63,759 nt of DNA from Hyphochytrium catenoides (taxonomy: Eukaryota; Protista; Hyphochytriomycota): assembly GCA_900088475.1 (NCBI GenBank), contig FLMG01001035.1, forward strand, positions 1-63,759, written 5' to 3'. The stretch's first letter is position 1; each line of letters opens with the position of its first letter. The notes below the pieces were generated by a model. That model saw only the letters and a list, made by a program, of their open reading frames with translations, was not told where the DNA came from and made no database searches. Shown here piece by piece: positions 1-63,759 of this stretch. The position numbers and the translations under genes are program-made.

Positions 1-85
1 GGCCGTAGAATTGCAAGTTCCATCATGAGAATTTCGGAGAATAGAGATCTTCTTTTAGAGCAACTCGAAACGGCCCTTCATGGTA

Positions 86-129
86 AATAAACGGTATTTA
101 TCCGAGCCAATAAACGGTATTTATCCGAG
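86..129. repeat. Perfect 21-bp direct repeat (AATAAACGGTATTTATCCGAG x2, period 23)
   Basis: Copies at 86-106 and 109-129 read directly from the sequence. Confidence 0.9.
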
Positions 130-1076
130 GGTTACATACAGAAGCAGCTGGCGGTAAATAACGAAATCTCCAAGCCCCCACTCGCTTAATAAAAAACAGC
201 ATAAACGCTGTGTCTTGTTCTGCAAGAACTTTTGTGCGGGGCTTCCCCTTTATTTTGGGGTGACAAGAAGTAAGTTGGTGTTAGAGCCGTGTTATTACCA
301 GTGGATCAAGGCATCACGGAGGAGGATAGCACCCTTCAACCCTTCAACAATAGTTAGAGATTTTGCAGAGGAAAGGGATATGCTTTTTCCGTTTCAGCGC
401 GCTAGTATCGCGTCACCGTCTGCTGCAGACGACGATTCTGGGCTTTATTATACCTACTACTAAGGCTTCCTCCTCCCTGCCCAGCATTAGCGTTCTCGAG
501 CCACGAGGAGGGTTAGCGTCTTCTTGGCTTGCCTAAGAGCTCCAAAGCTACACTGATGATCACATCATCAAGGCTTACCTGAACTGTCTGGTGAAGAAGC
601 ATAATAGACGACAGGCTCTAGTATCACAGAGTTGTTGTCTGGATAAACGAAGGTCGTCCGAACCAGGAGTTGCATGCCGACTCTTCATCGATCGTCGGGC
701 ATTGCAGGAGTATGAGCACCAGGTATCTCAGACGCGATGACATTGACTTGTTGGCAGCAGGAGTCAGGCGGGAATTACAGCCTTTCAAGCTAGTTATCAT
801 CAACCATGAAACGAAGAAATGGGTAATACCAGAGGAAGCGCATCAATTCCAACAGCATTGATAAAGTACGTACTCCTAAAAAATGCCGGCGCTGCTGCCG
901 GCGCATTATGGTCGCCCTCCAGCAGGTTGACAAAGCGCAGTAAGCGTTACGACTGGCAAGATGGGGATGGTGGTAGCACAAATGAAGAGTTTGGGCTTGT
1001 CAAGAAGCAGGAGGACGCGGAAGGGACCACAAGTAAGATGGAAGAGAGACCTGATGATTAAAAGGAGGCGCATGGT

Positions 1077-1934
1077 GTGGTGAATCAGCAAAGAATGGAG
1101 GGAAGATTGACGGCAGAAAAGGTTCATACCCTGAATACCTACCTACCGGATGACTTGTTCGAGTTTCTATGTATGTGGATCCACTACGATGTAGTCCTCC
1201 GTCATCCTTCTTTAGCTCATGCTGTGGTCTTGGATGATACATTTCTCCGGTGGGGCTTGACGGTACCGCAAATTGAGGATGACGACAACCTATATGGCTT
1301 CAAGTGCCTGAGCGCCATTATTGCCTCTTGGAACATCATGATTCAAGAAATATTTGTCGAAATGAATCCACACCGTCGGAAAGCCTTTGGCTATCGTGGC
1401 AGTAGCTTTCCACCCTTTGAACAGAGATTGAAGGACCGTGGATTACCAGGGACTCTGGCGGAATCTGTGAAGGAAGAGGGGCTGATTAAATGGGCCGCAA
1501 TTAACTTTGACAAGGCAATCATGAACGGGTTAGAGACCAGAGGTCGGCAAAGATATAACTTTTGCGGGGTCAATGACACTGTCAACATTGACCAGCGAGT
1601 GTTCAGACACCTGACGTTCTTCGATGACGCTGCTCAAATACTTAGAAATTGCACAAGCTGCCCAGGCATCTCCCCAAAACGACATCTTGTCACCTGTACC
1701 AACATCCCCAACTTGCGACGCTTCATTCTGCATTTGGAGCGCCATATAGTGCATGAGCACCAGGAGCTCTGGAATCCGACTAGCAGACTTCCTAGTGGGA
1801 TCAATCGTATAGTGGAAGTTATTGCCAATTCTAAGGGCATTTCACTGGATCGTATGTGTTACCTAAATGCCAGCCCGGAAAGTTCAAGAGTGAGGATCCG
1901 GTGTGGGAAGGTATCGGAGACCATATTGGGATGA
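1077..1934 (+). CDS. Hypothetical 285-aa ORF, probably one piece of a frameshifted larger gene (~545-2113)
   Basis: Long ORF flanked by same-strand ORF fragments (670-861, 819-1061, 1856-2113); contains a CTSC motif; no confident family. Confidence 0.35.
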   Translation: MVNQQRMEGRLTAEKVHTLNTYLPDDLFEFLCMWIHYDVVLRHPSLAHAVVLDDTFLRWGLTVPQIEDDDNLYGFKCLSAIIASWNIMIQEIFVEMNPHRRKAFGYRGSSFPPFEQRLKDRGLPGTLAESVKEEGLIKWAAINFDKAIMNGLETRGRQRYNFCGVNDTVNIDQRVFRHLTFFDDAAQILRNCTSCPGISPKRHLVTCTNIPNLRRFILHLERHIVHEHQELWNPTSRLPSGINRIVEVIANSKGISLDRMCYLNASPESSRVRIRCGKVSETILG

Positions 1935-2973
1935 AGGATTGGAACGACTTGAGAAGGTTCGCGAGTCTGCCACCCAGTGGACCGTCCATAGATGACTTCA
2001 TTAGCCTATTTCCAGAGAAGGGAGAGGTGCTCCGTAAAGACCCGGTTCTCCTAGAGAAAGGGTGGAAAGACAAGGTGAAGCAGTGGTTCACATGGGCCAA
2101 AATCGTGTATTGATATCATCAGAGAGGACTGTCCTTGGTAAAGGAGCGTCACGAAGGCTATTATAGAACTATGGGTGAGGACCAAAGGCAGAGTCATCCA
2201 TCAGAGGGCTATCAAAGTGAGTTATCCAGACTAATAAAGTACCAGAGAGCTCCTAGGTATGCTACGCTCTTGCTTTGTTTGGCATCATGGACGACATCGT
2301 ATTACAGAATTCAGCTGGTTATCGAGGAGGATTTCCTTGTCAGTCGTAGTGGGCTGGTCGCGGCTCTCTAATAAAGTAATGACGGAGGCAAGGTCACAGT
2401 TCAGGATACCGACTCCGTCCAATCATTACTAACGCCCGCGGGAAGGATGGCAGTCAAGGAAGAACTTCCAAACCATATCTGCCATCTCATCAAGCAGTAT
2501 CCCGGCACAAGAGCCCGCTGCACAGGCAAAAAGAATGCCAGTACCGGGAACCCACCACTTATCAGGAGGTGTAGACCGCGGACGAGCAACAAGGCCCTGA
2601 GTGTATATAAGGCTATGAGTTCCATCGAAGAACCAGGCTATCAGCAGCGAGTCCCATCATACCATGGGCAGTCTACACCAAACAGATTCATGCAAAGGAG
2701 AATGAGCTAGGTAAGCGAAGAGGATGCTAGCCAGTGAGGGAGTGGCGAAAGCGGCCTCAGACCCACACAGCCAAATTTTCTTGGAGCGCAGGATCAGTAA
2801 CTAGTAGTCTCTTATTTCTCTTTCGTTCGCAGCCCTTTCAGCCCTGCAACTGTCTCCTTATTGGGACCCATCTCGTCTGCTATGTAGATTATTTTGTAAA
2901 CAGGTCACATGGTAAATATAATCACTCGAGCACTACTCTTACCCCTTTGACCCCTCTGTATGGGTCGCATGGT

Positions 2974-3219
2974 CTACAGACGCAAATGTGTCACCTGCAG
3001 CAGCCGAAGATTCTGTCCCCCAATGACCACTATACATTCGGGACATTGTGCTTGTTCCATTGGCTCTATGCATTCACCAACTGCATAGAGATGGTCGTTA
3101 GGGCAGCGAAACCATCCTTCGGTCCTCGTCTCATCTCGCGTGACTTCTATCACCTGGGCCAAGTCTTCTTGGGTGACTTGAGCCCTTCTCTCACAGCTCT
3201 TCATAGATATCCCCTTCAC
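2974..3219 (-). pseudogene. RZ-type zinc finger relic (ZNFX1/RNF213 C-terminal type)
   Basis: GWFRCPNDHLYAVGECIEPMEQAQCPECIVVIGGQNL matches the RZ-finger pattern W(Y/F)xCPNGHxYxIGECGxxMExxxCPECxxxIGGxNH; the last His is Leu and no upstream helicase/AAA ORF is present. Confidence 0.75.
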
Positions 3220-4015
3220 CGAGAAAGAGTTCCTTTCTCAGCTTGGCATCCAAGGCTTCGCAGCTCACGCAAGTGGCTAGAATCTGTTAACAGCTGTGTT
3301 CAGCAATAAAGTGAAACTCATCCTCATTGCTGAGAACATCTAAGATTCAATCATAATGCGGGAAGAGTCCAATGACCATGCGGCCGAATGACCTACAAAT
3401 GACTACCTGAGGGTGAGATCCGAGACATGAGATGTCCATTATTCCTTTAACCAATCATAGATTAGCGGAATACTTCCTTGTCTGCCCATGCGTCCTCAAC
3501 GACTGTTAAGCAGTCTTTCAACTGATGACATCCAAGTACTCCGTACCAAAGAAAAGCACTTATTGCAGGTCTTCCTGATAGAGTTTGCTTTTCATGAGCT
3601 AGCTTTAGCTTGCAAGAACCCAAACCGCAGCTTTTCCGGCGCTGCCGTCCGGTCTCTGAAAAGCTTCTTCCTCCATATCGCCTCAATACTACGATAGATT
3701 TATTCTCGTGCGTCACAGTCTGCTCTGAAATCGAGCCCGTTAAGACGCTAACCGAAGTTCAGTTGCGGGCTGTAGGATCTTTTTCTTCACCTGGGGGCTC
3801 AGGTTCAGCTCCACAGCCCTCCGGTGGACGAGCTGGCGCTGCGGTCGGTAGCCAAGGAGGATCTCGTCGGCTGTCAAGAGCAAGGCACAACAAGCAATAA
3901 ATACTGGCCCTTCGCTGCGGTCGATTTTGGCTGTAAATTTTTCACTTAAAGGTCCTTCTTCACCTCCAGCTGAGCGTATTGCATCATTGTTGTCTCTAGC
4001 TGCTGCTGAAGATGT

Positions 4016-4333
4016 TCAGCCTCCGATTGCAACCCTGGTCCCCAGCCTCCTCCTGCAGACCAGTTGGCGCAGTCTGGCGTCTGGATTAATGTGCGTAACA
4101 TAGGATCGCCGACTACAGTCACCCCTGCAGCCAGTCACTTTACACTTTACATGCAGATGCCTCCAGCATAGACCTCGAGAAAGCAATCGACTGCCGCAGT
4201 TTGCAGAAGAACACTTTTTCTCTGGGCGGGAAGGCCATGGGTTCGGGCATGAGGCAGAGCGTATCTGTGCAAAGTTCTTGCAGCCGTTCTCAGAACAACA
4301 CAAGCGTTGAGATCTCTTAGAAGCATTCATCAT
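4016..4333 (-). pseudogene. Cys/His-repeat (C-x4-C...GxCxxH, 'WRKY19-like' zinc-binding repeat) fragment
   Basis: CSENGCKNFAQ, CSSANCGSRLLSRGLCWRH and CKVTGC units; short and degenerate. Confidence 0.5.
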
Positions 4334-7015
4334 TCCTTCAGTCTACGACTCTCTTCAAGGGAAGGGTCGGTTCTTCCTGGGCCAGACTCTATCTGGTGCC
4401 GTTGTCACCGCGGCTGTCCACACACCGCGGCTGTCATTGACCCCGGCCTGTCACCGCCGCTGCTGTCTCTGATAAATACACTGTGGCTGTTCAAAGAGCT
4501 GTCAGTAATGCTAGTCAATATCAAGATCTCATTCATGAAGAGATTGTTATACCAACTATGCATCGACTCTAATCCTTTTTCTTCTTGAGAAGTGCTGGGC
4601 GTCCGGGTTATCACCTCTACGAAGTACATGAACTTGATCTTGATCTTGCCCTGGACTCTTTTTTAGAAGAGCTACTTCCCGCTCCTCCGCCGCTGCTAGT
4701 CTTCGATCACATCACACCTAGCCACATTTCTTGAGTAATGACGTTTTTACTGTTGCTTTGTCTCCACCACTCAATCACGGACCAGAATAACGACTGCTGC
4801 CACAAGCGACAACAGAGGAAAACGGAAGAATAGAGTCACGGTACTTCCCTACTTAGCTACTAGTCTTTCTAGTCTTCCTCGTCATCCAACATCTGCTGCT
4901 CTGTACTTAGAACTATTGGTAAAAAGCTCGGCCTATAGTAGGAAGAGAAGGTTGGTGGACCTGGAAAAGACTGATCTACTAGACAAACTCTCCTTTCGCA
5001 ACGGCAAAGCACACATTTATGTCATCATCGTGGAAGAGGTCTTATCATAATACAACTCCAAAGAGCAGAAAGAGTAATCTCTGTCGTCCTTTTGCTCTGT
5101 AGCAAGGGTGACCTAGGCAAATTGTCCTTATTCAACGGCAAAGCCACGTCTCGGCGTCCAAGGTGTCCTCAGCAGGTAGGGAGGAAAACCCTTATGACCA
5201 TAGAACTCTACTAAAGAAGAACATAAAGAGCAGAGTCATCTGCCTGTCCTTTCTTCCTCATACAAAGCTGACAGAAAGAGATGATGGCTTTAAGAGCGTC
5301 AAGGATGACCGTCCTTCAGAAATGCATCATTCTTCTCCAAGTATGATTGAAGCTTGCGAGACCGCTGTGTCGGGAGGAGTTATCAATGGGCCCTAGTACT
5401 TATTGACTCAAGCAACAAACCGTCTTCTTCTTCTTTCGTCCTCTGGGTTACAGCGGGCATTATAAAGGCTCAACATTATCTTCAACGGGAGTTACAAGCA
5501 AGAGGAGGGATAGGGCTAGGGCACCAACACCGAAAGATCCTTGAATGGACGCTACTAGTCCACCTAGTAGTACCTAAGATTGCATCGAGCAAAACGAAAA
5601 GAAGACGGCTCTGAATACAAAGTCTTGGTATGCATGTATGCATCGTACGCAGGCCTTCTTAACCAGGTGAGTCCTGATGATGGTCGTTGTGGGTGATAAC
5701 TAATAAGATTACATGTTGCCCTTTTCCTTTTTGTTCCGAAATCCTGCAGGGAAGTTCGCGAACATCCTCCGGGCGTAAGAGCATTGCTCGGGCTGACCAA
5801 GCTGTTCACAATCGTCTAGCTTCTGGTAGAGAGAGACGCACGATTATATAAGAAGGCAAGCTACCTACAGCTATTTCGCGCAAGGCATCAATGTTTATTT
5901 TGAAATCTGATCCCGCCCGCCTTTTATCAGTCTGGGCACAATATCCATAGGTATCATAGTTCTTGGCATTGCAAGCCGTAACCGCCTGGAAGATCTGTCA
6001 AGTTATCTCGTATCTTATTGATTAACAAGATGCTATAGCAACGGGTTTTAGCGTAAGAAATAGGGGCGAAGACGTGGGGCAGGAGGAGTGAAGACGGGAA
6101 GGAAACATATAACCCACACCCCCTGGTCAACGAGAAGGATACCTCTGGCACGGCGGTAAGAGCTCCTAGGGAACTGTTTACCCAGCCTTCTTTCCAAGAC
6201 TTAACCAATGCGGACGTGAGCCATGCTTTAAACCGCGTCACCATCGGCCTCGATAACCTTGTTCTTCGAGGCCCTCAGCACAGCTACGGTAACTCTTGAA
6301 GATGTGTTGATGAAGGTAAACAATGGGGCTCATCTCCTAGCACTACTTCCTCTATTGCATCATTGAGACTGCTCCAATGCTTGTGAGCGAGATTGCTCAC
6401 TTATGACTGCTAATTCTCTCAGCTCCGGCCGCCACCGTGGTGGCTCTACTGTCCCAGGCCCTTAAGAGCAGGGGTGGAACTCTATTTGTGCACACTGCTG
6501 CACAGCATTCCACGCGCCTCGAAAGGGCACAAACACAGTTGAAAGAGATCTCATCGGATGGTGATGACGATCGAGGCAATCCACATTACAGCTTTCTCCC
6601 TAGAACCTTAGTGGGCGGTATGACACTTGAAGCTGGCTTTCATATGGCTTTCAATGCCATCGCTCCAACCACTAAAAGGAGCACGCTTTGCACCAGAGCT
6701 GCCACACGAAATGGCAGTATGCCACGGTGGCCAAGTTCTGGACAACGTATTATCTGGGAACCAAGGATTACCGCCGACCGCCCTCTATGGGGCATATTTG
6801 TCATCGGCTTATCACTATCAATTGGCTGAGATTACTGTTATAGACTATGGAGCTGATAATGTGTTTATATTGGTGTAGAACCTCGCCGTCCCTAGTAGTA
6901 CTAAGCCGCAGCTTGTAGTCTTCCTGCTGTCGTGCTCAGGGTCAAGCAGCCATGCATGGGTGGTAGATTGTTGATTGTGCTATGGCTACGGCTAGGTAAG
7001 TTCATTCTTAGAGGG

Positions 7016-7370
7016 CTAAGTCCTCCAGGCTACAAAAGCTATCGAGGCTATAGGGGTGACAGGCGCAACAGTAATGACTCCACATGAGCGCATCGCGATT
7101 GATTGGAAACGAGCAAAACGTGCTGTCCTGCGGGATACCGCCTCCAGAAGATTTAGCAACGGACGACTGCCAACGGGAGGCGCGAGAGTCTAGTCTTGGA
7201 CCTGTGGGGGTGAACCCTACTAACCAAAGTACCGCAAACAAGGTGATGGTGATGGCTGATAACGCGATGGTTGACAATCCCAGTGCTTTTGCGGTGGACT
7301 GGAAGACTCCTACGACTAGTTCCGTACTGCTCGAAGTCCCTCTTGCGATGCCATTGAATAACCCGAACAT
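7016..7370 (-). pseudogene. IFI6/IFI27 (ISG12, Ifi-6-16)-like small hydrophobic protein with one frameshift
   Basis: Hydrophobic helix, then VGFTPTGPRLDSRASRWQSSVAKSSGGGIPQDSTF. Removing one base from the 4-nt run at 7115-7118 continues ARFQSIAMR...IASIAFVAWRT*, completing the family pattern GFxxxGxxxxSxAxxxQS...GGxxxxSxFAxxQSxAM. Confidence 0.6.
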
Positions 7371-7818
7371 GAGAATCTCTACTTCTTGCTTGTGAGGTCC
7401 ATGGAATATTATACAGTGGCCATGGAGGGCAGTGTGAAGTGAAAGGCATTGGCATTGAGGTCCATGGAGATAAAGTTCATACTCCGGACTAATAAGGTTC
7501 GCTAAGCCTTATGCAATATTATGTACCACCGAGATATAAAAAAGAAGCAAGAAAGAAGTATACCAGGCCAAAAAGAAGAGAAGAGCAAAGCAGGAAGAAC
7601 TTCATTCGGCCCCCTAGGGCCGGGCACTGACCGGAGGCGGTTGTGTGCCCCCCGAGGAAGTGGCGTGGCGGGGAGGAGTTCGTCCTCCTCTCCAATGATG
7701 CGAGAAAGGAAAGAGTCGTGATTTTCCTCATGACCATTTAGGTTCAGCAAGGGAGGACGGGACACCCTTACTATATCATTAGTAAGTCAAAGCAGACATC
7801 TATAATTAGGACGGTGAA

Positions 7819-8742
7819 TCAGAGGTGATTCAGCTGCTTGAAGATTGCATTTGTTTCCTCTCTTGATGCAAGGCTCGCCTTCGAAGAGAAGCCATACGTA
7901 ATCTCCGTTATGTCTTCTTCTACTCCCAGAGCTGACGAAGGTGATAGCGACTTCTGAAGATCCGCAAAAGCTGCGTCTGTGTACTCGTCCAAGGGCACTC
8001 CATAAGTTACTTCTCTCCCTCCCAGCATCGTCCTCACGGCGGGAGGAATCAGCTCAACAATGCGAACAGAATTGGCCTCCTCATCGCTCTGCTTCTCTCG
8101 GTGCTCTTTATAATTTTGCTGCAGCTGGCCTCGAAGAGAGAGCGTAAAGGAGTGAACCGCAGCCTTGGTCGCTGAATAGACTGGAGTCTGGATGAACGGG
8201 ACAAAGGCGAGGCCGGAGCTGACGTTAATGACGGCAGAGACGCGCTCCGATAAAGGTGCGGACGGACTTCGCTGTCTTCTCTTCAAGAAGAAGTTGAGGA
8301 AGAGCACTGAGAGCTGGATCAAGGCTTCAAGGTTTATAGCTATTTCCTGAGCCGCTGAGCTCAATTCTTGAAGGTCACCTCCGTCTTGGCTCCCGTCTAC
8401 TTCGTCTTGGTGGCGGATCAAGGCAGTGTAGTTCTGGATGCCTGCGTTATTGATGACAATGTTGAGATCTGGGAACTCACTTATGACGCCGCGGAAGAGC
8501 TCCAGTCGGTCTGCAGATTGGGAGACATCGGCTTGCCGGGTGTGAAGCTGGGGGTAGTCAGCTTTGGCCTTGTTGAGCTTCTCTTCATCCCGCCCACATA
8601 TTATAACGATATCTCCTGCTCTTTGGAATCGTTGGGCCAGGGCGAGGCCGATGCCGGACGATCCTCCCGTGATGAGAACCGTATTTTGCAGCTTCTTCTG
8701 CCGCTGATGACCTAGTCCCGTGTCTTCTTCTTGGAATGACAT
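7819..8742 (-). CDS. Short-chain dehydrogenase/reductase (classical SDR, DltE-like)
   Basis: Intact intronless 307-aa ORF with LITGGSSGIG, NNAGI, NVSSGLAFVP and YSATK motifs. Confidence 0.93.
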   Translation of the reverse strand: MSFQEEDTGLGHQRQKKLQNTVLITGGSSGIGLALAQRFQRAGDIVIICGRDEEKLNKAKADYPQLHTRQADVSQSADRLELFRGVISEFPDLNIVINNAGIQNYTALIRHQDEVDGSQDGGDLQELSSAAQEIAINLEALIQLSVLFLNFFLKRRQRSPSAPLSERVSAVINVSSGLAFVPFIQTPVYSATKAAVHSFTLSLRGQLQQNYKEHREKQSDEEANSVRIVELIPPAVRTMLGGREVTYGVPLDEYTDAAFADLQKSLSPSSALGVEEDITEITYGFSSKASLASREETNAIFKQLNHL

Positions 8743-10076
8743 TCTTTCTTCTTTTCGTCCAGTCCTGCCGTTTCTTCTCAGTCTCTACGTCGCTCGCTCC
8801 CCAACGACAAAATACTCTCTATGCTTAGCCTCTTGACTTGAGAGATTGGCTGCCTTTTCTGTAATGAGCAGAAGGTCAACCGTGACGACTAAAATTTGCG
8901 TTATAAGTCCCTTGAACAGACCGCGTTGTCTTTGCCGTGCTAAAGATTCGTATCTATGCGAGCTGGCGTGTACCCACAGGAGACTAGCACTACAGGTACT
9001 GACTACGGATCCAGTCTTGTTGCCAAACACAACGCCGCCATCGTGAACTTGTTTTTCTTGTTGAGGGGTGAGGACGAAGAGAGGAAGATAACTAGGAACT
9101 ATGCTGGTCTTTCTCGTTGAGGAGGACGACAAGGCTATCGATCTTTTTTGCCACAACGTGGAAAGATCTTTCTGGGCGGCGGTGGGGACCGAGTTGTATA
9201 AGAGAGGTCCTGAGGGTTAAGTTCCTGCCTGGAGGACGAGATATAATCTATGATTGTTGAATGACAGTAGGGGTAATATAAGAAACTGACCCATCTGTTG
9301 TCACACAGCACGAACTTCTTTATCTGCTTCTCCGATGTCGACTAGACCAAAACCGTACCGTAGTTACTCCTCCCAAGGCTGCTGCATACTCTCTTGAGGT
9401 GTTGCTAGGAGAGAGTACAGCTAGTAAGAGAAAGAAAGGAGAAGAGGGGGAAAGAGAGAGAGCATGGAGTGTGGTGCAAGACACCCAAAAGGCGGCTTTT
9501 CTTTCTGCAAGTATAGTAGCTATGGCCTACTTTACCAGCGGGTGGAATAAGGTACGGTATTACAAGGAGGGGCGGGGGTGGGGGGAAGGAGAAGAAGAAT
9601 ATTTGGTCATGTGCTTGTGCAGAGGAAGGACAAGCCGGACTTTTTTTGGAGAAAACACGCAGAAGCTTTCTTGGGAACCTTGGGTAACAAGAACCTTCTC
9701 CTATAGAACTACTGGTGGTACCAGGGAGACATCACCCATTCAGTCGAAGGCTTTCGAAGCTTTCAGCTTATGATACTTTCCATGCATCAGCCACCACTGA
9801 CGATGATGAGAGTTCTATAATAACCTTCTTGCCTCCGTGCGAGAGCTAGAGCCAAAGAAATGGATATCTACAGCGACCATGCGAAGATGGCTTGTCGCAC
9901 AGCAGGTGGCCGTACCTGCTCCACCGCCATGATAATAGGAACTCTCTCTTGTTATGTGGTTTGGTATCGGACATCGAATATCCGTTGCCATTGTGAGCCC
10001 CTCCCACCACTCGGCGCTATCTCGCTCCCCCCTCTCCCGCCTAGTAGTACGGAACTTGGTGGTCCCTAGGGGTGGA

Positions 10077-10751
10077 TATTGCAGTCGGTGTCCTCCAGCC
10101 ACATCCTCTGATAATTGATATCTCAGTCGTGCCATCCTCCTGCTGCAAAAAAGTACTAGGTTCCTACTGCCCTTCGTTAGGCAGGTTCGGATATTACACG
10201 ACTGCGGCGCTTGAGTACGACCTGATCGTCAAAGGGTTGCACTGTCACGCGATGCACACTTCTTATATTTACATCGTTTGTATGATCAGGCGACAAGTGT
10301 CCGTCCCTGGCTCGTCACGAGGAGGCAGTCCGTATGATTTTTTGTCGGTTGGTCCCTTTCCGCGCCCTTTCTTCTTGCTGCCTTCCACCACTCCTCCTCT
10401 CCCTCCGCTCTTCTCTTCTTCTTCCTCTTTTCAATCTCCAACTCTCGCAAGAAGCTGCGGCCTCCAATGTTTCTATTATTTCGAATGTTGTCCTTCAATA
10501 ATTTTTCCTCTCTCGCATCATTGGAAGGGCAGATGAATATCCAGCAACCTCGCTGACCGGGCAGCACCCGCTTCCAATTGTCGTCCGTCCCCGACCGCCC
10601 TCAGTGGCCGGGTGCGCACCCTGACTCCTCCCTGCCCTACTATTTTTTTTCTTGTCCATAATACACATTTATATGTTGTTTAGACAGTAGTCTACTAGTC
10701 ACTTCTGAATAATAGCTCGTTAATAAAGAGTTAAGTCTCCTTGAATAAAAA
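10077..10751 (+). mobile_element. 3' end (RLE remnant, 3'UTR, AATAAA/A-rich tail) of a CRE-like non-LTR retrotransposon, copy 1
   Basis: LIIDISV RLE-type motif; homologous to 33022-33658; ends GCTCGTTAATAAA...AATAAAAA. Confidence 0.6.
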
Positions 10752-10754
10752 GTC

Positions 10755-12055
10755 TCTACCTACCTCCTGGTTCGGCTGCTGGCGCACCTGAACTGCGGTC
10801 TCAGCACCTGAAAGGGCTCTGCCTCCTCACACTCTCTCCATCCGTCCAAGAGGCCTTATCCCATCCCTTTCAGCGCTATTCTATCTCCTCGCGCAAGGTC
10901 TGGCTCCTCCAGATCTCTTCCCTTTCCTCGCTCGTGCTCCTCTGTTTGGTCTGACCAAGAATGATATTAGCCTTCGGGCCCATTGTCGTGGGCGAAACTT
11001 TTCGTCCCTTAATAATGTCCAATTGCTGCTCTAGCATGGTGAAGGCCCAGGCTCTGTCTCTCTATCTTCTCACCCTTCAGGTGAGCGGCGCGGTCACCGC
11101 TGGCGCAGAGGGTGCCGTTCATGCTGTCAGGAAGGTCGTAGATGACTTTGGTGACAATTAGTAGTCCAAGGGTCTGTTGAAGGTTGACTTCAAGAACGCC
11201 TTCAACTCTGTGGATCGCTCAGCTAATCTGGATGGGGTCCGCGACCAATTTCCCGCCCTTTACTCGTCGCTGTCACCTGTTCCATGGGTATGCTTTCGTT
11301 GCTACCTCCTGCGGAGTTCAGTAACGTGACCCTCTAGTCCTTTGCTATTCGCTTGAGGAGATCGCGGCGTCGGTACCTAGCCTGGACCTGCATGCCTGGT
11401 ACCTTGTTGGTGACGGCATCCTTTTTGGCATTATAGAAGACGTCGCCAAGCACTAGACGTCCCCGAGCCAACCTTCAAGACCGCAGTCCGGAGATTGGTT
11501 TAGATTTGAACCTGGTCAGGTGCGGGCTCTGTTGGCCCAACTTGGAGTTAGAACGTCTCCCAGTTTCCCTGCACCAGTTTCTCGATTAATAGGTGCGGCC
11601 GGTGTCGAACTCTTGTCTCGGTTTACGGGGTTCCTGTTCTCTCTCGCTTGGAGGAGGTAGACGCAGGCTTAGTCTTGTGTCATTTCCTCAGACTCAGCTT
11701 TGCGTCTTTGGCGGTTGTTTAGGCTTTGCCAAGTTCAACCATCTCTTTCAGGGTTGTCCTCGATCTCAGCTGGACTCCCTATGCTCTCATTCTGACCCCC
11801 GTTTTACGTGGGTTCTTCCTCACTCGGCTTTTGGGCCTGCCTTCTGTGTTGAATATCTTGGTCAGGCTTCAGATTGATCGTTCTGCTCTTGATGCTTCTC
11901 CGCATCATGGTTATTTGGTCTCGGCTGGCGATGGCCTTTCTATCTCCCTCTTGTTCCTCTTCCGTAGTCCTGCACATCTTCTTTTATAGGGAATTAGGCT
12001 ACAGTCTAGTATTAGTCACTCCTTTTTATAGAATAGTTGCTTGCATATAGTAAAG
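10755..12055 (+). mobile_element. Degenerate CRE-like retrotransposon RT region, copy 1
   Basis: Broken frames give PPGSAAGA..LRSQHL, PIVVGETFRPL, KVDFKNAFNSVDR (11180-11218), GVQ*RDPL and WYL..DG. Confidence 0.85.
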
Positions 12056-12548
12056 GCCACTTAGTCAGATGAAAAGGAGGATCATTTCATGCCACCAAGA
12101 AGAACAAGTCTCCAGCTGAAGAGGATGACCTTATAGCGACATCAAGTGCTGCTCAACAAATAACAAGCCCAGCTCCTAATATCCCTAATGTTGATGCTTC
12201 TCGGCATCATGGTTATTTGGTCTCGGCTGGCGATGGCCTTACACCTTCCTAACACCAGAATCTCTTTGTCCATTCATTGAAGAAAATGCGTCTGGCCTAC
12301 TACTTCTCTCTTGTTCCTCTTCCGTAGTGCTGCAAATCTTCTTTTATAGACAATAGTCTACAGTCTACTAGTCACTACTCCTTTTCATAGAATAATCGCT
12401 CGTATATAGTAAAGGCCATTTAGTCAGATGAAACTGAAGGATCATTTCACGCTACCAAGAAGAACAGGTCTCCAGCTGAGGAGGATGGCCCGATAGCGAC
12501 ATCAAGTGCTGCTCAACAATTAGCTAGCCCAGATCCTGATATCCCTAA
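11889..12548. repeat. Diverged tandem duplication (~300-bp and ~360-bp units) including a retroelement 3'-end motif
   Basis: Both units start TTGATGCTTCTC.GCATCATGGTTATTTGGTCTCGGCTGGCGATGGCCTT and end ATATCCCTAAT; unit 2 has ~60 bp extra. Confidence 0.9.
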
Positions 12549-13051
12549 TAGCTCTCTTACGTCGACACCTCCTACTGCGTATGTCTCTTCAACGTCTCCT
12601 TCAAATGGTAGCTCTCCTCCCAGATCGCCCACCATTGCTTTCCAACAACAACAACCTGCCGACGACTCCGTCGTGGAGGAGACGTCAGTAGATGACCCGA
12701 TTTTTTGCCCACATGAAGCAGATGCTTCTATTTAAGAGAGTGTCCCGACAGCACCCGTCACAATGCCAGCACCCGTCGGCAGCAGCGGGACCTAATACTA
12801 CTTCAGGAACGTCATCAGCTTCGAAGAGGAGCCACAAGGGACAAAAGAGGCCAAAGACTAAGGGTAGAAAGCGGAACATGAAAAGTGCAAAGAATTTATG
12901 TTCAAAATGCAAGAAACATGAAATGGCCGTGTCCAGACTAGAATTTTCTTCTACTTTGAGCGGGTGAGGTGCCCAGGCTACTACAGTCTTCATCTACTTT
13001 TTTGGGAAGCATCTCCACCGGGGTGTTGGCCACTCGTAAAAAATTGACTAC

Positions 13052-14490
13052 AGGTAGGAGATTAGTGGGCAACGTGGTTAGGCCGATGGGCTTCATCAAG
13101 CTTTGGGCAAATAGAAGTGTTTGCTTTATTTTTGTACTTTACAAGGTTATATAGAAGGGATGATAGCTACTACTAATAACTAAGAACTAGTATAAGATGA
13201 AGAAGAAGAAAAGAAGGAGGAGAAGAAGACGAAGAAGAGGAAGAAGAAGAAGAAGAAGAGAAAGAAGAAGAAGAAGAAGAGAAAAACAGAGGAGACGAGA
13301 GTTACAAACCCCTGGACTCTATAACGTGTTCTCCTCCACCACCTTCACCATCAATGTTGGAAAAGAAGCAGTATCATAGTTGAACTCTTCCGTAATAGTG
13401 ATAGGAGACGGCAGAGGAGAAGAAGAAGAGGGCGTGGCGCCGAGACCATCATCATCATCGCCCTCAATCATGCAAGCTAGGGCGGGGTCCAACTGCTGAA
13501 CAGAAATACGTTTCCGAATCTGTAGCGCATTCTCTTCATGGATGGCGAACGAGATTCTGGTATGGAGAGTCAGGACCTTTGCCAACAGAGACCAATGACC
13601 AATAGGACGGGAAGCCTCAAGAGCAGCACGATCACACTGAAGCTTGACCAGCGGTTGCACAGAGTCCAGGATATGCGGCATAGCACCACCAAAAGACTCC
13701 CAGACAAGCGGCACAAACTGAAGCCACACAGCCTGGCAGGGACACTCATACTTCCTCAGCTTCGCTTTCTCGGACAAACGACCTTGATAGCCGGCATGAA
13801 CTGCTGCATAGGGAAGCGTCCTGGATTGCAGCGAATCCGTACTGATAGGTTGTTGCAAAGTTACGAACCTACAAATCTCCAGGCTTCTGATTGGAGACCG
13901 GAAGGAGGTGGCGAGGTTCGCGAGAGACTTTGAGACCAGAATCCCAAAAGGCATGAAAGAGGAGGTCCTGGACGCGGCGTTGACGTTGGTGAGCGCCACC
14001 GCCACGACGACAGCCTGTGCCATGATCGCCAAAGGCATCCCTTGGGCGGGCACATGACAGGCAAGAAGCTGGGAGTGCGCACGAAAGGGATACCTAGAAA
14101 TCGCCACAGCATCACACGGAACACCAACGGAGAAGAGACGACCTTCAATTGCAGCCAAGGAACCGGGGCAGCCCGAAGGAAGGCCCTTGCCTGTCCTGCG
14201 TGTAGGAGGGAAGCAGCCCGCAAGCGAGCTTGTGAGCACAAGTCTACGCTAGCAGAAGACAGGAGAACACTGGAAGCCGTCACCCACACAAAGCGGGACA
14301 GGTACCGTCGCAGATGTTCCTAAGCCAAAAGATCCAGGAAGGACTGACGCAGCTTCACATCGCGCACGTCATTGGCGTTTCAAAAGGCATCGAGAAGCTC
14401 GGCGGCCAGTGGAGGTGAGTTAGCTCCGATCTCCGGCAAACGGAGGAGCTGAGCAACTAGAGTGGCAGAGGCACCAAGAGTCGTCGGGAA
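13052..14490 (-). mobile_element. CRE-like retrotransposon 3' portion: zinc knuckle, RLE and (TTC)n-rich 3'UTR
   Basis: QARAFLRAAP, CPPKGCL region, QKPGDL, KAKLRKYECPC..LQFVPLVWESFGG, RISFAIHEENA; 3'UTR shared with 20700-20925. Confidence 0.85.
13197..13290. repeat. (GAA)n-rich purine tract within the retroelement 3'UTR
   Basis: Direct reading; paralogous tract at 20840-20920. Confidence 0.9.
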
Positions 14491-16165
14491 AGGTAGCTAA
14501 TAAAGTTTGGAAGAAAGACTCTATTCAGTCATTAGAACTCACGTCCTCATCTTCTTCTTTGCAGTTAACCGAATGCCTCCTCTTCTATCATCACTTACAA
14601 ACTGTTGTCCCGCAAATGACGAGCTGCTACCTGTCATCTTGTCCCATGAACCACATCGATATCAGTCAATCGCTCTTGATAATATTTCTTATATTATCAG
14701 CAAATTATAAGTAAACCACTGTCAAAGTCCGGCAGAAAAGGAGTACCAACAGCAGAAGAGAATATAAGTATAGCGTCTACCAGGTCGTCTTTTAGTGCGG
14801 ATTGGCTTCTCTCGCAGTGATTAGCAGCACAGCTATGACACGCGTAGAAAGCACAATAGCAGGGCTGAATACCCTTCTTGTTCTTTTGATGACGATAGAT
14901 GATGCAACATCGCAACAAGGCAAATCATTGAGACCAACATATCAACCAATGATCACCACTTTGCAACTCATCTCCTCCCTGATGGATTAAGCCTGCGGAG
15001 GTGGTGGTGCCAGAAGGGAAAGTAGCATTTCGCAGAATTCCGCTACTCTCGGTCGAGCTGCAGATAGAAGAAGAGTGCTCACTTACAGTTTCGAAAAGAA
15101 GAAAAGCTTTCCTTTCTCGTAGCCTCATAAAAGTTCTTCATGTGAGTCGTATTCTTGGTCTCTGTTCCTCTTCTTCTGTTCTGGTGAATTGTTGTCGAGT
15201 TCTAGGTTGAGCTTCTTCGGGAGGGAGAGAAGGCGCGCGGTGAAAGAAGTCTGATGATGAAGCGGCGAAGTCGGTAGACTTTTTGGCTTTTTGGTGGAGT
15301 TTGTTGGTTGTTTCTAGTCTGGAAAGATTCCTGACAATCTGATGGATCGCAGTTTTTTGGGCTGACCCCAGTTGTTACCCAGCAAAGCAAGAACTGCATC
15401 ACCTAAAAGAGAGTATTTCAGACCTCCTCCACGAACTCGTTGACAGCTCCATACAGTACTGTACATAATCAGTGGTGGGGAGGGCGACGGGCTTCAAAAG
15501 GAGAGAGTGGCCCCCACGATACGCGGTGGCGGGGTGGTGCCATTCCAAAACGCTGCTCCTCTTCCTCCCAAAGACTTCAGACCTGAATGGGGGAAGAGGT
15601 CCCATCCACGGAACAAAATGTTACGTACGGACAACCTTTGACAAACAGCAAATCTATGCGATTGACAGCTCTATTGACAGCTCTATGAAGGGAAAATTTC
15701 ACTCCCGTTACTCGCCAACCAGTCCTAAAAAAACTCCGTACATATTACTACAACATCTCCTCAGGTTGGACATTGTGGCACAGCAGGAAAGGTCGGTTAT
15801 TGTGTGGCGAGGATATGAAAACCTGTATGACTGGCACAAGGTGTCCCGTTCACCTATTATTACTACTGTACATCTCGTCAGTTTGAACAGAGGTTACCTT
15901 GTGGCACCAGCCAAGAAAGTTTAGTTCTGGGATCCTGGTTAGAGAGTGAGCTTGTTGATCAACAGCGACAGCTGAATAATGATGATGAATGAGACCTCCG
16001 GATACATATGTCAACCTCATCAGTTATTTGCTGTTTGAACGACTTCCATCCTCGCTGGTCTCTTCTCAACTGCTGCAAGCCCTCACTTCTGCATTTTCGC
16101 TTCTCTAAACAAAAGGAAAATTTTGATTGTTGTACAATAGAAGGCAATAGGCTTGACTGAAGATA

Positions 16166-18115
16166 ATGGAGTTCGAAGCGCTGCCATTGAAAGCTCTTCG
16201 GACCGTACTTCTGGACAAGGCGTATCAGGATCTGCAAGTGGCCAACAATGGGTACCTTACGAAGTACTGTCTTCAGCAACTGGTGGAGATTGCCGCTGAT
16301 CTCTCTCACCTGAACGCGATAGACCATACCCCTCTTCTAGAGGCTATCTACACCTATGAAGATCAAGTGATTAAAACGCTTGAGGAGTTATCTCGCATTG
16401 GGCCTTCCAGCAGCGAAGCTCTTGCAACAGATCTGTCAAACTTGAGATCTCGGCGCCTCAGGCGACCACCATCGACTTTATATTATCCTGAGGAGGATCG
16501 CACTTCAGAGGAACCCAGGTCCTGGTTATATTGGTCGTCCAACTACGAGACGGAGGATCTGGAGCGGTATCTACAATCGCAGCTCGAAAGGGCCGAACAT
16601 CAAGGGATTCAGATTTCAAACCTCATTCTAAGTTTCAGCAAGATCCCTCAAGCTAAGATTTCTTGGGATTGCATCTTTGGACGGTTTCCTCTGTTGGTGG
16701 AGTTTAAACTTATACTTGGTGTCAAGAGGGCTGAGCTGCGAGCAGACTTTGGGGCCAACCTTATCCTTGAAGCACTGTCACGCCTTTGCCCTAAGCTAAA
16801 GTGTCTGCACTTGGAGCTTCATGCTACTACGCCAGAGAGCAGTAGTACAAAAAAATTGAGGAGAAAGCTTTTCAAGATAACGAAGACGCCCTACGATGAC
16901 GAAACAACTGGTACGAAAGCACCAGTCTTTGGTCCAACGTTTGATATTCTTGATATTGCCTTAAGGCGATGGTACTTCTCGAATGGGGGGTTGAACAAGC
17001 TGTCATTGGAGTGTGTCACACCAATCGAGGGAGAGGAAGGCTTTTTCAACGACAGGTTCTACAAGGCTGTCGGGACTTATTGCCCTGCTTTGCAGGTCGC
17101 TGGATGGCGAGGTGTGTGGCTGGAGCAGAATGGAGGGGTGTTCGTCAAGGGTGAACACTCTGCCTCCTCAGAAACTCTTGTAAAGTACTTCTCTCATCTT
17201 CCACTGACAAGTTTACGGATAGACTCAAATGAGTTGAACCTATATGGAACCTCTGACCGCCTACGCGCACTAGTGCCCTACACCCGTCCACATTTACGGA
17301 CGCTGATCTTTGAGCACGCCACAGATATGTGGTGGAATGTGGATAGAGACTCTGAGGACCAGCGCAAAGATTGGGATCCTCCTGCCTTTGATGATCTTAT
17401 TTCGAAGTGCTCAGAGCTGCGGGACTTCTTTGTCATGTATGAAGATGACTCCGATTTTGGGCGAGATGTTGTCAGCGATGAATCGCTCGTCTCCCTGCAG
17501 AGGCACTGCCCCAAACTGCAGCTGATTTCTGTAAGGCCCTATGAGAACAGCCAAGATAGACCTACGCTGAGGAAACTTACAAATGCAGGGATAGCTGCAC
17601 TAGGGAATATGCCTGAACTGCGCTACGCAAACTTTGACGATCTACCTATTGGAGTCACGGCCAATGGTCTAGCTGGCTTCTTTCAGGGCTGCAAGTCAGA
17701 ACGGGTCATCCTCAGCTTTCATATCCGGTCGTGGATGAGCTACAGCTTCAAGAAGATAGAGAAGCTGATGAAAGAGTTGCATCGTCAAATGGGACAGGTG
17801 AGAGTCGCGCCAGAAGAGCAGATGAGGAGGAAAACCACTTTACTCTTCAACTACGGAAACGCTGCGTCTTGCTGTAATGGTATGGAGAGCATCCATCGAT
17901 GGCTTTCGAAGAGACGGTCTAATTTTCAGAGAAAAGAGGAGTCTTCATCAAGTGAGCGAAAGGGCAAGGTGGGGAAAGAGGGGAAGGTGATTTTCGAAAT
18001 AACAGATTTACCAAGTGAAGACTGCGAAGGTTTCACTGCGTACTACAGTACGGATGATGAATTGGAGTCCTCCGATGTCTTTCGGGCTTTCAGCGAGACA
18101 TTCTACGACATATAA
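16166..18115 (+). CDS. LRR/RNI-like (F-box/LRR-type) protein, 649 aa, intronless
   Basis: Repeated units LSRLCPKLKCLHL, GTYCPALQ, SKCSELRDF, LQRHCPKLQLISV and LTNAGIAALGNMPELRY. Confidence 0.7.
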   Translation: MEFEALPLKALRTVLLDKAYQDLQVANNGYLTKYCLQQLVEIAADLSHLNAIDHTPLLEAIYTYEDQVIKTLEELSRIGPSSSEALATDLSNLRSRRLRRPPSTLYYPEEDRTSEEPRSWLYWSSNYETEDLERYLQSQLERAEHQGIQISNLILSFSKIPQAKISWDCIFGRFPLLVEFKLILGVKRAELRADFGANLILEALSRLCPKLKCLHLELHATTPESSSTKKLRRKLFKITKTPYDDETTGTKAPVFGPTFDILDIALRRWYFSNGGLNKLSLECVTPIEGEEGFFNDRFYKAVGTYCPALQVAGWRGVWLEQNGGVFVKGEHSASSETLVKYFSHLPLTSLRIDSNELNLYGTSDRLRALVPYTRPHLRTLIFEHATDMWWNVDRDSEDQRKDWDPPAFDDLISKCSELRDFFVMYEDDSDFGRDVVSDESLVSLQRHCPKLQLISVRPYENSQDRPTLRKLTNAGIAALGNMPELRYANFDDLPIGVTANGLAGFFQGCKSERVILSFHIRSWMSYSFKKIEKLMKELHRQMGQVRVAPEEQMRRKTTLLFNYGNAASCCNGMESIHRWLSKRRSNFQRKEESSSSERKGKVGKEGKVIFEITDLPSEDCEGFTAYYSTDDELESSDVFRAFSETFYDI

Positions 18116-18506
18116 AAGTTGTATAAATGCAACACAAAGTACCTTTGTTATCCTGCTTCTCTCGGCGGGCTCGGTTTTTCTTCTTTCTTCTCTCTCTTCT
18201 CATATTTTTTTCTAGGAATATATATAGGGGGAGAAAGGAGTCAATCAGGCCACCTGATGATGGCAGCACAGTTTTTTCGACAAAGTGACCACAACATTCT
18301 GTTCCCTGGGGAAAGCTGGACAAGGCGCGGCACCTCATGTCAACTGGAGTGAAGCAAAAAACACTGCTTCTTATTGAGGGTACACGGTCCAAAGTGGACC
18401 CTACGAAGCTCCTGGCGTTGTGGGCTCCTCCTTTGCATCCAAGTCGGCAGCGGACGCCTTCCGCTGGTGGCAGGACCATGGTGGTGATGAGACCCCAACA
18501 TCCGAG

Positions 18507-18641
18507 AAGCTTAGAGACTTAGTCAATGCTATTGACCCTTGAAAGCACGATACCTATTCCACCAGGATGGGTCCACGCAGTCGTAAACCTCCCATGAGAT
18601 AAAAAGAACTTAACGGTCGACAAGCTTAGAGACTTAGTCAA
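18507..18641. repeat. 20-bp perfect direct repeat AAGCTTAGAGACTTAGTCAA spaced 115 bp
   Basis: Copies at 18507-18526 and 18622-18641. Confidence 0.9.
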
Positions 18642-20308
18642 ATGCAGTCGGCCTCAAGGAAGATGCCCTCTTGGCATACGCCTTCATTGTCACGCAGCTT
18701 TGTGATATCATAGACAATTGCCGAGAAACCAAGTCATATTGGTCTGTATAGGGGTAACTGAACTGGAGGTAATTCTCTATGTCCTTCGCTGGTTCTAGGC
18801 CATACACGGTTCAAAGTCCAGCATGTAACTGAACACCTCCCGTGCCTGGCGAGCGGCTCTTAAGTTCCTTTGAGGAGCGCTAGCGTGAGTTGTTACTCTT
18901 GTTCTGGAACTTCTCAACTAACTAAATTAGTTCATACATTCTCTACTAAGCGCTATCATCTACTCTGTTCTTCTCTGTCTACTCTGTTCTTTACTTTGCC
19001 TCCTGACTTATGTTCTCCTTGTGCCATCCTACTTCGCTATATCGGCTACTGTCAGTTCTCTCCTACATCCTTTGTAAGTCCTGTAAGCCCTACATTAATA
19101 CTGTACCTTCTTGGACAGGTATCCGCAAAAGCCAGTATCACCGAGCAACCAGCATCGCCAGCTACTTGCAACCTCCAATGACGCGATTTTAGTGATGGCT
19201 CCAGGTTATTCTGGGATATCCGGGATCCAATTGAGAAGGCAAGACTCTTGAAGAGACCAAGACTGGTAACCCTATATGAACCATCGTCTGAGAAGTCCTA
19301 CTTAACGTGCTATTCTAGTGCGCTGGACTTTGAAGAATCTCAGTGCAGTTGTCCTTGCTGAGTCCGGAGACTCTGGAGTGGAGCCCACACTCACTGTTCC
19401 TGCTTAGTCCTGCGGAAGACCTCTAAGTGTTAAGCTGTCTTATGAAAACCGGATCAGGGTATCCGACCTTTGCAATTAAGAACGTTTATCACCAAAGTTC
19501 ACATCAGTCCAGCGGATCTGGACGGCACTACTGACGATAATGGTCCAGTTGCTCTAAAAAAAGAATAGCCCAAGGAGAAGTCCTTCATTATATGACCTGA
19601 TGAGTGAGACGCAGTATCGCTGGCTGATGAGGCGTGACGCACACACCTTCAGGCTATGCTTGGGACGTTTGCTCATAAGATACGGACACGATAACCGAGT
19701 TTCTGCCTTGCAAGAGGCTTGAAAAGTCCTTTTACCTATTATGATCAAAAAAAGCGACTAGTGAGTTAGCCCATTGTATGGCTAGGTTGTTGGCTATAAA
19801 GAATCATCTCTCCTCGAATGCAACGGCTTATAACCTGCAACATGCAGAGACCATAAAAGAGCATTATCTTGATTGACTGGGGCCACTAATCATACTGTTG
19901 TGTGACGACCAATCAAAAGCTCTTGTGCCTCAACCAACAAATCCTCATTCTTGAACAAAGTACAGGCACGAGATGAGACTTGGCAAGCAAAGATGGTGAT
20001 GACTGAAAAGTAGGGACGATACATAGGCTAACCATCATTACGATGTTATTAGGATGCTCCTAATGATATGATTTAGATTGGCGCCTAATAAGGTCTCCAA
20101 TAATGACTCCGCCATCTCGTCTTTCTTCAAAAGAGGCCACTAAACGATGAACGAACGGTGAAGTGGGCGATAGTATCACTCCTCCGCTAGAAATTCTTGC
20201 ACTCGATGCTTTTCCTGGCACCGCTGAAAACGACTTTGAATGCTCAAGTCGAGCAGAGGCAGCATCTGGTATGCTGATAGCGAAAGTTTGGCCATAATGA
20301 GATTCTTC

Positions 20309-20700
20309 CTAATGTGACAAATACCAGGACTTCGCAAAAGCCTTTACTAGCTGCACCAGTAAGGGCCTCCTCAGTGATGACTGCGCCTCTGTCTTCATCG
20401 AGAACCTTGGATTGTGAAGATGGCCTCCCTGAAGTGCAGCAACTAAGAGCTCCCTAGAAGGCTTGTCGGGATAGTAAGAGTGTGCGATCAAAAGCTCGAG
20501 ATTGTCTAGGTCACCAAGTCTGGCTGCCAAACACTGTCCAGGTACTGTCTGTCACCTTCTGGTAGTACTCCTTCGCCAGCGTCAATATAATATCCAAACG
20601 CTTCTGTTTAGCTGCCCAGGAGATGACCACTCCTACATTCGCCTTTCTACCAGTTATTGCTGCTTCGATTAGTGGTACCAAGTTGCCATTGAACTCTGCA
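20309..20700 (-). pseudogene. Ankyrin-repeat protein relic
   Basis: WAAKQKRLDII, AARLGDLDNLELL and AALQGGHLH motifs split across frames. Confidence 0.55.
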
Positions 20701-21900
20701 GGTAGGAGATTACTGGGCGACGTGGCTAGGCCGATGGGATTCATCAAGCTTTGGGCAAATAGAAATGTCTACTCTTAATTTTTACTTTTTATATAGAAGG
20801 GATGATAGCTACTACTACAGGTACTAATAACTGAGAAGTAAAAGAAGAAGAAGAAGAAAAGAAGGAGGAGAAGAAGACGAAGGAGAAGAAGAAGGAGAAG
20901 AAGAAGAGAAAAGAAGCAGAAGCGAGGCCAAGGCCACCCAGGCGTATGGGTCAGGTAGCTTGTTGCCAGGCCAGATCCGAGACGGAAGGCAGAACCAATA
21001 GCCACGCCAGAAAAATTATTTACGTAAGCGAAGGCCAAACTTAAAGCAGAGGAAGGCTAACTGGGAAGGAGGACAACCGCGCAAGTCGCAGCACCAGCAC
21101 TTCGAAACCAATCGACGAAGCGTCTCGCCCGCGGCGATGGAACGAAGGCCACCATCTTTCTTGGTCAAGCCGAATAAAGCGGCTCCCACAAGAAAGAGTG
21201 AGAGATTAGAGGTTGCAAGGCCCCGAGCCAAGAGAGAAGTCAACTCAATCAGCCAGGGAATTGCAGAGGGCTTCGCGAACAGAGGAGAAGGAGTCAAGAG
21301 ACAGAGGTCTTTCAGGTGCTGGGGCCGCAATTGAGAGGCGCCAGCCGCTGAGCCAGGAGGGAAAGACAGAGCCTAGCGGTGATAGAAGGAACAGAGAAGG
21401 AAGAAGAGAAAGCATTATCAGTAGAAGGAAAGAAAACGGCGAGGGAGACAATGTCATCAATGGCGGCACCCTCGGCGGGGTGATTGGCCCTAAGGATAGA
21501 GAGAGTTTCCTTCGAGGGTGTAATCGTAGCGATACCATGGGACACCAGGGCCGCGACAGCTTTCGCAAACAAGCCTTCTTCGGCCAGCGTGGACGCTCGT
21601 CGGCCGTTTGCTGGATAGATGAGGAGACTCCACCTAAGGCGGGCGAGTCGTAAATGTCCTGGGAAGAGGGCGGTGACGGCAAGTGGCAGGCGCCACACGC
21701 CTCCATCCCAAAGACCCCAGTGATCACCAGCTTGCCACTGGAGAGAGACGGTGGAGAATCATCACCTGCGACAGACTAGCACTCCTAGCTCGACGATGAT
21801 TGTGACCTCCGCGGGCAGGGCGGGACCCATCGGAGGAGCACTGCTTTGGAAAGAGGACACAGGCTCTCAGGAGTGAGCCAAATGCTACGGCGCATTCATT
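20697..21900 (-). mobile_element. Internally deleted CRE-like retrotransposon (pre-RT and RT N-terminus joined to 3'UTR)
   Basis: LAEEGLFAKAVAALVSHG, LRANHP, RPQHLKDL and GAALFGLTKKDGGLRSIAAGETLRRLVSKC; 5' part homologous to 27585-27735, 3' part to 13052-13290. Confidence 0.88.
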
Positions 21901-22015
21901 CAGGACCAGCGAACCCTTATATAGATACAGTAAAACATCGTCGTTCCTTTTATAATAAAAGTTTGTTGAACATACTGAGAGTGATGAGTTATTTGTCCAA
22001 TACATTCTGAAGGAG

Positions 22016-22193
22016 TGCCACAATCTCTTCTGGGTCTCTGATTGGCTGGGAGGTTCTCTCATCAACCTTCTAGGTCTATCCGACCTAAAGAGACTATTAG
22101 GCCTGTCATAATAAAACAGCAGGTTCAGTAGTGCCACAATTTTTCTTGATTGGCTGAGAGGTTCTCCCAACTTCTAGGTCGGTCCGACCTAAA
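22016..22193. repeat. Two ~65-75-bp imperfect repeats, each ending in a TAGGTC..GACCTA hairpin
   Basis: GTGCCACAAT...TGATTGGCTG.GAGGTTCTC...TTCTAGGTC(TATCC/GGTCC)GACCTAAA at 22016-22089 and 22131-22193. Confidence 0.8.
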
Positions 22194-23545
22194 AATAGTA
22201 TTACGGAGTAAGGTAAAAACAGCAGAAATAGAACCTCTTTAACGCTATTTTCGATTCAATGATGCAACCTCCTCCAGCGGTAGAAGTAATAAGTATACAG
22301 TAGGAGCTTTTTTCCAGATTTAGGAGCACCATCAAACCGGCTCCATCCCCGAAAGTAAAGGCTTCCTTCTATAGAAGTTGATGGCAAAGATAGCCTGCAC
22401 GAATTAGGTGAAGGTAGTCGAGCATAACGCAATTTGCAGAAGTCACAACTGTCAAGAATAGAAAATAAAGCCTTTCCCGAAAGGATCTGCAAAAGCAGAT
22501 TTCTATGTCCGTAGAAAGTCCCAATCGCTAACCCCACTTCCCTGTTCTGATGATGTAGGCTCTATAAGTAAAGACATCTTTCGAAATTAGTGCTCTCGCG
22601 AAGCCGATAATAGGATAGATCTGATGAGTACATGAGTACTGGGCCTACACCCGAAAGTATGGTGGGAGGGTTTACATTCGACAAAATCACGTAGGTGAAT
22701 TATGCGACGGCGGACGGCGGACAATATCTTCTTTTTGATGCCCAAAATCAGAGATTGGGCGGATTTCACGGCTCTACTTATTCTCTCGGACTGTAGAACT
22801 ATCTGAAGTGCCGCCGCAAGCGAGAGCTGAGTGCCAATAGAACTAATCTAGAGTGAAGGTTATGATGATGTTATGTCAAGGTAGCAAGCCGAGTGCTGAT
22901 GAGTCCCTTGAGAGGGAAAGGAAACGATGTCAGCAGCTATCTCAGCCCCTCTCGTCTCATGGAGGTGGGTACTGCAGTCCTCACCTTACTGGATATTCCT
23001 GCTGTTGTTGCTCTATGCACCTTTATTTAGCTCGGATGGCAACAGGGCACCTCCCTCCTCACCCAGGGACTGCTGGGGGGTTGGAAAGGGGGGGGGGCAG
23101 TTCTGGCCAAGAGAGGTCCTAATCTTCAGTCTGCTTGTAATGTAGGGCTTATAGACTAAGGTGATGCTGAAAATAGACGCTAGTCATAGACATATATATA
23201 TAACACCGTTGGTCGTGCTAAGTCCAGCTGCTCCTGTAGATTCCCGTCGTCTCCTCTCTCTCTCGGACCCTCTTCACTCTTTCTATTTCTACATCTGCCG
23301 TCACCTGAGACATCCATACATAAGTGTCTTCTTCTGCCTGCAATCAGGGAGTCGTCAGGAGGCCGACGGGGCGCCGCGCTAAAACAAGACACCGCTGGTA
23401 TCTGAGGTGCTCTTGAAAGTGATCACCTACAGTCTTCGCAACAACCGAACAGGCGTGCCCCTGCCGGCGTCATCATGTCCAAGCAGCAAGCAATCCAGCA
23501 GACTCACAGCGTAAGCAGAGTCTTGTCCCTCCTCGCTGACCGTCG

Positions 23546-25954
23546 ATGCGTGCATCTAAGAGCCATTATTATCCTTCTCGTTCTCCCTTTCGGCTGTCAT
23601 TACAGAGCAATCCTAAGCAGGAGCATGGTCAAACAGCTGACCCGATGACGAACATCGTTATTATTGGAGAGCCAGACTATTCCCCGCACGGAAAATATCT
23701 CAAGTCAGACTGCGATGACGTGATGTTCGCCTCCATCAGAGAGGACGAGACTCATCAATCCACAATAATAGAGCGCAAGAAGGCTGAATCTATGCCTGAG
23801 TCCCGGGCTTCTCCTCCTCCAGTGGCTTACCGGCCGGACATTGATGGGCTCAGGACCATCGCCGTTGTGGCGGTCGTAGTCTTCCACGCTTGGCCGAAGG
23901 CCTTTCCTGGAGGCTTCATTGGAGTCGATATCTTCTTTGTCATCTCGGGTTATCTCATCTCCGGTATCATCTTCAAACAGCACTTGAAGAAGAGCTTTAC
24001 GTACAAGAACTTCTATAGCCGTCGTATCCGGCGTATCTTCCCATCGCTCATCGTAGTGCTTGCGACAACGCTCGTCCTTGGATGCATCTGGCTACTGAAG
24101 GTTGAGCTCAAAGCGCTAGCTTCCACTCTGCTCGCAGGAACGGTCTTTGGTGCCAACCTCCAGATCCTAACTCTGAAGGGTGGCTACTTTGCCGTGGATG
24201 TGAAGCAGAACGCACTGTTGCACCTGTGGTCTCTAGGAGTAGAGGAGCAATATTACATCCTTTGGCCTTTCTTTGCTGCGCTTGTGATTCGTGCACCCAA
24301 GAAAGGCGGTCTTCTCATGCTTTTTCTCCTTGCAGGTGTATCTTTTGGACTCAACGTTGGCTTCATCGCACCCCATCCCAAGTTCTCGTTCTACTCCCCG
24401 CTCTGCCGCTTCTGGCAGATGGCTGCAGGCAGCATCTTAGCTTTCTTCTCGCTCGACCAAATCTCTCTCTCAAGCCCCAAGAAGGGACTCAACAAGATAG
24501 TGGCTCTTCTGCTGTCTCTCGGTGGTTTGGGTCTCTTTGCTGTGGGCTTTGCTCTGCTGCACGAGGATAAAGCTTTTCCTGGCTGGTGGGCCCTCCTGCC
24601 CACCCTGGGAGCGGTAGCTATTATCTGGGCAGGCAACGAAACCCCGATCAATCGCTATGTCCTAGGAAGCCCTCCTTTCGTCTTCATTGGGAAGATCAGT
24701 TATGACTTGTACCTCTGGCATTGGCCATTGCTGGTCTTCTCCAGGATTCTCTATCCCAATGAGGACTCTAGACCTATCTGCGCCCAGCCCTATATGATGG
24801 TAGCTGCTGCCTTCATCCTTAGCGTCCTGACGTACTATCTACTGGAGAACCAGATCCGCCATAGGAAGTCAAAACTCGTTGTGCCCATTTTGGCCGGTCT
24901 GATGATCGTCCTCGCGATCATGGGAGCGGTGATTATGAAACAACCTCAGCATTTCTCTCTCAAGAGCGTGCGGCAAGCTAGCGTCGACCTGCCACCACCT
25001 CCTCCTCCTCCAGCCGGTCCCCCACTCTCTGCAAATAATGGGACCAACAGCACGAGCAGCAAGAGTGTGTTGAACTCAAGCAAGGGCCCACGGATCGAAA
25101 TGCCAACGGTGGCCAAAGTAAACGCAGGGAGAGGAGATTGGGAAATGCCACCCAAGGCCTTCGGAGACATAACGGACGACTCTCCGTTCATGACACCCTC
25201 GAAGGGGCATTGGCTCAATGAGGGACAGAAGGAGACGATTGTCGTCCTTGGAGACTCACACTCAAACATGGTAGCGCACAGATTCGTGAAGCTCTATGAA
25301 GACGCCAAGGCGGCGAGTAAGAAGTTCCGTACGGTTGTCTATAAGACACTGGACGGCACACCTCCTATGATCTGTCATGAGGCCTTTCCGGCCCACTTTG
25401 ATATGATCAACAAGGTGAAGCCTACCGTGGTGCTGATTGTCACCAACTGGTCGCAGTGGATTCGTCCTGGTGGTGCAGCGTCCGACCCTCTTCACGATGA
25501 GCTGCGCTGCTGCAGCAGAGGCTATTCAGACAACTGTGAGTATCAAAGCCCTAAAGACGCAGACGAGATTCTGCGGCACTTCTTCGGTACCGTGCATGAC
25601 CTCACCGCCAAGGGAATCAAGGTCTTTGTGGCGACGCTGAACCCTGAAGGCGAGTCCTTCAACCCTTACAAGATGGCTGACGCCAGCGGCCTCGTTCAGT
25701 CAAATCTGCAGCCTGTGAGTCTCTCAGGCTATAGAAAAGACCATGCTGATCTCATTCAGAAGGTCGAGAGCGGGATCCAGGGTGCTAACGCTACGATGAT
25801 CAGCTTCGCGGACAACATGTGCTGGGAGGACGTGTGCCAAGTTGTAGAGCCGCATGGACATCCCATCATGAAGGACAAGGACCACTTCCGACCATTCTTT
25901 GCAAGGAACTACATTGACACGATAGACCCCGTTGTTGATGCTGCACTTTCTTAG
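23546..25954 (+). CDS. OafA/YrhL-type O-acyltransferase (acyltransferase-3 membrane domain + C-terminal SGNH domain)
   Basis: YRPDIDGLRTIAV..VFH, GGFIGVDIFFVISGYLI, FYSRRIRRIFP, HLWSLGVEEQYY, IGKISYDLYLWHWP; SGNH motifs LGDSH and DKDH; intact and intronless. The true start may be a downstream Met. Confidence 0.95.
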   Translation: MRASKSHYYPSRSPFRLSLQSNPKQEHGQTADPMTNIVIIGEPDYSPHGKYLKSDCDDVMFASIREDETHQSTIIERKKAESMPESRASPPPVAYRPDIDGLRTIAVVAVVVFHAWPKAFPGGFIGVDIFFVISGYLISGIIFKQHLKKSFTYKNFYSRRIRRIFPSLIVVLATTLVLGCIWLLKVELKALASTLLAGTVFGANLQILTLKGGYFAVDVKQNALLHLWSLGVEEQYYILWPFFAALVIRAPKKGGLLMLFLLAGVSFGLNVGFIAPHPKFSFYSPLCRFWQMAAGSILAFFSLDQISLSSPKKGLNKIVALLLSLGGLGLFAVGFALLHEDKAFPGWWALLPTLGAVAIIWAGNETPINRYVLGSPPFVFIGKISYDLYLWHWPLLVFSRILYPNEDSRPICAQPYMMVAAAFILSVLTYYLLENQIRHRKSKLVVPILAGLMIVLAIMGAVIMKQPQHFSLKSVRQASVDLPPPPPPPAGPPLSANNGTNSTSSKSVLNSSKGPRIEMPTVAKVNAGRGDWEMPPKAFGDITDDSPFMTPSKGHWLNEGQKETIVVLGDSHSNMVAHRFVKLYEDAKAASKKFRTVVYKTLDGTPPMICHEAFPAHFDMINKVKPTVVLIVTNWSQWIRPGGAASDPLHDELRCCSRGYSDNCEYQSPKDADEILRHFFGTVHDLTAKGIKVFVATLNPEGESFNPYKMADASGLVQSNLQPVSLSGYRKDHADLIQKVESGIQGANATMISFADNMCWEDVCQVVEPHGHPIMKDKDHFRPFFARNYIDTIDPVVDAALS

Positions 25955-26309
25955 CGCTTGGACAAGAACGGGCCGTGCACAGACGCGTACGGGACTGACC
26001 GCTGAGCGGCCGCTAGGAGGGTCAAGCATCATTGGTCAACAGGTGAAGAGAGCTTGGTTATCTCTTCGCTAGCATCATTGGTCAGCGCATAGACAGGCAG
26101 CCCATCATAGAGAGAACCTGCACCACTTGCAGACAGCGATAGACAGACTGAGAGTGAGCCTGTGAAGGTGGCTCGAGAGGGAGAGAAGGATTGAAGAAAG
26201 CTCCTTGCTGAGAGTCCTAAATAACTACTATATATATATAACGCTAACGAAGAGATATGTTAGGCGATGACATTGTATTTAGCTTCTCGATTGAGGGAGT
26301 TCCCTGCCT

Positions 26310-26550
26310 TGACCTTCTTCTTTCCCTCCGTCTCTCTCTCTTCTCCTGCACCTTATTCTTTGTCGTTTTCCCTCTCCCTCTCTCTCTCTCCCCCCTTCTC
26401 CCTCTGTACCTCTCTTTCTTCTCTAGGTTTCTCCTCTTTCTCTCTCTCTCGAACTCTTCTCATTTCTTCTTTTGCGCGGCTCTTCCTTTCGCTCTCAAAT
26501 TCTCTCTGCTCTGTGGCACTAACTCTGTCTCATTTCACTCCTCTCTCCAT
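26310..26550. repeat. CT-rich microsatellite/low-complexity tract
   Basis: Degenerate (CT)n. Confidence 0.85.
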
Positions 26551-26769
26551 CGCTGATGCCCTTCTCCCGCCGCTTCCCGTCCCTTCAGTATGGCACTCCA
26601 ATGCTACAACGGAAGCATGCCCCACCTCTTTTATCTTTGTAAAAATAGAGCATAATGGATAGATTACAATGATGAGCAGCAGCTCATGGTCAGCAAATTC
26701 TGCTCTGGGTAGCCTCATGAAAGCTCTCATTATGGTGAGCAAACAGCCCCAAAAATGCCTGGCACCCCT

Positions 26770-28490
26770 CTGTCCTCTTAGTGCCATTGCCTCTTCTTCT
26801 ACTTCGTTTTCTTCTCCTCCCCCTACGTTCTCTGCCCTGCCAACCTCTCTGTTCCTTCTGTTCTCCCCTCCGCTGCCCTTGCCCCTGGCTCAGCTTCCCC
26901 TGGCCCAGCTTCCCCTGGCCTTACTGGCCCCTCTCACTCTTCGCCTCGTCCTTCTATCTCACCTGCTAACCCCACTACTACCAATAGCCCTTCTCTCGAG
27001 TACCTCCACCAGCTCAGCCCCGCTAGCACCTCTCCATCCTGACGTTCTTTGTCCTCTCCGTATTTGTGCTCATTCCTCTCAGCCTATCGAACGTCTTCCA
27101 GCACCTGCAAAATGTTCATCACTCTGAACGCTCTCACCCTGCTCTTCTCTCCTTCCTGTCTCAACAGGGCCGAGCCTGCTGTCTTCGCGGTTGTGGGCAT
27201 ATCCCGACTTGCAAGACCATTAGTCGGGCGCCGCGGTCACTTCGCGCGCTGTCCCGAACCCAGGCTTGACCTCCCTCCCTTAGCAGCTTCTTCCCACCCT
27301 ACTACCTCTCCTCTACCTCTGCTGTCCCCTCGGCCTACCCTCCCTGGTTCCCCCTCTGTCTTTCCTTCTCTAAAATCCTGTTCTGCTATGCCCTCACCTG
27401 TGCGTCCGGCTGGGAGTTCCTCTCCTTCCTCTCCCCCACCTCGCGCTTCTCTCTCTGAATCTTTCTCTTTCTCCGTTCTTGATCTCGCCGTGCCGCCTGA
27501 ACCTCGTCTCCCTTCTCTAATGGATATCTGCCAACTCCCCTGCCGGTCCATTTGCAAGCTCCCTTCGCTGGTTCTTTGGTATCGTTTGGCTCAGTCCTGA
27601 GAGCCTGTGTCTCTCTGTCCTACTTCTTGGTCTCTGCTCTTCCTCTTCCCCAAAGCTGTGCTCCGATGGTCCCGCCCTGCCCGGGTAGGTCACAAACGTC
27701 GTCGGGTTAGCAATGCTAGTTTGTCGCAGGTGAATATGCTGTCTTCTGCTGGCCTAGACTTGCGTGCACAAGTTCGCTTGCGGCCTACTTTTCTCCTCCC
27801 AGGCAGGGGCTTTCCTCGGGGCTGTCCCTATTCCCTGGTTGCAACTAGAGGCCTCTCCTCCGTTGGTGTTCCGAATGTTTCTAGGTATCCCTCTCGTGTG
27901 CACTCCTGCCTCTTGCCTGTCTTGTGCCCGTCCAATGGATGCCTTTGGCAATCATGGCACAGTCGTTCGTCGTGGCGGTGGCGCTTATCAACGTCACCGC
28001 TGCGGCCAGGACCTCCTCTTTCATGCATTTCGGGATTCTGGTCTCAAAGTCTCCCGCGAACCTCGCTCCTTCCGGGCTCCAAGCAGAAGCCTGGAGATTT
28101 GTTGGTTCGTGGATTTTCACCTTCGTCAGTACTCGGCCTTTGATGGGTCCGTCACGGATCCACTGCAATTCAGAAGCCTTCACTATGCAGCAGTCCATGC
28201 CGGCTATCAAGGTTACTGTCGGTGAACGCGAAGGTTAGAAAGTATGAGGGTCCCTGCCAGGCTGTGGGCTACAGTTTGTGCCGCTCGTCCCTGAGTCTTT
28301 TGTGTTGCTTTGTCGCATGTCCTCGACTCTGTGCAACAGCTGGTCAAGCTTCACTGTATCGTGCCGCTCTTCTTGAGGTCTCCCGTCCTCTTGGTCATTG
28401 CTTTTGGTTGGAGAATGCGATTCAGTTTCTGAAGCGTATTTATGTTCAGCAGTTGGACCCCGCCCTAGCTAGCATGATTGAGCGTCATAT
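26770..28490 (+). mobile_element. Non-autonomous CRE-like element: 5' region fused to zinc knuckle/RLE, RT deleted
   Basis: Pro/Ser-rich N-terminus, LFLFPKAVLRWSRPAR, then a jump at ~27735 to QAGAFLGAVP, CLSCARPMDAFGNH, KPGDL, FDGSVTDPLQ, KVRKYEGPC; closely similar to the inverted copy at 13480-14270. Confidence 0.85.
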
Positions 28491-29468
28491 GATTTTTACC
28501 AGTCATAGTGCCTGTCTCAAAGTCAGTCATCATCCAGCACAACAGTAGCTCCGGTCACCAGTCTCTTGGACTAGAAGAATGCAGAGCCACGTTGCTCTTT
28601 CTGGCACCAGATAGAGAGAGAAAAGAATAAAGCTTCGTTATTATAACGAGGCACCCAGCAAGTTTAAGTGCGTTCAATGATTGCCCACGTAATGAGTGAG
28701 TCTATGGATAGGCAATCCTGCTGCTGCTTCAAGCTAAAGTGGTGCTGCTGCACCTCATTCAGATGTGTTTATTATAATGAAGTAGCATAACATTATCTTT
28801 ATCTACATGCATCAAAAAAAGCATCAAAAAGACAAGCACGTAGCCACTAAGTGAAAGGCATCCTTAATCGTGAAAAGTCAGCAGTCATGGGCGTTGGTCT
28901 GGCGAGGCCGCAAGAATGATTCGGCGGGCTTCAGAAGAGGCCATTCACCAACCTCCCTTCAAATTAACCGACCATTTCTCACCAATAATCCCGCGGTTTC
29001 AAGGCGACTTCAAGCACCGCAGCAAGGTCTTCAAATGATGGGTTCGGGGGGGAGGGAAAGGATCTCGTTCTTGTACGAGTAGTCATTGAATGATAGTCCT
29101 TTGGTGATGCAGGTCCACCACCAATATATAAACCGAATGACAAGTATTGTGGCTCTTTGGGGCAACCATTATTGTTTGTGGCTACTGGAACGAGGAACGA
29201 GGTGCTTTAGCCTCTATAATTGTTGGCCGATTTGCCCTCGTTTGTGGTCGCTCTGTTTTTATAAAGTCTAATGTTCCCGAAAAAGCGGCCAATGCTCGAA
29301 CGTTCATCCTCCATTATAACAAATGACGGACCTCAGACCGGCCACCGTGAGGTTGATCACTTCCTACCCTGCGGGCTGTCTTGGTGCTGGCACTTGTTTC
29401 CCCCCATCATTATTAGTTATTCGAAACCGTAATATGCACCTGAAGACTGCCAATTCTTACGGTTTGAA

Positions 29469-31526
29469 ATGCCAATCTACCGAATGGTGTCATTGTCAGA
29501 CTTTCCCTCTAGCAGACAGAGTCTCCCCTCATCACCAAGAACCATGGTGAGCAGCACTCTTCAGGTCCTCTCTAATCTTGACCTGCTCCGGTCAATCCAC
29601 GAGTTTCAATCTGGGATGGAGTTCAAGGATTGGACAAATGGCGACAAGGCCATGAAGCTTCGTCATTACAGTCTCATGAGATTGAAGCAGGACTCGGGGG
29701 CCAAGGACTTCTTCTACACCTATCGAGCAACACGGACAGCGGTGGAGCAAGGAGACCTAACCATGTTAGATTTCATTCTGTCATCGAGCAGAAACACGTT
29801 CACGGTGGAGGGCTCAACTTTCGCTAGCCCGGCGTCGGAGACCATTCGTTGGAATTTGCTGCTACGTAGGCCTGATATAGCTCCATGGAAGGCGGAGCCG
29901 TTGTCGCACGACCCGGAAGAAGATGCCGGCTTTGAGAAGCATGATCAGTATGAGGATGCTGACCACTTTTGGGGTGGTCATTTGCATGTTGTGAAATGGC
30001 TTATGGAACATACAGTCTATTGGCAGAAGCAGGTCACCACGTGCTTTTACATGGCTGTGATGCGTGGGCATGTAGAACTGGTAGAATGGCTATTGTATCG
30101 TCTTGGGTCCTCTAAGGCATCAAGGAAATCACATGGGAAGGCTATTGGGTTTGCTGCTTTATCTGGAGCCGTCCCTACGTTCCTTTGGCTACAGGAGAAA
30201 GCAATGGAACTATACGGAGAGTACATACCATGCCAAAGCGAATCTGACTCTCTTGGAATCCTCCAATGGATTCTGCAGAACCAAGTGCAATATGACCTGT
30301 GGGCTTCCTGCTACAAAATGGCAGTCAGTAGTGGTAGCCTACAGACTGTCCAGTGGATCGAAGAGGTACTTCCGGGGGATTATCCACCCCCAAGTAATGG
30401 GGCTTTGCATTTGCTAGCTGTGGATGGTCACCTTGATATGCTGAGGCATTTCTGTGAGCCCACGAAACGGAAGCGGTTAAGCGCCACTACGTTAACGCTT
30501 GGTAGGTTTGGACCGACGAGCATAGCGTCAAACGGCCATGTCCATGTACTTAAATGGCTAAAAGAGAAGGGGTTAGCCTCTTTAACGTGTGGCGATGATT
30601 ATTATTTATCGTCACCAGTCCATAAGGGTCATTATGATACGGTTGAATGGCTCCTCACTGAGCAGGAAGGGTCATCTCTGGACGAGGACATCACACGCCT
30701 TTGGGCGATGCCGGCTAAGACGGGAGATCTCAAACTGCTGGATTTATTGTATAGTCACTACAAGGGTCCTGTTTCCGCTGTTTCTCGAAGCTCTATCGAG
30801 AATGCCGTGCAAGGAGCAATAGAAATGGGCCATCATAAAGTTATTGACTACTTTCAAGAAAGATGCGGACCCTTGCAAAATGATGAAAACATATCTCGGT
30901 ACTGTCTGTATTATGCGGCATCGGGTGGCCACCTAAATCTCCTCAAGCACTTACATAAGAATGGCTTTGGATCGTACAGTCTTGATCAGTGGAACATAGC
31001 TCTCTGGAAGGGTCATCTACCTGTTGCCAAATTCCTTTGGAAGGAGCTTGGTCTCGCCAACGGGGAGCTACCCTTTGGGACTAGGGATATCCATGAAGCT
31101 CTTGAACACGAATTTTGGGATGTTGCGTATTGGCTTCTAACTCTGGACCAGGCTGCCAGCTTGAGAGATGACTGGATAGCGGAGCGGCAGCAGATGAAGT
31201 CGGCCTTCAAAGAACGGATTGTCGGATTGTTTGGAGAGCTACTGCGCGAGAAAGGGAAACGCTATGCGGAGGACCTCATTACTCATCTTCTAGACGACGA
31301 GGTTACGTTGAGTCACAATCTCAATGAAGCAAATAGTCCTGATTGCGCAGTAACTTATGCCACATGGTTTACGGAGGAAGAACTGCAGAGAATGTCTATA
31401 AAAATAAAGAAAGTGGAAAGGCTTTTAAAAGCCCTACAAAGACAGAGAGGAAACGAGGAACAAGTCGATAATACTGGCACAAGAGTATCTGGAGACTCTT
31501 CAACGCACCATAGAAGTCGGAGCTGA
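29469..31526 (+). CDS. Ankyrin-repeat protein (685 aa, intronless)
   Basis: Multiple units such as AVMRGHVELVEWL, AVDGHLDMLRH, ASNGHVHVLKWL and AASGGHLNLLKHLH; N-terminal VLSNLDLLRSIHEFQSG motif; likely start at Met ~29544. Confidence 0.88.
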   Translation: MPIYRMVSLSDFPSSRQSLPSSPRTMVSSTLQVLSNLDLLRSIHEFQSGMEFKDWTNGDKAMKLRHYSLMRLKQDSGAKDFFYTYRATRTAVEQGDLTMLDFILSSSRNTFTVEGSTFASPASETIRWNLLLRRPDIAPWKAEPLSHDPEEDAGFEKHDQYEDADHFWGGHLHVVKWLMEHTVYWQKQVTTCFYMAVMRGHVELVEWLLYRLGSSKASRKSHGKAIGFAALSGAVPTFLWLQEKAMELYGEYIPCQSESDSLGILQWILQNQVQYDLWASCYKMAVSSGSLQTVQWIEEVLPGDYPPPSNGALHLLAVDGHLDMLRHFCEPTKRKRLSATTLTLGRFGPTSIASNGHVHVLKWLKEKGLASLTCGDDYYLSSPVHKGHYDTVEWLLTEQEGSSLDEDITRLWAMPAKTGDLKLLDLLYSHYKGPVSAVSRSSIENAVQGAIEMGHHKVIDYFQERCGPLQNDENISRYCLYYAASGGHLNLLKHLHKNGFGSYSLDQWNIALWKGHLPVAKFLWKELGLANGELPFGTRDIHEALEHEFWDVAYWLLTLDQAASLRDDWIAERQQMKSAFKERIVGLFGELLREKGKRYAEDLITHLLDDEVTLSHNLNEANSPDCAVTYATWFTEEELQRMSIKIKKVERLLKALQRQRGNEEQVDNTGTRVSGDSSTHHRSRS

Positions 31527-33021
31527 TGAAGGAGAAGTACAAGATGCTCAACGTAAGTTGATAACAACTCGGAGAGTTAAGACAAGGAGAAGGTCAAGAT
31601 GAAATCGCCGCACTAGAGAGAAGCATAGAGGAAAATCGAGAAGCTCATGAGGACATCCAAAGAGACCTTAATGGGCTTAAGTATGACAACAGCTATGATG
31701 CTTTGGATGATGATGAGCAAGGGGATTAATGCTCGAACGAATAAAGGTTGTGGCTCAAAGAAAATATAGACTGACCTTGTAAGATAAAAGCTAGCATCGT
31801 GGGTATCTTGCAGAGATCAAGCAGCTGGTGCGATTCGCAGCTTCCATATCTTCGTGAGGAGCCAGTGCTGGTGGAAGTCTGCTTGTTCTCGGAGTCGCAC
31901 TTGCATGAGAGATCTGTCGAGCCGATGATGTAGTCATCTTTGACAAGCCACGGAGGCAATTATTCTGAGTGAGCGGACGGTAGCCTAATAACTATTCTTC
32001 TCATTCAGTCGGTAGGGGTTCCGGTTGTGCATAGGAGAACGACTCTAAAGGAGAGAACCTGCAAAAGGCCTTTTGTTAAGACAGGATTAGCGGTCAGCTT
32101 CCGAGAGAGTTATATGTGGATACCAGTTTGAGGCGATCGGTTGGTGTGCTACTATAGATACCAGTGGCTTGCTGCTGGCGGCCAACCCGAGCAACTTCCT
32201 GAAGTCCCAGTAGTAGTGGCGACTGGTAACTCAATGGTGCCAACTGGCGGCGTGCTAGTGATGTCCTAATACTGAAGATTCTAGTGGCCTATTGTTGACC
32301 TGCCCGGTCGTGTGACCTACTTTTGACGCATGTCTTCTTACCAACTGTTGGCTCGTTCACTCTCACCCAGAGAAGGACCCCTCGATTAGGAGATTACGAC
32401 CTTCCCAATGCCACATCTTAAGATTGGCGATGCCCAGTAAGATGGTGGTCTGTGAGAGAATGTAGACCTTTCACACGGTGTACGGCAACTGGAAGCTGTG
32501 ACCTGTGGGTAGATGGGAGATGTCTACCCAAGTATATTGCACAAAGAGGTGCTCTATTCTCTACGAGAGCGCCCTGGGAGCATTCACGCAAGCTAAACAG
32601 AAAGAGGGTAGGTCGGGACTTTGCTCCTGCAGGTGTCAGCTGGCTCCGAATGTATCCTCCCGGACAGCGTTCAGGATAATGCTCTCGTCACCCCTAAGTT
32701 ACGCCTGCTCCGCAAGGTATCCGTTTCCATGGTTCAAATGGTTGCCTGGGGGTGTCATGGATCATGTGACAGGTGCTTCCAGGGCTGAACAACAGGAGAA
32801 GAGATGGGCGTTGATGGCAATTATTGCTTTAAAGGAGGTGTAGAGCTACGTGACTCAAGTGTCTGGACTTCCTCAAGCATTGACGAAGTGGCGCAGCAAG
32901 CTTAATCAGAAGAGCTGTGCTACCAAGCTATTGACTGTGTTTCTTCTTCCCTTTGACCTTCTTTGTCTACTATAAGCAAAAAGATCACGAGGAACCAGAG
33001 CTCGACAAATTAGTCAGAAAA

Positions 33022-33658
33022 GGCTGCCAGTCGGTTCCTCCAGTCACGTCCTTTGATGATTGATATCTCAGTCACCGTCCTCTGCAAAATGAGTACCCTT
33101 CGTTATGCAGGTCCGGCAGGCAGACGGCTGTGGCGGCGGTTGAGGACGACGGGAAGCGCCATAAGTATCTGGCGCCAATGCCCATCAGATCAACTTTTCT
33201 TCTTTTACTTAGTGGGGAGGCCTTTGGGGAGGGTCAAGCTACCCTACGGTTGCAGCCTTCCTTAGTAGTGTTTGTGCTGTCAAGCAAATCGTCGAACGCT
33301 TGCAGTTTCACACGATGTACACTTCCCTATACTAGACACCGTTTGATCAGGCAAGTGTCCCTGGCCCTTCACGACGATGAGGTGGCCTTTATGGTTCCGT
33401 CCATGCCCTTTCTTGCTTTTCTCCACTCCTCTCCGCTCTCTTCTTCTTCCTCTTTTCGATCTCCTTCTTCTCCTCAAGAAGCTGCCGCCGCCATCGCTTC
33501 CTTGGTGTCTCGGCAGTGGCCGGGTGAGCTCCCTGACTCCCTGGCCTATTTTCTCTTGTCCGTCCACATTCTCATAGCTTCTTTGAAAGGTAGTCTACCA
33601 ATCACTCCCGAAAGAATAGCTCGTTAATAAAAGCCAAGTCTCCTTGGCAAAAAAAAAA
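33022..33658 (+). mobile_element. 3' end of an RLE retrotransposon with AATAAA and A10 tail, copy 2
   Basis: LMIDISVT, AVEDDGKRHKYL, EAFG, LIRQVSLALH; AATAAA at 33626-33631; poly(A) at 33649-33658. Confidence 0.75.
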
Positions 33659-33661
33659 GAA

Positions 33662-34530
33662 TTCTACCTTCTCCTCGCTCATAATCTGCTGGCGCATCTC
33701 AACTGCGGCATCAGCATCTGAAAGTCCTCTGTCTCCTCACACCCTCTCCATCCGTCTGAGAGGCCTTTTCGCTTTCTCTTTCAGCGCTTGTCTCGCTCCT
33801 CGCCCAAGGACGACTGGCTCCTGCAGACCTCTTCCCTTCCTCGCTGGTGCTCCTCTGTTGGTCTGACCAAGAAAGATTCTAGCCTTTGGACCCATTGTCG
33901 TGGGCGAAACTCTTCGTCCATTAATGTCAAATTGCTGTTGTGACATTTTGAAAGCCCAGGCTCTGTCTCTCTTCTCACCCCTTCAGGTGAGCGGCACGGT
34001 CCCTGCTGGTGCAGAGAGTGTCGTCATGGTGTCAGGAAGGTCGTAGATGACTTTGGCAACAAGTAGTAGTCCAATGCTCTGTTAAAGGTTGACTTCAAGA
34101 AAGCCATCAACTCTATCAATCACTCAGCTATCCTGGATGGGGTTCGCGATCACTTTCCTGCTCTTTACTCGAGTTCCTTTCACCTCTTTTTCCTCGCTAG
34201 CTCCTACGGAGTCCAGTAAGGTGACCCTCTACGTCCTTTGCTATTCGCTTTAGCTCTCTAACCCATTGTCATGGGAGATCTCCGCGTCCGTACTACTAAA
34301 CCCGGCCCTCCATGCCCTGGTACCTTGACGACGGCACCCTTATTAGTGGCATCAGAGAAGACGTCGCCCCAGCCAAGACCGCAGTCCAGAGATTGGCTTA
34401 GGAATGGACTGAAGGTCAAGTGCAGGTTCTGGTGGCCCAACTTGAATCTGGAACATCTCCCCGTTTCCCTGCAGCGCTTTCCCGATTAGCAGGTGTGGCC
34501 GGTGTCAAACCTCTTAGGTGTTCCCATCGC
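33662..34530 (+). mobile_element. Degenerate CRE-like RT region, copy 2
   Basis: LRHQHLKVL, GLTKKD, PIVVGETLRPL, KVDFKKAINS, GVQ*GDPL, WYLDDG (34318-34335); collinear with 10755-11620. Confidence 0.88.
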
Positions 34531-36446
34531 TTTTCCGATATGCCATCGTAATTGGCAAGGTAGGGGTCACCGTAAGTTGTCAGCAGGTAGGCGTCGGGCA
34601 AGGTACCCAGTGTAGGTGCCAGCAGGGTTGGTGCGTCAATGGTTTCCTCCAGCCCTTGGTCCGAGGTTAGGTTCCTAATCAAGGTGCCAGCCTTGCCATC
34701 CAGCCTAGTTACCAACCTCTTTACCAGTCGGCGGATTGTCATAACTACCACAAGCGATAAAGGGAACAACGTCATCCGCAGGATATTAGGGCATTCTGGG
34801 TGCGTTTGAGGTTGAGAATCTGATTAACTTCTATAAGCTTGCGTCAGCATATCCTCCGAAGGCCATCAAGTCCAGCAGCACAAGCACTTACGCTTTTTAC
34901 CCAGGCGGTACCAAGTTTCATATTCAACAGGCGGAGGAGGAGTGTAGCTCAGCCGTAGGTACCTATTCAAATAGAGGAAGTTGTTCGCAAGCAGCACCAC
35001 ACCCTTCTCTATTGGTGACTACTTGCGTCAGGACCTTCCGTTCATCCAGCACTGGCCGAGATGGTTCTGCGTAAATCGCAGAGTGCCTGTGTCAATCCCT
35101 CCAAGTCTACCTAGGTCGAAAGCTGGGTTCTAAGAAATTGTCGGATCACACATAGTAGTACCGTACGCTCTGGCTAACCTTCCTCGAGCCTTAGGTACGC
35201 CAAGAAAGGCCTCTTTCGAAAGCAGATTTTGGATCTAGTGTCTGAACATGGCATAACTGTCCGTTCTGCTAAGATAGTTGCCACTTTAGACTAAGCATGC
35301 GGATGCTGCTGCACTACCTTATACTTCCTCAGCCTCTTCTGTTTCTTTCTCTTCTGATCTATGACTGCCTACATCTCTACCTATCCGCTCGATCCACTGT
35401 TGTTGAACAAATCCCAGTTAAGAGTCCCAGCTTGTCAGTGACGTATGCCAATCATTCAACCCATTCCTCATCCGCCAGGCGTGGCGCCAATCGCTGTCGG
35501 GACTGATGTGCTACTTGCCTCTTTCCTAGGTTTAGTCTTCAGCCAAACGCATCATCCTCTCCTCGTGAATTCTTCTCCCACGGATGGCCTCGCTCTTAAC
35601 CTCATTACGATGACTTCTCCTACGCGGCCATTTGTCTTGTGCCAGGGTTTGGCTTCTCTTTTTGGGGCCTTATTTAGCAGCAGGTCTTTCCGGCGCTTCA
35701 GCTGCGCAGCCATGCAACTTTGGGTCTTGTGCTGCTTCTTTTGAGGCTGTTCTGCCTGCGTTGATGATGCTACGGCCTGCCGCTCTCCACTGTTGGTATT
35801 TAGCTGCTGGAGTTAGCCTGATAGAAGCAAACTAATAGTTGGATTTTTTTTTGGTTTATAAATAAAACAGACCGTGAGTCTTATTGGACTAAACGACGGG
35901 CCACTGGATTAGCGGCTGTGCTCTTACCACAGGCGCACCATTCTGCCATTATCCGTATGGCTTGCGACAAAAGATAAGTGGCTCTTTCACGCCAGTCAAG
36001 CATCTTTGGCAGTCGCCCTCTTTCTATTATCGCATTCGTGGGCGGTTCTAGAAGTATCACTGGTCTAGTCAGCGTCACTTCAGCCACAACTGTCGACGTC
36101 ATAGGAATACAGCCGAGTATGCTCAGTCAACAACCCCTTCGCATGACTGGCCCAACTTAAAGAGAAATAAAGATACCTTAGCACTGCTGAGCTCCAAAGC
36201 CGCGAGCATGACGCGTAAAAGTTCGTGTGAAGCAGAACCGCTGAGCCTACGACTAATTACCTCCAGCTGTGAAGATCAGAATTAGTCCATGGCTGCAAAC
36301 GGGACGAAAGGTCCTAGAGATGAGTATTATATATAGCTGGGTGACTACATTTGCGGAGGATTAAACAGCTACGTGTGGTAAAGGTGCTGCTGTCGACTTT
36401 AGCAGAGCCAATTTTCCAACAAAGTGAGCCCCTGACTTGGTCCCCT

Positions 36447-37547
36447 CTAGCTAAAAATCCTGCTGAGATCGGTCATTAAGGAGGTCCTGCCAAAGCTACT
36501 TTGAATGAGTTTGGAGAAGCTCCCTGCAGGGGTAATGCTGTTGGGCGGCCCGTTGAGCTGAAAGCTGCTTAGAATGCTCACGAGAGCGGCAAGGACAAGC
36601 ACCATCAGTGTCCACAGCACAGTCCATAGGAACCTAGAGGGCTTCAGTGCATATCTAGCGCGTGCCAGATAAGATGGTCGTACACATGGTTGGCTAGTGC
36701 AGTCGTTGAATCTCGTATTTACGACTCTACCCGTCTCAATCTCACAGCGATAGAGGTTGCAATCGTCGAACTTTGCGTCGGTCAGGTCTGCGTCTTCACT
36801 GATTGTTGCAGCAGAGAAGTTACATTTAGTAAATCTTGCACCCTTGAAAGTGCAATATCTTAGATGCGCTGCACGGAAAGAGCATTCATTGAAAGTACCA
36901 CCCGAAAAGTCGCTGTTTCCGTCAAAGACTGCCATCGTGAAGTCACACTCGATCCACTCGATCCGAGGCACGCGCCACGCGGTCATGGCCATTCGCTTCT
37001 TATCCATCTCAATAATGGGAGACTCAAAGTTCACCGGAGGAATGTCCGCTCCCTTCAGGTTTACCCCTCTTAGGATAGGAAGTTCAGACTCTGTTACATC
37101 GCGACAGAAAGGTAGGTTAACGTTTTGAAGCGTTGATTCAATGAAACGACTTCCTTCCATAGAGCAGACTGGGTTGAATACCGTCTCATCCATGACACAG
37201 TGCATGAACTGGGTCCTGTCTAGAGCGTCCACGTAACCAAAGTCGGCATTTGAAAGATCGCATCTCGTGAATGCACAATCCTGAAAAACGGATGGGTCTC
37301 CACACCTTATGCTGGACATATTACAATCAATGAAGCGGGAGCCACTATAATCTCCCTCTGGGAGTACGAGATCTGACAAGTCCTCATTTTTCAGATAGAT
37401 GGCATGGTACAGGGTCAGCTGGGTGGTCGGACAGACCCCCGTGCTGAGTTCTAGCAGGAGCGCTTCCAGTTTATTTTGTCTCTGTGATGGCAGTGCCACG
37501 AAGGCTTCGTTAATATGATGTAGCACTTGCTCCCGACGGTCTCTCAT
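36447..37547 (-). CDS. Pentapeptide-repeat protein with a C-terminal hydrophobic segment
   Basis: Periodic A(D/N)Lxx/xxFxx units (CDLSNADF, CTFKGARFTKCNFSAA, ADLTDAKFDDCNL); putative TM FLWTVLWTLMVLVLAALVSIL. Confidence 0.88.
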   Translation of the reverse strand: MRDRREQVLHHINEAFVALPSQRQNKLEALLLELSTGVCPTTQLTLYHAIYLKNEDLSDLVLPEGDYSGSRFIDCNMSSIRCGDPSVFQDCAFTRCDLSNADFGYVDALDRTQFMHCVMDETVFNPVCSMEGSRFIESTLQNVNLPFCRDVTESELPILRGVNLKGADIPPVNFESPIIEMDKKRMAMTAWRVPRIEWIECDFTMAVFDGNSDFSGGTFNECSFRAAHLRYCTFKGARFTKCNFSAATISEDADLTDAKFDDCNLYRCEIETGRVVNTRFNDCTSQPCVRPSYLARARYALKPSRFLWTVLWTLMVLVLAALVSILSSFQLNGPPNSITPAGSFSKLIQSSFGRTSLMTDLSRIFS

Positions 37548-38563
37548 TTCTTTCTCTGGCTGAAGCGGCTTACGAAGATTGGTTTGACAAACAAGGTGGT
37601 TTCGGGATAGGAGCTGCTGGTCTTCTGGCCTGAGCTAGATGTGTGCCTGCCTGGGCAGATTGATGAATGAGCACGGTCCCGGTCGACCAAAGGAGTAGCG
37701 GCGATGATTATTATTAGTGATGATGTGATGAACGGGACCATCATGATGGAGGAGGCTTGAAAGTGGGCCCATCCCACCATCCATCTAGATGATGGCAGAA
37801 TGCAGTGCCAAGGTGGATTGTGGACAAGACGCAAGCAATTAAGGGCAGGCAGGCTTACGAACGCTGAAAGATCTTGCTTCACTCAGGAAGAAGCAAGTCC
37901 AACCAGGAAGACCATGATGATGTTCTGAGAACCTTGTCCACGCGTGTATAGCAACAATAATAAAGCAACAAGCGCACCTCCCTTTACCAACAATAACACA
38001 GTACTTTTTGTACTCGTAGAAACTACTTCAAGGTCGTTACAGCTTCCTCCTGCACCTGACCCGCTCCCCTCCTTCCCCCTTCTCTGCCACACTGATAATC
38101 AAGGCGAAAGGATGATGAGATACTTTTTGAAAACCAGACGCAAACAAGCGCACGTCCTGTATGATGTTCTGTTATTGATTATGGACTCTTGACCATCACA
38201 GCTCCAGCGCTGTATAAATAGAACCCACCAAGGGGGCAACATAACACAAGGGTAACGACGGTTGCAAGAGGGAATGATCCAGGTCAGGACCAGGTTCGGA
38301 TTGTGGACGTCTGATAAAGAATGACCCTCGGGTGGGACATCCTCCACAATGCGATGCTGTCTGATGACAGGCAGCAGTTGGCAGCCACAGTAGAGGGCAG
38401 GCAGAGCGGAACGAGGAAAGATGCACTATGAGGGAGTAGTTCTTCTAGGAGTTCTTCCGAGGAGTTCCGGCGGATGATGAGAAACCTTCTTCTCATCCAG
38501 AAGCTAGAGGTTCTTCTTGGAAGGTGCTTTGGGGAAACTGAGTTGCCTGGCTTCTGAATCGCT

Positions 38564-39127
38564 TTGTTGAAGATGGAGGATAGGCGTTTATTTCTGGTGC
38601 AAGTCTTGATGATCCTCCTGTCATCTGTGCGCGCCTTCGTCTCAGAGTGGTCGGTGGGTTCTGATAATGAGACCTTTATAGTTCTTCATTCTGATTACAC
38701 TGTAACAACCAACCCTTCTCATCTTTCCTCTGGCCATCTAACCGCAGAAGAAGAGACCTACGCTCTTTCAACCAAGGCGGGACCGTTCTTACGGAATCTG
38801 ACAGTCTTCCTCACACCAGTACATAGCCGCCAATCTATCCCTGTCCTACCTTCTCCAGCAGAATGCAGGCTCCTAGCAAAGAAGAGTTACGAGAGGGCCG
38901 TGATAATGACAGTTCTCTCTCCTCGAAGAAAGCTGGCCACATCAGATCAGCCCCTTTACACTACCCCACCCTCTCCGAGGCCAGGCTGGGTGAGGAGGTT
39001 GCCACCGCAACGTGCGTATCACTATCAGATGAGTAACCTCTCTAACCACTTCCAAATACTGCTACTGCGAGATGCCACTCTCCTAAGCTTCTTCCTGCCT
39101 TTCTCAGAAGGAGCCAGGCATGTCTAA
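38564..39127 (+). CDS. Hypothetical ORF, possibly the frameshifted 5' part of the downstream gene
   Basis: 187-aa ORF overlapping chained same-strand ORFs 39120-39371 and 39269-40468. Confidence 0.25.
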   Translation: MLKMEDRRLFLVQVLMILLSSVRAFVSEWSVGSDNETFIVLHSDYTVTTNPSHLSSGHLTAEEETYALSTKAGPFLRNLTVFLTPVHSRQSIPVLPSPAECRLLAKKSYERAVIMTVLSPRRKLATSDQPLYTTPPSPRPGWVRRLPPQRAYHYQMSNLSNHFQILLLRDATLLSFFLPFSEGARHV

Positions 39128-39268
39128 GGAAGACAAAGCTTACTTCGCAGCTCAGGCAGCCTGGATGTCAAGTACTAGTCCACTCTCATTATCATTCTCA
39201 AAAATTCTAGGCAGCAGACAAGACAAACAGAGACGCGCAAGCGTACTGAGGAACTTTGCTACTAGAGG

Positions 39269-40468
39269 ATGGCTACAGCTAGTTCCAAGAGCGTACGGTC
39301 ATCTGCAGTCTCTAGGGACCTGTTCAATGCAGCAGACGTGGGACCAACCCAACGGGCAATCCGCCTTCTGAGTTCACGTCCAAAGGAATTTCATGTGATA
39401 AAGGAGCGGGTGTTACAGCTTGAAGCTGCGAAGGCCGATGAACTACTGATCAAAGCAAAGAGAATATGTCAGGAGGGAGGCAATGCCTTAGTCGCAAGCA
39501 TGTGGTCCAAGGCTCTTCCAGACAAGGTGGACGTTGTAAAGTATACTAGATCCGAGCTCTATGCCATCTTCGTGGTTGCCTATGGCATCTTTCAATTTGG
39601 TGAAGATATCCTACGTGACGCGGACAATAGCAGCAGAGACCTAACGATCGAAGGAGGAGGACAGTCTGAACCGGAGGAGCCTCTACCGTCATTGCGTTTT
39701 CATTACTATACCAAGTCAACAGCACCTTCTGTCAGCTCAAAAGTACGAGGCGATATACGGAACGCTATGGGGCGTTTCTCAGTCCAAAGGATAAGAGCAA
39801 AGGAACTCCACTCCGTTTTACTGGACGCACTTACTCTACTGATTGATACTGCAGATGCAGACCTGAGGATACTGCCAAAAAAGGACTCTGAGAGGATCCG
39901 TCAAGCTGTCTCAGATCTTCAAAAAGAAAGTGTACAAGTCCAGCTAGCCAACAGTGGACTGGAGGGGAAATGGTTTTACAATGAATGGAGGACATTTGCC
40001 AAGCTTCTACAGGCTCAGGATAAGCGCACTCTATGGGACCTAAGGCGCGACCGGAAGCCACTTCAGGTGCAATCCCTCATGAAGGAGGTCGGGCAACAAG
40101 GAGATGCCGAACAGGAGGAAACGAAAAGTGAGCTGGTGTCCGCGTGCGAGGATCAGGATCAGTCGCAAAAAGAAGAGTCCGACGAAACTTGCTCTTGCAC
40201 GGGCTCCAATGGCAGTACCACGGATAGCGATAACGATAGCTGGAACCTTCCGGCCAGCATCACCGTAACCCATGACTTAGCAACTGAGGCCAAGAATAGG
40301 GCAGCTAGGGCCCGTGCATGGACCCCAAGTGACTTGAGGATAGGACCTAAAGGAGGAGTGTACTACATTAACGCTAACGGTAACAGGACCAGTATCCGAC
40401 CAAGCGACCCTGTCGCGGTCATGGCAAAGGCCGCTGCCGATAGAGACCCTAGGCAAGAGCAGGAATAA
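39269..40468 (+). CDS. Hypothetical 399-aa protein with a C-terminal PBCV-type basic adaptor motif
   Basis: Intact ORF; C-terminal IGPKGGVYYINANGNRTSI matches the GP(R/K)GGxYYIxxxGx(K/R) motif. Confidence 0.65.
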   Translation: MATASSKSVRSSAVSRDLFNAADVGPTQRAIRLLSSRPKEFHVIKERVLQLEAAKADELLIKAKRICQEGGNALVASMWSKALPDKVDVVKYTRSELYAIFVVAYGIFQFGEDILRDADNSSRDLTIEGGGQSEPEEPLPSLRFHYYTKSTAPSVSSKVRGDIRNAMGRFSVQRIRAKELHSVLLDALTLLIDTADADLRILPKKDSERIRQAVSDLQKESVQVQLANSGLEGKWFYNEWRTFAKLLQAQDKRTLWDLRRDRKPLQVQSLMKEVGQQGDAEQEETKSELVSACEDQDQSQKEESDETCSCTGSNGSTTDSDNDSWNLPASITVTHDLATEAKNRAARARAWTPSDLRIGPKGGVYYINANGNRTSIRPSDPVAVMAKAAADRDPRQEQE

Positions 40469-43400
40469 ATTGTGGTATAAACGTACATACTCTTAAGCAG
40501 CATATAAACTTATGCTTCTCATACGAGCTTCGCTTGCCACCGCTGGGTGCTGCCACCGCCTCCAGATGCCTTGATGAATTGATTGAGTCGAGAAAGACTT
40601 CTTGTCTACAAGTGTCCCCAACTAATGTTGTCCATCGCTCTCTCCTTGGCTCCTTGTTAAAGCGGAAGGGCTACGGCATGAATGATCAGAGTATCCGTGG
40701 GCTATCATCCCGATTAGATTGTCCTTTCGCGGTGAGAAAAGGATGGGGCTGACTTCCTGACTCGCCCGCTACCCAGCCTCTGTTTGTCGCCGTACTGAGG
40801 CGAGGGACCCATATAGGCCGATAGGCAAGGAAACACAGGAACAGCGCTGTACTTCCCACATTATCGTCTCAGTGGCATCTTTTCTACGCTGGATACCTCT
40901 CGTTCCTCTGTTGACATTCCTTCCGTTGTTCGGCACCAAAACTGCCCAAGAGATTGAACTGCCTAGCCGCACTACTACCTCTTCTTAAAATAGCCATGCT
41001 GCCGTCGAAGTAGACGATATTGCCAGGTCGGAGGGTCGAGGTTTCCGCGTAGCAGTCTTGCGGGTGGGAACTTTAATTTTGGGTTCAGGCACGCAAAGTG
41101 CTTCCTTCCAATCAGTCCATCATAGTAAGTCCAGTAAGAGTACGGTCCAACTCTAAGAGACAAATCATTCCAAGGCTTGGGCTGACAGTCTTGCCTGTGA
41201 CCGCTTATGCAGTAATAGCCGTCACAATTGTCAATAGGCGAGGAAGAAGGAAATATGTTTGCACGGAAGCCTTTGTCGTTCTGACGGATCGACCTGGTTA
41301 AGGTCCCGACAGAGCGTGAGACAAGATCAAAAGCGCCGAGACAAGCTGTCATTCCAGCAAAAGATCATGTTGAGGAAGGAGAAGGTGAGCCAAGTTTCCC
41401 TCCAGCTAGGAACTTATGGGCTTTTTCGAATGGGTGTCGACTAATCTTGGGTCCGTGTACGCCCTTCACCTTGTCCACCTCTAGCTTCTGAATCCATGTT
41501 ACTCGCTCACTTCTGTCAAACGCTGGCGCGATGGAGCCTGGGCCATGGTGAATACCACCAGAACGCAACTTCGGCGTTGTTGCGTCCTGTTCGTTCTCAG
41601 TCCTTACGTCCAGAACTGGCAAAGGAATGGAGTTGAGTGACTTCACAGCCTATGGTGTAGGTAGAGCAAAGCAGAGTGGCATACAGAGCTTAGTGAGCTG
41701 CAAGCACGCAGTTAAATGAGCCGTATAAGCTGCCAACTTCACTCACTACGCCAGTCTCGTGTATTTGACAGCGCGAGTCTGAAGGCAGCCAAGTATTCTT
41801 GGGAAGCTCTAGAGCCTTAGTGACTACTTCGTTCTTGTTTGAAGCAGCAGCTTTGGTGCCATCGCTCTTCCTCCTTTGGTTCCTATTGCTGACATGCTTC
41901 TTTCCATCGGAGTCGTAAGCGAATAGTGGTTTCCAATTGAGCTCTCGTTTCTCTTGAGAGGCAAAAACGGCCATTCCCTGTCGAATGGAAAGGATGTGTC
42001 GTAAGAATGGAAAGAACGGGAAAGAAAACGCTCTATGAGTTGTTGAGAGTAGACCACCTTCGTGGTAGGAGCGCCGGACTTGAGATCCGGTACTAGACTC
42101 TGGTACGACCCTGGTCCAAGGTTGCTTCCTGTAGGATTACATGGTGCGCTCTAGGTGGCAGCGGAAAGGGATGAGTCCCAAGCACGACGGGGTCATGGCA
42201 CAAACAGCTTAGTATGGCCGAGTCACTCTTGCATAAGAATTAGGACGTCTAGACTACATAGGATTCCAAGATATAGTTTGTCGAGTTGACCAAAGCAAAA
42301 AAAGATAATAAGGGTCACATCAACCATAAAAACATTATTGCAAAGCTTCTGGATGCTTACCAGCTTGAAGCGGTCCGTGTGGTCTACGGCAATGCTAGTT
42401 CCTCGTAGTGACCCTAAATCAAGCAGCTATCAGTAGGCGAGGAGGCTACTTCCTCAACAATATCGAGACGTGTTTGAGCTTACGCTGGACGGACTTATAC
42501 AAGCTGTCATGATCCACATTATAGATTCTATCTACCACCGGAGGTGCGACTGCGATGATGAGAGTGGTCAATATCAAGATGAAAGAAGGAAAATTGACTG
42601 CATCTTGAGAGAAGCCAACGGAGGAGCATGTTCAACATCAAGACCAGCGCCTGTCTAAGGATCCAATTACTGCCACGCCTAAGGGAGACACCCGAAGAGC
42701 GTTGGACAGCAACGTCACCACGATGTCATCGTCAACGGACCATCCACAGCGACAGTTACTGCTTTCTTACCTGGTCGGAACCTCTTGTCATCACTCCATT
42801 TCAGTCCTTTCGCTCGCTGTGTCGCCTGCGCTAGATGATTTAGTGACTAGCAGAGACCGCTTGATAAAGCGCCGCCCACCTTTTCTTTCTCTCCCTTAGT
42901 TAAGTTTGCAGACTGCGTAACGGACCCTCCCGAACTAGCTTGCAACCTGAGGGAGCTCTGCTGCTCGGCTGCTGAAGCTCCCTCGGTAAAGATCGTAGGA
43001 CGAAAGGAGGCGTAAACAGCCCTTTCAGGGATCTTCCTTTGAGATTCGATCAGGCTCTTAATGAATTCACGAGTTTCGTCCTCATGGAGCGTGCTCGGGT
43101 CTTCTCCCTAACGGAACGGGCACCACAAAGCGTAAGGTTATGCTGGCTCTCCGTGATGGACAAGTGAACCCTGCTGCTCACCTCAAACCGCAAACTCCAA
43201 AAATCTTCACTCGGCTTTTCTCTCCCTCCCAACTCCTCCTCCTGCCCCTCTGAAGACGTCAAGAAGGTGACTGATGAATTTACAGCAGGACCCGAGGAAG
43301 AGCTCAAACTTGGCTCATTTGAACGACGAGCATTCATCGTCCCTTCTTCCTAATGGTTCTAGCTGAACGGTCTAAAGTCTTTGAGAATGGAGCGGCAGGA

Positions 43401-44177
43401 TAAGGAGGGGGTTTTACTCCTCATCCTAGAGCAAAAGTGCTCCCCATTCCGCCAGCTTCCGCTAAGACCTCACTCTAGCTCCTCAATATGAACAAGACCA
43501 GTTCTCTTGCTGCTTCTCCGTGTCTCCACAAGCGATCATTCTCCTCTCTACCCTGCGCCCCCGCGCCTGCACGAGTCAAACAGAGAGCAGAACCAATGCC
43601 GCTGTCAGCAGCAGATCGAAGATTGGGATTGAGTGCAGCTCCGAAGCAGCTCATTGCTTCCTTGCCTCCAAACTTCTACTAGCCGTTGAAGGCCATTTTA
43701 TGCTTTACCGGCTATATTACGCCTAGGCTGAGACTGCTGGGTCTGGAACAGGGAGAAAGGCCGTTACTCCTTTTCTTGAGCATCACCTCCGAACCCTCAC
43801 CTCATGTGGTGCACTCACCATGATGTTCCAAGCGTAGTGAGAGCCAGGAGACCAGGGAAGGAGACCGTGGTGGCAAGAGAAGGAGGTGGAGGACGTTGGG
43901 CAGTGGATGGCTAGGAGGAGGAAAGAAAGGACTAAGAAGCCAATGAGTGGAAAACCACGCAGAGGAGGTTAAGGGGAGGAACACAAGCCTGTGCTTGATG
44001 CCATGAAAGGGGTCAGAAGATGATATGATGATTTACCAAGGTGTTATGGCGATGTAGTTGGTGATGCCTCCGTCTTTTCATCGCGTGACATCCTCGGTCG
44101 GCGGAGCAGCATATCAGCAGTTGGCTGTAGAGGATACATCTTAGTCGCAGAGTCCGGATATATAGCCGTCGGCAGCA

Positions 44178-47100
44178 ATGACAGGAGGAACTCACAAGAG
44201 CGCGAGTACACGGTCCGGGAAGCCTGATACCCAACGTAGTAGAATAACCAAAGCTTCTTCGGCTTCCAAGGTGCACGATGAAAGTCTCTCTTTTTAGTGG
44301 TAGCTTTTTGAAAACTGAGCTCTTTGCCCGCTAGGAGGCCGCGCGCAAGAAGGAGATTGGCTTTGAGGCATGGGTTCTGAAGAAGGACAAGTATGACAAG
44401 GCGGTCAGCCTTCTTCAATCTTTGGACGTTGATCGAGCCAGTAATGATGATCAATGGGAGCAGATCACTAGGGTAAGAGGGCTTCAGCTTGTACCAGGCA
44501 CCAGTCCAACAATGGCCAATGTTAAACATGCCCGTTCGCCGCTGTGATACTTTCCTCCGCTTTCAATGCTCCTGGTGGCTTCGCTTTTTAAATTGGCACG
44601 CTTCCTGTCTCTTCAACGATGCTGTTCCGTCCTTGGCTTCTTACATGCTTCCAGTGTCTGGCTGCCGTAGACTGTTATATGGTGGGGGCTATTCGCCTCT
44701 CAGAGCTTCCGAGAGACAAGGACGAAGAAGCGGACCTTGATGGAGAACTCGCCTCAGATGAGGACGAGGACGAGCTACGCACCAGGAAGAGAAGCGGTAA
44801 GGCTAGTGGCTCCAGACAGAATGATGCCGGACAAACAGACTTGCTAGGTAAGCAAAACAGAGAGAGACACGTGTATCGACGTCAGTATCTCCATCATTGT
44901 ACAGCGCTAATAATCTGCTTGGTGTCGTGGCTCACGTGGATAGGTATCAACTCAAAAACTTCCTGCAATGAGAAGCTGAACGTCAAGCCGCTGCGTGGCC
45001 ACTGGCTCCGCTGGACAATGCAGCACAAGACCTTCCATGATGTGGAGATCTCAGAGCAGGAGTTTTATCAGTTCGATGCTGGTTCAAGGGAGAATATGAA
45101 GATTATGTGAGTTGTTGACTCAAGAGCCACACGCTATCTTGGTTCTTTCCCTCTACACCGGTTTCTTTGCTACTCAATTTATATGTGTCCCGGCGTGGCT
45201 GATGTCCTATTGATTGCTACAGAGACTCTGAAGATGGTAAGGGCAAGCGGTACATCTGCCCGTCGGTCAAAATCATTCGGGCTGCTAAGAAGAGCAAGGA
45301 TGATAACGCCAAAATCGCTCTTCGCAAGGCGCTAACAAAGGATGAGAAGCTGAGGAACAAGGTGAGCGCGAGCTGTGCGGAGTGGGAATCTAACGTCCAG
45401 AGGCTCCGGCGCACGGTCCTTTGGCTTACCCTTAATTCCCTCCCTCTCTGCACAGCTTTTTGTACGGCTCTGTAGGAACGCTTGGAAGGAGGCGCGTGAG
45501 GCAGTGCTGCAGTCCGTTCATGAACAAGTAGAAAAGCTCTTTGCCTCAGCTTCGTCGCCTAGCCGACAACCTAGAGACAAGGGAGGAAAGATTTCCGATG
45601 AATCCAAAGAGAAAATCAATGCTCAAAAACGAAGAAAGGCTCTGAAGCTGTTAAATGAGATGGGAAACCCTAAGCTAGTGTTGATGATTGAGGAGGACAA
45701 AGAGCAACAGGAGAAAAAAGCTAAAGAGAGCCAGATGGAGGCTGAGAAGGAGGCAAGCAGCATGCACGAGGTAAGGATCACCCCATAGCTCCTGCAGTGG
45801 AGCATCAGTCATTCGAGTAAGGCCATTCTTACGTCTTTGTCTACAGTCCTTTGCTAAGCGGAAAGATGAGTTGCGATTGAGAATGCCTCAAGGGGAGGAG
45901 CTCCAGCGTTTGCTTCGCTGCATGCGCAAGCCGGGCCGAATGGACTTCTCAGGTTCTAGAAAAGGAAGGGCGAAGCCTCCACAGGCGCAGATAGCGGCCT
46001 CATCCTTCGAGCTGATGCTTGGCAGTGGGCTCAAGTATATCCATGCACAGGTAACTCCGATCGTATCAGTATTAGGATGCCTAAGATTTGAACGTTTTAG
46101 CGACTTTCAATTTTTGAAGAACAAGGTGCGGCGTTTCACGGTTTGCATCTCTGTGTTCTTCTGACACTGCTTGGTCTCTCTCGACCAAGCTTGGTCTACT
46201 CTCCCATTGAACCCATCAATCGTGGGCCTCTTTGGTGCAATTCCTATCATCACTGGCTCTAAACGATCTTCTTCACCTTCAGGCTGGCGGGAAGGATTTG
46301 GAGCGTTCGAGAAAGCAGCTTCTAAGGGAAGGTCTTCTATATAAGGAGAACTTCAAGGGAGAGGTGCGCCTTGCTGTCCTGTTCTAATACCCACATCTTC
46401 GCCTTGCTAGATTATCATTGGCAAGAAAGAGAAGTGGAGACTAACGCGACACACCTTGTGCCAGGAGGAGCAATACTTCTTTGAGAAGAAAAATAGAATA
46501 GGCGATGGAGGGCAGAATGAGGATGAAGATCGAAAACAAAAGTTCTTGCAGTGGGCGGAGGTCAAAGAAATGACAGACAAAGCGGAGGCGTATCTAAAGT
46601 ACATCGCCACGCCTGTTGAGAAGAGAGACGAGGCGATGAAGGAGGTATGGAACACGAAGGAGTGGCATCACGTCCACCTTCTTCCTTCCTAATACGTATT
46701 TTCTCTTCTCTTCCGATAGTCAGCTTTGGCTCTTCATTGCATTTCTATTGCACGTTTAGGTCATCATTTGATTGTCACTGATGGCACCTTCTTGCAACCG
46801 ACGCCTTATACGCTATCCTTTCTTCTTCCAGAGAGAGGAGGATGAGGAGGATGTAGAAGAAGATTATTTTGTCCATGACCATTGGGAGGAGGTGGGCATG
46901 GCACTTAAGGGTGTGGACACTTCTCTCCTCACTCTCTGGATGAACTGGTCTAAGGGTTATAAGGTAAGGAGAGCCTGCCTGCTCTTGTACATCTTCCAGC
47001 TTACTTTTTCTCCGACCTGGCTTAGTGTTTTTATCGAGTCCACTCATCTTGTCCTGTTCTCCGCACACGGACTGCAATGCTCCTCTGTTAGACTGTCGCG

Positions 47101-50100
47101 GAGTGCAAGAAGTGCTGGGAAGGTTACGAGCCTCAAGGCGTTGAGGGAGAGGCAACCCTGAGGGAGATCAAAGACTCCCTCCTGCAGCAGGTTCGACCCC
47201 GGGGGATAAATCTCCGGGAAGAGTTCTTTCTAGCTTGCAAGAGGCGAGCCGAGGTGGCCAGCAGAAGAGGAGATGGGGAGGAACTCCAGATAAAGAACAT
47301 GGACGATCTGCCAGGTTGTCCGTGCTACTCATCTTCCGAACCATGACTTGTTTCTTGCTTCAAGTCTGACTAGCTCGTTATCCGGGCCCTAACTCTTTGA
47401 TATACACTTAGAGGAGTTCCGGAGCATCTCCAAAGCGGAGTTTGAACGTATTCTGCAGCGAGTAAAGGTGAAAGTGCGCAGTGAGGCTCTGGCGCAGCTG
47501 GTCTCTTTCTTTGACAAGAACCAGGATGGAAAAATCGATCTTAAGGAACTTGATCATTTCCTTGACCCCAAAGCTGCGGTAAGGCCTTCTAGCCTTTCTT
47601 CTAGTCCATCAGGTGTCTCTGTTTGCTTGTCTTCCTCTTTATAAAGCCCTTCTCCATTCTGTTCGGCTTCTTGCTCTGATTGATCAATGATCTGCACGTC
47701 CTATGGCTTCTCCCCTTTCTTTAGATTCAGGCTCGAAATGTCTTTATGTGCCTGTGTGGTACAATAGCAGCAGCGGGGTTATCACGTCTCTAAACTCCGT
47801 TTCTCTCCCTTCAGTTCCTAAAAGTCTCTACCGAATGGAGTATGAAGAAGCGTCAGACATATCTCGGTGTGCTGAAGGCTCTTAGCTCCGCCAAACGAGA
47901 AGAAGAGCGCGTACGGACTCTCATCAGCTCAGGCAAGCCTCCAGGTCCTCCAGAGCTTTTAAAGGGCATAGAGGAGGACGGTGACCCCACCTCGGAGCTC
48001 TTCCTCTATTGGAAACCACCGAAAGTTGCCGGCAACAATGTCGCCTCTTTCTATGTGTTGGAGACCTCAGGTGTTGGTGAGTGGCAGCAGCAGAAGGGCT
48101 GTGAGCGTGAAGACAACGTAGAAACACGCTTAAACCTAGCAATCTCTTCTACAGTGGAAGTATGAGCACGAACTACTAGCCGATGTGTCTATAGCAACTA
48201 TGCACTCATTACCCTTATTCTCTCCTACTTAGAGGGCAGCAAGAGCCAGCTTTCCAACGATTTCAAGGAGGTCTGCAGAGATCCTAAAGACTTTGACGAC
48301 AATGGTGGCGAACCCCGATGCTACTTCCGGGTGAGCGGCTTAAACCCCGCTTCCTCTTACGTCTTCAGACTCAGAGCGGTCAACGGCTTCGGCGCTGGAC
48401 CTTGGATCCAGGGAACCTTCACCACAGCTCCAGCGGCGCCACCGCAGCCGCTGCTTGTCCGAGTGACCACTGACAGCATCACACTGAGGTGGAGAAGGTG
48501 GGAGACGACATTGGAGTTCAGTGGCAGATCCTACCGATGTCTCTGGGCTATTCTTCAAGGCATGGTCTCTCTTTTTGGCATAGTCCCACTATGAGTGTCA
48601 GGGCTCTATCGTGATTTTCTTGTGCCTGCATTCCCTTCTAATCCCTTGACGGTTTTCATGTCCTGCAGTGATCAGGCCTACGCTGGAAAAATTCGCAGGT
48701 TGAAGCAGCTCTTTCAAGAAGCAGATGTGGATGGCAACGGGACCATTTCAAGAGACGAACTCATGAACGAGGTGCGTAGACAATGGACTTTCAAGCTTCT
48801 CTTGGTCCACCATTCGCGGCTTCCTCTTGAGTGTCTGCTTCTTCCTCTTTAGGAATGCAACGTATGCCTCTAGTTTCTACTGGTGGTCCTAACGCATTGA
48901 AGGATCCATGTGTGCTGATGTGCTTCTACTCTCAATATGCCCCGCAGCTTGAGAGAAGGCATCCAAAGCTCGTTGCTTTCCTCCAAAGAACGATGGTAAA
49001 AGGGGTTACTTCTTCTACCGGCGCACCCTTGTCACTGTCCGTCTTCGAGGCCATCGACACCGATGATAGAGAGAGTATTAGCTGGGAGGAGTTCGCACTC
49101 TTCTTCCAGGGCCTGGATCTGGATGATGAGACTGCTCAAGACTTGGGGATCTCTCCAGGTGATGCACAGCAACTATGGGATACTAATCGCACCTTGAGTC
49201 TAAGAACTTCTATCTTGAAGTCATCCTCCTCCCTCTACTCTGCATGGGAGTAGCTCTAATCGTTGTGCTCGCCCAGTCCCAGGCAGCAAGGAGAGTCGAG
49301 GCTCCAGCTTCTCTTCTTCTTCTTCATCCTCTAGTTCGTCTGGGAAGAGCACAGGAAAGGTGTCCAAGGTGCGGTACGTCCTCAAACAATGTCTCTCGGA
49401 CGCGGCGTCTGAGTATGTCGAGGTAAGCTGGAAGACATGAGAGGATCCTCCCAGAGGGCTAACCTCTTCTCTTTATGCAATCGTTGTCTCTCAGGTTTAT
49501 CGCGGAAGCAAGGTCCAGGTCGCTCTTCATGGCCTCAAGTCAGGCACGTCATACCAGGTATGGCACAGGAAGTGTTATGCTTCCCTGGCGTTCTAATATT
49601 CTCCTTTCTCGTGCCTCTGTAACCTCTGTCCTCTGGCACAGTACCGAGTCCAAGCAATGGGTCCGGATGGCCAGCTTAGCCTGCATAGTGATCCAGTGAT
49701 AGTACATACCCGACTGCAGACGCCGGAAGCTCCAATGGTACGGACATGAGATGGCTGTGTTACTGAGCCTCTTTCTGTTGACAGATTCTCCTGCCCTCGT
49801 GTCCCTCGTCTCCCCACTCCTAGCTTCCATCGCTCTCCGTGCTCCCGTTAACCTTAACTGCTGGCTCACCCTCTCTACGTCTTCAAGGTTGTCTCTGGCT
49901 CCGTCACAGCCACCAGTGTGAAGCTGAGATGGCCCGAGATGACAGCCAGTCCCCCGCTTAAGTCGGGTTCAGAGAGCAGGAAGGGAGCCAGGCAGAAAGA
50001 GCAGGTAAGCACAGATGGCAAGTAGCCTAGGAGAAAGGAAACCGTGAGAGTAGAGTCTTATGGCCGCAAACGCGGAACATGACTCGTCGATCGAAGCACC

Positions 50101-52454
50101 AATTGCCTTGCCTATCACCTGGTGTGCAACTCTACCCGCTCTGTGTATGTGCTACTTCCTGTGTATACCGTCTTACTATGTTGTCATCGGCCACCAGGTC
50201 GATAAGCTGTTGAAGGAGTGGACCAAAGCGAAGCAGGAGGAAGACGAGGGGCTGGATGTCCTTCGAAAGTTTGACGAGTACGACAGAGATGGTAGCGGCC
50301 TCTTGGATCTGCCAGAGTTCAAAGCGGTTCTGGAGGACCTTGCCGTAGACCCGTCACCTGAGGTGCTAGCCGAATATTTTGAAGAGTTTGACCAGGTATC
50401 TCATCTACCCGGCGGTTCAAAGCATGGAGTGAACCTTCATTGCGAGTTGCCATTCCTCTCTGTCTGACCATCTTGACTGTTGGTTAGGATAAGAATGGCA
50501 AGATATCTAGAGAGGAATTCGCAGCGTGGTGGAATAAGCCGCATGTTACCTATATCCTGAAGCGTGACGATGGTAAGTCATAGCCTGGCTTTGTGGAGGT
50601 GCAACTTCCTGTTTGTGGCTGATCAATCACTTCGTCGTGCTCTTCATGACCAAACTTATGTCCTCCAGGCATCTCCGAAGAGAAGCTCACACAGCTAGGA
50701 AGCAGTCTGCGTCGGTCCTTGGCCTCTTCTTACCCTCATGTCTGCTATAGAGGCAGAGGCAGAGTTGTGGAGGTGCACGGGCTCCAACCAAACACTCTGT
50801 ACCATTTCAAACTTAGAGCTGTCGGGTCGTTCAGCACCAGTGACCTGGGGAAGGAGCTTCAGGTCCGTGTCCCCCGTCTAGCTGTTCAAATGAGAGCGCT
50901 GAGGACGAACGTTCCCTTGTAATGTTTATTTCTGTTGCTCTTACTGTGTAGATAATGACAGCACCATCACCTCCCACGCCACCTGCCATTGTTGAATTGG
51001 GTGCACGGTCCGTCTCGATGAAATTCTACTCTGGCGATGGCGGTGCCTTTCGCTTCTTGGTGCAACTGCGATTCCTTGAGACCCTGCCAAGCAGTGCGCA
51101 ACCACAGTCGCGGGGTACGCCCAACGCATCACTAACAGGGCGGCAGAGCGACCCTTACGGAGACTGGAAGACAGCCTATGACGGCGATGGCTTCTGTACG
51201 ATAACTGGGCTATTGCCCAACAGGTCAGTACTGACTGCGGTTCCTTACCTCTGTCTCGACGCGGTTTCCTGTTGAGGCTCATTTAAGTTCCAGCCATTTC
51301 TCCTGGCCATCAATTATCAATATGCCTGATAGTAACAATGTCGTCCAGGACTTTTTCCCTCTCCTTGTCAGTGAAAAGACTTTCCTGTTTATTGGGCTCA
51401 GCTGATCTCACCCTATCGTTCATCTTCTGGGTATCGTTTGTCTTTTCAGCGTCTATCGAGTTCGGGTTCAGTGTGTCAACCGTCAGCAGATTGCAAGTGA
51501 GTTCAGCGAGGTAGCGCAGTTCGCGACCAAGTTACCGGATCGTGAGACCACCCTGAAGCCAAGCAATGTCTCGTCCACTTTCACGATGGAGCTACATAGC
51601 CCGTATGTCTGATCTTTGGGCTACCTTTGTTGCTAACTCTCTGTCGTCACGCTCTAAGCGTCCTTCTCCTTCCCCCCACTTGCGTTTCACACTTCTCCCA
51701 TAGCTTAGAGGCTGTGGTTGGAGACGCCATCCTCTTCCAAGAGAGGCTCATACGACATAAAGTCAGCGGAAAAATTGTGGAAGAAACCTATAGGCGTGGA
51801 ACAGCAGGCCCGGGAACAAGTCAAAGTCTTGACATTTCGACGTCACTTACACTGTCGATCGGATCCAACTCTGGCGGTAAATGACAGACACTTTCCATTG
51901 TTCTTTCTTTATCCGATTAAGTGGTTCTCCCTTTGCCCTCTTTTCTTTCCGAACAGATTATGTGGGGAAGCGAACTATAGCGGCGCGCGTGCTGTCCGCC
52001 GGCAGTCTAGGCGACGGTGCTTTGAACGTTGTAAGTCTCAAGAGATGCACTTTTCTATCAAGACAAAGCTGACTCCCTTGTTTGACTGCTTTGCAACTGT
52101 GCAGCAACTCCGGCTCGTCGTCATCTGGGCTACCGTAGTGGAAGAGATGGATGACCAGACTCAACTGCTATCCGCCAGGGGTCGAGCCAAGGTAGTGGAC
52201 GTGCTTTCTGAATGTCAAATCGTGCAGTCTGACAAAAGCTACATCTCTGTGCGAAGGCAAAGCAGAGTAATCCGAGGGACAATATCTCACAGGCAAAGCT
52301 GGTACCAGGCGCCACCATCCTTCGCGACGCGAGAATGATGACTCGATACGAGATGTTCCGGACGCGGTGGTTGCAGGAAGACGGCCGTGGTGAGGAGCTC
52401 TGGAAGAAGAAGCTTCGGCTTAACGGCAATCCACAGTTATCAGTTATCGAATGA
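44178..52454 (+). CDS. Large multi-exon protein: PriCT-2-like domains, coiled coil, EF-hands, four FN3 domains and a conserved C-terminal domain
   Basis: In-frame GT-AG exons traced by hand: 44178-44270, 44335-44472, 44655-..., last exon 52293-52454. EF loops DKNQDGKID, DVDGNGTIS, DTDDRESIS, DRDGSGLLD, DQDKNGKIS; FN3 motifs GLNPASSYVFRLRAVN, GLKSGTSYQYRVQA, GLQPNTLYHFKLRAV, GLLPNSVYRVRVQCVN. Not every internal exon was verified. Confidence 0.8.
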
Positions 52455-53195
52455 TAGGCTAAAGTAAGCCTGCTGTACAGCGATGTCTATAGCAGATAGA
52501 TCCCACGCTTCTCCGCCAGAGCAGTCTGTGGAGGAGCTCTCTGTACCTACCTGGCCAATGAGCGCACAGCAGGAAGCATCTAGCCTAGCGTTCTCCAAGC
52601 CCTAAGTTATTGTAATGTAGAAGGTGCTATGTTTGGCTTCTTTCTGTTCCTTGCTGTATGAGCTCATTAGCTCCATAGTATATGGGACAGATCCCTATCT
52701 ATCAACTGCAGATGAGATGCTCACAGAAGACATGGCGACATGGCATTGAGGGGGATGCACATTCAGAGCGTCTACAGAAATCTTCAAAAAGAAGCAGAAA
52801 CTCTATTTCTATCTGAAAGGCTCAGCTTTCGGTTTTGCAAGTATGCAAGTCGCGGGGCCCAAACTTGGTCTACTTTTATTTACAAAAGGTTGGAAACTGA
52901 AAGGTACGGTTTCATACTCAAATCTGTCTGAGTGATTTGCTTGATGAGTTAGGAAATTCCATGTTTAGAATTAAAAATATTTTGTTTGAAACTTCAACTT
53001 GTGGGAGCTGAAATGAAGGAAGTTCAGGATGATCATCCGTCGGCCGCCAAACTCAAACCGAGCTCTCAGTGAGCTTCACGCAGACTTGATAGCGAGGCAG
53101 ACGGGCCTGTCCGGAGATGCAATAGATGATCATCCGAACTCGATATTTCTTGATCACTGTGAAGAGGAAGAGCGATACACGGAGTACGAGGTAGA

Positions 53196-54300
53196 ATGGC
53201 TGCGTTTGGAAGTATCCGCGCCCTCCACTGGGTCTTCAAGATTACCGAACGAAAGCGGACTATGGAGTTCTATGCGAAGGTATTGAAGATGAAAGTCCTC
53301 CGCCATGAAGAGTTTGCCGCAGGCTGTGATGCACAATGCAATGGTGAGCTTGGACTCTTCCCCTATTGATCGTCTTTCGTGCTCACTCATTGATGTCAGG
53401 TCCATATGAGGGAAAGTGGTCGAAGACAATGGTTGGATATGGTCCTGAAGATGACCACTTTGTCGTGGAGCTCACCTACAACTACCCTGTGCCCTCTTAC
53501 AAATTGGGAAACGACTTTGCTCATCTAACTGTCAAAGCCCCGGGAGCGATCCAGCGAGCCCATGCCAAGGGGTTCAAAGTGAATGACGCTGAAGGTGTCA
53601 TATACGCACCCGACGGCTACGCCTTCCGCATCCTAGACGAAGAACCAGCACCGGGAGAAGATCCAGTTACAGAGCTCAGCCTAAATGTGACAGACCTTAG
53701 AAAATCTTTGGGTAAGGAATGTTACATGATCAGCGCCAGCGACATTGCCATGTTGTCTAACTTTCCAAGTCAATCTCAGACTTCTATGGGGGCGTGCTAG
53801 GTTTCTCTGTTCTTCGGCAACACAACGACAGCGCCAGCCTTCGGTGCGACCAGAGCTCGACCAGCTGCATTCTTACGCTTCTCAAACTCGCAGAGGGTGA
53901 GACGCTTGACCATGCTGAGGCTTTCGGGCGTGTGGCGTTCAGCATCAAGGACCCAAAGGTAGTCCAGAAGGCAGTCGAAGATGCGAACTTGGGCAGCATC
54001 CAGACGCCGTATATATCCCTTGACACGCCTGGCAAGGCAACTGTTCAAGTCGTGATCCTAACGGATCCGGACGGGTAAGCTCCTTGGATTAGGTTCAATG
54101 AGGTTGTTGGTATCTGAAACTGCTTATCGCCCCCGGCCCCTTCCTTCGTCAGCTACGAGATCTGCTTCGTTGGTGATGATGGCTTTAGAGAGCTATCTCG
54201 CGTGGATTCTGCTGCTCCAGAGCTGCTAGAGACGGCAATGGCGCAGGAAGAGAAGTGGAGCAGCAAGTATCCTAAGGGGCAAGCGCTACCTGTAGCCTAG
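53196..54300 (+). CDS. GLOD4: Glyoxalase domain-containing protein 4 (4 exons)
   Basis: [16 protein letters not shown]...[15 protein letters not shown]|[28 protein letters not shown]...[19 protein letters not shown]|[15 protein letters not shown]. Confidence 0.95.
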
Positions 54301-54706
54301 ATGGGCCAAAGATAGACACTTCACCTATGTTCTATGCAACACCTAACCTCAAATATATAACCCCGGCATAAGGAGGAGTGACACGTTGACCAACGGACGT
54401 TGGCAAGATTGATCATGGAGAATCAATTGGAGGCGAAATGGCTCCGACTCGGCTAAAGTGCATTCTCGTAGAAAAACTAATTATGAGTAGGGTACAGACA
54501 CCAATGAGAGAGTGTGTACCGTAGGACATACCAGTGGAAAGTGTGGCGTCAGTGATTGGCAGGGGAAGGGAATATATTCTTTTTAGCTGAGCAGTGAGGC
54601 CCTTAAAAATAATGTTAGTGCCTCACTGGCCGTAGTGGGACCATTGCGCTCGCCGGCTTGAGCCCGGAGCTCAGACGAAGGCAGGGGGGCGGCGGTTGCT
54701 AACATC

Positions 54707-56333
54707 CTAACCAAGGGCAGGGAAGGCGGTGGTGTCAGCCACGTTGGGGGTGGAGCCAGCAGGTCCGCGAGGAGCNNNNNNNNNNNNNNNNNNNNNNNNN
54801 NNNNNNNNNNNNNNNNNNNNNNNNNNNNNNCTCCCGGCGGTCAAAGTCGCGGCGGCCACGGCCACCACGCTCGCGCGTGTCCTCAGGAGCGCTGGCTCTA
54901 AAGCCAACATCCTCCAGGACAACCTTCTTGCGGCCGGACTTCTTCTCTCTGAAGACCTTCTCAAACTATGGGGCGAGGTGACAGAGGTCGTAAGTCGACA
55001 GGAAGGAAGAAAATGGAAAAGCGGGAAGGACCCACCTGAGACTCAAGGAAATCAGGAGTCTTGCCCTCCTTCTGCAACTTCTTGGCTCCCTGGAAAGCAG
55101 TGGAGTCGACCTCACGGACCTCGCGCTTCTCGAAGGCTTCACCGCTGCGCTGAGTGCCCTTCTTCTTCTCGAGGTACTCCTTAAGCGTCATGGTAGTATC
55201 CTCAGGCTCAGCCTGGTACTCCTCCTCAACGTTCTCAACAGCCTCAGGAGCGCCTTCCTCAGGAGTCTCAGTGCTTGCTTCCTGACCCTGGGCAGCAGCC
55301 CTGTGTACGACATGACAAACGGTCAGACCTCAACATCGGTCGTACACTTGTCAGCATCAGGTGGAGTTCTTACACGGCATCTTGTTCGTTGCCCCAGTTG
55401 GCCTTTCCAGCGCCGCCGCGCTTCTGCTCACGGCTGCGGCAGGAAGTTTTATATTAGCAGCGAAGCTTTAGAAGCAAGATGGAAGGCACTCAACACTTAC
55501 CCGCGACCAGTGCCGCTGTGGCGGTCGTACTCTCTACCACGAGGACGTCTCTCTCCGTCCCTGTAGCCGCCTCTTCTCTCACCCTCACCACGAGGGCCAT
55601 GGCTTTCCTTTACGTCACCCTCTGCAGGTACTCCGCTGTCACGCGGTGGGCGCTCACGGTAGCCGCCCTCACGGAATCCACCCTCACGGTAGCCTCCTTC
55701 GCGGTTAGGGCGAGGACCACGGCCTCCACGGCCGCCGCGGTCTCCACGGCCACCACGGCCACCACTGGAAGACATTGACAAGAATAAGATTGCAGCCATG
55801 ACCCCAGCCGGATCAGATTTATCTACATACCGCTGCGCATCTCTGTTGTCCGATCTGCCGCCCTTCTCAGCGTTGTCCCTTGCGCCCTTCTTGTCGCCTT
55901 TTGTCAGGAAAGCACGTAGATTGAGAACGATAAAGGGAAGAAAGGCGCGCAGAACCTTAGCTTACCTCTTTCCTGCGTCTTCTTGGCAGCTGGAGCGGGC
56001 TCCGCCACCTTGGGCTTCACGTCCTCCTCCCCTTCGGAGTCGAGCAGAGCGAAGATGTTCTGACTCTGCAAATATAAGTCCAGGCATGGCAAGAAAGAAG
56101 CTTTAGATGCGAGGACATATGTACAGGCCAACGGAGATCCCTATACAGCCGCAATGTTGCCATCTATGACGTGCCCAGCAGTTGGAGCTCCAGAGTTCAA
56201 ATATAGGCCCAGAACGATTCTTTTTCTTCCGGATACCCGCCTGCGCTAAAGGTTCCGCATACGCCTACCACTCGCCATCTCTTTCATGACCGATCCTTAC
56301 ACTATAGCCTCTATCCGATTAGACACGTACCAT
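54707..56333 (-). CDS. Stm1/SERBP1/HABP4-family RGG mRNA/ribosome-binding protein (multi-exon)
   Basis: M|SQNIFALLD N-terminal motif, RGG repeats, REYDRHSGTGRG, KREARRRWKGQLG region, MTLKEYL, C-terminal PNVADTTAFPALG*. Confidence 0.9.
54776..54830. other. Assembly gap/masked run of 55 N inside a GC-rich RGG exon
   Basis: N run in the sequence. Confidence 1.
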
Positions 56334-56582
56334 CTTTCCGCTCTTTGGTCCTCGCTTCTTGAGCGAGATTAAGTTACAGACCAACGGAAGCTCGTTGCCG
56401 GTTGGATTTGCTTTCCCTTTTCTACGGTGCAAGCACGCCCTCGCCGCGCTGCCCCTCCCGCTCTAAATGCAGCCGAACCCTTGCCTGCGCTAACCTGCCG
56501 CCAGCTCATGGTTCCTATTCCCTCTTCTCATCCAACCACCGCCCGACACCGGCGCGCCAAAGAATGAGAGAAAAATATTAAG

Positions 56583-56700
56583 CTCTTTCTCTCTCTTTCT
56601 CTCTCTCTTTCTCTCTCTCTTTCCCTCTCTCGTTCCCCATCTCTCATTCTTTCTTTCTTGGTCTCTCTCTCTCTGTCTCTCTCTCTGTGTCTCTCCTCCT
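56583..56700. repeat. (CT)n microsatellite upstream of the Stm1/SERBP1-like gene
   Basis: Direct reading. Confidence 0.9.
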
Positions 56701-58646
56701 TTCTTCCACCATTGATAACCTAGGACAAGTGCAGGAGGAAAGGGCCAAAAGATAGAGACAGAGCAGACAGAAGGCGGCGAAATATCAGATATCAAACCCA
56801 AGCCCCTCGACCCTCAGCAGCAAACTATGTATGAATATGATAGGGAGAAATGGAAGCCTTCAAGCTTGTCTATACCTCCTACTCAGCCTAATATTAGGTA
56901 AGCGCTAGATAGGTAGCAATGTTAGATGGGCTAAGCGAGGCGGTTTAGGATTGGGTATGAAGCAGTTCTTTCTGGTCCACTAGATTCCACACAAGGGGGC
57001 AAGCTAAGGGCAACAAGCGAAAACCTCTTCCAGGTCTCTCAGCCACACAGAGTCAGCTTGTATTACTACCCCTACATCTATAACTATTATGATAGGATAA
57101 ACGGCTGGACTTGTGGCATATTACTGTAAGAATGCTTCTACTCTCTATTCTGGATAAAGACAGGCCTCTTTTCGAAACCACAAGCTCTAGCCAGCCATAT
57201 TCCATTCCAAACCTTATTATTTCAGCCTTATATATGATAGACGGGTCTAACGCTTGAGTTCCTTTCCTTATTACTTTAGCCCTATATTTCCCATCATCAT
57301 GATAATTTGATGTGTTATGATGGTATCTGATGCCTATTATCTGTCATATCGACGATTGGGCTTCTTTGATGGCAGCTGAGCGGAGACCAGGATGCCGCTT
57401 CGTCGCGCCCTCTCGCCAGGGTTTGGAAACCGCTTGGCTTGGAGCCTTGGACAGAGCTTCTCTGCGTCACGCGCCATCAGCATCATCCCATCTCTTCATT
57501 GCCCTCCGAACAGCTCGGCCAACAGTTCTTGATCCGTCCGTCTCCTCCATGTATAGAGCCCATTCTTCGCTTCCCGTGACGGGAGCATCAATAAGCAGGG
57601 CGACCTAAGGACTGCCCTTAGGAGCTAGGTACCTGTATCTCCTGATACTTAGAACACTGCAAACAGACGAGGTTAAAAGGTCTCAGAGATAGAGGGTAAT
57701 GATCAGGCAGTCACGGACAAACTCACATCAAGCTACTATAAGGGGATTGCCTATCGGTGCTTGAAATTCTGGCGAACTTCACGGTATGTACCAACGACAA
57801 GGAAAGGTGATACATTTGAGAGGTAACGTTAACGAACAAAGTACCACTGCCTACTTAATTGTTAGTTGCTATAATGTCGTCTGGCAACAAGAGATGACCC
57901 TCTTAGCTGCTAGTAGGAGCAGCTGGTGAAGCGCGGCTTCGGCGGCTTCTATCGTCTAACAGTCAACAAACCTAAATCGTTCATCGCCGAGTCGATTAGG
58001 TACCTATAAGCTCCGCTATTATATATCTGTACCACCCTTTTGAGGCCAAGAAACGATGCGTCTAAATGACAGCGGTGATGCAACCAGACGAATTGTGAGC
58101 GGGCGGGCATATCTGCGACAACTCAAAGTTGCTCCAGAAGAGCTTGAGAAAGAAACAGCGATACAGTCTCGAAGGTTTCGCAAACAGAAGCTCTGTTCTT
58201 TCAAGATGTTGGCACCGACTGCTGCCTTTTCAGATTCCTATTCTTCTGACCCTCAAGAATGTATAAGCCTAGCGGAGCCAAAAGTAGCTACTACGGTGGG
58301 GCAGACAATTTTCTGTATCAGCTTATTGGGAAGGAAGAAGAAAATGATCGTTCCGAGCCCATCTTTCTCTCTCTCTAGAAAGTCCCACTGAGTTGACTGT
58401 CATTAGTATGTCGAGGACTCAAAGCTGCTCCTCGTTGATACTATTTGCCATTGTTTATGACCATAACGAGAAGCACGCAGACAACCTTTAGCCATTGATA
58501 AAAAGCCGAGCTTCACCCATGCCGAGAGTTTGGACGCTTGCACCACATTGGTTCTTTTGTTTTTATTCCTTTGGACTCGGTCTCAATGAATTCCAGCCTT
58601 CGCCTACCATCCGCATGGAGAAGGGGCATCGTCTTGTGCCACTAGA

Positions 58647-61600
58647 TCACTTCTTAGAGGCGAAGGGCAGGAAAGACCAGGAATACTTCTTCCTCTTGTC
58701 TTCCTCGGAGAGGAGGTTGAGCTGGTCGAGGAGGAAGGCAAACTCAAAGGCTTTCTCCTTTAGGTACTTGTACCGATCAGACGCACTAAAGTGCCCTGAA
58801 GACATGTCCATCTTCAAGAGCAGAACATTCTTATCCTTTTTCATGGCACGGAGCTTGGCCACCCACTTGGCAGGCTCCCAGTACGCCACCTACGTATCGC
58901 AGGGAGATGTTAGACTAGCGTGTTGCAGGGCCTTAGAGACGGGTGAGTTGAATCTAGAAAACGAACGAGGTATCGACGGTATGAAGAGTTACAGAGTGAA
59001 CTTGTTGTCCACCGTACCCGAGGATCATAGAGTCCGCTGACCACAAGCATGGCGGGGTACTCGACCTCCTTAACGTTGTCATAGGGCGAGTAGGACATCA
59101 TATACTGCAGACAAAGAAGGCAGTTAGCTAGGTCAAGGTGCCTGTTCCGCGAAAGAAAGACCTTACCTCATAGTACTTCTCCTCATTTGGATTGCCCCAC
59201 TCTACCCACTCACCGGTGGTAAGAGGGATGGACGCTGATGGATGTGTTTTGATGAGCGAGGGAAGGAGAGACAGATGGTACATAGAGAGAAGGGCCCAGG
59301 TATGGGAGAAATTTTTAGTGCTTGGTATGGTATCGGTAGGTAGTGCCGCGAGCTTACCGTCACTCATCGTCGTAACTACATCCACGAAAGGAACACCTGC
59401 TACGACAGCCTTGAACAGGTCAGGCCGCATGTTCACTACTGCGCCCATCAATAAGCCGCCTGGACACATGGCGAGAGACACAGTTCAGTCCCACGATCGA
59501 ACGATAGCCGAGCGCATCCCTAGCTATGCTGTTAATCATAGCTCTCCGTAGCTTTGCTGACCAGAGTGATTGCCCGTCTCTCTTCCCTATGCAGCTATGG
59601 GGTTACCATCTTCCTTACACATTCTCACTCCCTAGATGCCTCACCTGCACTTCTGCCAGAGATGACAAGCTGATCGGGCGACGTGTAGCCCGTCTTGATG
59701 AGGTGCTCAGCGCAGTCAATGAAGTCATAGAACGTGTTCTTCTTCTTCAAGTACTTCCCTTCATCTTCATACCAGGATCGGCCCATCGAGCCACCGCCTC
59801 GGATATGAGCAATCACATAGATCACACCGCGGTCCAGGAACGACAACCTGAGTCCAAGATGCGAAAGTGCAAGGGTTACACGCTTAGAATGCAGTCCTCT
59901 GGTTGCAGACCTAGAACATAGGGGTTCCTGGAAGGAACTTGTCCCTCTCTCCCCTCCCTAGTTGGTCTCTTTATCCTACTTACTCCTGTGAGTTGAAAGT
60001 GGGGTCAACGGTAGCGCCATAAGATCCGTAGCCGTAGAGATGCAGTGGTTGTGGGCCATCCTTCTTGAGGCTCTTCTTGTACACCATCGACATAGGCACC
60101 AAAGTGCCGTCCCGAGCAGTGGCAAAGATTCGCTCTGATGTGTACTGCGTGCGATCATAATTGAACACAGGCTCTTCCTGCAGGAGCAGATGGACCACAC
60201 AGCAAAGGATTTAGAGAGGCTACAAGATTGACAAGCCAAGACGGCTACCCTTAGGCTAAAAGCAAAGTAACGCGAGAAGCAAGGTGCGCATATCACTAGA
60301 TCAGACCTTCAGTAGCTTCTTCTCTCCAGTCCGCATGTTCAGCTCGAAGGTGGACATAGGGGCAACCTTACAAAAGAGAGACCAGCGTTAGTCGGTGAGC
60401 GCCAGGTCTATACAGTCACTGCAAAGGTGGTGCAAGAGGGGCACGATGAACATGAAAGCGATGATCTCTGTGAGGATCTGCACGGATTCAAGAAGTGAGA
60501 TCAGGCCTTCAAGGGTTCCAAAAAGCCAGAAGAGGTAAAGAGAGACGGTACCAGGGAAGAGTATCTAAACTGGCACGTGTCCGTGTCATATTCCATATTC
60601 GTGGACTCTTGTGCGGTGTACACCGGCTCTTCGAACGTAACCGGTCGAAGAGCCTGATCCTTGCCCAAGATCCATAGCTTCTTCAGGCCGCCTGCGAAGT
60701 TGTGACGGAAGGGTAAGGTAGCGGTCTGTCAGTGAGCATGAAACAACTAAAGAAGACAACTCATCGCTGCCTGAAGTAGTAGGCAATCAAGACAAGGCAC
60801 GCGGAGAAACTTCCATTTTTGTTTGCGGATAGATAAGGTATAACCAGGCAGCGATGCCGAAGGCTATGAAGGTCACTACCTTCTCTTCCATATATGACTG
60901 CATGATTCTTGAAGGTCTGCATGCTGCTAACGGAGATCTCCGGGTTATAGGGAACCACGGGCTGCCAGTACTGCGCACCAGGGGTCGCAATCTTCGTAGA
61001 CATAATCTTCTGGTTCTTTGCTCCGTCCTTATTCGTTAAAATATAGAACTTGTCCTCTTGGTGCGTCACCTGCGATACAGGAAAAGGATTAAGTCGGCCA
61101 GAGCCGGATTGGATGCGGTTCAGAAACGTTATAGACTGGTATCGGAGAACTGTCCCAAGAGTGGAGGCAAGAACACGACGTGGAGACGACTATAAATAAA
61201 TCATTCGCCACAGAGATGGATAAGCGGGGGAGGACCATGGTCATGATAATAATCTCCGGCTTCTTCAAACAAGGATGAGCGCATCTTTGCTCCAAAAGCT
61301 TACCGAATAGCGCACTCCTGGCTGCCTGGGTTCGATCACCGTAAGTGGTGCATTTCTCTCCTTGAGACTGAGATATCGAACCTCACTGGTCTCCATGCTC
61401 GTCGAGTAGACGAATAGGTACCTGAGGCGCAAAACTATCAGTCGGAAGTGAGATATGGAGGGCGAGCTCCAGTCGTAGACCAGGTCATAATGCATAACGG
61501 GGCGGACTTTTGTTCCAACAGCTATAACAGCGGGTATTGCAGTTGCATCACTCATAACGCTAGAGCAGCTAAGAAGAAGCATAGGACGTATAGTGACAGA

Positions 61601-62864
61601 CGTACCTGCCGCTGGTGGACTTTTGGATGTGGAAGTAGAAAAGCTCATCGGTCTCCGTATAGAGAGGCTCGTCTGTCTTCTGATCGGCGCCAAATTTGTG
61701 TCGCCAGAGTTTGAAGGGACGGTGCGCCTCATCATGAGTAGTATAAAAGCACTCTGAGGCGTCCAGACCCCACTCAAAGTCGCCCGCAGTGTTCTCAATC
61801 ACGTGATCCATTTCCTTGCCCGTGGCAAGGTCCTTGAAGCGCACTGTGAAGGTCTCATAGCCAAAGTAGTCCTGCGATGGGTTAGTACATATATATAGAC
61901 ATATTGCGAGGGCAAAGCATACGGTTAGATCTAGAGGCTAGAGATGGGTTAGCCATGGGAAAGACTGAAATGGCGACAGAAAGGATACCGGTGGAGAAGG
62001 GCAGGGTGTGATTTGCCCATCGAGCTTTGAAGAAGAAAAGGAGTCGTCCTTCAAGAGTTGAGACGGGCGGATTGGTAACCGAAGTACCTACCACTGCATA
62101 AGCCAGGATCTTATGATCGGGGCTGGGCTGGATGGCGTGCACATCACAATGCGCTTTTCCCTTGGCAAGCTGGTTGATGTCCAAAATCACCTCCTCAGCG
62201 CCGCCAGCACGAGGCTTTCTGCAATGGATGGCGTAGCTGAGGCCCTCTATGGTCTTCTTATAGTACACATAGTCTCCGTAAGGGTAAGGAACTGACTCAT
62301 CCGTTTCCTGTTAATGCCTTGTCAGCCCATGGAGCACTCTTGAAGCAAACGGATGGCGCAGGTACCAACAGCATTTTGTTATAGAACACAGAGAGAGCAA
62401 GGATATAGGACCAATACACGTCAGGCAGCAACTGAAGGAAGAGAAAGCAGCATCGGCGTTCAATGAAGAGCATGCGCTCAGCCTCAGCTAACCTTGATGC
62501 GTGCGAGAAACTCGCGGTAGAGGTTCTCGGTAGCAGCCTTCAAATGGCTTGTCTGGGCCTCCATGTATGCGTTCTCTCCCTCTAGATATTTCACCATTTC
62601 TGAGTCCTTGCGGCTGTCATCGCGCAGCCAGTAGTAGTTGTCAATCTTCTCCTTCGGAGGATCCATTGGATTTTTACCGCGGTTCTCTCCTTCTACCTTG
62701 CCAATGAGCACCTTTCGAGGCTTGATGGCAGCTACAGGAGGCTGGATTAGACGAGGTCGCCTATTACGGAGAGCCACAGCTGCCACACCAGCCAGGACGG
62801 CGCTTGCGGCGATGATGGTGCCGAGGCGGCGATGAGACTGGTCATTGGAGCTGGAGCTGGCCAT
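58647..62864 (-). CDS. Oligopeptidase B (protease II, peptidase S9A), multi-exon
   Basis: DNYYWLRDDSR, YLEGENAY, LYGYGSYG, IAHIRGG, KKNTFYDFI, catalytic GRSAG|GLL, PLTTGEWVEWGNP, YSPYDNV, YDPRV|AYWEPAKWVAKLR, SSGHFSASDRY. Confidence 0.96.
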
Positions 62865-63045
62865 GATTGATGTCCTCGTCACCTAGGACTTGGGCTTATG
62901 GCAGAGAGTGAAGGTTGCTGACTAGCCCAGGGAAGCTGGGAATTGGCCGCAGGGTTGGAAGGAGAGTTAGCTACTGCTGGCGCGGTGCCTGGAGCTGCTA
63001 CCTTCCTAGACACCTGTCTTCATGTGAGAGAGTGGTTATGTGCTG

Positions 63046-63046
<1 letters not shown>

Positions 63047-63089
<43 letters not shown>

Positions 63090-63160
63090 GAGAGAGAAAG
63101 AGGACAGAGAGGAGAGAAAAGACAGAGGGAGAGGGGAGGGAGAGACAGAGAGAGAGAGAA
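63047..63160. repeat. (GA)n microsatellite upstream of oligopeptidase B
   Basis: Direct reading. Confidence 0.95.
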
Positions 63161-63759
63161 AAGGAGGTTGGTGATGGGTGATGAGGTAGCTCCCTAAACT
63201 GTAAGATCTTAGTCAAAATAGCAGTTACCAAAACGTGCTATTAGCGGAGTTCCATAGAACCAGTATGTATGAGAGCGTAAATGTACAATTAGAAGACGGA
63301 AAGATCACCCATCCGAGTGAGGGTTTGGTTCTGATGGACAGACGGACAGACAAACAGACAAACACAAAGGTGGCACGGCAGGACAGAGGCAGCAAACCCA
63401 GAGCTGGAAACTGGGAAGGGAAGAGGAGCGGTGCCTTGAGAGGAGCTGGAAGCGAAGGAGGAGGAGGCCAAACCTGCCGCGCTACTCCTGCCTTGAGCCC
63501 AAGATACCTCGGTGCTCAGCAGGAACTATCTCATCAGGGAAGTTGAAGGCGGAGCTCAGATCGCAAGAGGGATTGGGAGCAAGAGCATTAGCTAAACAGC
63601 TAACAGAACTCAGCATATAAGGCAAAGATCTGCTGCAAGGGAAGAGTTCAACTACCTGCGCAGAGAAGATAGCGGGGAAGAGATTAGCTGCAAGGGCATA
63701 ATCGGGAACAACTAAGAGAGTCTTGGATACATGCTTTAGAGCAAGCATAGCGACAGCAG

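Follow-up and report, generated by a model that had tools for sequence, protein, structure and literature searches.

The window analyzed is a stretch of 63,759 nucleotides of Hyphochytrium catenoides DNA (contig FLMG01001035.1), and the question raised by one of its genes is whether EF-hand pairs are inserted inside FN3 domains or are arranged with them in simple tandem. Domain insertion is recognized by the order A1-B-A2, in which the sequence of a host domain is broken by a whole domain from a different family and then resumes (PMC13114784). By the coordinates of host and guest profiles along a predicted, collinear exon chain, this order was found twice within one protein, and a nested FN3/EF-hand architecture is considered highly probable from the sequence-based evidence set out below.

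Exon organization of the gene

By manual exon reading of the translation, a chain of 13 exons with GT..AG borders and consistent phases, free of stop codons, was identified at 47815-51602 on the forward strand. The splice junctions were picked by eye from the sequence, and all exon borders are predicted. The exons of this GT..AG chain are as follows:

47815-48076, forward: E1
48233-48497, forward: E2, Pfam fn3 (3.6e-7, 30.7 bits, over the cut-off)
48669-48771, forward: E3, Pfam EF-hand_1 (1.1e-7, 31.3 bits)
48948-49158, forward: E4, Pfam EF-hand_7 (0.0026, 18.5 bits; weak, below the cut-off alone)
49283-49422, forward: E5, linker and strand C of FN3-2
49495-49557, forward: E6, local FN3 profile 56-74
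49642-49737, forward: E7, local FN3 profile 75-104
49888-50004, forward: E8, local FN3 profile 16-30
50198-50395, forward: E9, Pfam EF-hand_7 (5e-8, 33.6 bits, over the cut-off)
50488-50572, forward: E10, Pfam EF-hand_1 (0.0011, 18.9 bits, below the cut-off alone)
50669-50862, forward: E11, Pfam fn3 (0.007, 17 bits, below the cut-off), local FN3 profile 53-87
50952-51223, forward: E12, local FN3 profile 4-33
51450-51602, forward: E13, local FN3 profile 73-101

The motifs quoted in the original prediction were all located in the forward-strand translation of this chain, and the comparison with family profiles that it had proposed brought out Pfam fn3 and EF-hand families exon by exon. The gene model itself could be an artefact, in which other splice sites or more than one gene are used and the FN3 and EF-hand domains lie in simple tandem or in separate proteins. 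This reading draws on the selection of junctions by eye, on the many alternative in-frame GT..AG pairs that can be counted, and on some weak donors in the chain (GTGGGA, GTGATG and GTCCGT). It is nevertheless held to be improbable, because most of the alternative junctions merely trim exon sequence, half-FN3 domains from separate genes would not fold, and the exons are collinear, any mRNA including E8, E9, E10 and E11 carrying strands A-B, an EF-hand pair and strands C-G. Cassette-exon isoforms were ruled out by the reading frames: skipping of E3 and E4 removes 314 nt and that of E9 and E10 removes 283 nt, and no frame-neutral skip yields an uninterrupted FN3. A gene on the opposite strand was likewise ruled out, the antisense open reading frames being solely Arg/Ser-rich.

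The chain belongs to a longer gene, of which the additional parts are the following:

44178..52454, forward: whole gene, probable extent (manual GT..AG chain), about 1,570 residues, with ATG at 44178 and TGA at 52452-52454; the part at 44655-45106 is uncertain
47412..47578, forward: upstream exon encoding a canonical EF-hand, whose loop (DKNQDGKIDLKE) is at 47513-47548
51704-51876, 51957-52030, 52105-52191 and 52293-52454, forward: four small exons from exon reading, encoding the C-terminal ~165 residues

The host gene is that of an intron-rich relative of the water moulds. The upstream exon was matched by Pfam EF-hand_5 (4.8e-7) and by EF-hand_7 (2.6e-6, over profile positions 18-62), and a scan of the own genome for EF-hands also matched 47423-47551. 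On these matches, this EF-hand is read as the second hand of a third pair, placed in simple tandem before FN3-1. On the flanking exons, Pfam gave this single EF-hand and otherwise no family; for the C-terminal tail (51704..52454), no significant Pfam match and no recognizable family were obtained, and an atlas look-up with one C-terminal exon returned no usable match. None of the six intact open reading frames of the window was on record by exact look-up. In the exons read of this gene, neither a signal peptide nor a hydrophobic segment was detected.

Four FN3 domains, two of them split

The gene encodes four FN3 domains in a row, of which FN3-2 and FN3-3 are each split. Their delineation relied on a local FN3 profile, for which 3,453 FN3 copies were combined.

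47938..48426, forward: FN3-1, uninterrupted, model residues 42-152, containing an intron at 48077-48232
48427..48495, forward: N-terminal part of FN3-2, strands A and B, ending ..ITLRWR, model residues 153-175
49369..49710, forward: C-terminal part of FN3-2, strands C to G (VRYVLKQ .. PVIVHT), model residues 310-371
49711..49935, forward: N-terminal part of FN3-3, strands A and B, ending ..VKLRWP, model residues 372-396
50545..50960, forward: C-terminal part of FN3-3, strands C to G (VTYILK .. KELQIMT), model residues 505-581
50961..51531, forward: FN3-4, with a long C-C' loop and no inserted domain, model residues 582-696

The two unsplit domains were covered along most of the local profile, FN3-1 at positions 19-104 (42.1 bits) and FN3-4 at positions 6-96 (26.8 bits). 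Assignment to PF00041 holds for FN3-1, with 30.7 bits on E2 alone vs a cut-off of 25, and for this uninterrupted domain only. In both FN3-2 and FN3-3, the sequence breaks directly after the Trp of strand B and restarts at the Tyr of strand C, with inserts of 134 and 108 residues, respectively. The N-terminal part of FN3-2 was matched at profile positions 2-26, ending at the Trp, by exon E2 alone (E 1.9e-5; 17.3 bits by itself), and its C-terminal part at 37-104 in the intact model (E 2e-8), E6 stopping at position 74 and E7 beginning at 75. The N-terminal part of FN3-3 was matched at 16-30 by E8 alone and at 1-30 in the intact model, and its C-terminal part at 53-87 by E11 alone (E 8e-7). The EF-hand exons gave no match to the local FN3 profile, and the short strand-C pieces, when taken alone, gave no significant one.

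The halves of each split domain are complementary on the local profile (2-30 and 37-104 for FN3-2; 1-30 and 53-104 for FN3-3), matching different parts of one and the same profile and together accounting for strands A to G. Upon deletion of the insert, FN3-2 gave one match at profile positions 5-89 with 35.0 bits (halves, 17.3 and 22.2) and FN3-3 one match at 4-89 with 26.7 bits (halves, 10.9 and 20.5), the scores of the halves being approximately additive on joining. Since the FN3 halves fuse into a full-length match once the inserts are removed, the BC loop of FN3-2 and FN3-3 is predicted to be replaced by the inserts, each of which is an EF-hand pair. The same is indicated by the exon anatomy. 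E10 includes both EF loop 4 and FN3 strand C within a single exon, E5 joins the linker to strand C, and E8 carries strands A and B together with the start of insert 2, and thus these junctions are free of any splicing assumption, in conflict with an artefact of the gene model. Profile coordinates and exon anatomy together bear out the location originally given for both EF-hand pairs, in FN3 #2 and #3 after strand B with its Trp and ahead of strand C with its Tyr.

The strands can also be paired in another way, in which the 87 residues from strand C of unit 2 to strand B of unit 3 (model residues 310-396), an uninterrupted run that includes all seven strands, form a circularly permuted FN3, and the EF-hand pairs are linkers between permuted domains. 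In the canonical FN3 fold, the end of strand G and the start of strand A are at opposite poles of the sandwich. As judged from this topology, the approximately seven residues (RLQTPEA) between strand G and the next strand A are too few to bridge the distance, for which reason the permuted domain was rejected. The same pairing would orphan the A-B strands of unit 2 and the C-G strands of unit 3, and both FN3-1 and FN3-4 have the ordinary strand order, unpermuted and in the same register. It is regarded as very improbable, and two FN3 domains with EF-hand pairs nested inside them are retained as the preferred reading.

EF-hand pairs inside the FN3 domains

The two inserts and their four loops are located as follows:

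48496..49368, forward: insert 1, EF-hand pair followed by an acidic, Ser-rich linker of ~55 residues; 134 residues, model residues 176-309
48724-48759, forward: EF loop 1, canonical, model residue 195
49056-49091, forward: EF loop 2 (DTDDRESISWEE), degenerate, with Arg at position 5 and Glu at position 6, model residue 247
49936..50544, forward: insert 2, linker of ~25 residues plus a helix, then a canonical EF-hand pair; 108 residues, model residues 397-504
50282-50317, forward: EF loop 3, canonical, model residue 448
50390-50395 and 50488-50517, forward: EF loop 4, canonical, split by intron 9, model residue 484; followed by WW

Assignment to the EF-hand families (PF13499 / PF00036) follows from E9 (33.6 bits vs a cut-off of 30) and E3 (31.3 vs 25.4), and E4 and E10, sub-threshold alone, continue the same EF-hand profile. 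The EF-hand_7 profile runs across the E3/E4 splice, from positions 3-25 to 32-66, and across the E9/E10 splice, from 5-51 to 52-65. This exact continuation of the EF-hand_7 profile over the chosen junctions, together with that of the FN3 profile, is further evidence against a misassembled gene model. A loop was classified as canonical when carrying Asp at position 1, Asp/Asn/Ser at 3, Asp/Asn/Ser/Gly at 5, Gly at 6, a hydrophobic residue at 8, and Glu/Asp at 12. Three of the four nested loops agree with this rule and keep every ligand position, including Gly6 and Glu12. The EF-hand motifs reported in the original prediction are thus all present, and the degeneration of loop 2 is the only correction to be made.

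The two lobes differ in spacing between hands, which from loop start to loop start is 52 residues in lobe 1, an unusually long distance, vs 36 in lobe 2. The nearest solved chains to insert 2 are those of centrin (1.1e-9) and calmodulin (6.6e-9). Each lobe has a tight FN3 junction on one side and a linker of 20-55 residues on the other, and these one-sided linkers are probably flexible and disordered, as judged from their sequences. Calcium is likely to be bound by at least one of the nested lobes.

Copy number and relatives

Upon scanning of the 61-Mb genome, the gene was found to be single-copy without a paralogue, and to be the sole locus with interleaved EF-hand and FN3 matches. Neither E2 nor the open stretch surrounding E9 brought up a candidate in word searches among proteins of ~48-240 residues, a range that does not extend to a full-length orthologue. 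In an exhaustive HMMER search with E2, the best 150 matches were giant multi-FN3 proteins, with scores summed over 7-52 repeats, and a metagenome scan gave three loci, all of which were generic FN3 arrays.

An EF-hand pair inside one FN3 domain was also found in uncharacterized multi-FN3 proteins of dinoflagellates, with four members identified:

P0144, from Biecheleria cincta (EukProt)
P0151, P0125 and P0152, Logan transcripts

This family resembles the window gene in that one FN3 of a long array contains an EF-hand pair, with the profile of the host domain halved around an insert of ~136 residues, but differs in the point of insertion, which is the C'-E loop (profile 53|62) in dinoflagellates and the B-C loop (26|37) in the window gene. 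In addition, the dinoflagellate protein of ~2,300 residues contains one nested unit among 19 FN3 domains. The EF-hand exons of the window gene showed no sequence match to the dinoflagellate proteins, which argues for an independent event and not for orthology, and the natural occurrence of the dinoflagellate transcripts indicates that an EF-hand pair within FN3 is a viable combination. The dinoflagellate analogue was modelled by AF2 at low confidence (pLDDT 57.6), the order of secondary-structure elements alone being usable. Taken together, two unrelated protist lineages carry an EF-hand pair in two different loops of one FN3 pole, and this suggests that such modules are preferentially accommodated at that pole.

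In the literature searched, no paper was found on an EF-hand pair replacing the BC loop of FN3, nor any description of a calcium-sensor lobe incorporated at the pole of FN3 that carries the binding loops. The earlier statement that no characterized protein has this layout therefore stands for the literature searched, with the addition that the uncharacterized dinoflagellate family has an EF-hand pair in another FN3 loop.

Possible control by calcium

The reading somewhat favoured for the product is a predicted cytosolic protein of ~1,570 residues that would act as a calcium-dependent scaffold or adaptor, composed of a helical N-terminal region with an EF-hand pair at its end, a rod of four FN3 domains with EF lobes in place of two BC loops, and a small tail. 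Canonical FN3 topology places the BC loop at the N-terminal pole, and each EF lobe should therefore lie where its host domain meets the FN3 before it. A rise in cytosolic calcium would fill one loop in lobe 1 and both loops in lobe 2, the three that are canonical, and the filled lobes may open as do sensor-type EF-hand pairs, either clamping a helix of a partner or altering the geometry of the FN3-FN3 joint. The FN3 rod would thereby become a calcium-dependent scaffold or adaptor. The combination of one tight and one long, probably flexible attachment per lobe speaks against a rigid switch of the strain type and is more in keeping with a sensor lobe on display. Control by calcium over partner binding or rod geometry is put forward tentatively, as a possibility somewhat short of even.

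The nested layout could instead be real and the lobes be structural decoration or constitutive modules, with calcium always or never bound and the rod not regulated by calcium. The degeneration of one of the four loops and the single long flexible tether of each lobe, which makes strain-type coupling unlikely, agree with this view. On the other hand, three loops retain all canonical ligand positions including Gly6 and Glu12, the nearest solved relatives are the sensor-type centrin and calmodulin, and a protein without a signal peptide would meet the low, fluctuating resting level of calcium. Unregulated lobes are on balance unlikely. A bolder proposal, a natural calcium-gated FN3 in which calcium switches either a binding surface at the pole of the domain or how far the rod bends, and which would have arisen independently of the dinoflagellate version in the neighbouring C'-E loop of the same pole, is itself doubtful. 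Domain insertion is common; if calcium alters the shape or partners of the FN3 rod, a new natural design of calcium-regulated scaffold would be represented.

Comparison with known systems

Insert 2 resembles the sensor lobes of calmodulin and centrin in having two canonical 12-residue loops with starts 36 residues apart, whereas insert 1 differs from them in its one degenerate loop and longer spacer between hands. The nested inserts are single lobes inside another domain and not a two-lobe protein with four hands; lying within FN3 domains of a protein of ~1,570 residues, they share the likeness of one lobe only and do not belong to the calmodulin/centrin group. Tolerance of FN3 to a loop insert of more than 100 residues is shared with FnIII-2 of the insulin receptor, in which such an insert, largely disordered and processed by furin, lies in the C-C' loop. 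The receptor insert lacks a folded EF-hand sensor, whereas that of the window gene is an EF-hand domain. The subject of this receptor insert also comes up in bioRxiv 10.1101/2023.02.17.528932.

The binding surface of monobodies and adnectins consists of the BC, DE and FG loops at the N-terminal pole of FN3. The BC loop of monobodies corresponds to the insertion site in the window gene, but in monobodies each loop spans a few residues. If the proposed switching is true, the gene would offer a ready-made template for switchable FN3 binders of the monobody type. No paper joining calmodulin, monobody and domain insertion was found in the literature searched.

In Camgaroo, calmodulin is placed in a loop of the beta-barrel of a fluorescent protein, and calcium binding is transmitted to the host, a design that requires the termini of the sensor to be close together (PMC6747460). 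The likeness to the window gene lies in the placement of a calcium sensor at a surface position of a beta-rich host. Camgaroo is engineered, with a GFP-like host, whole calmodulin and short linkers, whereas the window gene is natural, with FN3 hosts, single lobes and one long linker each. If a calcium-gated FN3 does operate here, it would be nature's equivalent of engineered insertion switches and represent a new way to build a calcium sensor.

Exon chain and domain matches

The predicted exon chain of the gene (E1 to E13, + strand) was rebuilt from sequence by hand. All 13 exons, located at 47815-51602, carry AG acceptors and GT donors, the exon phases agree throughout, the joined frame is stop-free, and the introns are 72-226 nt in length; for the published H. 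catenoides assembly, consisting of 4,758 scaffolds and the mitochondrial genome, the mean exon and intron are 228 bp and 208 bp (PMC5795050). The peptides quoted in the original prediction were all found in the + strand translation of this chain.

By Pfam scans of each exon separately, fn3 was identified on E2 (3.6e-7) and EF-hand_7 on E9 (5e-8), both above the Pfam cut-off, together with EF-hand_1 on E3 (1.1e-7) and weaker EF-hand or fn3 matches on E4, E10, and E11. The EF-hand_7 pair profile runs across two splices (positions 3-25 on E3 and 32-66 on E4; 5-51 on E9 and 52-65 on E10), and this continuity supports the E3/E4 and E9/E10 junctions independently of the splice signals.

Interruption of two FN3 domains

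A local FN3 profile of 105 positions, made from 3,453 FN3 copies in proteins retrieved by the search with E2, was scored first on single exons and then on the joined model. As single exons, the end of E2 corresponds to profile positions 2-26, terminating at the strand-B Trp, E8 to 16-30, and E11 to 53-87, and the profile is unbroken over the E6/E7 splice (56-74 and 75-104); the EF exons gave no match to this profile. In the joined model, the second and third of the four fibronectin-III domains each appeared as two partial matches, FN3-2 at profile 2-30 (aa 150-178) and 37-104 (aa 310-379), and FN3-3 at 1-30 (aa 371-399) and 53-104 (aa 538-589). Upon deletion of the inserts, each pair of halves merged into one match at profile positions of approximately 4-89, with near-additive scores (35.0 bits vs 17.3 + 22.2 for FN3-2; 26.7 bits vs 10.9 + 20.5 for FN3-3). 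Since complementary halves merge once the inserts are removed, the inserts of 134 aa (FN3-2) and 108 aa (FN3-3) replace the BC loop (profile ~27-38). The predicted location of EF-hand pairs inside two FN3s, between the Trp strand and the Tyr strand, thus agrees with the complementary profile halves around both inserts.

Three of the insert/FN3 junctions require no splicing assumption: E5 joins the end of insert 1 to FN3-2 strand C, E8 runs from strands A and B of FN3-3 into the first part of insert 2, and in E10, EF loop 4 and the helix leaving it are followed by strand C of FN3-3. Because the exons are collinear, any mRNA with E5, E8, and E10 keeps the nested order. E3 and E4 together are 314 nt and E9 and E10 283 nt; none of the frame-keeping exon skips gives a clean FN3, and if only E9 is skipped, strand C remains joined to half of an EF pair.

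Inserted EF-hand modules

As graded by residue position, loops 1, 3, and 4 are canonical EF-hand loops, and loop 2, where positions 5 and 6 are Arg and Glu, is degenerate. In lobe 2 (loops 3 and 4), the loop starts are 36 residues apart, the standard spacing, and among solved chains this lobe is nearest to centrin and calmodulin. The two hands of lobe 1 (loops 1 and 2) are spaced more widely, and a Ser-rich linker comes after this lobe. The attachment of lobe 1 to FN3-2 is tight on the N side and loose on the C side, and that of lobe 2 to FN3-3 is loose on the N side and tight on the C side, with about four residues between its last helix and strand C. In the linker from lobe 1 back to FN3-2 strand C, about 12 Ser codons stand in a row (49300-49345); this stretch is probably disordered and could serve as a phosphorylation tract.

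The whole gene and other loci of the genome

The gene seems to span from ATG at 44178 to TGA at 52452-52454, encoding about 1,570 aa. The N-terminal ~690 aa (44178-47578; exon chain uncertain within 44655-45106) are charged and helical; neither this helical region nor the C-terminal ~165 aa gave a family match. The last two exons of 44178-47578 form a third EF pair, in plain tandem immediately before FN3-1, with one canonical loop. No signal peptide or membrane segment was seen in the exons read, and the opposite strand gave only antisense noise. The next gene downstream (~53160-54300, + strand) appears, as judged from translations, to encode a glyoxalase-domain protein in several exons; an assembly gap follows at ~54780-54840 as a short N run, read as X in all three frames.

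The gene is single-copy in the 61-Mb assembly (4,759 pieces). EF-hand_7 and fn3 gave 132 and 68 matches genome-wide, interleaved at this locus only. Three other loci, each on a different contig, are rich in one of the two domains:

C1946:44392-47904, - strand, stop-free open frame of 2,490 aa with at least 14 tandem EF-hand-pair matches
C1348:22825-34832, - strand, cluster of ~18 EF-hand_7 matches in 12 kb, on one strand
C4192:43110-67103, - strand, open frame of 11,308 aa with many FN3 matches

From the open frames, the first appears to encode a giant poly-EF-hand protein without introns, and the third is a predicted giant FN3 protein, intronless within an otherwise intron-rich genome. The second represents one very large gene for a multi-EF-hand protein or else a cluster of tandem genes.

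Possible function and comparison with known systems

EF-hands nested in FN3 domains were not described in the literature searched, in accord with the original statement that no characterised protein with such a layout is known; the EF-hand/FN3 pair is also unmentioned in the text and the examined supplements of a 2026 survey of 48,551 insertion events. The FN3 rod would present one EF lobe at the FN3-1/2 joint and another at the FN3-2/3 joint, and a rise in Ca2+ might open the lobes, leading to binding of a partner helix or alteration of the joint. In the Camgaroo design, a Ca2+ sensor in a beta-barrel loop can pass binding on to its host (PMC6747460). Each lobe of the present gene, in contrast, has a long linker on one side, and for this reason a displayed sensor is more likely than a strain switch.

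Word search for orthologues with the exons, covering proteins of about exon length only, gave no match. The matches of an exhaustive search with E2 were dominated by giant FN3 proteins, two of which contain an EF pair nested in an FN3; the metagenome loci matched were generic FN3 arrays. In P0144, a Biecheleria cincta transcript (EukProt), FN3 profile positions 8-53 and 62-104 surround a 136-aa insert with an EF-hand_7 match, and the break between 53 and 62 indicates insertion in the C'-E loop. This nested module (aa 1380-1615) is shared by P0151, P0125, and P0152, the four dinoflagellate proteins being all the members on record; they are ~2,300 aa long with 19 FN3s, one of which contains the nested EF-hand pair, and EF-hands are absent from their precomputed Pfam lists. 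The AF2 model of the P0144 module (pLDDT 57.6) is too low in confidence for use. No relationship was found between P0144-type proteins and the EF exons of the present gene, and the EF pair is located in the C'-E loop in the former but in the BC loop in the latter. In canonical FN3 topology, these two loops share the N-terminal pole.
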